A stretch of 64,000 bases of DNA from an uncultured Clostridia bacterium (GCA_944386645.1 CALXBW010000005.1:8639-72638), one strand, 5' to 3'. Positions 1 to 64,000 are shown, counted from the first letter of the stretch. Notes: generated by a model from the sequence alone, not told the origin. Translations and numbers: made by a program.

Positions 1-84
1 AAGGGTATTAAAATACACATAATTCAACAATATAATATAAACATGTAAATATGACTTATAAAAAGAAATGAGAAAGAGGTAAAA

Positions 85-435
85 ATGGGAATTTTAGATA
101 GATATTTACTAAAGAGAGATAACATATTAAGAAAAAAGATAGAAATAGATAATACTCTATATGAAGAAGTTGTTGAATTATCAAAAATATATGAGGCATC
201 TGCAAATAAAATAATTAATATAGCTATTTTAGGATTAATAGAAACCGAAAATGTAAAATTGTATAAAAAACCAGATAATGAAATTTCAGTGTCGCATAGT
301 TTATTAATAAGAGAGGGATTTTATAAAAAATTAGAAGAATTCAGAGAAAAATATGGAATATCAATATATAGATTAGTTAATATAGCCATAAAAAATGTTA
401 TAGATGAAGAAAAAGAGAAGAATGTAAAAGAATAG
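85..435 (+). CDS. hypothetical protein
   Basis: 116-aa ORF with an AAGAGG RBS a few nt upstream of the ATG. No recognisable catalytic motif. Confidence 0.4.
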   Translation: MGILDRYLLKRDNILRKKIEIDNTLYEEVVELSKIYEASANKIINIAILGLIETENVKLYKKPDNEISVSHSLLIREGFYKKLEEFREKYGISIYRLVNIAIKNVIDEEKEKNVKE

Positions 436-443
436 CTCTATAT

Positions 444-899
444 TTATAATACAGAGCCAAGTACTAAAATACCTAAATTATCATTATATATTTTGTTAAA
501 TTGAGATATAGGCAAAGGATTTTCACCTAATCCAGCTTCTATTGTGTATCCTGGTCTATTATATTGGAAAATAAACCAATCTTTATATCCGGCAAATGAA
601 GAACTATAAGGTGTTGTTTCTAATGCATATCCGCTTACTCTTGAAAATTCTTGCCCAATCATTAATGAATCTTTTGGGTTAAAATCTAAATATTTCCAAT
701 ATATAACTTCACCTTGAGTATGATAAGATAATATTAATCTAAAATTATGATTAATAGTGAAATAATATAAGGCTAGAGTTTCTGGTTCTGTTAATGGATT
801 ATATCCAACAAAATCTCTAGGTGCAGGTTTAGTAAATCCTTGTTCATATTTTATTCTTTTAGCTTCTTCCCAATTTGCAGGAAACTGCAAATTTAAATC
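444..899 (-). pseudogene. M14 zinc-peptidase family (gamma-D-glutamyl-diamino-acid endopeptidase, YqgT-like), 3' segment of a split gene
   Basis: Translation reads ..GVDLNLQFPANWEEAK..SYHTQGEVIYW..AGYKDWF.., the C-terminal part of an M14 cell-wall peptidase. It has no own ATG or RBS (the ORF track starts at an internal TTG). It continues segment 6579..7074 across the 5.7-kb island. Confidence 0.8.
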
Positions 900-967
900 T
901 ACACCAGTGGTATTAAAAAAATACCAACCGAAATTAAATAGTTAACAAAATAAATAATTATCTATAT

Positions 968-1006
968 TGCAGAGTATTTCGATATAAAAGAAATATTCTG
1001 CATTTT
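968..1006 (+). terminator. hairpin plus T-run just inside the island-1 left end
   Basis: TGCAGAGTATTTC-n9-GAAATATTCTGCA followed by TTTTT. Confidence 0.4.
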
Positions 1007-1105
1007 TAAATTAAAAGTTTATATGTTAATACACAATAAAATAAAAAATTTTCATTTAATTCCACTAATATATTTTATAAAACTATTAAAAATAATTTAT
1101 ATATA

Positions 1106-1136
1106 TTGTAGTATTTAAGAAAAATAGTGGTATAAT
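1106..1136 (+). promoter_or_regulatory. putative sigma-A promoter of mgtA (extended -10)
   Basis: TTGTAG, a 19-nt spacer ending in TGG, then TATAAT, about 37 nt upstream of the mgtA start. Confidence 0.35.
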
Positions 1137-1173
1137 TTTAAAGTAATTAATTGTTAAACAAGGAGATGGTATT

Positions 1174-3780
1174 TTGGCAAATGCTAAAGAAGAAGTTAAT
1201 GTTAGTAAAATGTATGGTGAAGAATGTACTTTGCCTAGAGATGAATTTATTAAAAAATACAAGGTAAATGAAAATGGTCTTTCTTCTGAAAAAGCAAGCG
1301 AATTAATTAAAAATTTAGGATTAAATGAAATTAAACAAGCAAAACCAAAGAAATGGTATAACTATTTTTTAGAAAGTCTGTTTTCACCATTTAATTGTAT
1401 ATTATTAGGTATTGTTTGTATTCTAATTTATACAGATATCTATTTACCAGAGACACCTAGTTATGCAAATATTATTGTAATTGCAATATTAGTTACAGCA
1501 AGTACACTTCTTGATTTTTTCGAAGAATATCGTTCTAATAAAGCAGCTGAAGAACTAAAAGAAATGGTTGCGACTACAACTACTGTTATACGTGATAATG
1601 AACAAATACAAATACCAATAAATCAAGTAACTTTAGGAGATATTGTTGTGCTTTCTGCAGGTAGTATGATTCCTGCAGATTTAAGACTCATTGAAGCAAA
1701 AGATTTATATGTAGGACAGTCATCATTAACTGGTGAATCTGATAGTGTTCAAAAATTAGTTAACTCAGAAATTTCTATTAATGAAATAGATAATATTTCA
1801 GATTTAGACACTATTTGCTTTATGGGAACAAATGTTATATCTGGAAGTGCAAAAGGTGTAGTTATAAAAATTGCTGATTCAACTTATTTTGGAAAAGTTG
1901 CACATACAATATCTACAGGTAAGCCTAAAACAGCTTTTCAAAAAGGAATCGAAAATATTAGTAAATTGTTAATTCGTTTTATGTTAGCAATGATTCCTCT
2001 AGTATTTCTAATGAATGCATGGAAACATGATATTATAACAGCATTTACATTTGCTGTTGCAATTGCTATTGCAATTACACCACTGCTTTTACCAGTTATT
2101 TTGTCTTCTAGTCTTTCTAAAGGTGCTGTTAGAATGTCTAAGAAGAAAACTATTGTAAAAAAATTAGACTCTATACAAAATTTTGGAGCCATGAACATTC
2201 TTTGTACAGATAAAACAGGTACTTTAACAGAAGATAAAATAGTTCTGGAAAAATATTTGGATATAAATGGACAAGAAGATATTAGAGTACTCAAAAATGC
2301 TTTTTTAAATTCTTATTTTCAAACTGGGTTGAAAGGAAATATAGATGAAGCTGTAATAAAAAGAGGAATTGAAAATAATTTAGAAGAACTTAAAACAAAA
2401 TATAAAAAAGTAGATGAAGTTCCTTTTGATTTTTCACGTAGACGTTTATCAGTTATTATTACTGATGGAAATAGAAAAAGAATGATTACAAAAGGAGCAG
2501 TTGAAGAAATATTAAATATATGTACAACAGTAGAATATAATGGAGAGATTTTACCTATAAAAAAGGATATAAAGGATAATGTTAAAAAAATTAGCAAAAG
2601 CTTAAATGAACAGGGACTAAGGGTAGTAGCTGTATGCAAAAAAGATGAGATTGGTGAAGCTACTCATTTTACTGTTTCAGATGAAAAAAACATGACTCTT
2701 ATAGGATTTATAGGATTTTTAGATCCGCCAAAAGAAACAGCAAAAGAATCAATTGAAAAACTTAATAATGCAGGTATTCGTGTTATTGTTTTAACAGGTG
2801 ATAATGCAGAAGTTACAAGATGTGTATGTAATAAAGTTGGAATAAATTCTAAGAATATAGTTTTGGGAAGTAAATTAGATAAATTGTCAGATATAGCTGT
2901 TTCAAGATTACTTAAGAAAACTAATATATTTGCAAAACTTTCTCCTATCCAAAAAGCAAGAATAGTAAGAATTTTAAAGGAAGACGGGAATGTTGTAGGT
3001 TATATGGGGGATGGTATTAATGATAGTCCTTCTCTTACTAATTCAGATGTTGGTATTTCTGTTGATACAGCAGTTGATATTGCAAAAGAGTCAGCAGATA
3101 TTATACTTTTGGAAAAAGATTTAAATGTTTTACTACATGGTGTTACTGAGGGTAGACGTACTTTTGTAAATTTAATGAAATATATAAAATTATCAACGAG
3201 TTTTAATTTTGGTGAAGTTGTTTCTGTTATTATTGCAAGTGCATTTCTTCCTTTTTTACCAGAAACACCAATACAGTTATTAGTAGAAGGTTTATTATAC
3301 GATTTTGGACAGATGACTTTACCTTTTGATCATGTTGATAAAGAATCTTTAAAAAAACCTAAAAAATTAGATATAAAAAGTTTAAAACGTTTTATGCTAT
3401 TTATGGGACCTATAAGTTCGGTATTTGATATTATAGTATTCATTTCACTTTGGGTAATATTCCAAGTTAGAGATGCTGCAACATTTCAAACAATTTGGTT
3501 TAGTTATAGTATAGTATCAAATTTAATCGGAATGCATATTATAAGAACATCAAAAATACCATTCATACAAAGCAATGCGCATATAGCTGTTTATATTTCA
3601 TCTATTTCATTAATTATAATAGGGTTAGTAGTTCCATTTACAGGTTTAGGTGCAATGATAGGACTTGTTCCAATTGCTGCTCAATATATATTATTAATAT
3701 TTGCAGTTACAATTCTATATTGCTTTGTTGCATTATTTGCTAAAAAGATATATATTAAAAAATATGGTGAATGGATTTAA
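1174..3780 (+). CDS. mgtA: magnesium-translocating P-type ATPase (MgtA-like)
   Basis: 868 aa (TTG start). P-type motifs TGES, CTDKTGTLT, TGDN and GDGINDSPSL are present. The N-terminal and 10-TM layout matches the MgtA/MgtB class. Confidence 0.8.
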   Translation: MANAKEEVNVSKMYGEECTLPRDEFIKKYKVNENGLSSEKASELIKNLGLNEIKQAKPKKWYNYFLESLFSPFNCILLGIVCILIYTDIYLPETPSYANIIVIAILVTASTLLDFFEEYRSNKAAEELKEMVATTTTVIRDNEQIQIPINQVTLGDIVVLSAGSMIPADLRLIEAKDLYVGQSSLTGESDSVQKLVNSEISINEIDNISDLDTICFMGTNVISGSAKGVVIKIADSTYFGKVAHTISTGKPKTAFQKGIENISKLLIRFMLAMIPLVFLMNAWKHDIITAFTFAVAIAIAITPLLLPVILSSSLSKGAVRMSKKKTIVKKLDSIQNFGAMNILCTDKTGTLTEDKIVLEKYLDINGQEDIRVLKNAFLNSYFQTGLKGNIDEAVIKRGIENNLEELKTKYKKVDEVPFDFSRRRLSVIITDGNRKRMITKGAVEEILNICTTVEYNGEILPIKKDIKDNVKKISKSLNEQGLRVVAVCKKDEIGEATHFTVSDEKNMTLIGFIGFLDPPKETAKESIEKLNNAGIRVIVLTGDNAEVTRCVCNKVGINSKNIVLGSKLDKLSDIAVSRLLKKTNIFAKLSPIQKARIVRILKEDGNVVGYMGDGINDSPSLTNSDVGISVDTAVDIAKESADIILLEKDLNVLLHGVTEGRRTFVNLMKYIKLSTSFNFGEVVSVIIASAFLPFLPETPIQLLVEGLLYDFGQMTLPFDHVDKESLKKPKKLDIKSLKRFMLFMGPISSVFDIIVFISLWVIFQVRDAATFQTIWFSYSIVSNLIGMHIIRTSKIPFIQSNAHIAVYISSISLIIIGLVVPFTGLGAMIGLVPIAAQYILLIFAVTILYCFVALFAKKIYIKKYGEWI

Positions 3781-3796
3781 TTAAAAAATATATTTT

Positions 3797-3838
3797 GAAG
3801 AGGTAGTTTCTATTATAGAATGCCTCTTTAATTTTTTT
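3797..3838 (+). terminator. rho-independent terminator after mgtA
   Basis: GAAGAGGTA..TGCCTCTT stem followed by a T-run. Confidence 0.45.
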
Positions 3839-3906
3839 GCCATATACATTATTTAAAACTCAAATTATATATATAACTAAAAAATTTATAATGTAGTTAT
3901 AAAAAA

Positions 3907-4110
3907 TTGTATTTCTTAATATATTCTGTATTATATATAATAAAATTAAGAGTGAAAGAAGTTGATACAGTTATGGACGATAAAAAGAAGAATACAAAAG
4001 AAAATAAACTAAAATTTAATACATATTATATATTTACAGAAGAAAAAAGAAATGTGAAAGAAACAATAGGACTAATTTTTAAAGATTATCTAGAAAATTT
4101 AAAAACATAA
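3907..4110 (+). CDS. small hypothetical protein upstream of the recombinase
   Basis: 67-aa ORF. An internal ATG at 3973 (MDDKKKNTKEN..) may be the real start. No motif recognised. Confidence 0.3.
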   Translation: MYFLIYSVLYIIKLRVKEVDTVMDDKKKNTKENKLKFNTYYIFTEEKRNVKETIGLIFKDYLENLKT

Positions 4111-4192
4111 ATTAAGTAATTATTAAAGAATAAGCAAAATATTTTTGGAAACTTTGTGATTTAAATATAAAAGATTACTAATAGGAGGGAAA

Positions 4193-5826
4193 ATGCTAGG
4201 TTTAAGAAATCGAGAATTTAGAGTGCGGAATGTATATACGATTATCTAGAGAAGATGGAGATAAGAAAGAAAGCGAGAGTATCAGTAATCAAAGAAATAT
4301 TTTGCAAAGATATATAAAGGAAAATAAATTAAATTTTATAAAAGAATATGTTGATGATGGTGTATCTGGAACAACATTTGATAGACCTGGTTTTAAAGAA
4401 ATGATACAAGATATCGAAGATCAAAATATCAATATGGTTATAACTAAAGATTTATCAAGATTAGGAAGAGATTATATAAAAACTGGTTTTTATATAGAAG
4501 ATTATTTTCCTAAAAACAATATAAGATATGTTGCAATAACAGATGGTATAGATACATATTTTGATAGTACAAACAATGATATAACACCTTTTAAAGCAAT
4601 TATGAATGATATGTATGCTAAAGATATTTCAAAAAAAATTAGAAGTGTTTATAAAGAAAAACAAAAACAAGGAGAATATCTTTGTAGTACGGCTGCTTAT
4701 GGATATAAAAAGCATCCTAGTATTAAGAATAAACTTGTAGTAGATAATAAAGTAAAAAGTGTTATAGAAAAGATTTTTGATATGTATTCAAATGGACATG
4801 GAAGTAGTGAAATTGTTAACTACTTAAATAACAACAAATATTTATCACCATTGGGTTACAGAAAAACAGGAATAGTACAAGACGAAAACAAGACAGGATA
4901 TAACTGGAATGAAGTAACACTATGCAATATGTTAAAAAATGAGGTGTATATTGGAAATACAGTGCAAAATAAAAATTCAGTTATATCGTATAAAGTAAAA
5001 AAAGTAATAAATGTGGAAAAGAAAGAGCAAATAAGGGTAGATAACACTCATGAAGCTATTATTGATAAAGATGTATTTGGAAAAGTACAATGTATTTTAG
5101 AAAAAAGAGGTACAAATACAAAACTCAAATATGACTACTTATTGCGAGGATTACTTTACTGTTATCACTGCAAAAGAAAATTACAAATAGTATTTAAAAA
5201 GAATTCTAAAAGAAGTTCAAAAGCATATTTATATATAACTTGTAGTAATTCAAAAGCAAGAAGATGTTATCCACTTAATATAAATTATGAAAAATTTGAA
5301 AAATATATTATTTACATCGTAAAAAAGATATGCAGAAAATATGCTGATAAAGAAATTTTTACGAGTGTTTATGAAAAAAATAAAAATAAAACTCTTGATA
5401 TAATAGAAAGACATAAGATAAAAATTGAACATATAGATAAAGAAATATTTGAAATAAACAATAATTTAGATAAGATGTATATGGATAAATTAAAAGGGGT
5501 TTTGCAAGAGCAAGATTATATTAGAGTTTCTCGGAAAGTTTAATTATGAAAGAAAAAAATTAAATGAACAAAAGAAAGAATTAGAAGAAAAACTAAATCA
5601 AACAGAGGAAAAAGGAAGGTTTAAAAATTTAGAAAGAAACCAAAAAGAATTAGATGAAGTAATAGAAGAATTTATAAAATTAGAAAAAATTGATAAAATC
5701 TATTTATATCGATTAATTAACAAAATTGAAATAGATAAAGAAAAAAATATATACATATATTTTAATTTCTCAAAACCGAATTTTATTAAGGAGGACCTAA
5801 ATGAATTTTTTAATAATGAAATATAA
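4193..5826 (+). CDS. large serine recombinase, reading frame interrupted twice (longest intact ORF 4230..5543)
   Basis: Resolvase motifs YIRLSREDGD and ..DLSRLGRD.. are present, plus a recombinase domain, a Cys-rich zinc ribbon (CYHCKRKL..C) and a coiled-coil tail. The RBS-equipped ATG at 4193 and the C-terminal 97 codons (5533-5826) lie in other frames. They connect by +1 shifts at CGG 4226 and CGG 5532. Confidence 0.85.
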
Positions 5827-5918
5827 CAAAAAACTAGATAAAGTTTGTATAAAACATTGAATGTATCATAAAATAATGATAAAATTATGATAATATAATG
5901 AAAGGAAGCGAATAAGTT

Positions 5919-6206
5919 ATGATTAATATAAGACCAGTATCAGATTTAAGAAATAAATATCCAGAAATAGAGGAATTAGTTTTAAAAGAAGATAAAGCAG
6001 TTTATCTAACAAAAAATGGATATGGTTCAATGGTAGTAATGAGTTTAGAAAAATATTCAAAATTAATGAGTGATGCAGAATATAATGAATACATTGAAAA
6101 TGCACTAGATGAGGCTGAAAAAGAACTAGATGATCCTAATACAAAATACTATACTCATGAGGAAATGATGAAAATGGCAAGGGAGGTAATTGATGGAAAA
6201 AAATAA
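5919..6206 (+). CDS. type II antitoxin, Phd/YefM family
   Basis: 95 aa. The N-terminus MINIRPVSDLRNKYPEIEELV..VYLTKNGYG..VVMSLEKY is typical of Phd/YefM. It overlaps the toxin gene by 17 nt. Confidence 0.75.
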   Translation: MINIRPVSDLRNKYPEIEELVLKEDKAVYLTKNGYGSMVVMSLEKYSKLMSDAEYNEYIENALDEAEKELDDPNTKYYTHEEMMKMAREVIDGKK

Positions 6207-6507
6207 TTATAAAATTATATATCTTCCTTCCTATATTGAAGATTTAATGGGTGTTTTAAATTACATTACATATAATTTGCAAAATCCTAAGGCGTCAGAA
6301 ATATTGCTAAATAAAATTAATGAAGCAATAAATAAACGAAGTTTAAGTCCACTAGGTTACGAAAAATATAACCGAGCTAGAAACAGTAAATATATATGGT
6401 ATCGAATTTATATAGAAAATTATACTGTTTTCTATACAGTTATAGAAGATACCATGGAAATAGTACGTATATTAAGTAGCAAAAGAAATTTTGATAAATT
6501 AATTTAA
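6190..6507 (+). CDS. type II toxin, RelE/ParE family
   Basis: 105 aa. It is translationally coupled to the upstream antitoxin and has a ParE/RelE-like C-terminus (..TVFYTVIEDTMEIVRILSSKR). Confidence 0.7.
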   Translation: MMEKNNYKIIYLPSYIEDLMGVLNYITYNLQNPKASEILLNKINEAINKRSLSPLGYEKYNRARNSKYIWYRIYIENYTVFYTVIEDTMEIVRILSSKRNFDKLI

Positions 6508-6578
6508 AATTCAAAACGCAAAGTCGTGTAATCTAATAATAGTTACAAGACTTTGCAAAATGGTTGGTAGTTTTTAAA

Positions 6579-7074
6579 ATCCACACCTCTTATATTTGCT
6601 TTCCAACCACTAGGGAAAGGGTATAGAAGGAAATGAATTTGCAATGTTTTGTACTCTATTAAAAATTATACTGTCTTTTGAAATATCTCCATTAACAAGA
6701 TTAACACCATCAGGATTTACCATAGGGCAAATATATATTGAAGAATATGAGAAAATATTTCTAGCAGGAATACCGAATATAATATCATTATTAGAATATG
6801 CAATCGAAATATCTTCAATAAATTTCATTAATACAACAGAAGTAATCCACTCATTAGCATGAATAGAAGCACTATAAAAGACCTCATTTTCTCCATTTCC
6901 AAATCTGATACAAGGAATACGTTTTCCAAGTACAGATGTACCTATATTAAAAACTTCCAAAAAAGGATATAAATTTTTAAGAGAAGTTATATTTTGTTCC
7001 ATAATTGAATATGTATATTTAACATTAGTAGGCACAATAGAATTATTTCTATAAAGATGTTTATAAGAATCCAT
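6579..7074 (-). pseudogene. M14 zinc-peptidase, 5' segment of the split gene
   Basis: It carries the Zn-binding motif HANEWIT and ..CPMVNPDGV... The 0 frame ends at TAG 6610-6612. The conserved [11 protein letters not shown] continues in the +1 frame (6611-6579) up to the island junction. Confidence 0.8.
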
Positions 7075-7276
7075 AAAAAACCTCCATTTAAACTAAAAGA
7101 ACTTATAAAATTTAATAAAAATCAAATAAATTGCAAAAATTAAAAAATATTTATCCACAATAAGTTTTATATATAATAAATATTATATGATAAAGGTACT
7201 AGAAAGTGACATAAAAGCCAAAAAAGATTTAATCCTTTTTGACTAAACAAACATATATATTTAACAGGTTAAAAAG

Positions 7277-7561
7277 TTAATCTATATAATTTTCAAAAGA
7301 ACTGTGAATAACATTATATTCATTATAAGGATTAATTTTTCGAGGATAAGGTTGTTGAATATCTGTTATCCCTAGTAAATAATCAATTGAAGTATTATAA
7401 TAATATGATAGATTAATTAAGATTTTAGTGGGGATGTCATTTTCGCCTGTTTCATATTTAGAATAGCCGGTTTGAGATATATTTAATATACTAGCTATTT
7501 TTTTTTGAGTTAAGTCATTATTCACTCTCAAAGATCGTATTCTTATAAATTTATTATTCAT
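7277..7561 (-). CDS. XRE-family HTH transcriptional regulator
   Basis: 94 aa with the HTH LTQKKIASILNISQTGYSKYETGENDIP. It is divergent from the sortase operon. Confidence 0.8.
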   Translation of the reverse strand: MNNKFIRIRSLRVNNDLTQKKIASILNISQTGYSKYETGENDIPTKILINLSYYYNTSIDYLLGITDIQQPYPRKINPYNEYNVIHSSFENYID

Positions 7562-7667
7562 AGTGTTGCCTCCTATATTTATTGATTCCCTAAAAGTTAT
7601 TGTTAGTAAAAAAAAAATATTTATGCATACATTACAAAATTATTACAAAAATATTTTTAAATTACTA

Positions 7668-7727
7668 TTGACTTATAATATTAATCAGGTTAAAATATAA
7701 ATCGAATAACCTGAATTAGGTTAAAAC
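7668..7727 (+). promoter_or_regulatory. sigma-A promoter with an overlapping inverted-repeat operator
   Basis: TTGACT (7668), a 17-nt spacer, then TAAAAT (7691). TCAGGTTA (7685-7692) and TAACCTGA (7707-7714) form a perfect 8-bp inverted repeat. A third half-site, AGGTTAAAA, lies at 7718. Confidence 0.5.
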
Positions 7728-7838
7728 TAAAAATGTAAAATACTAATATCAATAATAGCTTAGTTTAGATGTGGAAAAGTTATTTTACATTGCAAGAAAT
7801 GCTTAGGGAAACACGATGTAGATATTACAAATAAGGAG

Positions 7839-8513
7839 GTGAATATAGGAAAATTGGAAAGGGTTGCTTATCAGAAGGCAAGAAGAGCAGTAGTAAAAAA
7901 CAAAAAGGGTAAAATAGTATTTATTTTAATATTCGTATTAATCTTAGCTATAGTAGGAGGTTTCTTTGTTTACAATTCATATAGTAATAATGAAGAACCT
8001 AGTGAAGAATATGTAAATACAAGCATTCTGGTTGAAGGTGCAATACAAGATATGAATGTATTGGGAGCTATGCATCAAGAAGATGTTGTAGAAGAATCAA
8101 ACATACCAGATGAAGTTAATGGATTTAAAGTTTTAGGCCAAATAGTTATGGAAAAAATCGATGTTACACAAAATATTTTAAGTAAAACTAATAGTAAATC
8201 TTTACAATCAGGAGTAACCAAATTTTATCCACCAGATCTAAAACTAAATGAACCAGGAAACTTTTGTATTGCAGGGCACAATTGGAAGAGTAAATTAAAA
8301 AGATTAAATGAAATGGAAATAGGTGATTTATTTTATATAATTGATAAAGAAACAAATAGCAAAGTATATTACAAAATATATGATAAATACACATGTAATC
8401 CTAGTGATTTATCTTGTTTAGATCAAAACAATAATGGGAAAAGAGAAGTAACTCTAATAACCTGTAATCCAGGAGGTTTAACCAGATTAATTTGTAAGGC
8501 TAGAGAAGTATAA
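7839..8513 (+). CDS. sortase-family transpeptidase
   Basis: 224 aa with an N-terminal TM segment, the His motif CIAGHN and the catalytic TLITC motif (EVTLITCNPGG). The exact start is uncertain (GTG abuts the RBS). Confidence 0.8.
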   Translation: MNIGKLERVAYQKARRAVVKNKKGKIVFILIFVLILAIVGGFFVYNSYSNNEEPSEEYVNTSILVEGAIQDMNVLGAMHQEDVVEESNIPDEVNGFKVLGQIVMEKIDVTQNILSKTNSKSLQSGVTKFYPPDLKLNEPGNFCIAGHNWKSKLKRLNEMEIGDLFYIIDKETNSKVYYKIYDKYTCNPSDLSCLDQNNNGKREVTLITCNPGGLTRLICKAREV

Positions 8514-8586
8514 TTAATAGAGCTAAGTCTATCTAGAACGAAAAATATTAGTATATGTACATAAAATATCAGAAGATAAGAAAGGA

Positions 8587-9285
8587 ATGTTTAAAATGTT
8601 AAAAATGAAAAATATAATGTTAAGTTTAATCGCGAGTTTAATAATAATAGGATTTGGAGCAACACAAGTTATGGCAGCAGAATTAGGAGCAAATAATACA
8701 GAAGTTAATGTAGGTGATCAAGTAGAAGTTACAGTTAAATTAACAGATGCAACAAGAGCTGTTGATTTAGTATTAAATTATGATAGTAATGCTTTTGAAT
8801 TTGTATCAGTTTCAGCAGGTTTAGGAGGAGCATATAATGCTAAAGAACCAGGTGTTGTAAGAATATCAGAAGCTAATGCAAATGTTACAACAAATGAAGT
8901 TAAATATGTATTTACAGCTAAAGCTGTAACAGATGAAAATACAGAAGCTTTCACAGCTAGTGGTTTAGTAACAGAAGGTGGAGAAGAATTAACAGTTGAT
9001 TCAGTAAGTGTTAAAGTTGTAGAACCAGTTGTTGATCCAGATCCAGAAACACCAGTTGATCCAGAACAACCAACAGATCCAGAACAACCAGATTTAAATG
9101 AACCAGCTGATGACAATAATCAAGAAGAACCAACAAATAATGATAACAATAATGAAAAAGTAGATGAAGATGGAAACAAAATAACAAAATTACCACAAAC
9201 AGGTGTATCTATATTAAATGTTTTAGCAATAGTAGCAGTTGCTGGAGTAGCTGTTTTTGGAATTAGAAAATTTATAAAGAAATAA
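8587..9285 (+). CDS. LPXTG-anchored surface protein with a cohesin-like domain
   Basis: It has a signal peptide and a cohesin-like block (VNVGDQVEVTVKL..VDLVLNYDSNAFEFVSVSAG). A P/D/E/T-rich linker follows, then LPQTG, a hydrophobic stretch and an RKFIKK tail. Confidence 0.7.
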   Translation: MFKMLKMKNIMLSLIASLIIIGFGATQVMAAELGANNTEVNVGDQVEVTVKLTDATRAVDLVLNYDSNAFEFVSVSAGLGGAYNAKEPGVVRISEANANVTTNEVKYVFTAKAVTDENTEAFTASGLVTEGGEELTVDSVSVKVVEPVVDPDPETPVDPEQPTDPEQPDLNEPADDNNQEEPTNNDNNNEKVDEDGNKITKLPQTGVSILNVLAIVAVAGVAVFGIRKFIKK

Positions 9286-9311
9286 TTATTATACGTTAGG
9301 GGGAAAAAAAG

Positions 9312-12300
9312 GTGAATAAGAAATTAAAAATAGTATCATCAATAGCTTTAGCTGGAATGTTAGTAACAAGTAGTTTTGGAGTAGGTAAAGTATTCGCAGA
9401 TTCAACAAGCGATTATATTACTAATCCAGTAGGAATATATAATAAATTAGTACAAGGAAAATCTGTAGTTCCTTATGTATTAGCAAATAAAGATGATAAA
9501 TTAACAGTAAAAGATGTTACAGATAGTGATTTATTTAAAGGAAATGTTAGTACAGTAGATGGAACAGCTGTTACAGATCAAACTAAATTAGTAGGTACAG
9601 GAGATGTTATAAAAACAACAGATGGTAAAGAATATACAGTAGTTCTATACGGAGATGTAGATGACAATGGAACAGTTACAGGTATGGATGCATTAAGAAT
9701 ATTAGATGCAAGTGCTGGTAATGTTACATTAACAGATGTTGAAAGAGAAGCATCAGATGTAGAAAATGATGGTAACTTAAACTCTTTAGATGCATTAGCT
9801 GTACAAGAATTTGTTGTAGGTTTAAATGATAGCGTTATAAATAAATTACCAGAAGCAGAGGAAGAAGTTGTAGATTCTAATTATACTTTTTCAATAAAAG
9901 ATGCACAATATGTAAACTCTGTTAATCAAAATGCTGTAACATTAAAAGTAGATTTAGATGAAGTATTAACTGAAGACACAAAATTTAGTTTGATATTTAG
10001 TGGTAATAAAGATGGAGAACCATATGAGATAACAGATAAAACTATTAAAATAGAGAAAAACCTTGTAAGTAAAGAAAAGAAAAATCCAATTGATTTATCA
10101 AGTTTTGATGATGGCATAATAACATTAACAATGAAAGAGTTAGATGAAGAAGGAAACGTAATAGATAATGTAGTAGGACAATACAAAATGGAAAAAAATA
10201 CAGTATTACCAGAAGCTACTAATGTAAGGACAGATCGTACAAGTACAAAATCTGCTACATTATCATTAGAAGCATGTGGTGATAGTGATATAGTAAAAGT
10301 ACATTACTTAGTAAGTACTACTGAGCCATCATCAGAAGACGAATTAGTTAAAACAATAGATGTAACAGGCAACAAAGTATCTAACTATACTATAACAAAT
10401 GATTTAACAACTAATGCAGCTTCTAAAGTTTGGTATGTTTTAGAAAATTCATATGGAAGTAAATCAGAAATGACTTCTGCAGTTATCACAAAAGATGATA
10501 ACACAGTAACAACACCAGAAGCAGTAGAAGAAGTTGTAGCACCAGATTTAACAAAGAGTGCAGTAGCTGATTTTACTTGGACTGGTGTTAATGGAGCAAA
10601 TTATGTTGCAACATTATATAAAGATGGAAAACCAGTATCAGTTGCAACAAGTAGTAATGGAATAACAAGCTCTGGAACAAACTTCACAGCAACTTTTACA
10701 GACAAAATGAAAGAAGCTGGAACATACAAAGTAGAAGTATATCAAGAAGCTACTGATGATTCAAAAGCATCTGCTTCAACACCTTCAGCAGAAGTAAAAG
10801 TTGAAAAATTATCAGCAGTGACAGACTTACAATTCAGAAATGAAGATGGAAAGGTTATGTTATATTGGGAAAATGCTAATGCAAATGGAAGTTTTAAAGA
10901 TTATAACATTCAGTTATATACTATAGACAAAGATGGAAAAGAAGTTAAAGATGACAAAGTAACTTTAGATGATAATACAAAAACTGAAGTCGAAGTAACA
11001 AGCAATATTGATAATAATGTTATTTACATCGCAAAAGTAACAGTAAATGCAGATAACTCAAATCAAATGGCTATGATTAATTCTGATGAAGTAACATCAG
11101 CTCAATTCTATAAGGTAGGAACACCTAAAATAGATTCAACTGAAATATCAGAGCATGAAATAACATTAAATGTTACAGGTGTTAACATTAATGGAAAAAC
11201 TACAACATACAAAGTAAAAGTATTTGATGTAAATTCAAATCCAGAAGTAGCAAATTTAGTACTAAAAGATACTAAAGATGTTGAAATTAAAGATGGAAAA
11301 ATAGTTATAGATGGATTAGAAAGCAACAAACCATATGCATTTAAACTAATAGCAATTGTAGATGGTGAAGAAGTAGAATCTGACTATACAGCTAAAACAA
11401 TAGATGATGCTGTATACACTCTACCAGAATTAAAGAACTTAACTGTAGTTGCCACAGAAGAAGAAGCGAAAGAATCTGGTAAAGTTTATTCAGTTGATGC
11501 TGATACAATTAAAATAGCTGGAGAAAAAGAAGGAGAATTAACAACAATTGATTTAGCAGATTATAATAATAGCACAAGACTTGCTAATTCACTAAAAGTA
11601 ATAAACAAATTAAAAGCAGGTGATGTCGTTACAATAGAAAACAATAAAATCACATTAAAACTAGATGGCGGTGCATCAGTATCTTCTGATCAATTTAGAG
11701 ATTTCTCTGAACTTACAGATTTAAAAGATGTTGTTTTTGATATCGAAAACAATGGATACAGCAAAACAATTAAAACACCAACAGAAGGTGTAAAAGAAGT
11801 AATACTAAGGGGTACAGACTCTTTATTCAATACAGAGGAAGTTAATGCAGAAAAAATTACATTAACAGATGGTGTTGAAGTAACAGGTGATAAAGCTTAT
11901 ACAATTGAAAGTGGAGCTACAGTTACAATAAACGGTGTAATAATAACAACAAGTAATGAAATGGAATTATCAGCAAATGGTAAAGATTTAGATGTAACAG
12001 TAAGTGGAGGATCATCAAATAATGTAGTATTCGAAAATTCAACAGAGGGAGATGCTGTAATTGCATTCGTAGGTGATGATACATTTACAGCAGAACAAGC
12101 AGGAACAATCACAATAAAATCAGAAGGTGGAAAAGTAACTGTAGATTCTACTAATGTAAATGTAAGTGCAGATATCAAAGTTGAAGTTAACAAAGGAACA
12201 GTTAATATACAAAATCCAGCTTTAACAGGAGATAAAGAAGTATCTGTATCTGCTGATAAAAATAACAAAGTAACAATAGAAGCTGTTTCAAAAACAGATG

Positions 12301-12524
12301 CACCTGAAGCTTTAGTAGGTGAAACATTTGAATTAAAAGAATATACTGATGAGGAAATAAAAGATAAATTTGGTGTACAAGATCAAGATGTAGTAATAGC
12401 AATTGATGAATATATCAGTTCTTTTGGTTTAAATGATAAAGGTGCAACAATGACTGTTGGAAATGATAACAAAGTTTCTATAGAATTTACAGGATCTGTT
12501 GACAAAATAGAAAACTTAAAATAA
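9312..12524 (+). CDS. large secreted protein with an N-proximal dockerin module and repeated Ig/FN3-like domains
   Basis: 1070 aa with a signal peptide. Two Ca-binding dockerin repeats are present: GDVDDNGTVTGMDALRIL and SDVENDGNLNSLDALAVQEFV (about nt 9645-9840). The rest is T/V/K/E-rich beta-type repeats. Confidence 0.7.
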   Translation: MNKKLKIVSSIALAGMLVTSSFGVGKVFADSTSDYITNPVGIYNKLVQGKSVVPYVLANKDDKLTVKDVTDSDLFKGNVSTVDGTAVTDQTKLVGTGDVIKTTDGKEYTVVLYGDVDDNGTVTGMDALRILDASAGNVTLTDVEREASDVENDGNLNSLDALAVQEFVVGLNDSVINKLPEAEEEVVDSNYTFSIKDAQYVNSVNQNAVTLKVDLDEVLTEDTKFSLIFSGNKDGEPYEITDKTIKIEKNLVSKEKKNPIDLSSFDDGIITLTMKELDEEGNVIDNVVGQYKMEKNTVLPEATNVRTDRTSTKSATLSLEACGDSDIVKVHYLVSTTEPSSEDELVKTIDVTGNKVSNYTITNDLTTNAASKVWYVLENSYGSKSEMTSAVITKDDNTVTTPEAVEEVVAPDLTKSAVADFTWTGVNGANYVATLYKDGKPVSVATSSNGITSSGTNFTATFTDKMKEAGTYKVEVYQEATDDSKASASTPSAEVKVEKLSAVTDLQFRNEDGKVMLYWENANANGSFKDYNIQLYTIDKDGKEVKDDKVTLDDNTKTEVEVTSNIDNNVIYIAKVTVNADNSNQMAMINSDEVTSAQFYKVGTPKIDSTEISEHEITLNVTGVNINGKTTTYKVKVFDVNSNPEVANLVLKDTKDVEIKDGKIVIDGLESNKPYAFKLIAIVDGEEVESDYTAKTIDDAVYTLPELKNLTVVATEEEAKESGKVYSVDADTIKIAGEKEGELTTIDLADYNNSTRLANSLKVINKLKAGDVVTIENNKITLKLDGGASVSSDQFRDFSELTDLKDVVFDIENNGYSKTIKTPTEGVKEVILRGTDSLFNTEEVNAEKITLTDGVEVTGDKAYTIESGATVTINGVIITTSNEMELSANGKDLDVTVSGGSSNNVVFENSTEGDAVIAFVGDDTFTAEQAGTITIKSEGGKVTVDSTNVNVSADIKVEVNKGTVNIQNPALTGDKEVSVSADKNNKVTIEAVSKTDAPEALVGETFELKEYTDEEIKDKFGVQDQDVVIAIDEYISSFGLNDKGATMTVGNDNKVSIEFTGSVDKIENLK

Positions 12525-12530
12525 TAAATA

Positions 12531-12561
12531 AAAAAACCAATCCTTAAGGGTTGGTTTTTTT
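12531..12561 (+). terminator. rho-independent terminator
   Basis: AAAAAACCAATCC-TTAA-GGGTTGGTTTTTTT. Confidence 0.8.
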
Positions 12562-12654
12562 ATGTCTAAAATTGTAAAATAAATTTACTACTTTAATGTT
12601 TTATGATATAGTATCTAATATGAAATAATTGAATTAGGGATAGTAGGAAAACAA

Positions 12655-14049
12655 ATGAAAGATATATTAAAAAATGAAAAAATTAATTTAATAGCAAAAA
12701 TTATAATGCTAGTATTATTATTAGCTTTTGCTATATTTAATATAATGTATATAGTAAAAGTCAATGGAAAAATAGAATCTTTTGGAATGTCAATACTATG
12801 TGAAAGACTATTGCCGGGTGAAAAACAAGGTACAAATTTATTAGTATTTTTAATTTTTATTATTATTTTATCAATTTCATATTTAATAATATCATTAAAA
12901 TCAAAAAAAGATGGTAATATAAAAAAAGCATTTTTATTTATAGTTCTTATTTCTATATTATCTGGAATAATTTTACCTAATAATAGTACAGATGTATTCT
13001 ATTATATGGGAGTTGGAAGATTAGATGCTAAGTACGACATTGATATATATAAAAATGATTTTAATGATGTACAAAAAGAGCATTTAGATGATGAAATAGT
13101 AGCAAATTCACCAGAAATTAAACATAAATTTATATATGGTGTTATATGGGAAAAAATATGTAAATTTGTTGGAAGTATACCAATTGATTCAGAATTAATT
13201 TTATTATACATTTTTAAGATATTAAACATAATAGTACATATATTAAATTGTTATTTAATATATAAAATAACAAAAAGCAAAAAAATATTGTATTTATATG
13301 GACTAAATCCATTAGTATTATTTGAAGGGATAATAAATTGCCATAATGATATTTATTTAGTTTTATTTATGCTACTTGCTGTTTATTTAAAAAAGAAAGA
13401 TAAAATAGGACTTGCAACATTAAGTATTGCACTTGGAACTATGATAAAATATACACCAATAATAATTTTACCATATATTCTAATAGATAAAAAATGGAAA
13501 GAAAAAATAAAATATTTAATTTATTTTGCTTTAACATTTTTATTAGCAAATTTATTATTAACAGGTGATATAACAAAGATATTATCAGTTTTAGTTCAAA
13601 CAGAAAAATATTCAAACTCGCTTTATTTAGAATTAATTTTATTGAATATTCCTTCAAATATAATAATTTTAACAAGTACAATAGGAAAAATAATTTTCTG
13701 TATTATATTTGCATTTGCAGTGTTTAATAAAAAAATTCAAAAATCGAAAACATATTTATATTTATTAATGTTATTTTTATTATTAGCTATTACAAATTTT
13801 AAAGCATGGTATATAATGTGGTTATTTGGATTAATTACAGAAGTAGATAATAAAGATGTAGGAAAAATAATTGCACTAAGCATAATTGCAGAAATTTCAA
13901 ATTTTATATTTTATTATTTGGGAGAATCATATGTATATGGAGGAGCATATTTTATATTACTTATTATGTTTTATGTAATTTATCTAGTAATTTCAAATTA
14001 TATACATAATAATAAATTAAACTATTTAAATGAAAAGAATTTAGCATAA
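12655..14049 (+). CDS. polytopic membrane protein, GT-C-like glycosyltransferase candidate
   Basis: 464 aa with more than 10 predicted TM segments. The architecture resembles polyprenol-phosphate-dependent glycosyl/mannosyltransferases. No catalytic motif was verified. Confidence 0.4.
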   Translation: MKDILKNEKINLIAKIIMLVLLLAFAIFNIMYIVKVNGKIESFGMSILCERLLPGEKQGTNLLVFLIFIIILSISYLIISLKSKKDGNIKKAFLFIVLISILSGIILPNNSTDVFYYMGVGRLDAKYDIDIYKNDFNDVQKEHLDDEIVANSPEIKHKFIYGVIWEKICKFVGSIPIDSELILLYIFKILNIIVHILNCYLIYKITKSKKILYLYGLNPLVLFEGIINCHNDIYLVLFMLLAVYLKKKDKIGLATLSIALGTMIKYTPIIILPYILIDKKWKEKIKYLIYFALTFLLANLLLTGDITKILSVLVQTEKYSNSLYLELILLNIPSNIIILTSTIGKIIFCIIFAFAVFNKKIQKSKTYLYLLMLFLLLAITNFKAWYIMWLFGLITEVDNKDVGKIIALSIIAEISNFIFYYLGESYVYGGAYFILLIMFYVIYLVISNYIHNNKLNYLNEKNLA

Positions 14050-14090
14050 AAAAGCACTTATTTAATTTTAAAAATTAAATAAGTGCTTTT
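14049..14090. terminator. bidirectional hairpin terminator
   Basis: AAAAGCACTTATTTAATTTT / AAAATTAAATAAGTGCTTTT perfect palindrome between convergent genes. Confidence 0.75.
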
Positions 14091-14166
14091 TGGTGCACCA
14101 TCGCGGGATCGAACCGCGGACCTTCTGATTAAGAGTCAGCTGCTCTACCAGCTGAGCTAATGGTGC
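14091..14166 (-). tRNA. tRNA-Lys (anticodon CTT)
   Basis: The reverse complement folds as a cloverleaf. Acceptor GCACCAT/ATGGTGC, anticodon loop CTCTTAA, T-loop TTCGATC, encoded CCA. Confidence 0.9.
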
Positions 14167-14259
14167 ATAAGAAAAATAACAATAATATTATAATACTATA
14201 AATGCGTATTTGTCAATTAAAATTTTAGATATATTATAACTTTCCATATCTAAAAAAAT

Positions 14260-14431
14260 CTAATGTACTTTTTATGCAGTAACAATTCGTGGGAACCAGC
14301 AAGCTTACAGTCTGTTATAAAATAATTTATATAATAATATGTTAAAAAATCTGCAATGAAGGTATATATTTTTTAATATAGTTTTACAGACTGTGCGATG
14401 CTGAGTGTTAGAAATAAAAAAAGTACATTAA
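14260..14431 (+). repeat. long-hairpin repeat family R1, copy 1
   Basis: Arms TAATGTACTTTTTATGCAGTAACAATTCGTGGGAACCAGCAAGCTTACAGTCTGT and ACAGACTGTGCGATGCTGAGTGTTAGAAATAAAAAAAGTACATTA flank an AT-rich centre. A second copy lies inverted at 32031-32184. Confidence 0.75.
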
Positions 14432-14508
14432 ATCTTTTTAAAGTTAATTTACAAATAGTTATGAATAAAAAAATTAACAAAAAATATAATTAACTAAGAG
14501 GTAGTAAA

Positions 14509-15087
14509 ATGTTAAATATAATATGGCCATTTTTCATTATTATATCAATTATATATGCTATACTTACTGGAAAAGTTGTGGAAGTGAATAATTCTGTATT
14601 TGAATCAGCAAATGAAACTGTGAAATTAACAATTACTTTTTTTGGTACAATTTGTTTATGGAATGGAATAATTCATATAGCATCAAAAACAACTATGATT
14701 GAAAAATTAACAAACAAATTAGGTCCAATAATTAAATTCTTATTTCCAGATTTAAAAAAAGAAAAAGAAGTTCAAAAAGAAATATCCATGAATGTTGTAG
14801 CTAATATGCTAGGACTAGGAAATGCTGCAACACCATTGGGTTTAAAAGCAATGAAATCATTGCAAAAGTTAAATGATAATAAAGACAGACTTTCGAATTC
14901 TATGGCAATGTTTATTGTTTTAAATACAGCATCATTGCAAATTATACCAACAACAGTAATTGCTATAAGAAATTCACTTGGTTCACAAAATGCTAGTGAA
15001 ATTATAATTCCTGTTTGGATATCTACGGTAATTGCAGCAGTGACTGTAGTTATTGTAACAAAATTATTTATAAAATTCTGGAAATAG
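14509..15087 (+). CDS. spmA: spore maturation protein A (nucleoside-recognition domain membrane protein)
   Basis: 192 aa. It has a Gate/nucleoside-recognition-type membrane pattern and is paired with spmB 9 nt downstream. Confidence 0.75.
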   Translation: MLNIIWPFFIIISIIYAILTGKVVEVNNSVFESANETVKLTITFFGTICLWNGIIHIASKTTMIEKLTNKLGPIIKFLFPDLKKEKEVQKEISMNVVANMLGLGNAATPLGLKAMKSLQKLNDNKDRLSNSMAMFIVLNTASLQIIPTTVIAIRNSLGSQNASEIIIPVWISTVIAAVTVVIVTKLFIKFWK

Positions 15088-15096
15088 GGAGGAATT

Positions 15097-15624
15097 ATGG
15101 CTTTTGTAAATTATTTATCAACTATAGCAGTTCCTGTAATTATTTTATTAGTAATTGCGTATGGTGCTGTAGAAAAAATAAAAGTATTTGATACATTTAT
15201 AGATGGAGTAAAAGAAGGAATTCAAATAGTAATAGGAATATTTCCAACATTAATGGGACTCTTTTTAGCAATAACATTGTTAAGAGAATCAGGAGTTTTA
15301 GAATTAGTAGTTAATCTTTTAACACCAATTACAAGTCTTTTTAATATACCAAAAGAGATAATGCCACTTGCTATATTAAGACCAATTTCAGGAAGTGCAT
15401 CAATGGCAGTTGCTACTGATATTATGAGTCAATATGGGACAGATACTATAATAGGATTAATAACATCAACATTAATGGGTTCTACAGAAACTACACTATA
15501 TACAATTGCTATTTATACAGGTATAGTAAAAATAAAAAAAATAAGATTTGTATTAATTGCTGCATTAATAGGTGATTTTATTGGAATGGTTGCATCTGTT
15601 GGAATTTGGAGATTTTTGTCGTAA
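15097..15624 (+). CDS. spmB: spore maturation protein B
   Basis: 175 aa membrane protein with the motif ..LRPISGSASMAVA... Conserved spmA-spmB tandem. Confidence 0.75.
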   Translation: MAFVNYLSTIAVPVIILLVIAYGAVEKIKVFDTFIDGVKEGIQIVIGIFPTLMGLFLAITLLRESGVLELVVNLLTPITSLFNIPKEIMPLAILRPISGSASMAVATDIMSQYGTDTIIGLITSTLMGSTETTLYTIAIYTGIVKIKKIRFVLIAALIGDFIGMVASVGIWRFLS

Positions 15625-16187
15625 AGATTTTCTTGACAAAAAATCCATAAAATAGTAAAATAACTTTATTAATTTCAATAATGGAGTTACAAAATGTTTT
15701 TTTATATCATGTTATTTATTTCTATAAATTTTATTATCAGAAGTATTTTAATCAAAATTTATACAAAAATAATTCAAAAAAAATTAAATTAAAAATTAGA
15801 AAAAATCTTATATAATGAATAAATATATATTTTATAGGAAATAACTATGTAATTTTGTAAGCACAAATTCTATATTAGCAATTTATTAAAAAATTAGATA
15901 GAAGTTTATTAAATCTAAATATGTCTTTATAAATAGTATATGATTTAAACTTTCATAGAGTAAAAAATTAAAACCTAAGTGTATAAGATTAATTTAAATG
16001 TGGAAATATTTAAGGTTTTGTGAAAAAGCTAAAGCGGAAACATTAAATTATTGTGTGAAAAACTTAAATATTTGGATAAAAAAAGATGGCATAACTCCAT
16101 CATTTATAAAGATTTCAATTTTGTAGGGGAATTAAATAATATTTATGTATTATTTAAAATTCAATTCCTCTACAGCCCCCATATATA

Positions 16188-16979
16188 TTATGAAACTTCT
16201 ATAATTTTGCTAGGTTCATTTCTAGATGCCACAGTTAAATCAATAGAATTTTCATTAAAATTTTTTTTATAAAGTTCTTCGACAACAGTCTTATAAGCAA
16301 GTTCAGGAAAATTATTTTCTTTACTTAAATGTCCTAACATTGCAGACTTTAGTCCAGAACTAATTAATGTTGATACAATTTTCCCAGAAGTATAATTAGA
16401 TAAATGGCCATTAGGTCCATCTATCCTAGTTTTTAAAGAGTATGGATATCTAGAACATTTTAGTACTTCTGGATCATAATTGGATTCTAATAATACAAAA
16501 GAACTATTTTGTAAGCAACTCATGATATTAGGTGTAACATGGCCTAAATCAGTAGCAATGCTTATTTTTTTATTATCTGATATTATACAAAAACCACAAG
16601 GATTTGCTGCATCATGAGGTAATTTAAAAGCACCTATTTTTAATGAATTTATATAAAAATATTTATATGGTTCAAAAGTTTTTTGATTATCTTCTGTAAT
16701 CTTATTTTTTTCATTTTCCATAGCATTCCAAGTTTCTTTATTTGCAAAAACAGGAATATTGTATTTTTTAGAGATGGTACCAATACTTTTTATATGATCA
16801 CTATGCTCGTGAGTAACCAAGATAGCAGATATATTATCAATATTTACATTTAAAAAATTTAGAGCTTCAGTAATTTTCTTACCACTAACACCAGCATCAA
16901 TTAAAATATTTGTATCATCATTTTGGACAAGTAAGGAATTACCTGTACTACCACTATATAAACTACAAAATCTTAACAT
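16188..16979 (-). CDS. MBL-fold metallo-hydrolase (YycJ/WalJ-like)
   Basis: 263 aa with the motif HEHSDH. The N-terminus MLRFCSLYSGSTGNS..LIDAG is typical of the YycJ family. Confidence 0.8.
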   Translation of the reverse strand: MLRFCSLYSGSTGNSLLVQNDDTNILIDAGVSGKKITEALNFLNVNIDNISAILVTHEHSDHIKSIGTISKKYNIPVFANKETWNAMENEKNKITEDNQKTFEPYKYFYINSLKIGAFKLPHDAANPCGFCIISDNKKISIATDLGHVTPNIMSCLQNSSFVLLESNYDPEVLKCSRYPYSLKTRIDGPNGHLSNYTSGKIVSTLISSGLKSAMLGHLSKENNFPELAYKTVVEELYKKNFNENSIDLTVASRNEPSKIIEVS

Positions 16980-16994
16980 TTATTCTACACCTGA

Positions 16995-18254
16995 CTATTC
17001 TTCAACTCTTTGGATATTAGAACCAAGTTGTCTAAATTTTTCTTCAATTTTCTCATATCCTCTATCAATATGTTCTATATTATATATTTCAGTTGTTCCT
17101 TGAGCTGCACAACCAGCTATTAATAAAGCAGCACCAGCTCTTAAATCTGTAGAATATACAGGTGCACCATATAAAGATTCAACACCTTCAAAAACAGCAG
17201 TTTTACCTTGTGCTGTAATTTTTGCACCCATTTTATTTAATTCATTTGTATATTGAAATCTAGATTCCCAAATACTTTCATTAATAATACTTGTACCATC
17301 AGAAATTGAAAGGACAACTCCCATTTGTGGTTGTAAATCTGTAGGAAAACCTGGATATGGTAGTGTTTTAATATTTGCTTTAGATGTTCTTTTATCACAC
17401 CATACTCTAATCTCATCTCCAGAACTTTCAACGTTAGCACCAATTTCTAAAAGCTTTGCTGTAACAGATTCTAAATGTTTAGATATACAATTTTTAATAG
17501 TTATATCACCTTTTGTTGCAACAGCAGCAAGCATAAATGTTCCTGTTTCTATTTGATCTGGTACAACAGAATAAGATTTATTACCTGCTAATTTTTCTAC
17601 ACCATGTATTTTAATAATATCTGTTCCAGCACCTCTGATATCTGCACCCATTGTATTTAAGAAATTAGCAACATCAACAATATGAGGTTCTTTAGCTGCA
17701 TTATCTATAGTTGTTGTACCTTCTGCTAAAACACTTGCAAGCATTATATTAATAGTTGCTCCAACAGATGCAAAGTCTAAATATATAGAATTTCCAATTA
17801 ATTTGTCTCTTGTAGCTGTTATATTACCATTAGATACATCTACAGTAGCACCTAAGGCTTCAAAACCTTTTATATGTAAATCAATTGGCCTTGCTCCAAG
17901 GTTACATCCACCTGGACTACCTACTTTAGCAACTTTAGATCTTCCAAGTAAAGAGCCAAGTAAATAGTAAGAAGCTCTAAATCTTCTTGTTAAGTCTAAT
18001 GTTTCATCAGTACATTCAATATGTCTAGTATCTAAAACAATTTCATGTTCACTTTTCCATTCGATTTTAGCACCTAGAGATTCTATGATTTTAACATATA
18101 ATTTTACATCACTAATATTTGGTAAGTTATCAATAGTACAAACTCCATCTATTAAAAGAGCTGCAGGCAATATAGCTACAGCTGCATTTTTTGCACCACT
18201 TACTGTAACACTTCCTTTTAATGGTGTTCCACCTTTTATGACCAATTTTTCCAA
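16995..18254 (-). CDS. murA: UDP-N-acetylglucosamine 1-carboxyvinyltransferase (intact paralog)
   Basis: 419 aa. N-terminus MEKLVIKGGTPLKGSVTVSGAKNAAV, catalytic loop SPGGCNLGARPIDLH, C-terminus ..IDRGYEKIEEKFRQLG. Confidence 0.92.
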   Translation of the reverse strand: MEKLVIKGGTPLKGSVTVSGAKNAAVAILPAALLIDGVCTIDNLPNISDVKLYVKIIESLGAKIEWKSEHEIVLDTRHIECTDETLDLTRRFRASYYLLGSLLGRSKVAKVGSPGGCNLGARPIDLHIKGFEALGATVDVSNGNITATRDKLIGNSIYLDFASVGATINIMLASVLAEGTTTIDNAAKEPHIVDVANFLNTMGADIRGAGTDIIKIHGVEKLAGNKSYSVVPDQIETGTFMLAAVATKGDITIKNCISKHLESVTAKLLEIGANVESSGDEIRVWCDKRTSKANIKTLPYPGFPTDLQPQMGVVLSISDGTSIINESIWESRFQYTNELNKMGAKITAQGKTAVFEGVESLYGAPVYSTDLRAGAALLIAGCAAQGTTEIYNIEHIDRGYEKIEEKFRQLGSNIQRVEE

Positions 18255-18425
18255 TGCAATACCCCCAATAATAAGAATAATTAGATAAAAATATCAATAT
18301 ATTTAATAATATTATTAAATATGAATAGAGAATATCTATTATCCAAAATAATATAACATAAAAAGAAAATAAAAACAATACTAATATATTACTAAAGAAC
18401 ATAATAGGTTAAATATTAATTTTTA

Positions 18426-19094
18426 TTACTTATTTGAAGATATTGCTATACCTATATTTTGTAACATTTCTACAATTTTAAATTTCAATTTAATATCTTC
18501 AGATTCATTATCAGATATAAGAGTATATTCTTCAGAATCTAAGTTTTCTTTTAGATTTTCTTTTGATTCAGTAGGTACAATTCCAGATGATATGTCCACG
18601 AAACAAAGAGGAGGGAACATTACACACCACCAATTTTGTCCTTCAGCTTTTCCAATTTTAACTCTTAATGCATCATAAAATCCAGCAGGTAAAGAAATAT
18701 CTCCATACGTTTTTGTAGGAAAAGAAAAGTTTCCAATTTCAACTTCTACATTATAATCATAACCATTTTCAATAATAGTTTTTTTGGCAATATCATTAAT
18801 TTCATCTAAATTTATATTTTCAATTAGTTCTTCTTTAGTTTTTGCAATTTTTCCTAATTCATTTACATGTTCTATAATTTTATCCCTAACAATATATTTC
18901 AAATTTTGATCTTCTGTAGAATCACTATTTGCAATAACATGTAATCTAAAAACACTATTTGATAAATTTGCAGAAACGGCACTAACATATGAAATTGCCG
19001 AAACTAGTATAAAGAAAAATATTAATGTAGCTAATAAAGAAAAATATTTCAATTTTTTAAAATTATTTTTTAACTTGTTCACACTAACCTCCAT
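18426..19094 (-). CDS. spoIIR: stage II sporulation protein R
   Basis: 222 aa with a signal/TM segment and the motifs RLHVIANSDSTEDQNLKYIVRDKI and NWWCVMFPPLCF. Confidence 0.85.
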   Translation of the reverse strand: MEVSVNKLKNNFKKLKYFSLLATLIFFFILVSAISYVSAVSANLSNSVFRLHVIANSDSTEDQNLKYIVRDKIIEHVNELGKIAKTKEELIENINLDEINDIAKKTIIENGYDYNVEVEIGNFSFPTKTYGDISLPAGFYDALRVKIGKAEGQNWWCVMFPPLCFVDISSGIVPTESKENLKENLDSEEYTLISDNESEDIKLKFKIVEMLQNIGIAISSNK

Positions 19095-19405
19095 TTGAGC
19101 AATTAATGCTCTAATAAAATTTAATTAAGTATATCCAACGGTACTTCCATAATAAATGTAATATTAGTTAATAAAAAACTAAATTGTAAAAATATCACTT
19201 TAATAAAATTATTAGCCAAAAAATAAAAAATATACAAGGTTAATATATAAAAATAATTACTAAAATATAACAAATATTACAAAAATGTAACAAGATAAAA
19301 AGTATAAAATTATAGAAAAATTAAAAGAAAAGTTGATTTTCTAAGAAAAATAAATAAATATAAAAATAAAAACAAGGAAAAAAATGTAATTTTATTGTAA
19401 AACTA

Positions 19406-19434
19406 TTGACACACAAAAAACAAAATGGTAAAAT
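19406..19434 (+). promoter_or_regulatory. sigma-A promoter
   Basis: TTGACA, a 17-nt spacer ending in TGG, then TAAAAT, 30 nt upstream of the 19464 start. Confidence 0.6.
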
Positions 19435-19463
19435 TTACCTGTAATTAATAAGGGGGTAATAAA

Positions 19464-19967
19464 ATGAATAAAAGTAAAGAAAATATTATTAGAGTATGTA
19501 ATTTTTATATTAGTGAATGGCATTTAACAATGATGTTATTGCCATATATAAAAGATAATATAAATAATAATATAATAACTACTTTTTTAGAAAAAAATAT
19601 AGAAGAAAATGTGAAAGTTTTATTATCTAAAATAAATATGAAAGAAGAAATAAAAGAAAAAATAGAAAAAATAAATTGGAAATCAAGTGAAGAAATTAAT
19701 GATATAGATTTAGCAAATATAACAAATAATGAGGAAAGTAAATTAATTATAATTAGTGGAAATATGGAATATGTAAATAAAGTAAATGAGAATTTAATTC
19801 AAAAAAATTTAAATAATGTAAAAATAATTAACTGTTATAAAGTCGATAAAACTAATAAAAATATAAAGGATGTGTTAATAAATTATGATAGAATTTTAAA
19901 TACTTCTGGAGAAAAAGAGATTAGTGAAGTATTTGGAGAGTATAAAAAATCTAGAAAAATATTATAA
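19464..19967 (+). CDS. hypothetical protein
   Basis: 167-aa ORF with a GGGGG-type RBS. N/K/I-rich, no motif recognised. Confidence 0.45.
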   Translation: MNKSKENIIRVCNFYISEWHLTMMLLPYIKDNINNNIITTFLEKNIEENVKVLLSKINMKEEIKEKIEKINWKSSEEINDIDLANITNNEESKLIIISGNMEYVNKVNENLIQKNLNNVKIINCYKVDKTNKNIKDVLINYDRILNTSGEKEISEVFGEYKKSRKIL

Positions 19968-20192
19968 AAATATTTTGATTAAAAAGAAGGTAATATAAAA
20001 AATTTAGTTGAAAATATACCATTTTTAGGTGTAACTATTGCTAAAAATACATATTATCTTCTTTTTTCTATAATTAAAGTTAATATTGAATATTTTCTAC
20101 TAATCATTTTAAAATTAATAAATGGATTGACTAAAATAATATAATAATATAATATATAAATAATTTATAAATAAAGGAGGAGTAGTTTTTAT

Positions 20193-21443
20193 ATGGATTC
20201 AAAGTATTGTGAGGCAAAAAAGATTGTTGAAAAATATGGACAACAACATTTATTAAATTTTTATGATAATCTAACAGAAGATAAAAAAGTAAAGTTATTA
20301 GAACAAATATTGTCAATTGATTTTGAACAAGTAAAAAAATTGTATGAGAATATTAAAAATTATACAGAAAAAAAGGATAATTTAATTGAACCTATAGAAT
20401 ATCTAGATAAATCAAAAATTAATATAAAAGAGAAAAATCATCTAGATGGTATTGGAGAAGAAGTAATAAAAGAGGGGAAACTAGCAGCTGTTACAATGGC
20501 TGGAGGGCAAGGAACTAGACTAGGATTTAATGGACCAAAAGGAACATATGATATAGGTTTATCTTCAAAAAAATCTTTATTTGAATTATTATGTGATACA
20601 TTAAAAGAAGCAAACCAAAAATATAATGTTACAATACCATGGTATATAATGACAAGTGAAGAAAATAATGAAGATACAGAAAACTTTTTTAAAAGTAAGA
20701 ACTATTTTGGATATCCAAAAGAAAATATAATATTTTTTAAACAAGGAAAATTTCCAATGATTGATACCAATGGAAAGATTTTATTAAATGAAGAAGGTTT
20801 GATAAAAGAGGCTGCTGATGGACATGGTGGAGTTTATATTGCCATGTTAAAGAATAAAGTAATAGAAGACATGAAAAAAAGAGGTATTGATTGGATTTTT
20901 ATAGGTGGAATAGATAATGTTCTAGTAAAAATGGTAGATCCAACTTTAATTGGTTTGGCAATAGATAAAAATGTTTTGGCAGCTGGTAAATCTGTTGTTA
21001 AGGCATATCCAGAAGAAAAGGTTGGCGTATTTTGCAATAAAAATGGTAGGCCAAGTGTTATAGAATATACTGAACTACCAAAAGATATGTCTGTTCAAAA
21101 GGATAATAATGGAGAATTAAAATATGGAGAATCACATATACTTTGTAATTTATTTAATTTAAAATCAATAGAAGAAATAAGTAAAAACATTTTACCTTAT
21201 CACCCAGCTTTTAAAAAAGCAAATTATTTGAATAATGATGGAAAAATAGTCGAGGCAAAAGAACCTAATGCATATAAATTTGAGGCGTTTTTATTTGATG
21301 CGTTTGAGGAATTAGATGATATGGCTATATTAAGAGTTAAAAGAGAAGAAGAATTTGCACCTGTAAAAAATAGTGATGCTAAAGGAGTAGATTGTCCAAA
21401 AACAGCAAGAGAGTTATATGAAAATTATCAAAAAAATAAATGA
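20193..21443 (+). CDS. UDP-sugar (UDP-N-acetylhexosamine) pyrophosphorylase, UDPGP type-1 (eukaryote-like UAP) family
   Basis: 416 aa with the nucleotide-binding loop MAGGQGTRLGFNGPKGT, plus ..DGHGG.. and ..GGIDNVL... Confidence 0.75.
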   Translation: MDSKYCEAKKIVEKYGQQHLLNFYDNLTEDKKVKLLEQILSIDFEQVKKLYENIKNYTEKKDNLIEPIEYLDKSKINIKEKNHLDGIGEEVIKEGKLAAVTMAGGQGTRLGFNGPKGTYDIGLSSKKSLFELLCDTLKEANQKYNVTIPWYIMTSEENNEDTENFFKSKNYFGYPKENIIFFKQGKFPMIDTNGKILLNEEGLIKEAADGHGGVYIAMLKNKVIEDMKKRGIDWIFIGGIDNVLVKMVDPTLIGLAIDKNVLAAGKSVVKAYPEEKVGVFCNKNGRPSVIEYTELPKDMSVQKDNNGELKYGESHILCNLFNLKSIEEISKNILPYHPAFKKANYLNNDGKIVEAKEPNAYKFEAFLFDAFEELDDMAILRVKREEEFAPVKNSDAKGVDCPKTARELYENYQKNK

Positions 21444-21455
21444 AGGAGGTATCTC

Positions 21456-22820
21456 ATGGAAATAAAACCTGAGATTTTTAGAAGTTATGATATAAGAGGA
21501 ATTGTAGGAAAAGATATAGATGAAGATGTAGCAAATATTTTGGGAAAAGCCTTTGGTTCTTATATCCAAGAATTTTTAAGAGAAAACGTAGTGATTGTAG
21601 GGCATGATAATAGGGAATCTTCAGATTTACTAAAAAATGCTTTAATAAGTGGAATAATATCAACAGGTGCAGATGTTATTGATGTTGGATTAGCAACTAC
21701 ACCAATGGTATATTATTCTAGAAAATTATTAGATATAGGTCCAGCAATACAAATAACAGCAAGTCATAATCCAGGGGAATATAATGGATTTAAAATGTGC
21801 TTACAAAAAGATGAAGAGAGTATATATGGAGAAAAAATACAAGAAATATATAGATATGCAAAAGAAGGAAAATTTAAAGAAGGAAAAGGTCAAATAAAAG
21901 AAGAACAAATATTAGATAAGTATGTTGATCAGATTGTAGAAAAGGTACATTTAGGAAATAGAAAATTAAAAGTAGTTGTTGATTCAGGAAATGGTACTGC
22001 AAGCATAATAGCAGAAAAATTATTACAAAAATTAGGAACAGAAGTAGTACCACTATATTGTGACTTAGATCCGACTTTTCCAAATCATCATCCAGATCCA
22101 AGTGTTCCAAAAAATTTAGAAGATTTAGCTAAAAAAGTTATAGAAGAAAATGCAGATATAGGAATTGGATATGATGGTGATGGTGATAGAATAGGTATTG
22201 TAGATGAAAAAGGTAATATGATATTTGGAGATTTCTATATGCTTATAATATGGAGAGATATTATAAATAGATATCCAAATTCTAAAGCATTGGTTGAAGT
22301 AAAATGCTCACAAAGTTTATGGGACGAACTTGAAAAAATAGGCGCAAGGCCAGAGTTTATAAGAACAGGAAATCCATATATAAAAGCTGCAATGAAAGAG
22401 AAAAATGTTCCATTTTCTGGAGAAATGTCAGGACATATATTTTTTAGAGATGAATATTATGGATTTGATGATGCAGCATATGCAGCAGCGAGAATATTAA
22501 GAATACTATCTAATACAGATAAAAAAGCATCACAATTATTAGATGGAATAAATAGATATATTGCTACTCCAGAGATAACAAAAGAAGTAGATGATAATAA
22601 AAAATTTGGAATAATAGAAAAAGCAGTGAATTATTTTAAAAGTAAAGACTTTAAAGTGATTGATGTAGATGGAGCAAGAGTAATTTTTGATGATGGATGG
22701 GGATTAATAAGGGCTTCTAATACATCACCAAAAATCACAATACGTTATGAAGCAAAAACTATTGAAGATTTAAATAATATACAAAAGAAATTTGAAAAAA
22801 TGTTAAAAGAAGTAATGTAA
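21456..22820 (+). CDS. alpha-D-phosphohexomutase (phosphomannomutase/phosphoglucomutase family)
   Basis: 454 aa with the active-site loop TASHNPGEYNGFK, the Mg loop GYDGDGDR and the sugar loop GEMSGH. Confidence 0.85.
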   Translation: MEIKPEIFRSYDIRGIVGKDIDEDVANILGKAFGSYIQEFLRENVVIVGHDNRESSDLLKNALISGIISTGADVIDVGLATTPMVYYSRKLLDIGPAIQITASHNPGEYNGFKMCLQKDEESIYGEKIQEIYRYAKEGKFKEGKGQIKEEQILDKYVDQIVEKVHLGNRKLKVVVDSGNGTASIIAEKLLQKLGTEVVPLYCDLDPTFPNHHPDPSVPKNLEDLAKKVIEENADIGIGYDGDGDRIGIVDEKGNMIFGDFYMLIIWRDIINRYPNSKALVEVKCSQSLWDELEKIGARPEFIRTGNPYIKAAMKEKNVPFSGEMSGHIFFRDEYYGFDDAAYAAARILRILSNTDKKASQLLDGINRYIATPEITKEVDDNKKFGIIEKAVNYFKSKDFKVIDVDGARVIFDDGWGLIRASNTSPKITIRYEAKTIEDLNNIQKKFEKMLKEVM

Positions 22821-23039
22821 ATTTTTTTATAAAATAATAAAAATATTAGTAGCAGTAGTAGTATATGTATGTATGGGTGAACAGCGTTCGCTCATACATA
22901 CAAAGAAATTACAGTACACTATAATATTATTAATAGTATATAAATTGATTTTGGTATAATAATATAATTATATAAAATACACTATTTGCTGAATTGTAAA
23001 TTTTTTATGATAAAAAATTAAAAAAATTGTGAATTTTTA

Positions 23040-23068
23040 TTGACAATCTACAAAAAATATAGTAATAT
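23040..23068 (+). promoter_or_regulatory. sigma-A promoter of the tRNA cluster
   Basis: TTGACA, a 17-nt spacer, then TAATAT, about 20 nt upstream of the first tRNA. Confidence 0.6.
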
Positions 23069-23086
23069 AATTAAGCACGAGGTTAT

Positions 23087-23162
23087 GGGCCATTAGCTCA
23101 GGTGGTAGAGCACTTGACTTTTAATCAAGTTGTCCCGCGTTCGAGTCGCGGATGGCTCACCA
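23087..23162 (+). tRNA. tRNA-Lys (anticodon TTT)
   Basis: Cloverleaf with acceptor GGGCCAT/ATGGCTC, anticodon loop CTTTTAA and encoded CCA. Confidence 0.9.
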
Positions 23163-23174
23163 TAACTTTTATAA

Positions 23175-23249
23175 GGCCCGTTGGTCAAGCGGTTAAGACA
23201 TCGCCCTTTCACGGCGGAGACATGGGTTCGATTCCCGTACGGGTCACCA
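23175..23249 (+). tRNA. tRNA-Glu (anticodon TTC)
   Basis: Cloverleaf with acceptor GGCCCGT/ACGGGTC, anticodon loop CTTTCAC and encoded CCA. Confidence 0.9.
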
Positions 23250-23260
23250 ACAATAAATAT

Positions 23261-23336
<76 letters not shown>

Positions 23337-23402
23337 TAAAGGTCAAGAGTTTTGAAGATATTCTTAATTCTTGGCTTTATTTTTTTAATGAAGAGGTGAA
23401 AA

Positions 23403-24131
23403 ATGAAAACTGTAATTGTGACTGGTGGATCAAAAGGAATAGGTAAATCAATTGTATGTGGACTGGCAAAAAAAGGATATAATATTGTATTAAATTATAA
23501 TAAATCAAAAGAAGAAGCAATATTAATACAGAAAAAGTTAAAAAACTGTGGATTTTACATAGACATTTTTCAAGCAGATGTGAGTAAAAAAAATCAAGTA
23601 GATGATATGATAAAATATGTAATAGATAAATATAATAAAATTGATGTATTAATTAATAATGCCGGTATATCACAAATTAAGCCATTTATGGATATAAAAG
23701 AAGATGAATGGGATAATATGATAGATATTAATTTAAAGTCAGTATATAATACATCAAAAGCTGTACTATCTAATATGTTAAAATATAAAGAAGGTCTTAT
23801 AATCAATATTTCATCTATTTGGGGAATAATTGGTGCATCTTGTGAGGTACATTATTCAACATCAAAAGCAGGTATTATAGGATTTACGAAAGCTTTAGCA
23901 AAAGAAATGGGACCATCTAATATTAGAGTTAATGGGATTGCACCTGGAATAATTGATACTGATATGAATAAAGAACTAAATGATGAAGAAATAAAACAAA
24001 TAGTTGACCATATTCCATTAGAGAAAATTGGAAATCCAGAATATATAGAGAAATGTATAGAATGGTTAATAGAAGATGAATATACAACAGGACAAATAAT
24101 ATCAATTGATGGTGGATGGGGAATAAATTAA
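23403..24131 (+). CDS. SDR-family oxidoreductase (3-oxoacyl-ACP reductase-like)
   Basis: 242 aa with the cofactor motif TGGSKGIGKS, NNAG and the catalytic YSTSK. Confidence 0.8.
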   Translation: MKTVIVTGGSKGIGKSIVCGLAKKGYNIVLNYNKSKEEAILIQKKLKNCGFYIDIFQADVSKKNQVDDMIKYVIDKYNKIDVLINNAGISQIKPFMDIKEDEWDNMIDINLKSVYNTSKAVLSNMLKYKEGLIINISSIWGIIGASCEVHYSTSKAGIIGFTKALAKEMGPSNIRVNGIAPGIIDTDMNKELNDEEIKQIVDHIPLEKIGNPEYIEKCIEWLIEDEYTTGQIISIDGGWGIN

Positions 24132-24158
24132 AAGACTTATATAACATATAAGTCTTTT
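24130..24158. terminator. bidirectional hairpin terminator
   Basis: AAAAGACTTATAT-AAC-ATATAAGTCTTTT between convergent genes. Confidence 0.7.
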
Positions 24159-24627
24159 ATGCGTTATTATTTAATTTTCTCTTATAATTACCAGAAATAA
24201 GTTTTGGTACATATACTATTATTTTATATAAAGCTAATTTTAATTTTTTACTCCATAAGTATGTCTTTCTTAATTTTCTAGGAGAAGATAATTTTATTTC
24301 ATTATTAGAAATATTAACTAATGAAGTTTCTAATTTTTCTATTGGAAAAATATAATTATTACCATTATTATTATCCCATTCATTTTTTTCATTTCTAAAA
24401 CAGAAGTTAAAAGAATCAAAATCACCTAATTCAATTTCAGATTGAAATCCCAATTCTGTTTTTGACATTTTTAATTCACTAACACCTTCCCAAAGTAATC
24501 CAAATCCATAGTGGATATAAACTTCTTCTGAATTATTTTGAAAAAGGTTACCTGTATAAGAAATTTTTATAACACTATTAGGTGTTAACCTATCTGTGTT
24601 AAAAAAAATATTTTTAACTAACTCCAT
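24157..24627 (-). CDS. hypothetical protein with a carbohydrate-binding-module-like domain
   Basis: The start is placed at ATG 24627 (GAGGAGAG RBS) rather than 24690. The pattern VYIHYGFG..W..NEWDNNNGNNY resembles starch/glycan-binding CBMs. Confidence 0.45.
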   Translation of the reverse strand: MELVKNIFFNTDRLTPNSVIKISYTGNLFQNNSEEVYIHYGFGLLWEGVSELKMSKTELGFQSEIELGDFDSFNFCFRNEKNEWDNNNGNNYIFPIEKLETSLVNISNNEIKLSSPRKLRKTYLWSKKLKLALYKIIVYVPKLISGNYKRKLNNNA

Positions 24628-24784
24628 ATTAATCTCTCCTCGTTTATCATTCGTTGAAAACATTATATTATTAAAAATAACAATATTCAATACTTTTCCT
24701 TAAAAAATTAATAAAAAAGAAAAATTTAATCAATTTGAAATATATTTGTAAAAATACAGTAATAATTGGAAAAGTTATATTGTA

Positions 24785-25351
24785 CTACAATATAACTTTT
24801 CCAATTATATAAAAATCGTCATTTTTAGAAATTTTCGTATCTATAAAATTATTATTTTCAGGTTTTAAGGTAATTTGTCCTTTTTTACAATTAAATTTGC
24901 GTATAACAAAACTGCCATTAATATAAAAAAATCCTATATCTTTATTTTCAGGTAATGTGTTAAATTCAATAAATGCATAAGTATTTTTTTCTAAAACAGG
25001 TGACATAGATTCATCATTTATTTTTATTGCTATTGAAGAACTAGGTGCATTAGGAGGGCATGGTACAAAATTATCAATATTATTAATAGCAATAACTTTA
25101 TTGTATGGTATATAATCTATAAGGCCATAATTTTCTTGTTCTTCACTTACTGTTTTTCCATATGTATACATAAGGGGTTGATAAGGAGTATCAAGAGCTT
25201 TACATATACTTTTCAAAGTGTTTTGACTAGGATTTCTTTCGCCTTTTTCAATATGAGTAAGATGTCCAATATTAATGCCAGCTCTTTTGGCTAATTCTGT
25301 TTTTGTTATTCCTTTTTCTTTTCTAATTTTTGCTATCATATCACCAATCAT
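24785..25351 (-). CDS. XRE-family repressor with a C-terminal S24 (LexA/CI-like) peptidase domain
   Basis: 188 aa. HTH ITKTELAKRAGINIGHLTHIEKGERNPS, and an S24-like INDESMSPVLEKNTYAFIE. Confidence 0.75.
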   Translation of the reverse strand: MIGDMIAKIRKEKGITKTELAKRAGINIGHLTHIEKGERNPSQNTLKSICKALDTPYQPLMYTYGKTVSEEQENYGLIDYIPYNKVIAINNIDNFVPCPPNAPSSSIAIKINDESMSPVLEKNTYAFIEFNTLPENKDIGFFYINGSFVIRKFNCKKGQITLKPENNNFIDTKISKNDDFYIIGKVIL

Positions 25352-25528
25352 AAATAAAATCTCCTTAAATTATATTTTGTAATAATATTAAAATTTGATA
25401 TTATTATATAAAAAAAAATTACTATTGTCTAGCAGTAAATAAAAAAATGTCAAAATATGAAAAACTATTGACTTGTCAAAAAGGTTTATGATATCATATT
25501 GCCAACAGGACAAAAAGGAGGTTTTTGG

Positions 25529-25723
25529 ATGTATAATAATAGGATGAGAGAGATTAGAATAGAACAAGGAATTACATTGGAGAAATTATCAGAATTAACA
25601 GGTATTTCTGTAGGATATTTAAGTCATCTAGAAAGAGGAACAAGGAAAAATCCATCAATAAATATAATGCATAAAATAGCTTGTGCATTAGAAAAAAGTA
25701 TGTTGGAAGTGTTTTTTAGCTAA
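25529..25723 (+). CDS. small XRE-family HTH protein (Cro-like position)
   Basis: The start is placed at ATG 25529 (AAAGGAGG RBS 7 nt upstream). HTH ITLEKLSELTGISVGYLSHLERGTRKNPS. Divergent from 24785..25351. Confidence 0.7.
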   Translation: MYNNRMREIRIEQGITLEKLSELTGISVGYLSHLERGTRKNPSINIMHKIACALEKSMLEVFFS

Positions 25724-25845
25724 ATAAGTAAAATAATATCTAAATATAAATATTGTAAAAAATAATAAATTGTGTTAATATCACAAGTAGAAATGAATAA
25801 TTTTGCAAATATAATATATAAATGTAATAAGTGAGGAGATTATTA

Positions 25846-27543
25846 ATGGCAAAAGAAATTAAAGAAAATAAGCAAAATGTTCAAGACAAAATTGATATAA
25901 AAAAAGAAAAAGAAGTAAAAGATATTAATGAAGTGTTTGAGAATATAGAAAATAAAGAAACTTTTGAAGAGAGAAAATATAATAATTATTCTAAAAATGC
26001 TAAAACAAAAAATAGTAATTTAGTAGTTATTTTATTAATAGTAATCTCATCTTTAACTATATTAGTAGCAATATTTTCAACAAGTTTTGCATTATTTAAT
26101 ATTTCTAATACAGATATAATAGATGGAATAAGTATCAAGGGGATTGATGTGGGAGGTTTATCTAAAGAAGAAGCAAAGCAAAAGATAGAAGCTGATATAA
26201 ATAGTCAATTAGAAAAAGATATAAACTTAAAATATGAGGAATATGAAACATCAATAAATCCAGTACAAATTGAGTTTAGTTATGATATTGATAGTGCAAT
26301 AAATGTAGCATATGATATAGGAAGAGATGGTAACATTTTTGAAAATAATTATGCCATAATAAAAACATTAATAAATAAACCAAATATAGATTTAGAATTT
26401 AGTTATAATGTAGATAATTTAAATAGTTTAATATCTGATATGGATATTAATTTGCCAAATGCCATAAAACAATATAGTTATTATGTAGAAGATGGTAAAC
26501 TTATTATTACAAGAGGTAAGGAAGGAAATGTAATAAAAAAAGAAGAATTAGCAGTTGAAATAATAGATAAAATTCAAAAAGTAAATCAAGAAGAAAAAAA
26601 CATTGATATACCAGTTGAAGTAAAGACCCCAGAAGATATAAATATAGAAAAAATACATAATGAAGTATATACAGAGCCAAAAGATGCATATTATACAACA
26701 GATCCTTTTACGATATATCCACATGTAGAAGGTGTAGATTTTAATATGGATGAGGCTAAAGCAATGTTACAAGAGGTAAAAGATGAATATGCAATAAATT
26801 TACAATATACAGATCCAGAGATAACAACAAATAAAATAGGGACAGAAGCATTTCCAAATTTATTATCATCTTTTAGTACTAAATATGATGCAAGTAATAA
26901 AAATAGAAGTAATAATTTAAAACTTGCAATGGATAAAATAAATGGAGTTGTTTTAATGCCAGGAGAAGAGTTTTCATATAATAAAGTTGTGGGGGAAAGA
27001 ACTATAGCAGCTGGTTATAAAGAAGCAAAAATATATTCAAATGGAAAAGTTGTTGATGGACTTGGTGGAGGAATATGCCAAATATCTACGACACTATATG
27101 ATGCTGTATTATATGCAAATTTGGAAATTACATCTAGAAGAAATCACCAGTTTGTCACATCTTATGTAGATGCTGGTTTAGATGCAACTGTTGTTTATGG
27201 AAGTACAGATTTTAAATTTAAAAATAATAGAACATATCCAATAAAAATAGTTGGAAAAGTAGATGGAGGAGTTGCTAAAATAGATATTTATGGTGTAAAA
27301 GAAGAAACAGAATATGAAGTTAGACTAGAGCCAGTTGTTATAAATTACATACCATATACAACTAAAACAATTAAAGATTCTTCTCTTCCTAAAGGTAAAA
27401 CAGTAGTTGAACAAAGTGGTGCAAATGGGGTAAAAACAGTTACATATAAATATTTATTATTAAATGGAAAAGTAGTTTCAAAAACAGTTTTGTCAAATGA
27501 TACATATAATCCAATGCAAAGAATAGTAAGGGTTGGAACTTAA
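25846..27543 (+). CDS. VanW-family protein with a C-terminal G5 domain
   Basis: TM anchor, VanW core (..GGGICQISTTLYDAV..) and a G5-like tail (..VVEQSGANGVKTVTY..RIVRVGT). The ATG at 25846 follows a GAGGAG RBS. Confidence 0.8.
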   Translation: MAKEIKENKQNVQDKIDIKKEKEVKDINEVFENIENKETFEERKYNNYSKNAKTKNSNLVVILLIVISSLTILVAIFSTSFALFNISNTDIIDGISIKGIDVGGLSKEEAKQKIEADINSQLEKDINLKYEEYETSINPVQIEFSYDIDSAINVAYDIGRDGNIFENNYAIIKTLINKPNIDLEFSYNVDNLNSLISDMDINLPNAIKQYSYYVEDGKLIITRGKEGNVIKKEELAVEIIDKIQKVNQEEKNIDIPVEVKTPEDINIEKIHNEVYTEPKDAYYTTDPFTIYPHVEGVDFNMDEAKAMLQEVKDEYAINLQYTDPEITTNKIGTEAFPNLLSSFSTKYDASNKNRSNNLKLAMDKINGVVLMPGEEFSYNKVVGERTIAAGYKEAKIYSNGKVVDGLGGGICQISTTLYDAVLYANLEITSRRNHQFVTSYVDAGLDATVVYGSTDFKFKNNRTYPIKIVGKVDGGVAKIDIYGVKEETEYEVRLEPVVINYIPYTTKTIKDSSLPKGKTVVEQSGANGVKTVTYKYLLLNGKVVSKTVLSNDTYNPMQRIVRVGT

Positions 27544-27589
27544 AAATTCATTTAAAGTAAAGAAAATAAATAAATTTTCAAATAAACTA

Positions 27590-27618
27590 TTGCCAATTAA
27601 GTAAATTTATGGTATTAT
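27590..27618 (+). promoter_or_regulatory. sigma-A promoter of abrB
   Basis: TTGCCA, a 17-nt spacer ending in TGG, then TATTAT. Confidence 0.55.
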
Positions 27619-27665
27619 TATTAAGAAATCTTTGTCGATTTTTGTAAAATTAGGAGGAGGATAAA

Positions 27666-27920
27666 ATGAAAGCAACAGGTATTGTAAGAAAAGTAGACGA
27701 ATTAGGTAGAGTTGTTATACCTATAGAGTTAAGAAACAAATTAGGTATAAAAGAGAAGGATCCAATTGAAATATATGTTGATGGTTCTTCTGTAATACTA
27801 AAGAAATATCAACCTAATTGCGTGTTCTGTGGAGGAACAAAAAATTTAGTAGAATACAAAGAAAAATTAGTATGTGGCAAATGTCGTGAAAAATTAAACG
27901 AAATAAAAAATATAGACTAA
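27666..27920 (+). CDS. abrB: AbrB/SpoVT-family transition-state regulator
   Basis: 84 aa. N-terminus MKATGIVRKVDELGRVVIPIELRNKLGI..ILKKY, with a CxxC..CxxC C-terminal region. Conserved synteny with rsmI and trmN6. Confidence 0.85.
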   Translation: MKATGIVRKVDELGRVVIPIELRNKLGIKEKDPIEIYVDGSSVILKKYQPNCVFCGGTKNLVEYKEKLVCGKCREKLNEIKNID

Positions 27921-27924
27921 AAAT

Positions 27925-27964
27925 AAAACATTTCAGTATTTTATGTACTGAAGTGTTTTATTTT
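27925..27964 (+). terminator. rho-independent terminator after abrB
   Basis: AAAACATTTCAGTA-n7-TACTGAAGTGTTTT plus a T-run. Confidence 0.75.
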
Positions 27965-28134
27965 AATATAATAGGAAAGTATAACTTTCCTATTATATTA
28001 AAGCGATAATTTATAATACTTTGAAAATTTTGTGTTTGGTTGAAAACTCAAATCAAGATAGAACAATTAAAAATTTTATTATTTATCATATGGAAAAATA
28101 TCGTAATATGTAATCTCTATATGGTATTTTTGCT

Positions 28135-28965
28135 TTATTTATTATTAAAAAAATATTTATAAATTTCATTTTTAGGAACATTTCTGTCCTTGGCTATTTG
28201 CTTAATAATTTCCTTTTTAGATAACCCTTTATTACTATAAAATTCGTAATGTGAATCTAAACTTAATGTATTAAGATAATTATTAAATATATCTTTTTTA
28301 TTACATCCTTCAATGATAATAACAAATTCGCCTCTTGGATTAATAATATTTTCTAAAATAGTCGAAATATTACCACGTATAAATTCCTCATGAATTTTGG
28401 TTAGTTCTCTACACAAAACAATGTTTCTATCACCTAATATTTCTTTTATGGTATTTAATGTGTTTATTAATTTATGTGGTGCTTCATAAAAAATAAGTGT
28501 AGAAGTATAATCTTTTATTTCATTTAATTTATTAATTTTTTCTTTAGTATTAACTGGCAAAAAACCAAAAAAAGAAAAACTAGATGCTGATATTCCAGAA
28601 GCAATAAGTGATGATATACAAGCACAAGCGCCCGGTATGGGTATAATTTTTATATTGTGTTCTATAGCTAATTTAACAATTTCTTCACCAGGATCAGATA
28701 TTACTGGTGTACCAGCATCAGAGACAAGAGCAATATTTTTACCGTCTATTAATTTGTTTAAAATTATTTCACCTTTATGTTTTTCAGTTTGCTTGTAATA
28801 ACTAATTAATGGTTTAGATATTTCAAAATGATTTAGTAATTTTAATGTATGCCTTGTATCTTCTGCAGCAATAATATCAACTTCTTTTAAAATTTTTAGT
28901 GCTCTTAAAGTAATATCATCTAAATTACCAATAGGAGTTGCAACTAAATATAAATTTCCTGACAT
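28135..28965 (-). CDS. rsmI: 16S rRNA (cytidine1402-2'-O)-methyltransferase
   Basis: The start is placed at MSGNLYLVATPIGNLDDITLRAL (28965). The tetrapyrrole-methylase-fold pattern ..SDAGTP.ISDPG.. is present. Confidence 0.85.
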   Translation of the reverse strand: MSGNLYLVATPIGNLDDITLRALKILKEVDIIAAEDTRHTLKLLNHFEISKPLISYYKQTEKHKGEIILNKLIDGKNIALVSDAGTPVISDPGEEIVKLAIEHNIKIIPIPGACACISSLIASGISASSFSFFGFLPVNTKEKINKLNEIKDYTSTLIFYEAPHKLINTLNTIKEILGDRNIVLCRELTKIHEEFIRGNISTILENIINPRGEFVIIIEGCNKKDIFNNYLNTLSLDSHYEFYSNKGLSKKEIIKQIAKDRNVPKNEIYKYFFNNK

Positions 28966-29057
28966 AAAACTAATCCTCCAATTAAGATTATTATTGCATA
29001 TGTAGGGTATAGAAATCTTTAATTTCGATATATCCACATTTGTTCTAAAGTAATAAA

Positions 29058-29813
29058 TTATTTATTATATATTTTTAAAACTTCATTTGTATATGAACCA
29101 TCAAGATTATACAAAATAAGATTATTTTCAAATTTTAAAAAAGGTTTTGCATTTTTAACCCCTTTTATAAGTAAAAGATTGGGAGGTTTATTAATATTAG
29201 GTTGAACAAATTTTATTAGTTTAGGTTCTAAATTATATTTTCTCATAGTACATATTATATCACATATTCTATTAGGTCTATGTACCATATAAAAACTACC
29301 ATTATTTTTTAATAATTGGCTAGATATTCTTAAAATATCATCTAAATTACATTTAATTTCATGTCTAGATATTAATTTATTTAATGATTCACTTTGAATT
29401 CCTGTATTTAGTTCTTTATATGGTGGATTTGTTACTATACTATCAAATGAATTATTTTTCAATAAATTTCCTAAACTATTTAAATCAGTATTATATACTT
29501 TTATAATATCTTGTAAATTATTAAGTTTTATACTTCTTTCAGACATTTCAGCAACGTCTTTTTGTATTTCAATGGCAGTAATAGATTTTGGAAAAACTTT
29601 TTTACTAAGTAAAATTGAAATTATACCTGTACCAGAGCACAAGTCTATAATATCACTATTATGTTTTATATTTTTTGCAAAATCAGATAATATTACTGCA
29701 TCAATTCCAAAACAAAACCAAGATTTATTTTGAATAATTTTTAAATTGTGAAATTCTAAATCATCGATTCGTTCATTATCTTTTAAAATATTAACACCTC
29801 CATATAGTCTCAA
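29058..29813 (-). CDS. tRNA1(Val) (adenine37-N6)-methyltransferase-like SAM methyltransferase (YabB/TrmN6)
   Basis: 251 aa with the SAM motif DLCSGTGI and the N6-MTase motif TNPPY. Conserved position next to rsmI. Confidence 0.75.
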   Translation of the reverse strand: MRLYGGVNILKDNERIDDLEFHNLKIIQNKSWFCFGIDAVILSDFAKNIKHNSDIIDLCSGTGIISILLSKKVFPKSITAIEIQKDVAEMSERSIKLNNLQDIIKVYNTDLNSLGNLLKNNSFDSIVTNPPYKELNTGIQSESLNKLISRHEIKCNLDDILRISSQLLKNNGSFYMVHRPNRICDIICTMRKYNLEPKLIKFVQPNINKPPNLLLIKGVKNAKPFLKFENNLILYNLDGSYTNEVLKIYNK

Positions 29814-30045
29814 AAAAAAATACTATGCATATTATATAACAAAAAAGATGAAAAGTCTATTGAAGTGGGTGGAGGAAGAATGGGAGAAGTAAGTAAAAAA
29901 AGAAAGTTCGATTTTAAACAAAAAAAGAATAATACATTAAAGTCTTTAAATGATGTTGAATATTTTTTACGTAATATTAAAAAAATAAAAAATTGTATAG
30001 ATATATATAAAATATTTAAATAACGCAGTACAAACATGTACTACG

Positions 30046-30546
30046 TTATTCATCATCATTGGAATTATCATAATAATCATTATCAGAATCATGAAAATCT
30101 TCATTATTAAAATGACTATCATCATTATCATCATCATAGAAAACTTCATGAAAAAGATAAAACAATCCAAAAAAAGCAAGTAGATTGTAAAATGTACTAT
30201 GACCATTTTTGGAATTACTTTTTGTTAGGTCTTTTTTATAGTGTGTTCTATATTCTGTAGAACTATCTAGAATTGAGTTGTTTGCAATAATAATTGCTAA
30301 CATTAATAAAAAGAGCATTGAAAGTATAAAGAAAGTTTTATATAAATATATATATTTGAAATATGATGCAAATAACGCTGCTAAAATCAAAACTGCTATT
30401 AATAATAACATATATAAATATACTATTTTTCCTTTTTGCTCTTTTTTTATTATAAAAAAACCCATTATATATGCAAAAATATTAATAGAAATGATAATTC
30501 CAATTACAGTTAATATCATATAAAATAATGTAGATAAAAACCGCAT
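30046..30546 (-). CDS. hypothetical membrane protein with an acidic C-terminal tail
   Basis: 166 aa with about 4 TM segments and a D/N/H-rich tail. A strong GGAGGG RBS precedes ATG 30546. Codon 2 is CGG. Confidence 0.5.
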   Translation of the reverse strand: MRFLSTLFYMILTVIGIIISINIFAYIMGFFIIKKEQKGKIVYLYMLLLIAVLILAALFASYFKYIYLYKTFFILSMLFLLMLAIIIANNSILDSSTEYRTHYKKDLTKSNSKNGHSTFYNLLAFFGLFYLFHEVFYDDDNDDSHFNNEDFHDSDNDYYDNSNDDE

Positions 30547-30623
30547 AATAATCCCTCCAAATAAAGAGAAATATTAATATATACTTGCAAATCTATTTTA
30601 GCATATTATGTTAAAAAATACAA

Positions 30624-31187
30624 TTATTTTTTAGCAAACGGTTCTGTGAAATTGATATAATTATCTTTAAAAGCAGAATTTGCTGTTCCATCAATTGTAA
30701 TACTTATAGAGTTAATTTCTGTTAATTGTGTTAGAGTATTAACAATAGAATATATAGTATTTGTTTCCTCTATAGTTCCACCAGAATGATTTTCAATAAA
30801 TTCTTTAGAAAAATCAATTATCGCCATATCACCTTGTATTGTTACTTTATTGACTTTTGTTCCATCAGGTATTGTTTTAGAAAGAGAAGTATTCTCAGGA
30901 CCTCCAATTAATAAATTTAATAAAGATGTACAAGGGTCAGTTATTAAAATTTTAGCATCAACACTTCTATTTTCTGCTTCTAATTCACCTGTAGATTTGT
31001 TTAAAAAGTATAATTTAACAATGGTACTTCTAAATTGTTCATCAGATATTTCTTCTTGAGGAGTATATTCATTATAATAATCTACTTTATTATTTTTTAA
31101 TTTAGTTGTTATGTAAAAACCAGCACAACCTAGTATTGCAACAATAATTATAATAGAAACAAACATTTTAACTTTTTTATTATTCAT
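30624..31187 (-). CDS. GerMN-domain (germination protein M-like) lipoprotein/membrane-anchored protein
   Basis: 187 aa with a signal/TM segment including Cys, and a GerMN-like pattern VKLYFLNK..GELEAE..IIDFSKEF. Confidence 0.6.
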   Translation of the reverse strand: MNNKKVKMFVSIIIIVAILGCAGFYITTKLKNNKVDYYNEYTPQEEISDEQFRSTIVKLYFLNKSTGELEAENRSVDAKILITDPCTSLLNLLIGGPENTSLSKTIPDGTKVNKVTIQGDMAIIDFSKEFIENHSGGTIEETNTIYSIVNTLTQLTEINSISITIDGTANSAFKDNYINFTEPFAKK

Positions 31188-31333
31188 ATAAAGACCTCCA
31201 ACTAAAAATTTATATGTTATAAGCTATAATATTAAAGACAAGTTAGAAATAGAACAATAATATTAAGAAAATAATACTTGATTTTTCAATTAAATTACAT
31301 ATAATATATATAACTTAAACGAAATGAGGAGGA

Positions 31334-32002
31334 ATGTGGGTGAAAAAAATCAAAGACCCTGTAAGTGGTTTTACACATTTAGCAGGAGCGGTTGCTTCTA
31401 TAGTAGGACTAGTATTTTTAATAATATGGGCAGCAAAATATGGAGAGGGAGCATGGGATGTAGTTTCTTTTACTATTTTTGGAGCAAGTTTAGTTTTACT
31501 ATATATTAGTAGTGCAAATTATCATTTATTCAATGTAGGAGAAAAAGCAACAAGAGTTCTAAGAAAATTAGATCACATAATGATATATATTTTAATTGCA
31601 GGAAGCTATACACCTATATGTTTAGGACCATTAAGAGGTGGATGGGGCTGGAGTATATTTGGTGTAGTATGGTTTTTGGCAATAGCAGGCATATTTTTAA
31701 CAATATTTTGGTTAAATGCACCTAGATGGCTTACAACTGGGATATACCTTGGAATGGGCTGGGTTGTAATTATTGCAATATACCCAATGATTGTTATTTT
31801 TTCACAATTAGGGCAATTATCATCATTATGGTGGTTATTAGCAGGTGGAATATTTTACACAGTAGGAGCTATTATATATGGACTAAAATGGCCAAAACTC
31901 AAGAATAAATATTTTGGATTTCATGAAATTTTCCACATATTCATATTGCTAGGTAGTTTATGTCATTATTGGTTTGTAATAAGATATGTGTTGAATATGT
32001 AA
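31334..32002 (+). CDS. hemolysin III / PAQR-family membrane protein
   Basis: 7-TM protein with the motifs ..SSANYH.. and ..HEIFHIF... GTG 31340 may be the true start. Confidence 0.8.
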   Translation: MWVKKIKDPVSGFTHLAGAVASIVGLVFLIIWAAKYGEGAWDVVSFTIFGASLVLLYISSANYHLFNVGEKATRVLRKLDHIMIYILIAGSYTPICLGPLRGGWGWSIFGVVWFLAIAGIFLTIFWLNAPRWLTTGIYLGMGWVVIIAIYPMIVIFSQLGQLSSLWWLLAGGIFYTVGAIIYGLKWPKLKNKYFGFHEIFHIFILLGSLCHYWFVIRYVLNM

Positions 32003-32030
32003 AAATAAAAGTTTAGTAATAACTTTATTT

Positions 32031-32184
32031 GCAAGAAAAACTAATGTATTTTTTATTTGTAACTCCCAGCATCGCACAGTCTGTAAAATATTATATAGAT
32101 AATATAAAATAATAAAAAACAGACTGTAAGCTTGCTGGTCCCCACGAATTGTTACTGCATAAAAAGTACATTAGTTTTTCTTGC
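32031..32184 (-). repeat. long-hairpin repeat family R1, copy 2 (inverted relative to copy 1)
   Basis: The reverse complement matches both arms of the 14260-14431 copy with few substitutions. The AT-rich centre is unrelated. The palindrome extends outward (GCAAGAAAAAC / GTTTTTCTTGC). Confidence 0.75.
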
Positions 32185-32457
32185 AAATATTGGTCTTAAA
32201 AATAAAAGTAAATTTTCTAAAAATCGGTTTTAGAAAGTTTACTTTTATTTTTCATATAAATGTTAAAAAAATGTAAAAAAATAAGAAATTTTGAAATTCC
32301 GTAAGAAAAAATATGAATTAAAAATTAAAAAAGATATTTAATTTACATAAAACGACTTGTAAACCATTGTTTATACAAGCAAAAAATGATAAAATAATAT
32401 ATAAAGTTTATTAAATATACAAGTATATATAAATATATATATAGTTAGGGGGAAAAG

Positions 32458-34236
32458 ATGCCTAGAAGGAAAACTATAAAGATAGTACTTATAGTAATTT
32501 TGATATTAATACTAGTAATAATCGCAGTAAGGGCATTAGTACTTTATAACGAGAAACAATCTCAATTTGAAGAAAAAAGATATGATACTCCAGCAGATTT
32601 TTATACAGTAGAAGAAGTTGCAAGATATATGGATTGTGAATATATAAGAGAGGAAAAGCCTAAAAATGAATCATATGATTTAGATATTTATTTAAAATTT
32701 AAATATGATTTATATACAGATGGTGCAAGTAATAAAGATTATTTTTATAGAGCTATTGTTTTATTTGCACAAGTTACAGAGTATCAAAATATACGTTTAA
32801 TTGATGAAGAAAGAGATATATTAATTGCGATTTATGGAGATCCAGAAGAGGAGAAAATTAGTAGATTATACATAAATGGAAAAGAGAATTATTTTGGTGA
32901 AACAGATACATTACAAGAATTAGATAAATACACAAGTGCAGCAACAGTAAGAATAGATGTTAATTCACCACTATTACAAGATATTATAAAAAATGATTGG
33001 GATACTACAAAAGTAAATTTGGGTTCACAAGAAAGCTCATTAGATGAGTATGAAATTTATTTTGATGAAGGTTATCGTGTTAAGAAAAGAGCAACAACTA
33101 TTTTTAATATAGAGTTTACAGATAAATATACAGAGCCAGTAGTAAATAACATAAAGGTAGGAACAAGTTTTGAAGAGATACAAAATCAAATGGGAACACC
33201 AGCATTTGGAGGAACAGAATACAATTTTATTGGCTATATGAGTTACAATTTATATGTATTTTTTTGGGAAGATAGAATTTCTGTATATAAAGTGGATAGT
33301 ATGACAGATGAACAACAATTTTTAACATTATTTGAAAAGTTTAGACAAGATTTAGATTTAAGAAGTTTTGTTAATGCTTTAACAGATATGTGGCCAGATT
33401 ATAGTTACTATGCATATGATACAGATTATTTACAGCTAACATATATATTAAAAGGAATTGATATAAAGATAAATATTGATATGGATAATGGAGTTACTTT
33501 TTATAGTAATTACAATGGTTCATATTTACAGGATTTAATACAGCAAAAAGATAATTTACCAAGTTATACGTATTTTAATAATGACAATTTGGTGTATAAG
33601 AATGAGTATTCTAAAACAAAAACACCATTAAACAGAGATTATGTCATAAGTAATTTTGAAGGAGAAAAAAATATTTATGAAATAAATATGTCAAGAAATA
33701 TAGGAGAAAAACAAATTATATATGAAAAATACAGTGAGAGTTATGTGATTTATAGAAGCTTCAATAGTGATAATACATATAAGATGTATATAATTTCAAT
33801 TAATGCAGATTATCCTGATTCAGAAATTGATGAAAATATAAGTTCATATTTATGGCTAGATGATACTAAATTCATTTATAGTATAAAAAATAAAGGGATT
33901 TATTTATATAATGCTACAACAAGAGAAACAAGTAAAATAATAGAAGGACAAGATAATTTTGAAATAAAAGATTACGTAAATAATAAAATATATTTTGATG
34001 ACAAAGAGATGCTATATATTTTAGATTCTAATTTACCACAAAGATATGATAGCTTAATATGGCTAGATAGTGAAAATTTAGCATATAGCATAAGGAATGT
34101 AGGTATATATAGATATAATATAAATACAAAAGAAACAAATACAATAATAGAAGGAACAGAAGAATATAATCTAATTAAATATGAAAATGGAAGAATTTAT
34201 TATGATAATACAAATATAATTTATCTATTAAATTAA
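32458..34236 (+). CDS. hypothetical membrane-anchored protein with C-terminal tandem repeats
   Basis: 592 aa with an N-terminal TM segment. Two ~57-aa repeats are present: WLDDTKFIYSIKNKGIYLYNATTRETSKIIEG.. and WLDSENLAYSIRNVGIYRYNINTKETNTIIEG... Confidence 0.5.
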   Translation: MPRRKTIKIVLIVILILILVIIAVRALVLYNEKQSQFEEKRYDTPADFYTVEEVARYMDCEYIREEKPKNESYDLDIYLKFKYDLYTDGASNKDYFYRAIVLFAQVTEYQNIRLIDEERDILIAIYGDPEEEKISRLYINGKENYFGETDTLQELDKYTSAATVRIDVNSPLLQDIIKNDWDTTKVNLGSQESSLDEYEIYFDEGYRVKKRATTIFNIEFTDKYTEPVVNNIKVGTSFEEIQNQMGTPAFGGTEYNFIGYMSYNLYVFFWEDRISVYKVDSMTDEQQFLTLFEKFRQDLDLRSFVNALTDMWPDYSYYAYDTDYLQLTYILKGIDIKINIDMDNGVTFYSNYNGSYLQDLIQQKDNLPSYTYFNNDNLVYKNEYSKTKTPLNRDYVISNFEGEKNIYEINMSRNIGEKQIIYEKYSESYVIYRSFNSDNTYKMYIISINADYPDSEIDENISSYLWLDDTKFIYSIKNKGIYLYNATTRETSKIIEGQDNFEIKDYVNNKIYFDDKEMLYILDSNLPQRYDSLIWLDSENLAYSIRNVGIYRYNINTKETNTIIEGTEEYNLIKYENGRIYYDNTNIIYLLN

Positions 34237-34270
34237 GTAAGAATAATAAGAAGGAGGTGATAATATACAT

Positions 34271-37200
34271 ATGAAAATTAAGAAGATAGCAATAAGAATA
34301 ATATTAATTTTAATATCTATATTATGTATATTATTACCTGCTAAAGTATCTGCAATGTCACAAGAAGAAGCGGGTGAATGTATTGCAAAATATGCTATTA
34401 ATTTTGCTAGACAAAATGGTAGTAAAACAGAATATTATAATTATGATGCTGCTAAGAGATATTATTCAGTGATGACAGGACAACCAAATCCTGATACAAA
34501 TACTTATGTTTTGGAATGTTCTAGTTTTGCTTCAATGGTTCTAAAACAATCAATAGGTTTAAAATCACCAGACGGTGCAGTTGAAAATAATAACGGAACT
34601 TCTATGTTTTGGGATAGTTTACATGGAGCATATCCATCAAGTAAACATTATTATCCAGAATTGTTTGATATTGTACAGGGGGAATTAAAGCAGGGAGATA
34701 TATTAGTAAATGATCATCATGTGATGGTATATGTAGGAAATAATTCAATAGTACATTGTGATGGAAGAGGAGCTGGAATAGGACAAGGAGCTATATCCTT
34801 TGAAAGCATAAATAGTTATAATGCAAGTGGTCATAGTGATGGATGTTCTTATTATGCATTCCGATTAAAATCAAGTGTTGCTGATGGATTGTCAGAAGGT
34901 AATACTGGAGGTGGAGATTTTGATTGGCCAGATATGGGAGAAATAATAGATGCAATAAAAGGATGGTGGAGCGAGGATGTATTAGAAGATCAAGAGGAAT
35001 TCCCAATAGGTACACCACTTTCAGATGAAGAATATAATAAATTGTATTATAAAGGAATAGCAACTTTAAAAGGAACAACAACAGAGGAAGAGAATACAGA
35101 TGATTGGGTATTTCCAAGTTTAGCAGATATAACAGACTGGATTGGTGGATTTATAATTATGCCAGTTAGGGCTGCTGTAACAGGATGGGCAAATGTTGTA
35201 CAAATAGTTGTATCACAATATATAAATTATACAGCAGGGGAAGATACAGTAGATGGTGTAACAGAAATAATGGCTAATATGTCGGAATACATGGAAAAGT
35301 CTATAACTCTGGAAAAGATAGTATATAATGAGATACCACTTTTTGATGTAAATGTATTTTCTGGAAATGAAGCAGGAGGAGAAACTGTAGAAAGTGATAC
35401 ATTAGTTTCAGCAATAAGAACTCTTGTTGCTGAGTGGTATTATGTATTTAGATTAGTAGCAATAATAGGATTACTTTTAATACTAATATATATTGGTATA
35501 AAAATGGCAATAAGTACTGCTGCTGAAGAAAAAGCAAAATATAAAACTTTATTTGTTAATTGGCTGGTAGCTTTTGTTATAGTATTTTTTATGCAGTATT
35601 TTATGATTTTTGTAATGCAAATAAATCAAGCATTAATAGACATATTTAAGGAAATAGGTAAATCATTAAATTTATATGAAACTGTAAGAGAATTGACCTG
35701 GGAAGTAAAAATGACTACTGGAATTATAGCAACTGCATTATATGTAATGTTAATCTATTATATGCTTAAATTTGTTGTAATGTATTTTAAAAGGTTATTT
35801 ATAGTAGTTGTATTAATAATTTTAGCACCATTAGTTGCAGCTAAATATGCAATAGATAAATTAAGTGGAAATAAAGACTCACAATCATTAAAAGTTTGGG
35901 GACAAGAATATGTATTTAATGTATTAATGCAATCAATACATGCTTTAACATATACAATATTTACAGCAGTTTCTGTGGATATTGCAAAAGCAACTACAAA
36001 TTCGACAAGTGATGTATCATATTTATTTGCAAATATTGTACTAGTAATAATATTTTTTAGATTTATGATAGAATCTGAGAAAATACTAAAACAAATGATG
36101 AAATTAGTAACAGGACCAGGTGCAGATTTTGGAGATGCAAATTCAACATCTATAAGAGATTTATTTGGATTAACTATATTATCTCAAATGATGAGAGAGC
36201 TAAAACCATTTTACAAAATAACTAGATTTGTAGGAAAGAATGTTGCAAAGAGAACCCATATAGTAAGTAATGTAAAAAGGCCATTTAAAAGAGTTTCAAA
36301 TTATATACAAGATTCATATGTTTTGTATAATACAGAATTATATAAAAATAGATTAAAAAATTTTGATAATATAAATTTTGATACAGGAAGTGCGTATTCA
36401 AATTTAAATTTAGTTGGAATAGATGCAAAACTTGATAAAGTGCTAAGACAAGATTTTATAAACAGAAAAGAATTATTAAAAGATTATATAGGAACAGATT
36501 TTAATGTGCTTTTGGGAATGGGTAAAACATTTGTTGGTTTGCCAATATTCTTAGCAGAATCACCTCTTGTTGGAGCTGAACTTATATTAGTTGGTTTAAG
36601 AACAGTAAGAGTTGCAATTGGAAAACCAGTAACAGGTTATAGAAAAACCGAGAGAATGACAAATAAATGGTATAAATCACCAGTAGCAAGAGGTACATAT
36701 AAAACAATGTCAACAATATTATCTGGTGGAACTGTAAATATTGCACATGGAATATACGAAAGATATAAGAATGAAAATGAATTAAGAGATATGGAATTAA
36801 GCCAAGTAGAGTTATTATTAAAAGCACAAAATATTGAAGCAAGTATGAGTGGTAATTTGATATTATTAAAAGATAAATATTTCAAAGGATATGGTGAAGA
36901 CGCTAATATAATAGGAAACAATTTAGCACAAATAAATGAAAAAGAATTAATACAAAATATAAAAGATTCACAACTAGGAATTCCACAAAATGAAATTTAT
37001 AACCAAGTTCAAGAATATAAAAAGCAAACAGGAAGATATTCATTGAATAATAATGATATGAATAATATTATTAATAACATAAGAAAAAGAGAAAATCAGA
37101 AATTACAAGCTGGAGAAGACGGAGTCAAGTTAACTAATAAAATTAATAATAATATGAATGCAGAACTTGTATCTGGAATTGTAAATAATGTAAAAGGAAA

Positions 37201-38203
37201 AAATAATGATTATGAGAGCTTAAAATTAAGTCAAAGTTCTTTAGAATCTATTTCTAATAATTTGAAAAATAGAATAGAACAATTAGAAAATAATGAAAAT
37301 AAGACAGAAAAAGAAATAGAAGAAACAAATACGCTAAAATTAGCATATTATATCATAAAACAAAAAAGAGCTGAAAACATAGATGAAAATGAAATTGATA
37401 AATTAGATGAAATGACAAATAATATTCAAGAAATTATAAGATCTTCAGAAGAAAATAGTAAAGAAGATGAAATAAGAACAGTAGTATATGATATATTAAA
37501 TGATGAAAAACAGAAATTAAAAAATGATTCGAAAAAATTGGCAGAGGAGTTTAAGCAAGATAATAAAGATACTAAAAAAGAGTTAAATGAAATAAAAGAA
37601 AAATTAAAATCAAGATTAAATGAATTAAATAAAAATACAGATGAAAGTCAAATTCAAGAAAAAGAGGCAACACAAAAAGCATATAATATCGTACAAGAAA
37701 ATATAAATATAAAAAATGAAAATAATAAAGAAATAGATAAAGAAGCTAAAGATATAGCTAAATCAATTTTAAACAAATATAAAAATAATGAAGAATCAAG
37801 TAAAACAAAAAATAAAGTAGATGATATAGTAAGTGCAATTGAAAAAGGTGAGAAAAACCATATATCAATAAATGAAATAGATAAACATGATGAAGAAAAA
37901 ATAAATAAAGTTATTATAGATAATATGAATAAGAGTATATTAGAAAATGAAATAAGTAAATTAAGTGATAAAGACCTAGGAAGATTAATAAAGAAATCTA
38001 CAAAATTAGAAGGAAGTATAGAAAAGAGCAAAGTTTCAGATAAGTATAAAGATATTGTAAGAAGTGCTGAGAGATTAAGAGATATAAATGATGAATCAGA
38101 AGAGAAATATGGAAAGAAAATATTCTCAACAGAAGAATTAATAGAAGGCATAAGAAAAGAAATAAGAAGAAAAGAGAAGAATAGAAATAATGAGGAGGTA
38201 TAA
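34271..38203 (+). CDS. giant membrane protein: N-terminal NlpC/P60-like hydrolase domain, polytopic TM core, long K/E/N-rich coiled-coil tail
   Basis: 1310 aa with a signal peptide and Cys/His motifs LECSSFASM..DHHVMVYVG..VHCD. About 7 TM segments lie in residues 290-620. The C-terminal ~450 aa are low-complexity coiled coil. Confidence 0.6.
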   Translation: MKIKKIAIRIILILISILCILLPAKVSAMSQEEAGECIAKYAINFARQNGSKTEYYNYDAAKRYYSVMTGQPNPDTNTYVLECSSFASMVLKQSIGLKSPDGAVENNNGTSMFWDSLHGAYPSSKHYYPELFDIVQGELKQGDILVNDHHVMVYVGNNSIVHCDGRGAGIGQGAISFESINSYNASGHSDGCSYYAFRLKSSVADGLSEGNTGGGDFDWPDMGEIIDAIKGWWSEDVLEDQEEFPIGTPLSDEEYNKLYYKGIATLKGTTTEEENTDDWVFPSLADITDWIGGFIIMPVRAAVTGWANVVQIVVSQYINYTAGEDTVDGVTEIMANMSEYMEKSITLEKIVYNEIPLFDVNVFSGNEAGGETVESDTLVSAIRTLVAEWYYVFRLVAIIGLLLILIYIGIKMAISTAAEEKAKYKTLFVNWLVAFVIVFFMQYFMIFVMQINQALIDIFKEIGKSLNLYETVRELTWEVKMTTGIIATALYVMLIYYMLKFVVMYFKRLFIVVVLIILAPLVAAKYAIDKLSGNKDSQSLKVWGQEYVFNVLMQSIHALTYTIFTAVSVDIAKATTNSTSDVSYLFANIVLVIIFFRFMIESEKILKQMMKLVTGPGADFGDANSTSIRDLFGLTILSQMMRELKPFYKITRFVGKNVAKRTHIVSNVKRPFKRVSNYIQDSYVLYNTELYKNRLKNFDNINFDTGSAYSNLNLVGIDAKLDKVLRQDFINRKELLKDYIGTDFNVLLGMGKTFVGLPIFLAESPLVGAELILVGLRTVRVAIGKPVTGYRKTERMTNKWYKSPVARGTYKTMSTILSGGTVNIAHGIYERYKNENELRDMELSQVELLLKAQNIEASMSGNLILLKDKYFKGYGEDANIIGNNLAQINEKELIQNIKDSQLGIPQNEIYNQVQEYKKQTGRYSLNNNDMNNIINNIRKRENQKLQAGEDGVKLTNKINNNMNAELVSGIVNNVKGKNNDYESLKLSQSSLESISNNLKNRIEQLENNENKTEKEIEETNTLKLAYYIIKQKRAENIDENEIDKLDEMTNNIQEIIRSSEENSKEDEIRTVVYDILNDEKQKLKNDSKKLAEEFKQDNKDTKKELNEIKEKLKSRLNELNKNTDESQIQEKEATQKAYNIVQENINIKNENNKEIDKEAKDIAKSILNKYKNNEESSKTKNKVDDIVSAIEKGEKNHISINEIDKHDEEKINKVIIDNMNKSILENEISKLSDKDLGRLIKKSTKLEGSIEKSKVSDKYKDIVRSAERLRDINDESEEKYGKKIFSTEELIEGIRKEIRRKEKNRNNEEV

Positions 38204-38204
38204 T

Positions 38205-38459
38205 ATGATATATACATATAAGCCAAAAGGTGTTTGCTCAAGAGAGATGTTAATTGAATTAGAAGGAAATATAATTAAAAGTGTAAAAATTGTTGGAGGA
38301 TGTGCGGGAAATTCAATAGGAGTATCTAAATTGGTTGAAGGTATGAATATAGACGAAGCAATAAACAAAATGAAGGGAATACAATGTGGTTCAAGAGGTA
38401 CATCTTGCCCAGATCAATTAGCAAGAGCGTTAGAAGAAGCAAAAAGAAAAATGAAATAA
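38205..38459 (+). CDS. TSCPD-domain protein (TIGR03905 family)
   Basis: The ATG at 38205 follows an AGGAGG RBS. Sequence: MIYTYKPKGVCSREMLIELEGNIIKSVKIVGGCAGNSIG..GIQCGSRGTSCPDQLA. Confidence 0.75.
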   Translation: MIYTYKPKGVCSREMLIELEGNIIKSVKIVGGCAGNSIGVSKLVEGMNIDEAINKMKGIQCGSRGTSCPDQLARALEEAKRKMK

Positions 38460-38754
38460 TTTAAATGTTATAGATCAGAATGAAATTTATTAGTGCAAAA
38501 AACAAATATACTTTTTATTTATATATATAATTTTACTGAACTGTAATATTAAAATAAAGGATAATATGAGTATATAAATATTATCCTTTATTTTTAATTT
38601 ATTTGATATAAAATATTTAGAAATATAATTATGGTTGTTGAAATAAAATACTTTAAATAACAATTATATATAATTAAGTTATAAATTTTTATAGTACTTA
38701 AAATTATCAATGATAATATATAATGTATAAATTGTAAAAGAAAGAGTGAGGTAT

Positions 38755-39258
38755 ATGAAATTAAATATAGTAATGGTTGAGCCAGAAATACCACAAAATA
38801 CTGGAAATATAGCAAGAACATGTGCAATAACAGGAGCTAAATTACATTTAGTATATCCCTTAGGATTTAAAATAGATGAAAAGTCAGTGAAAAGAGCAGG
38901 ATTAGATTACTGGGACAAAATTGAAATTGAAGAACATAATTCATTGGAAGAATTTTTAGCTAAATACAAACCAGAAGAATACAATATGTTTTTTGCAACA
39001 ACAAAAGGAAAAACAAGGTATACAGATATAGATTATTCTAAAATGGATGAAGTATTTGTATTATATGGAAAAGAAACAAAAGGTTTACCAGAATGGCTTT
39101 TAGAAAAATATTTAAATACTAATACAATAAGAATACCAATGCTTCCAACATTGAGGTCACTAAATCTATCAAATTCAGTTGCAATAATAACTTATGAAAT
39201 ATTAAGACAACATGATTTTGAAGATTTGCAGAATGTAAGTACATATTTTGATAACTAA
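38755..39258 (+). CDS. trmL: tRNA (cytidine/uridine34-2'-O)-methyltransferase, SpoU/TrmL family
   Basis: N-terminus MKLNIVMVEPEIPQNTGNIARTCAITG, plus ..GKETKGLP.. and ..RSLNLSNSVAI... Confidence 0.8.
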   Translation: MKLNIVMVEPEIPQNTGNIARTCAITGAKLHLVYPLGFKIDEKSVKRAGLDYWDKIEIEEHNSLEEFLAKYKPEEYNMFFATTKGKTRYTDIDYSKMDEVFVLYGKETKGLPEWLLEKYLNTNTIRIPMLPTLRSLNLSNSVAIITYEILRQHDFEDLQNVSTYFDN

Positions 39259-39389
39259 ATTTTAAATATGGTAAAAAATTATGCAAAAAATAAAAAGTAA
39301 GGAAAAATTTAGAAGCTTTTAATATTTTGTTGCGGAAATATAATAATTTTGTATATAATGAACTTGAAAAAATAATAGGAGGTATTAAT

Positions 39390-40190
39390 ATGATTTCAGT
39401 AAATAATTTATTTGATAATGATGATGTGAAAATTATTGATAAGAAAGGTAATATTTCAGTAATTGAATTTCAAAAAGATGTTAGTGTTAATAAATCTACA
39501 GCAATGTCAGAATATTTTGCTTCAAAAATGAATGTAAAAAGAAGACAAGTAATAATTCAATTACAAGGTGACGAATATATTACTAGTGCTGGTGCAATGC
39601 AGTGGATGGCTGGAGATATTGAGTCAAAAACAAATGTAAAAGGTGTTGGAGATTTTCTAGGAAAGGCAATCAAAGGAAGTGTAACAAGTGAATCAACAGT
39701 AAAGCCAAAATATCATGGTACAGGAATATTAGCATTAGAACCAACATATAACTATATTTTATTAGAAGATGTTTCAACATGGAATGGTAGTATTGTACTA
39801 GAAGATGGATTATTTATAGCATGTGAAGCAACTTTAGATACAAAAGTAGGAATTAGAAGCAATATATCTTCAGCAGTATTAGGAGGAGAAGGATTATTTA
39901 ATTTAAAACTATCTGGAAAAGGTATTGCAGTTTTGGAAAGTCCAGTTCCAAGAGAAGAATTAATAGAAATAGAATTAGAAAATGATCAAATAAAAATAGA
40001 TGGAAATATGGCAATTGCATGGTCAGATACATTAGATTTCACTGTAGAAAAATCTACTAGAAGTTTATTAGGATCAGCAGTAGCAGGAGAAGGATTTGTT
40101 AATGTATACAGAGGTACAGGAAAGATATTAATGTCTCCAGTAAGACCAGAAGCAACTAATAATATTTTAACATATAAGCCTAAACAATAA
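39390..40190 (+). CDS. AIM24-family (DUF124/TIGR00266) protein
   Basis: The ATG at 39390 lies 7 nt after a TAGGAGG RBS. Pattern: ..AMQWMAGDI.. and ..GGEGLFNLKLSGKGIAVLESP... Confidence 0.7.
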   Translation: MISVNNLFDNDDVKIIDKKGNISVIEFQKDVSVNKSTAMSEYFASKMNVKRRQVIIQLQGDEYITSAGAMQWMAGDIESKTNVKGVGDFLGKAIKGSVTSESTVKPKYHGTGILALEPTYNYILLEDVSTWNGSIVLEDGLFIACEATLDTKVGIRSNISSAVLGGEGLFNLKLSGKGIAVLESPVPREELIEIELENDQIKIDGNMAIAWSDTLDFTVEKSTRSLLGSAVAGEGFVNVYRGTGKILMSPVRPEATNNILTYKPKQ

Positions 40191-40331
40191 ATATATAATA
40201 AATTAGAAAAAAGTGCATAGAAATGATTGGTTTCATATGCACTTTTTTCTAATTTATAACTTCATATGTTTTGAATAAAAATAGAACAAATAGAATATTA
40301 TAAATAAAAACATATGGAGGTAAAATTATTT

Positions 40332-40943
40332 ATGCATAAAATGATAGAATTAATGTATCCTTTTAATGGTTTAGAGCCATATTATAGTGAAGAAACATTA
40401 AGAATACATTACGAGAAATTATATAAAGGATATGTAGATAATTACAATAGAATTCAAACAAAATTAGAGAACGCGAGAAAAAATAATGAATATGATAATA
40501 TAAAATGTTTAGAAAAAGATTTGAGTTTTCAGGGCTCTGGTGTTATATTGCATGAATTATTTTTTAATAATATAAATATACCAATACCAAGTAGTCCAAG
40601 TGATGAATTAATGGAGAGAATAATAAAAGATTTTGGTAGTTTTGAAAATTTCAAAAAGCAATTTGCGGAAGCGGCAAAAGTAGTAGAAGCAAGTGGATGG
40701 TGTTTATTGGTTTGGGCAAATAATTTTAATAAATTAGAAGTATTGCAATGTGAAAAACATCAAAATTTAACATTATGGGGATGTATACAATTACTTGTAA
40801 TAGATATGTGGGAGCATTCATATTTTTTACAATATAAATCAAATAGGCAAGAATATATAAATGCATGGTGGAATATTGTAAATTGGAATATTGTAAATAA
40901 AAGATATGATACATTAAAAAAATGCAAAAAAATTGTATCTTAA
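40332..40943 (+). CDS. Fe/Mn superoxide dismutase
   Basis: Motifs LEPYYSEETLRIHYEKLY and DMWEHSYFLQY..WWNIVNW. The exact start is uncertain (40314, 40332 or 40341). Confidence 0.8.
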   Translation: MHKMIELMYPFNGLEPYYSEETLRIHYEKLYKGYVDNYNRIQTKLENARKNNEYDNIKCLEKDLSFQGSGVILHELFFNNINIPIPSSPSDELMERIIKDFGSFENFKKQFAEAAKVVEASGWCLLVWANNFNKLEVLQCEKHQNLTLWGCIQLLVIDMWEHSYFLQYKSNRQEYINAWWNIVNWNIVNKRYDTLKKCKKIVS

Positions 40944-40968
40944 TTTAAGATACAATTTTTTTGCATTT
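40921..40968 (+). terminator. palindromic terminator overlapping the SOD stop
   Basis: AATGCAAAAAAATTGTATCTTA / TAAGATACAATTTTTTTGCATT. Confidence 0.7.
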
Positions 40969-41184
40969 ATAAAGTTATATTGTTTTGGTGAGCAAAAATT
41001 AAGAAAAACAAACTATTCTTTCTTTGTTGGTAGTTTTCCAATTAAATATAAAATTATATAATTTACATATAATTTTATAAAGTAAAAATAGTTATTTAGA
41101 AAATTATAAAATTTAAATTGTTGTAAAAAAATATATATTTTGTTATAATATAAATTACTGAGAAATGAGATAATATATAGGGAG

Positions 41185-41502
41185 ATGATAAGCATGAGCG
41201 GAAAAATATATACAATAAATGAAATAAAACAGATTTTGAAAAGAATATTAGAAAATATGCCTGTATATAGAGTTGTATTATTTGGATCTTATGCAAAAAA
41301 TATAGCCACAGAAAATAGCGATTTGGACTTAGTAATAGATACTAAAGAGCAATTAATGGGTTTTAAATTGTATAGTTTAATTACAAAAATAGAAGAAGAA
41401 TTTAATAAAAATGTAGATGCTTTTGAAAAGTCAGAAATTATAGAAAATTCAAAAATAGATGAGGAAATAAAAAAGACAGGAGTTGTAGTTTATGAAAAAT
41501 AA
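41185..41502 (+). CDS. MNT-type nucleotidyltransferase (type VII TA antitoxin-like)
   Basis: 105 aa with the motif LFGSYAKN..ENSDLDLVI. It overlaps the downstream HepT gene by 11 nt. Confidence 0.75.
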   Translation: MISMSGKIYTINEIKQILKRILENMPVYRVVLFGSYAKNIATENSDLDLVIDTKEQLMGFKLYSLITKIEEEFNKNVDAFEKSEIIENSKIDEEIKKTGVVVYEK

Positions 41503-41842
41503 AGAATATATGTCTTTTACAAAAATGATAGAATATATTGATAAAGCCATTAAATATGTAAATGGATATAATTTTGAACAATTTTTCAAAGATGAAAAAA
41601 CAGTAGATGCTACAATATTTGCAATAAGTCAGATTGGAGAACTAGTAAAAAATATTTCAAAAGAAACAATGAATAAATATAATAATATAGAGTGGAATAT
41701 GATAAAAGGTTTAAGAAATAGAATTGTGCATGACTATGAAGGAATAAATTTAAAAAGTATATGGTATGTAGTAGAAAATGACCTTATGGAACTAAAAGAA
41801 AATATACAAAAGATTTTAAGTGAAGAAAAAGTAAATGATTGA
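41492..41842 (+). CDS. HepT-like (DUF86) HEPN-domain protein
   Basis: 116 aa with the Rx4HxY motif RNRIVHDY. Confidence 0.75.
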   Translation: MKNKEYMSFTKMIEYIDKAIKYVNGYNFEQFFKDEKTVDATIFAISQIGELVKNISKETMNKYNNIEWNMIKGLRNRIVHDYEGINLKSIWYVVENDLMELKENIQKILSEEKVND

Positions 41843-41927
41843 TATTAAAAAAGTAAGCATCCCATCATGAGGGATGTGTTTTTTTTCAAAAAAAAGTCTT
41901 ATACGAATATTACGTATAAGACTGTGA

Positions 41928-42004
<77 letters not shown>

Positions 42005-42229
42005 AAAACAACAATAAAATAATACCACAGGTATAATATTTTGTCAATAAAAAATGTAAAAAATGAATATAATTTCCAAAACTAACTATTAAATGAGAAC
42101 TATTGTTGAAATAAAAAATAATAATATTTTATAGTTTTAATGGGTATGATATATTTTAGTAGATAATATTTAAATTTGCCAACAAAATAAACAAATAAAT
42201 GTGTCTAAATAATAGAAAGGGTGATATAG

Positions 42230-43642
42230 ATGAAAAATAAAATAAGTATAATAGTTGGGATTGTTATAATTATAATAATTATAGGATTAGTAATTTATTC
42301 TACGAATAAAGATGATATAAAGCCAGAAGAACAAAAATATAGTAGTAGCAGTAGTGAATTTAAAAATAATATGGATGTTGTATTATCATTAGAGGATAAA
42401 ATAAATGAAAATTCAATTTGGTGTGGAACATTTAATTTAATATGGAATGATTTAAAAAATGATTTAACAAAACAAGATATTGTATTTAATCCACAACCGG
42501 ATATTGTAAATAATCTAAATAAAGGAACATTTACATCAAATAATTTATCAGAAAATAGTTATTATAAAACATATGGAATACCAAATATTGAATTAAAGGA
42601 AAAGATAGAAAAAGAGATTAAAGATAAATTTGATGAGATGAGTGATATATTAAATGATTTTGATTGGGAAAATGCAAGTTCAGAAAGTTATTTCTTATAT
42701 GCAATGTTAAAAAAAGAATTTGAGTTTCCTAAAGTATTTACAGAATTAGAAAATGGAGACTTTGGAAATTATACAAATGTAAAATATTTTGGTATTAATA
42801 ACACAACAGAAAATGAAGTAAGGCAGCAAGTGGAAGTACTATATTATAATAATCCTGAAGATTTTGCAGTAAGATTATTAACAAAAGAAGCTGATGAAGT
42901 AATTATTACAAAAGGAGCTAATGGAGAGACTTTTGGAGAAATATATGAATTGCTAAAACAAAGGGATGAACAATATGATGGAAATAAAAGTTTTAGTGAA
43001 AATGATACATTAAAAATACCTAATATTAAAATTAAAGAAAAAGAAGAATTGAATGAATTAGAAAATAAAAACTTTCAATTTTCAAATGGAGACGAATACT
43101 ATATAGAAAAAGCACTTCAAACAATAGAATTTGAAATAGACAAAAAAGGAGGAAAAATAAAAAGTGAAGCAGGAATGATGTTAAATAAAGCAGCTATAAT
43201 AGCAGACGAACCTAGAGAGTTTTTAGTAGATGATACTTTTACAATATTTTTGAAGGAAAAAGATAAAGAGTTACCATATTTTGCAGCAAGAATATCAGAT
43301 ATTTCAAAGGTACAAGAAGATGTTAAAGAAAAAACAGAGCAAGTACAATATACAAAAATAACAGATGCAAATTTGCAATCTGACCTAGCTTCAACAGATA
43401 TTCTAGTAAAATATAATGGAATCCTATATGGAAAATCTTATGGTATTATAGATTATGCAGGAGATCCTAATGAATATATAGGAAAAATCGATAAATTAAT
43501 AGATAAAGAATATGTACCAGAATTAGATGGTGAAACAAATACAGAAGAAATTTTAAATGCTTTAGTAAGTGAAGCAAATGAAGAAATAATGGTTCTTTAT
43601 TACAATGGAGAATTTGTTATGTTTGATAAAATAGATAGATAA
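42230..43642 (+). CDS. hypothetical membrane-anchored protein (weak serpin-like signature)
   Basis: 470 aa with an N-terminal TM segment. The stretch REFLVDDTFTIFLKEKDKELPYFAARISD resembles the serpin C-terminal signature. This is not verified. Confidence 0.35.
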   Translation: MKNKISIIVGIVIIIIIIGLVIYSTNKDDIKPEEQKYSSSSSEFKNNMDVVLSLEDKINENSIWCGTFNLIWNDLKNDLTKQDIVFNPQPDIVNNLNKGTFTSNNLSENSYYKTYGIPNIELKEKIEKEIKDKFDEMSDILNDFDWENASSESYFLYAMLKKEFEFPKVFTELENGDFGNYTNVKYFGINNTTENEVRQQVEVLYYNNPEDFAVRLLTKEADEVIITKGANGETFGEIYELLKQRDEQYDGNKSFSENDTLKIPNIKIKEKEELNELENKNFQFSNGDEYYIEKALQTIEFEIDKKGGKIKSEAGMMLNKAAIIADEPREFLVDDTFTIFLKEKDKELPYFAARISDISKVQEDVKEKTEQVQYTKITDANLQSDLASTDILVKYNGILYGKSYGIIDYAGDPNEYIGKIDKLIDKEYVPELDGETNTEEILNALVSEANEEIMVLYYNGEFVMFDKIDR

Positions 43643-43683
43643 TAAATGAACAAAGTAGTTATGAAAAAATGAAATTTAATAAG

Positions 43684-43724
43684 AAAAGAGGATATAATCA
43701 AAGATTTGATTATATCCTCTTTTC
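43684..43724. terminator. bidirectional hairpin terminator
   Basis: AAAAGAGGATATAATCA-n5-TGATTATATCCTCTTTT between convergent genes. Confidence 0.7.
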
Positions 43725-44393
43725 TTATAGTTCATTATCTAATACTACAATCATTCTAACATCACTTAAATAAATAAGATTATCTTCTTCTAAAGTATCA
43801 CCATAATTATATATAGCTACATTTTGTCCAACTTTTAATTGATTAAAAGCTATATCTGTTCCATGAAATTTTATTTTAAAATTATCTGGTATATTATCTA
43901 GTGGTACATCAAAATAGAATTCGTCTCTATGATTTATGTCATTTATTTCTAAGCCCTTAACTTTTACTGTTTTTGTACCATAAAGTACCGAATCTGATAT
44001 TTCTTCTATAGTAGCATAAAATGTATCAGGATACATTCCTTCTGCAATCATGTTATATAAATCAGTTGCAGCACCTATATATGCATTCTTCATATAGAAA
44101 TAGTAGTAAGTCATTGTTCCTAAAGCAATTAACAATATAAGAACTAAAGCAATTTTAAAAATTTTTAATTTATTTTTATATTTTTTAAAGTATTTTACAA
44201 CTTTTTTATCATTAGTTGTAGTATTGAGATTTAAATTTTTTTTCATGTTTTCAAATATTTGTTTGCAATAGGGACATTCGCTTAAATGCTTTTCAATAAA
44301 TTGATTAGTTTCTTCACAAGTTAAATTTTCAATGTAATTTGGTAGTAAGTCTTTAACAATATTACAATTTTCCTTTACATTCATATTAATCAA
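43725..44393 (-). CDS. anti-sigma factor (zf-HC2 type), membrane-spanning
   Basis: It carries the N-terminal zinc motif H-x3-C-x2-C (KHLSECPYCKQ) and one TM segment. It overlaps the upstream ECF sigma gene by 8 nt. Confidence 0.7.
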   Translation of the reverse strand: MINMNVKENCNIVKDLLPNYIENLTCEETNQFIEKHLSECPYCKQIFENMKKNLNLNTTTNDKKVVKYFKKYKNKLKIFKIALVLILLIALGTMTYYYFYMKNAYIGAATDLYNMIAEGMYPDTFYATIEEISDSVLYGTKTVKVKGLEINDINHRDEFYFDVPLDNIPDNFKIKFHGTDIAFNQLKVGQNVAIYNYGDTLEEDNLIYLSDVRMIVVLDNEL

Positions 44394-44865
44394 CCTCCTT
44401 TAATTTATTTTTGCCTCGATAAAAAGTTACTCTGGCCCAGTTTTCTGTTTTATCTAAAATAATTCCTATCTCTTTAAAACTTAATTCTCCTGTAATTCTT
44501 AAATACATTACTTCTCTAGTTTTTTCATCTAAACTTTGCATTTTTTTATATAATAAGATTTTTTCATCATTAGAAATAATCTGTTCATCTAATGTATCTA
44601 TCATATGTTTATTAATTAAGTCATTTTCGTCAATATTTATAATATTTTTATTTTTTCTACAATGGTCATACCATAAATTTTTAGCAATTTGACATAGCCA
44701 TACAGAAATTTTACATTCACCTTTATATGTATCTATTTTTTTTACTGCTTTATAAAAAGTTTCTTGTGTAAGTTCTTCAGAGATATCACTATTATGAGTT
44801 AAACAGAATAAATATTTGTTTACTGTTTCAAAATATTCTTCATAAATTTTTTCGATATCCTGCAT
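44386..44865 (-). CDS. ECF-type RNA polymerase sigma-70 family factor
   Basis: The start is placed at MQDIEKIYEEYF (44865, AAGGAGG RBS). The longer ORF runs into the tRNA. Region 2 (ELTQETFYKA) and region 4 (LSFKEIGIILDKTENWARV) are present. Confidence 0.8.
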   Translation of the reverse strand: MQDIEKIYEEYFETVNKYLFCLTHNSDISEELTQETFYKAVKKIDTYKGECKISVWLCQIAKNLWYDHCRKNKNIINIDENDLINKHMIDTLDEQIISNDEKILLYKKMQSLDEKTREVMYLRITGELSFKEIGIILDKTENWARVTFYRGKNKLKEVD

Positions 44866-44953
44866 AACTTTTATCCTCCTTTGAATATATGACGTATGAA
44901 AAGTAAATTCGTTACAAAAATAAAAAAAGCCTCTCATACTGAGAGAGACTTTT

Positions 44954-45030
44954 TGGTGCGTCTGGAGGGACTCGAACCCCCAGTCTCGGACTTCGTAGGC
45001 CCGCATTTTATCCAGATAAACTACAGACGC
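44954..45030 (-). tRNA. tRNA-Arg (anticodon ACG)
   Basis: Reverse-complement cloverleaf with acceptor GCGTCTG/CAGACGC, anticodon loop CTACGAA and encoded CCA. Confidence 0.88.
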
Positions 45031-45217
45031 AAAATTATGTTAGCGTACGCTATATGTACGTATATTATTATAATTATAAAAGTAGTAGATGTCAATATGT
45101 AAATAGTCAGATAAAATTATATTATTGTAACAATACATATAATAAATGTAATAATATAAAAATGAAAAATAAACTTGAATAAAATATATAACTAATGTAA
45201 TATAAATATATATTTAA

Positions 45218-45706
45218 ATGAATAGGAGAAATAAATTGAAAAAAGTAATGTTTATTGCAAGTACAGGAGGACATTTAGATGAGTTATTGCAGTTAAAAGA
45301 GATGTTTAATAAATATGATTATCATATAGTAACAGAAAAAGACAAAACAACAGAAAAATTAAAAGATAAATATAAAGAAAGAATATCATATTTAAAATAT
45401 GGCACAAGAAGTGAGAAGATAAAATACTTATTTAAATTTATATATAATTGTGTTTTTTCATTTTGCTTATATATAAAATATAGACCAAAATATATTATAA
45501 CAACAGGCACACATACAGCAGTTCCAATGTGTTATATAGGAAAAATATTTAGAAGTAAAATTATATATATAGAAACATTTGCAAATATAAATGAAAAAAC
45601 ATTAGCAGGAAAAATGATATATCCAATAGCAGATTTGTTTATAGTTCAGTGGGAAGAAATGCTAAAATTATATCCTAAAGCTATACTGGGAGGTTCAATA
45701 TATTAA
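45218..45706 (+). CDS. PssD/Cps14F-type (Alg14-like) glycosyltransferase membrane subunit
   Basis: 162 aa with FIASTGGHLDELLQL. TTG 45236 is an alternative start. Confidence 0.7.
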   Translation: MNRRNKLKKVMFIASTGGHLDELLQLKEMFNKYDYHIVTEKDKTTEKLKDKYKERISYLKYGTRSEKIKYLFKFIYNCVFSFCLYIKYRPKYIITTGTHTAVPMCYIGKIFRSKIIYIETFANINEKTLAGKMIYPIADLFIVQWEEMLKLYPKAILGGSIY

Positions 45707-46186
45707 ATGATATTAGTATTATTAGGAACACAAAAAAATGAATTTAATAGATTATTAGAAGCAATTGAAAAAAATATAGTAGAAGGAAATATAAAAGAAA
45801 AAGTAATAGTACAAGCCGGATGTACAAAGTATTCTACGGATTTAATGGAAATATTTGATTTAATTCCAAAAGAGGATATAGAAGAATTAAAAAAGAAAGC
45901 AAGAATCATAATAACTCATGGAGGAGTGGGTTCTATATTAAGCTGTGTAAAATTAGGAAAGAAAGTAATTGCAGTTCCAAGGTTGGCAAAATATAATGAA
46001 CATGTAAATGATCATCAGAAACAATTGGTAGAAAAATTTGATAAAGAAGGTTATATAATAGGAGTAGAAGATTTAGAGAAATTACCAGAAGCATTGAAAA
46101 GAATAGAAGACTTTGAGCCAAGAAAATATATTAGTAATACAAATAATTTTATTAATCTAATAGAGAATTATATTGACAATAATTAG
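45707..46186 (+). CDS. PssE/Cps14G-type (Alg13-like, GT28 C-terminal domain) glycosyltransferase catalytic subunit
   Basis: 159 aa with the motif ITHGGVGSI. It directly abuts the Alg14-like gene. Confidence 0.7.
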   Translation: MILVLLGTQKNEFNRLLEAIEKNIVEGNIKEKVIVQAGCTKYSTDLMEIFDLIPKEDIEELKKKARIIITHGGVGSILSCVKLGKKVIAVPRLAKYNEHVNDHQKQLVEKFDKEGYIIGVEDLEKLPEALKRIEDFEPRKYISNTNNFINLIENYIDNN

Positions 46187-46200
46187 AAAAATAATCTAAT

Positions 46201-46390
46201 AGTTGCATAACAATTTAAACTACCAAAAATAAATATATTATTTTATCAGTCTCACATGCTTCGTAAGTATGAGCATACGATGTACAACTACCTCGACTGT
46301 CAAAAATAATATATTTATTTTTTTGCTAAATTTAGATGTAAATAAAAACTATTCACCATTCACTATTCATTATTAACTGCGAATGCAGGG
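46201..46390 (+). repeat. direct repeat family R2, copy A
   Basis: Near-identical to 47204-47388 apart from a few substitutions and a 6-7-bp indel. Internal palindrome: AAAAATAAATATATTATTTT..AAAATAATATATTTATTTTT. Confidence 0.85.
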
Positions 46391-46524
46391 GTTACAATAT
46401 TTAATCGGTTGGACAAGTTTAATATAAAAAAAGGTATTAGAGAGGTTAAATAATAGAGATATTATTTAAATTTTCCATAGTAAAATATTATTTGATGTGA
46501 TATACTAAATAATAGGAGGTATAG

Positions 46525-46920
46525 ATGAATTCACAAGATTTAATAAAATTTTGGTTGAAAAGTTCAGATAGAGATTATGAATCAATGATAAAAAATTATG
46601 AAGTTAATCAGTATACATGGGCATTATTTATTGGGCATCTTGTCTTAGAAAAACTATTAAAAGGCATATATGCAAAAGTAAATAAAGATAATCCATATCC
46701 ACCAAAAATTCATAATTTAAATATTATAGCAGAAAAATGCGGATTAAAATTAAGTGAAAAACAAACAAAGATATTATTTACATGTAATTCATTTAATATA
46801 AGTGCAAGATATGAGGATTATAAAAATGAATTTTATAAAAAATGTACAAAGGAATATACTAAAGAACAGATTAACAATATTAAGGAGATGAGAGAATGGT
46901 TGAAAAAACAGTTGATATAA
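46525..46920 (+). CDS. HEPN-domain protein
   Basis: 131 aa with a HEPN-like helix pattern (..IGHLVLEKLLKGIYA..KIHNL..). Paired with the overlapping nucleotidyltransferase gene. Confidence 0.65.
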   Translation: MNSQDLIKFWLKSSDRDYESMIKNYEVNQYTWALFIGHLVLEKLLKGIYAKVNKDNPYPPKIHNLNIIAEKCGLKLSEKQTKILFTCNSFNISARYEDYKNEFYKKCTKEYTKEQINNIKEMREWLKKQLI

Positions 46921-47213
46921 ATATAATAAAAATAGTTGAACAATACATTGATATAATATCGGAAAAGTTTAATGTTAAAGAAGTATATATATTTGGTTCA
47001 TGTGCTAAAGGAACAAATAACGAAGATAGTGATATAGATATTGCTGTTATATTAGATAGTAATATTGATACAATTGATTTGATGATTGAATTAATGATTT
47101 TAACTCAAAATATAGATTTAAGAATAGAGCCACATCCAATAAAAATACAAGATTTTGAAAAAGGAAATCCATTTGTGGACGAAATTAAAAATACCGGATT
47201 GCGAGTTGCATAA
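46896..47213 (+). CDS. nucleotidyltransferase-domain protein (MNT-like)
   Basis: 105 aa with the motif IFGSCAKGTNNEDSDIDIAV. Confidence 0.75.
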   Translation: MVEKTVDINIIKIVEQYIDIISEKFNVKEVYIFGSCAKGTNNEDSDIDIAVILDSNIDTIDLMIELMILTQNIDLRIEPHPIKIQDFEKGNPFVDEIKNTGLRVA

Positions 47214-47388
47214 TATTTTAAATTACCAAAAATAAATATATTATTTTATCAGTCTCACATGCTTCGTAAGTATGAGCATACGATGTACAACTACTTCGAC
47301 TGTCAAAAATAATATATTTATTTTTTTGCTAAATTTAGATGTAAACAAAAACTATTCACCATTCACTATTTACTGCGAATGTAGAGGG
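47204..47388 (+). repeat. direct repeat family R2, copy B
   Basis: See copy A. It starts within the last codons of the MNT gene (AGTTGCATAA). Confidence 0.85.
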
Positions 47389-47527
47389 GCGAACACGTTC
47401 GCCTGAACTAACAAAACAATCTTTCAAAAAACATAAAAATAATGTCAAATAGAAATACATTATAATCACTTCTTACGTAAAGTAAGCATAATATATAACA
47501 TAATAAAAAGTAGGAAGGTGAGAAAAA

Positions 47528-47881
47528 ATGTCAAATTACATAATAGAGGGTGGGAGAAAATTAGAAGGAGAAGTAAAAGTATCAGGTTCAAAAAATGCAT
47601 CATTGCCAATAATAGCGGCATGTATCTTAAATGGTAAAAAAAACACATTATACAATGTACCGAATATAGTAGATACAAATAAAACATTAGAAATACTAAA
47701 AATACTTGGATGTAATATTAAAAAAAATAATAATAAAGTAATAATAGATTCATCAAATATAAAGACACATGAAATACCAGATAAATTAATGAGAGAATTG
47801 CGTTCATCTGTAATATTAGCAGGAGCACTAATTGCAAGATTTAAAAATGCAGTATTTTCATATCCAGGGGATTGCGATATT
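47528..47881 (+). pseudogene. murA: UDP-N-acetylglucosamine 1-carboxyvinyltransferase, 5' segment (dcw-cluster murA split by island 2)
   Basis: MSNYIIEGGRKLEGEVKVSGSKNASLPI....SYPGDCDI, followed by 9 unrelated codons to the stop at 47911. Confidence 0.85.
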
Positions 47882-47979
47882 TGGTGGATACATCGGGCAA
47901 GCATAAGATAAATGAGTGGATTAGGGAGTTTGACAAAAATAAAGAAATTAGTTAAACTCTAAACTGTTGGAGGAACAAA

Positions 47980-49044
47980 ATGAATAAAATTGATAGAAAA
48001 ATAGTATTAACACCAGAAGAGTGCTCATTTGTGCAAATTTACTATGATTGTAAAACTATAAAGAGTTTATTTTATGCTATTAAAGAGAATTATATTGCAG
48101 GAATAGCACTAATAATATATATGTCATTATTTTGTTGGGAAGCGTTGGACTTCTTAAAAAAGATAGGCATTGACTTTAATGTTAAAGAAAATGATACATT
48201 TACATTAACAGATGTTAGATTAAAATTAAAAATCTTTGAGAATAAATATTCAAAAGCAAAGAATATGATATTAAATTGTGATTACTTACAAGATTATATA
48301 TTTAAGAATAAACTGAAATTTGACTTTATGAAAGCTTGGAATATACATTATAATTTAGGAATTATGTTTAATGATAAAAAAGAAATCGTTGGAAACTCAC
48401 AATATGGATATTATATTTTTCAAGACAATGGATTGTTAAAAAGAAAGATAGAATATATAAAAAGTCTAATTGATACTAGTAATATAATATATGAGTATGC
48501 TCCAGAAGATTATTTGGAATATGGGAAGTATATTGGAGAAATCATAGGGAGTTTTTTGAATTACTTCGAAGAGTTAAATGTTCCAAATATAAATATTCAA
48601 ACAAATAATATAAATACAGATATGTTTTATAAGAATTTTAATTCTTATAAACTATATAAAAGTGAAGATGATAAAATAATGTCACTGTATTTATTGCATA
48701 TATTGACATTTATAAATTCTACTATAAGATTACTAGGGGAATGTGAAAAAGATGATACTGGATGGTGGTTAAGAATATACTATATTTCTTATTATTATGC
48801 AATAGAAAGATTAGAAGATATAAAAAATCATATAGAAAACAATGAAATTGACAATTTAAATTTCAAAAAATTATTAACACAAATAAATTTAAATAAGAGA
48901 TTCATGAATACTGAGTTTAGAAATTGTATGATGCATTATGGATTAATAAACAAAGAGAATAAATCTTTAATAGAAGAACAAAAATTTAATCTAAATATTC
49001 CAATGATGGGATTAGTTGAAAGTTGTTTTAAAATAAATATTTAA
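47980..49044 (+). CDS. hypothetical protein with a C-terminal HEPN-like Rx4H motif
   Basis: 354 aa with a GGAGG RBS. The motif FRNCMMHYG lies near the C-terminus in a helical context. No other motif recognised. Confidence 0.5.
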   Translation: MNKIDRKIVLTPEECSFVQIYYDCKTIKSLFYAIKENYIAGIALIIYMSLFCWEALDFLKKIGIDFNVKENDTFTLTDVRLKLKIFENKYSKAKNMILNCDYLQDYIFKNKLKFDFMKAWNIHYNLGIMFNDKKEIVGNSQYGYYIFQDNGLLKRKIEYIKSLIDTSNIIYEYAPEDYLEYGKYIGEIIGSFLNYFEELNVPNINIQTNNINTDMFYKNFNSYKLYKSEDDKIMSLYLLHILTFINSTIRLLGECEKDDTGWWLRIYYISYYYAIERLEDIKNHIENNEIDNLNFKKLLTQINLNKRFMNTEFRNCMMHYGLINKENKSLIEEQKFNLNIPMMGLVESCFKINI

Positions 49045-49120
49045 ATGTATGAAAAATACCACTTTAAAAAATTTTCGAATATGTTGTGTATGATTGTTAA
49101 TAAGTGTATTAACTATAAAA

Positions 49121-50275
49121 TCATTTACATGTAGTTCCACCTATAATTTCTCCAGTGGTCATATCAATATAATAATATTTATCTTGGTTTTCTTTAATAT
49201 ATTGATTATAGTTTTCGTAAGTATTTTCATTATTTCTGTTGCTATGTTGAATTAATACTTTCCAGACATTTCTTTGTATATTTTCTGTATCCAAGTATAT
49301 TCCATTTAAATTAGGATCTGTATTATAAATTTCATTTTCAAGTTGATAAATAAAAGTATTTAATTTTTCTATAGAAGGTTCTGCACTAGCATTTGTAATT
49401 TCTACGTCTGTAAATTCTTTTTCTTTATCTATTGCAATTTCAATTGCTTCTTGTTTTGTGATTATTGCCGGATTTGTTATTTTCTCATTATTTGTATTAA
49501 TATTTATTGTATCATATATAATAGATTGATTAACAATCATAAAGGATATGGATACACTTTCATATTTATTTAAAATACCATCATAATTTTTATAATATTG
49601 TACTCCCCATATTTTTTTTTGGTTATTATTAAAAGATGAAATTTCTTCTTTTATATTATATATTTCATAATTTTCTTCTAATCCTAATTTTTTAAATATT
49701 GAATTTGCTATATCAGTAGCTTCTTTTTGCGAAATAGTATCAGGTGTAATATTTTTATATTTAAGATCTAAATTATTAAAATATGTTACTTTTCCATCAT
49801 TTGAATTAATTAAAACCATTAGACCTTTTTCGTAATTATATTCTGTCTTAGCCATATAGTAACTGCTTTTTTCATCTTCATAGTTTCGTTTTAATTCAAT
49901 TCGTTCAATTGAATCTATATTATATCCCAGATTATTTAAGAAATTAATTGCTATTTCTTTGGCTTCATTTTCGGTAATTAAATTTTCTTTTTCTTCTTCA
50001 GAAATGTTGTTAGAAGGTAAAGAATTAATCATTTCTTGATAAGTATAGTATTTAGTGGGTTCTTTCCAAATTTTTTCATATGTGATATACCCAGCAAATA
50101 CTATACTGGATATAAAAGTAATTCCTATGAAAGTTGTTGCCAATATTTTTGCAGGACTGTGCTTAGCAATGTATTTTTTTGATTTAAAAGCGGTTTTAAT
50201 GGCATTATGGTATTCAATAGGAGTATTTATTTTTTTATTTATGATTTTTGATATTGTTTGTTCAAAATTATCCAT
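49121..50275 (-). CDS. putative anti-sigma factor with an extracytoplasmic PepSY-like repeat region
   Basis: 384 aa with one TM segment (ILATTFIGITFISSIVFAGYI). It has three E-A-x-x-I-A-type repeats (NEAKEIAINFL, QKEATDIANSIF, KQEAIEIAIDKE). It overlaps the sigma gene by 8 nt. Confidence 0.5.
   Translation of the reverse strand: MDNFEQTISKIINKKINTPIEYHNAIKTAFKSKKYIAKHSPAKILATTFIGITFISSIVFAGYITYEKIWKEPTKYYTYQEMINSLPSNNISEEEKENLITENEAKEIAINFLNNLGYNIDSIERIELKRNYEDEKSSYYMAKTEYNYEKGLMVLINSNDGKVTYFNNLDLKYKNITPDTISQKEATDIANSIFKKLGLEENYEIYNIKEEISSFNNNQKKIWGVQYYKNYDGILNKYESVSISFMIVNQSIIYDTININTNNEKITNPAIITKQEAIEIAIDKEKEFTDVEITNASAEPSIEKLNTFIYQLENEIYNTDPNLNGIYLDTENIQRNVWKVLIQHSNRNNENTYENYNQYIKENQDKYYYIDMTTGEIIGGTTCK

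Positions 50276-64000: not shown

Follow-up and report, generated by a model that had tools for sequence, protein, structure and literature searches.

The locus described here raises the question of whether a cell-wall peptidase gene split by a mobile island is simply broken, or whether excision of the island can rebuild it. The window is a 64,000-nucleotide stretch of DNA from an uncultured Clostridia bacterium (GCA_944386645.1 CALXBW010000005.1:8639-72638), and within it a gene for an M14 peptidase (gamma-D-Glu-mDAP type) is split, exactly at a recombination site, by a 5,682-bp island with a serine recombinase. Both halves of the gene were found on the minus strand, as an earlier sequence-only reading of this DNA had proposed, with limits at 7074 to 6586 and 903 to 444. 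The N-terminal half (6586..7074) encodes codons 1-165 and contains a 1-base insertion at about 6611-6621, in a CCC run. The C-terminal half (444..903) encodes codons ~166-315, from ...GVDLNLQFPANWEE... through the stop codon, as judged by translation and by Pfam analysis of the joined protein.

The joined 315-aa protein produced one continuous match to Pfam Peptidase_M14 (positions 1-283 of 286). Joining the halves rebuilds the block GWKANxxGVDLNLQFP. Uninterrupted homologues carry this block unbroken at both the DNA and the protein level, so that the seamless conserved block anticipated from the sequence was recovered. Homologues carry the JGI label g-D-glutamyl-meso-DAP peptidase, and a PDB sequence search with the peptidase returned distant carboxypeptidases only. 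Gene callers list the fragments as separate ORFs (154/176 aa and 148 aa), as would be expected if they were separate, independently conserved genes. However, only the joined protein matches the whole length of the M14 model, and does so once, and the C-terminal half lacks a conserved start codon (TTG in the window copy, read-through in others). Together with the contiguous sequence of the uninterrupted homologues, the M14 coverage refutes both this reading and an assembly chimera, making either extremely unlikely. The C-terminal fragment was found again on many contigs and the junctions are identical in dozens of independent samples; the same split was present on >100 contigs from many independent metagenome samples, indicating that it is not an assembly artefact.

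The two junctions have the anatomy of attachment sites. The left, attL-like junction (895..929) consists of the core AAATCTACACC (895-905) and the island-side inverted-repeat arm AGTGGTATTAAAAAAATACCAACC (906-929), with a predicted crossover dinucleotide CC at 904-905 (GG on the coding strand). The right, attR-like junction (6562..6587) consists of the island-side arm GGTTGGTAGTTTTTAAAATCCAC (6562-6584) and the core AAATCCACACC (6577-6587), with the predicted crossover CC at 6586-6587. The shared core AAATC[T/C]ACACC noticed in the sequence-only reading was confirmed at 895-905 and 6577-6587, and the short GGTTGG/CCAACC match that it placed near each junction was located inside the island at 6562 and 924 and in the host at 6603. 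The island ends form a 50-bp attP typical of large serine recombinases, with 23-bp imperfect inverted arms and a dyad centre at the GG of a Gly codon. In the reconstructed attP 20 of 30 positions are symmetric, placing it in the top 0.07% of random 62-mers from the window. The locus thus combines a site-specific serine recombinase, whose gene is frameshifted twice, with attL and attR sites bearing a short core flanked by inverted repeats.

The island was found to encode MgtA, a small ORF, the large serine recombinase, Phd and ParE, in agreement with the earlier description, and no phage or conjugation genes were detected in it using Pfam, NCBIfam and PHROGs. The largest cargo gene, mgtA (1174..3780, plus strand), encodes a magnesium-translocating P-type ATPase of the MgtA type with a full-length match to TIGR01524 (1001.6 bits, cut-off 610.75; positions 3-867 of the 867 in the model). 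An Rfam scan of the whole window gave tRNAs only, with no M-box or other riboswitch before mgtA. The earlier suggestion of a separate mgtA promoter with terminators on either side gained no support: in a sigma-70 and terminator scan of 400-7400, promoter-like matches were fewer than in shuffles, making the scan uninformative. A Phd/YefM antitoxin gene (5919-6206) and a ParE toxin gene (6190-6507) together occupy 5919..6507 on the plus strand and form a type II toxin-antitoxin pair, with the antitoxin first and an overlap at 6190-6206 (PF02604, 38.8 bits against 29.8; PF05016, 32.2 against 23; also PHROGs). A single sigmaE-like match at 5847 precedes phd, and a sigma-70 pattern fits there too. 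On its own, this pair could account for an absence of empty insertion sites. Other islands of the family carry restriction-modification systems, AAA_21/RloB defence pairs and toxin-antitoxin pairs.

The recombinase gene lies on the plus strand, with its N-terminal 449/437 codons at 4194..5543. The serine motif YIRLSRED and all three Pfam domains (Resolvase, Recombinase, Zn_ribbon_recom) are present, and the closest solved relative of the catalytic domain is TnpX (2MHC, 104 bits). An extra C near 4225 shifts the reading frame away from the start codon ATG 4194 (RBS AGGAGGG), leaving an in-frame ORF at 4230-5543, while sister contigs encode in-frame 449-aa versions. A second frameshift, an extra G at 5538, detaches the C-terminal 95 codons (5538..5826; codons 5539-5823, stop 5824-5826), which correspond to the second half of the coiled-coil and the C-terminal strands. 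Intact homologues are 541-555 aa long and read continuously at ...SQKLKFE.... With the coiled-coil region frameshifted at 5538 the gene does not encode the single polypeptide of about 450-700 aa that characterises large serine recombinases; it is a large serine recombinase by descent whose predicted product is truncated in the window copy. A tblastn search against 50,697 phage records found nothing above 45% identity to the recombinase, and an IMG/VR scan returned relatives at 49% identity at most, none of them beside a peptidase fragment; these searches thus lend no support to a recent origin from a prophage.

Immediately before the recombinase gene, on the plus strand at 3973..4110, is a conserved 45-aa ORF (48 aa in relatives), a candidate directionality factor or regulator. 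It occurs at this position in the window and in L009, L034, L035, L036, L066 and L067, with a 47-aa form in L065, and a 45-48-aa ORF was seen in every sampled element whose contig covers the region upstream of the recombinase. The block ATATTCTGTATTA.AT upstream of the small ORF is conserved. The ORF belongs to no family in Pfam or NCBIfam, and the window 45-aa form to none in PHROGs; a 48-aa relative gave one weak PHROGs match (phrog_11748, E 0.006). A strict search of the island for sigmaE/sigmaK motifs found none in front of either the recombinase or the small ORF.

The window copy therefore carries three frame-breaking lesions: one in the peptidase N-terminal half and two in the recombinase, near 4225 and at 5538, the latter two having escaped the sequence-only reading. 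The island had been described as lying in-frame within the gene, which is incorrect for this copy. The N-terminal ORF from 7074 ends with ...PSIPFP at TAG 6610-6612, and an additional base in the C-run puts the residues encoded by 6611-6579 into a different frame. On sister contigs an unbroken 176-aa fragment is present that would give an intact 315-aa ORF on joining. The frameshifted 154-aa form was recovered from at least 10 independent samples in two sample series (ONAT22-1 and BRZ names), excluding an assembly error, and the 437-aa recombinase form from 7 contigs. The peptidase copies of L035 and L028 are also frameshifted. Because both the peptidase N-terminal half and the recombinase are frameshifted, any excision that still occurs in the window strain would not rebuild an intact ORF. 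The sequence suggests that the window island is probably a degenerating member of its family, that the peptidase of this strain is probably no longer restorable and that the island has probably become fixed.

The break at 5538 has a wider distribution, as the recombinase is cut within the coiled-coil throughout the clade of the window. Among these frameshifted islands the recombinase dN/dS climbs to about 0.3, a value at which its N-terminal part is still under purifying selection (p below 1e-3). The detached C-terminus is indistinguishable from neutral evolution (dN/dS 0.66, p=0.32). Between the window and L031 the detached C-terminus gives a dN/dS of 0.30 at a dS of 0.97, conservation that might point to programmed frameshifting. 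This argument is weakened by the observation that the L031 recombinase is closer to the intact proteins (85% identity) than to that of the window (77%), so the frameshift patch may have spread by recombination. We consider it unlikely that the break in the coiled-coil is a working state of the enzyme. Such a state could take the form of rare +1 recoding at the rare CGG codon, which would meter out full-length recombinase, or of a domesticated 449-aa protein that would lack the coiled-coil, excise without a directionality factor and never re-integrate. A precedent for the latter is that LI integrase without its coiled-coil gave weak RDF-independent attL x attR products (PMC5499577). The break is common to every island of the clade, L031 has the same TCTCGGxAAx context, and the frame downstream is open in all copies; a working state would fit this open frame, the selection on the N-terminal part and the constrained peptidase halves.

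Beyond the window, the split gene was found on >100 contigs. A search for the uninterrupted gene, proposed earlier as a way to define attB, yielded the contiguous block in homologues but no uninterrupted orthologue above 72% identity among 5.8 billion proteins. Within the clade no empty site was seen in these proteins or in >100 split metagenomic contigs, nor was a reconstituted gene or circular junction detected in any of the collections of assembled contigs and proteins searched. Diverged hosts (L001, L009, L019/L020, L031, L034, L035, L065, L066, L067) carry the same element at an identical site. Relatives of the recombinase at 77-83% identity comprise hundreds of protein clusters, and five of the six intact relatives sampled sit in the same peptidase gene. 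Independent recombinases also target this gene, one in L030 (41% identity) at the same residue and one in L032 (27% identity) at residue ~73. The island belongs to a large, apparently undescribed family targeting one peptidase gene in spore-forming gut Clostridia.

Among split lineages both peptidase halves are under purifying selection, with dN/dS of 0.07-0.14 at dS up to 0.5-0.9 (p 1e-5 to 1e-20); the C-terminal half of the window gives 0.07-0.13 against other split lineages. Between islands, mgtA has a dN/dS of 0.05-0.07. Island genes co-diverge with the host: between the window and L019, dS is 0.49 for mgtA, 0.58 for the recombinase and 0.54 for the peptidase N-terminal half. The timing argument for selection loses force because islands and flanks have recombined into mosaics. 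In the comparison of the window with L009, dS is 0.01 for mgtA and 0.21 for the peptidase N-terminal half, and L004 and L008 have identical C-terminal halves and different island ends.

Several observations point to a role of the peptidase in sporulation. The host encodes SpoIIR, above the curated cut-off; with Coat_F, YtfJ and SpoVS as neighbours at loci of the family, all the hosts sampled seem to form spores. A sigmaK-type promoter motif, AC-N16-CATATAATA, lies on the minus strand at 7181..7207, about 107 nt upstream of the peptidase ATG. The motif is kept in L019 with a different spacer sequence and also occurs upstream of the distant homologues L034, L015 and L023; in total it was found in 5 of 21 loci, against about 0.01 expected per 200 nt (P about 6e-5). 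The presumed Bacillus subtilis counterpart, yqgT, is on the sigmaE regulon list (PMC3416734), and peptidase I of B. sphaericus is called "sporulation-related" in a reference cited in PMC3310797. The window peptidase is probably of the yqgT / endopeptidase-I type and expressed in the mother cell during sporulation.

Comparable elements are known. The most similar is gin, a non-phage element that interrupts gerE in Bacillus cereus ATCC 10987 (Abe et al. 2017, PMC5595907). It too is an island in the coding sequence of a mother-cell sporulation gene (predicted to be such in our case), encodes a large serine recombinase with an adjacent small accessory gene and no phage or conjugation genes, and an imperfect inverted repeat surrounds its short common core. 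It differs from the window island in target (gerE rather than the M14 peptidase), in size (28.6 kb versus 5.7 kb) and in having three recombinases, whereas the window island has one, frameshifted, alongside its MgtA and Phd/ParE cargo; also, the hosts of the present family are uncultured gut Clostridia and its excision is predicted from sequence. In skin, which interrupts sigK (SpoIVCA in B. subtilis; CD1231 with CD1234 in C. difficile, PMC5025042), and in SPbeta, which interrupts spsM (PMC4191935, PMC5499854), attL x attR excision by a large serine recombinase likewise rebuilds a split gene needed only in the terminal mother cell, as it would here; the element is essentially fixed in its lineage and the target halves are still under selection. 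However, skin and SPbeta are (defective) prophages, 14-134 kb long, that interrupt regulatory or polysaccharide genes, and their control through recombinase and directionality factor by sporulation has been demonstrated experimentally, whereas the window island, with no phage genes and a cell-wall hydrolase target, is known from its sequence. The yin element of Clostridium botulinum (PMC10747680) is also a clostridial intervening element with a putative small directionality factor, and its target, yabG, is a sigmaK-dependent sporulation protease gene, but yin is a prophage unique to one strain while the present family is widespread, non-phage and distributed over many species. Finally, TnpX of Tn4451/Tn4453, which provides the closest solved catalytic domain, is a clostridial large serine recombinase moving small cargo-carrying elements. 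Members of the Tn4451 family carry a gene for mobilisation and use many GA-containing sites for insertion, whereas the present family has no mob gene and uses one coding-sequence site only.

Taken together, we judge that the segment is probably, though by no means certainly, a non-phage integrative island of a skin-like family, whose excision in the mother cell would rebuild the peptidase gene. For the element family this is the best explanation, given the spore-former host, the sigmaK-type motif, the presence of yqgT in the sigmaE regulon, the purifying selection, the lack of any empty site and the several recombinase lineages. The proposal in the sequence-only reading of a skin-like intervening element was thus strengthened by architecture, attachment-site anatomy, host, promoter motif and selection, but the frameshifts in the N-terminal half and recombinase of the window and the lack of a sporulation promoter on the recombinase or small ORF count against it. 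The mechanism would most likely be of the skin, SPbeta or gin type. A TnpX-like recombinase family is dedicated to one attB, spanning the codons ...GWKANxxG/VDLNLQFP..., and its islands carry along cargo such as MgtA and Phd/ParE in the window and defence genes elsewhere. We infer that the island would stay integrated in vegetative cells and in the forespore, and that in the terminal mother cell the recombinase, probably aided by the 45-48-aa protein encoded just upstream, would join attL with attR at the GG dinucleotide. Excision would free a circle with the predicted junction ...GGTTGGTAGTTTTTAAAATCCACACCAGTGGTATTAAAAAAATACCAACC... and rebuild the gene as ...AAGAGGTGTAGATTTAAATTTGCAG..., which would then be transcribed from the sigmaK-type promoter.

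It is rather unlikely that this is instead an ordinary integrative island with a conserved coding attB, which inactivated a dispensable peptidase and is kept by its cargo and Phd/ParE, with no developmental excision and the halves being young pseudogene fragments. The three lesions of the window and the frameshifted peptidases of L035 and L028 are what such an island would leave behind, its recombinase falls in the TnpX-like clade of transposon recombinases, and neither the recombinase nor the small ORF yielded a sporulation promoter. In addition, turnover of the island ends is seen where host alleles are identical (L004, L008), and a toxin-antitoxin pair can account for 100% occupancy. The last point does not extend to relatives lacking the pair, such as L034 and L067, which are nevertheless inserted in the peptidase gene. 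Young pseudogene fragments are also difficult to reconcile with a dN/dS of about 0.1 on both halves when the insertion is present in all lineages at dS up to 0.9, with the similar divergence of island and host genes, with the lack of an empty site in the clade, or with at least three recombinase lineages in one gene, a situation typical of mother-cell genes.

The architecture and the selection data would be equally compatible with vegetative cells using the island as a reversible regulatory switch (active-lysogeny or phage-regulatory-switch type), in which a non-sporulation cue excises it and turns the peptidase on. The heterogeneous excision of yin at all growth phases (PMC10747680) offers a parallel, and a recombinase with no detectable sporulation promoter would suit such a switch. 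Against this, the target gene is preceded by a sigmaK-type motif, all sampled hosts are apparently spore-formers, and frequent switching should have left some empty or reconstituted sites among >100 metagenomic contigs, where none were seen; we therefore regard a vegetative switch as very unlikely.

Sporulation genes reported to be interrupted by excisable elements are sigK, spsM, spoVFB, spoVR, gerE and yabG, and on balance it seems probable that the element described here adds a new target gene to this class, which comprises the skin, SPbeta, vfbin, vrin, gin and yin elements. If the skin-like reading is true, a yqgT / endopeptidase-I type cell-wall peptidase would join the interrupted sporulation genes, and such interruption would be common in uncultured gut Clostridia. 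The family indicates that small non-phage elements ferry adaptive cargo, such as an Mg2+ pump, and it provides a new serine integrase with naturally occurring attB/attP pairs. Recombinases of the family, found intact, truncated or decayed, form a natural series on the fixation or death of an element.

The M14 zinc peptidase gene of the window is split by a recombinase-bearing island and is read on the minus strand. Its N-part is an ORF that starts at 7074 and ends at a TAG stop (6610-6612), giving the first 154 residues, a conserved 11-residue continuation of the N-half lies at 6611-6579 in a different frame from that ORF, and 899-444 supplies the 150 residues of the C-terminal part (DLNLQFPANWEE… through the stop codon). 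The joined 315-aa protein covers positions 1 to 283 of 286 of Peptidase_M14 (Pfam) in a single stretch. The sequence-only reading had described the split as in-frame, but the N-half carries one extra base that breaks the frame (TCT ATA CCC TTT CCC TAG in the window vs TCT ATT CCT TTC CCT AGT GGT TGG on sister contigs), which is why the N-fragment measures only 154 aa rather than the 176 aa found on related contigs. At least 10 independent metagenome samples contain the frameshifted form, which is therefore a real sub-lineage allele. With the frame corrected, the observation of an island-split peptidase is real. Single frameshifts were also seen in other copies of the gene, one split (L035, 11696-12176) and one uninterrupted (L028, 10476-10504), hinting that the peptidase is dispensable in some lineages.

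The junction sequences and shared core proposed for the island proved exact, with AAATCTACACC at 895-905 and AAATCCACACC at 6577-6587 (5,682 bp between cores), and the nearby GGTTGG/CCAACC copies are present. Joined at CC (GG on the coding strand), the island ends give GGTTGGTAGTTTTTAAAATCCACA-CC-AGTGGTATTAAAAAAATACCAACC, an imperfect palindrome symmetric at 20 of 30 positions; set against random 62-mers of the window, it ranks in the top 0.07%. The size and shape of this predicted site are as expected of an attP, and the junctions are genuine serine-recombinase att sites. The predicted crossover falls in the Gly codon of G-V-D, and the reconstructed attB, the empty host site, encodes 20 residues. 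In uninterrupted homologues of seven other species this attB DNA block is contiguous, as GGxTGGAAAGCAAA…GGTGTxGATTTAAATTTxCAATTTCC. On the C-half side the island end (window 906-945, minus-strand reading; equivalents in L004, L020, L031 and L034) mimics the host sequence that it replaces, since the attP and attB arms are alike (GGTTGG…): FGWYFFNTTGVD is encoded in place of 11 residues of the host. The N-fragment runs 11 codons into the island, giving a conserved …KNYQPF(C/Y)KVL-stop tail.

Gene content was as the sequence-only reading had listed: an MgtA-type Mg2+ ATPase (TIGR01524, 1001 bits), a 45-aa ORF, a large serine recombinase (Resolvase, Recombinase and Zn_ribbon_recom) and a Phd/ParE pair; a search of the island likewise found no phage or conjugation genes. 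No riboswitch was found ahead of mgtA. Five elements that have otherwise diverged share an unchanged 16-nt block, ATATTCTGTATTA.AT, some 30-45 nt ahead of the small ORF (window 3920-3945; equivalents in L034, L035, L036 and L009, alignment A1, columns ~225-245). It matches none of the sigma consensus patterns tried and may be a promoter or operator.

The window's recombinase gene contains two frame breaks. One, an additional C (GTG C GGA ATG vs GTT GGA ATG in L009), uncouples the RBS-linked ATG at 4194 from the reading frame, leaving an ORF of 437 aa from 4230 without a clear RBS; the other, an additional G at 5538 (TCT CGG AAA G TTT AAT), cuts off the final 95 codons. Intact relatives (541-555 aa) are uninterrupted through …DYIRVSQKLKFE…. 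The catalytic domain resembles TnpX (2MHC) most closely, and the second frame break, at codon 447, falls in the first helix of the coiled-coil, as placed by sequence pattern and comparison with intact relatives rather than by structure. This break is common to all islands of the window's clade, within which the recombinase N-part is under purifying selection (dN/dS about 0.3, p below 1e-3) and evolution of the detached tail cannot be told from neutral (dN/dS 0.66, p=0.32). The same break occurs in L031, whose recombinase is nearer to intact proteins than to that of the window; the lesion may therefore have spread by recombination, and a programmed frameshift cannot be claimed. When its coiled-coil is lacking, LI integrase no longer controls integration and yields weak RDF-independent attL x attR products (PMC5499577), and by this analogy it is conceivable, but unproven, that the truncated recombinase can still excise.

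Exact-protein look-ups placed the peptidase fragments, recombinase and TA genes on >100 contigs, and the islands constitute a family rather than a single case. Locus L001 is 93% identical over 9 kb with a diverged right end, and L009 carries the window's island plus an AAA_21/RloB pair. In the L019/L020 MAG the peptidase (87-90% identical) is split at the same codon by an island in which mgtA is placed differently and the recombinase (80% identity) is intact. A mouse-gut MAG (L031) has a C-half of 67% identity and the same attP arm. Furthermore, M14 fragments flank five of the six sampled intact recombinase homologues (77-83% identity; L034, L035, L065, L066, L067), and among their cargo are restriction-modification systems, AAA_21/RloB, NUDIX and sigma-factor-like genes. 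Defence-type cargo takes the place of mgtA, or is added to it, in sibling islands inserted at this site; it includes AAA_21 and RloB pairs and an NgoPII-type restriction-modification system (L009 13329-15201; L034 6566-8438; L035 5571-7440; L067 1692-3534). Two unrelated recombinases also interrupt the gene: one (L030, 41% identity) at the same residue, and a large serine recombinase (L032 10186-11827, 27% identity) in an M14 homologue after residue ~73, inside the zinc-binding SIHA|NEW motif, which represents a second, independent target site in the gene family. Contigs L036 (2378-2470) and L035 (11668-11760) encode an identical recombinase (P0252) and share the island end up to …AAAATCTACACC, beyond which lies the peptidase N-half in L035 and unrelated DNA in L036; the difference may reflect insertion at a secondary site or a rearrangement.

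The window encodes SpoIIR (18426-19094, minus strand; TIGR02837, 168 bits vs cut-off 152) and a pair of Gate-domain proteins (14509-15624, plus strand), which we take to resemble SpmA/SpmB; together these identify the host as an endospore-forming bacterium. Neighbours in related loci include SpoVT_C, Coat_F, YtfJ and SpoVS. The B. subtilis sigmaK consensus is AC-N16/17-CATAnnnTA, and a motif of this type precedes the peptidase ATG by 107 nt (7207→7181). It is kept in L019 though the spacer sequence differs, and is also found upstream of distant homologues in L034, L015 and L023, in total 5 of 21 loci vs about 0.01 expected per 200 nt (P about 6e-5, four independent hits). A motif search found none upstream of the recombinase or small ORF. 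Homologues of 67% identity are named 'g-D-glutamyl-meso-diaminopimelate peptidase' by JGI; B. sphaericus peptidase I, which has been characterised under that name, is called 'sporulation-related' in a reference cited in PMC3310797, and B. subtilis yqgT is included in a sigmaE regulon list (PMC3416734). A sortase gene cluster that looks like a surface-display cluster adjoins the peptidase locus (7839-12524, plus strand), with the sortase gene followed by a 232-aa Pro/Glu-rich wall-anchored protein weakly similar to cohesin and a 1,070-aa protein whose dockerin/fn3 matches are weak. Beside the C-half, a 116-aa host ORF (85-435, plus strand) with weak Arc-like repressor similarity (PHROGs, E=2.6e-5) is kept next to the locus in all relatives.

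When the joined peptidase was searched against 5.8 billion proteins, no uninterrupted protein above 72% identity was found, and the clade and its nearest relatives are on record only as interrupted alleles. Strong constraint nonetheless acts on both halves: among lineages all carrying an insertion, dN/dS was 0.06-0.14 for the N-half (dS up to 0.54) and 0.07-0.13 for the C-half (dS up to 0.90), with Fisher p of 1e-5 to 1e-20. Between the window and L019, island genes and flanks are about equally diverged (dS 0.49 for mgtA, 0.58 for the recombinase, 0.54 for the peptidase N-half), suggesting long co-residence of the island with its host gene. Of the indirect arguments that the peptidase gene is periodically rebuilt, this is the strongest. 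However, mosaic recombination is evident (window vs L009: mgtA dS 0.01 but N-half dS 0.21), and L004 and L008 have identical C-halves with different island ends, indicating turnover at the site. The TA pair could also act as a suppressor of empty sites.

For the island family, a skin-like reading, in which excision in the mother cell during sporulation would rebuild the peptidase gene, is the best available but unproven, and the window copy, with its three lesions, most likely represents a remnant that is decaying or fixed. Interrupted sporulation genes named in PMC10747680, PMC5595907 and PMC4191935 are sigK, spsM, spoVFB, spoVR, gerE and yabG, and a full-text search for yqgT found no paper on intervening elements. 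On the skin-like reading the peptidase would therefore be a new target gene within a known element class, and the islands a widespread non-phage family of that class.
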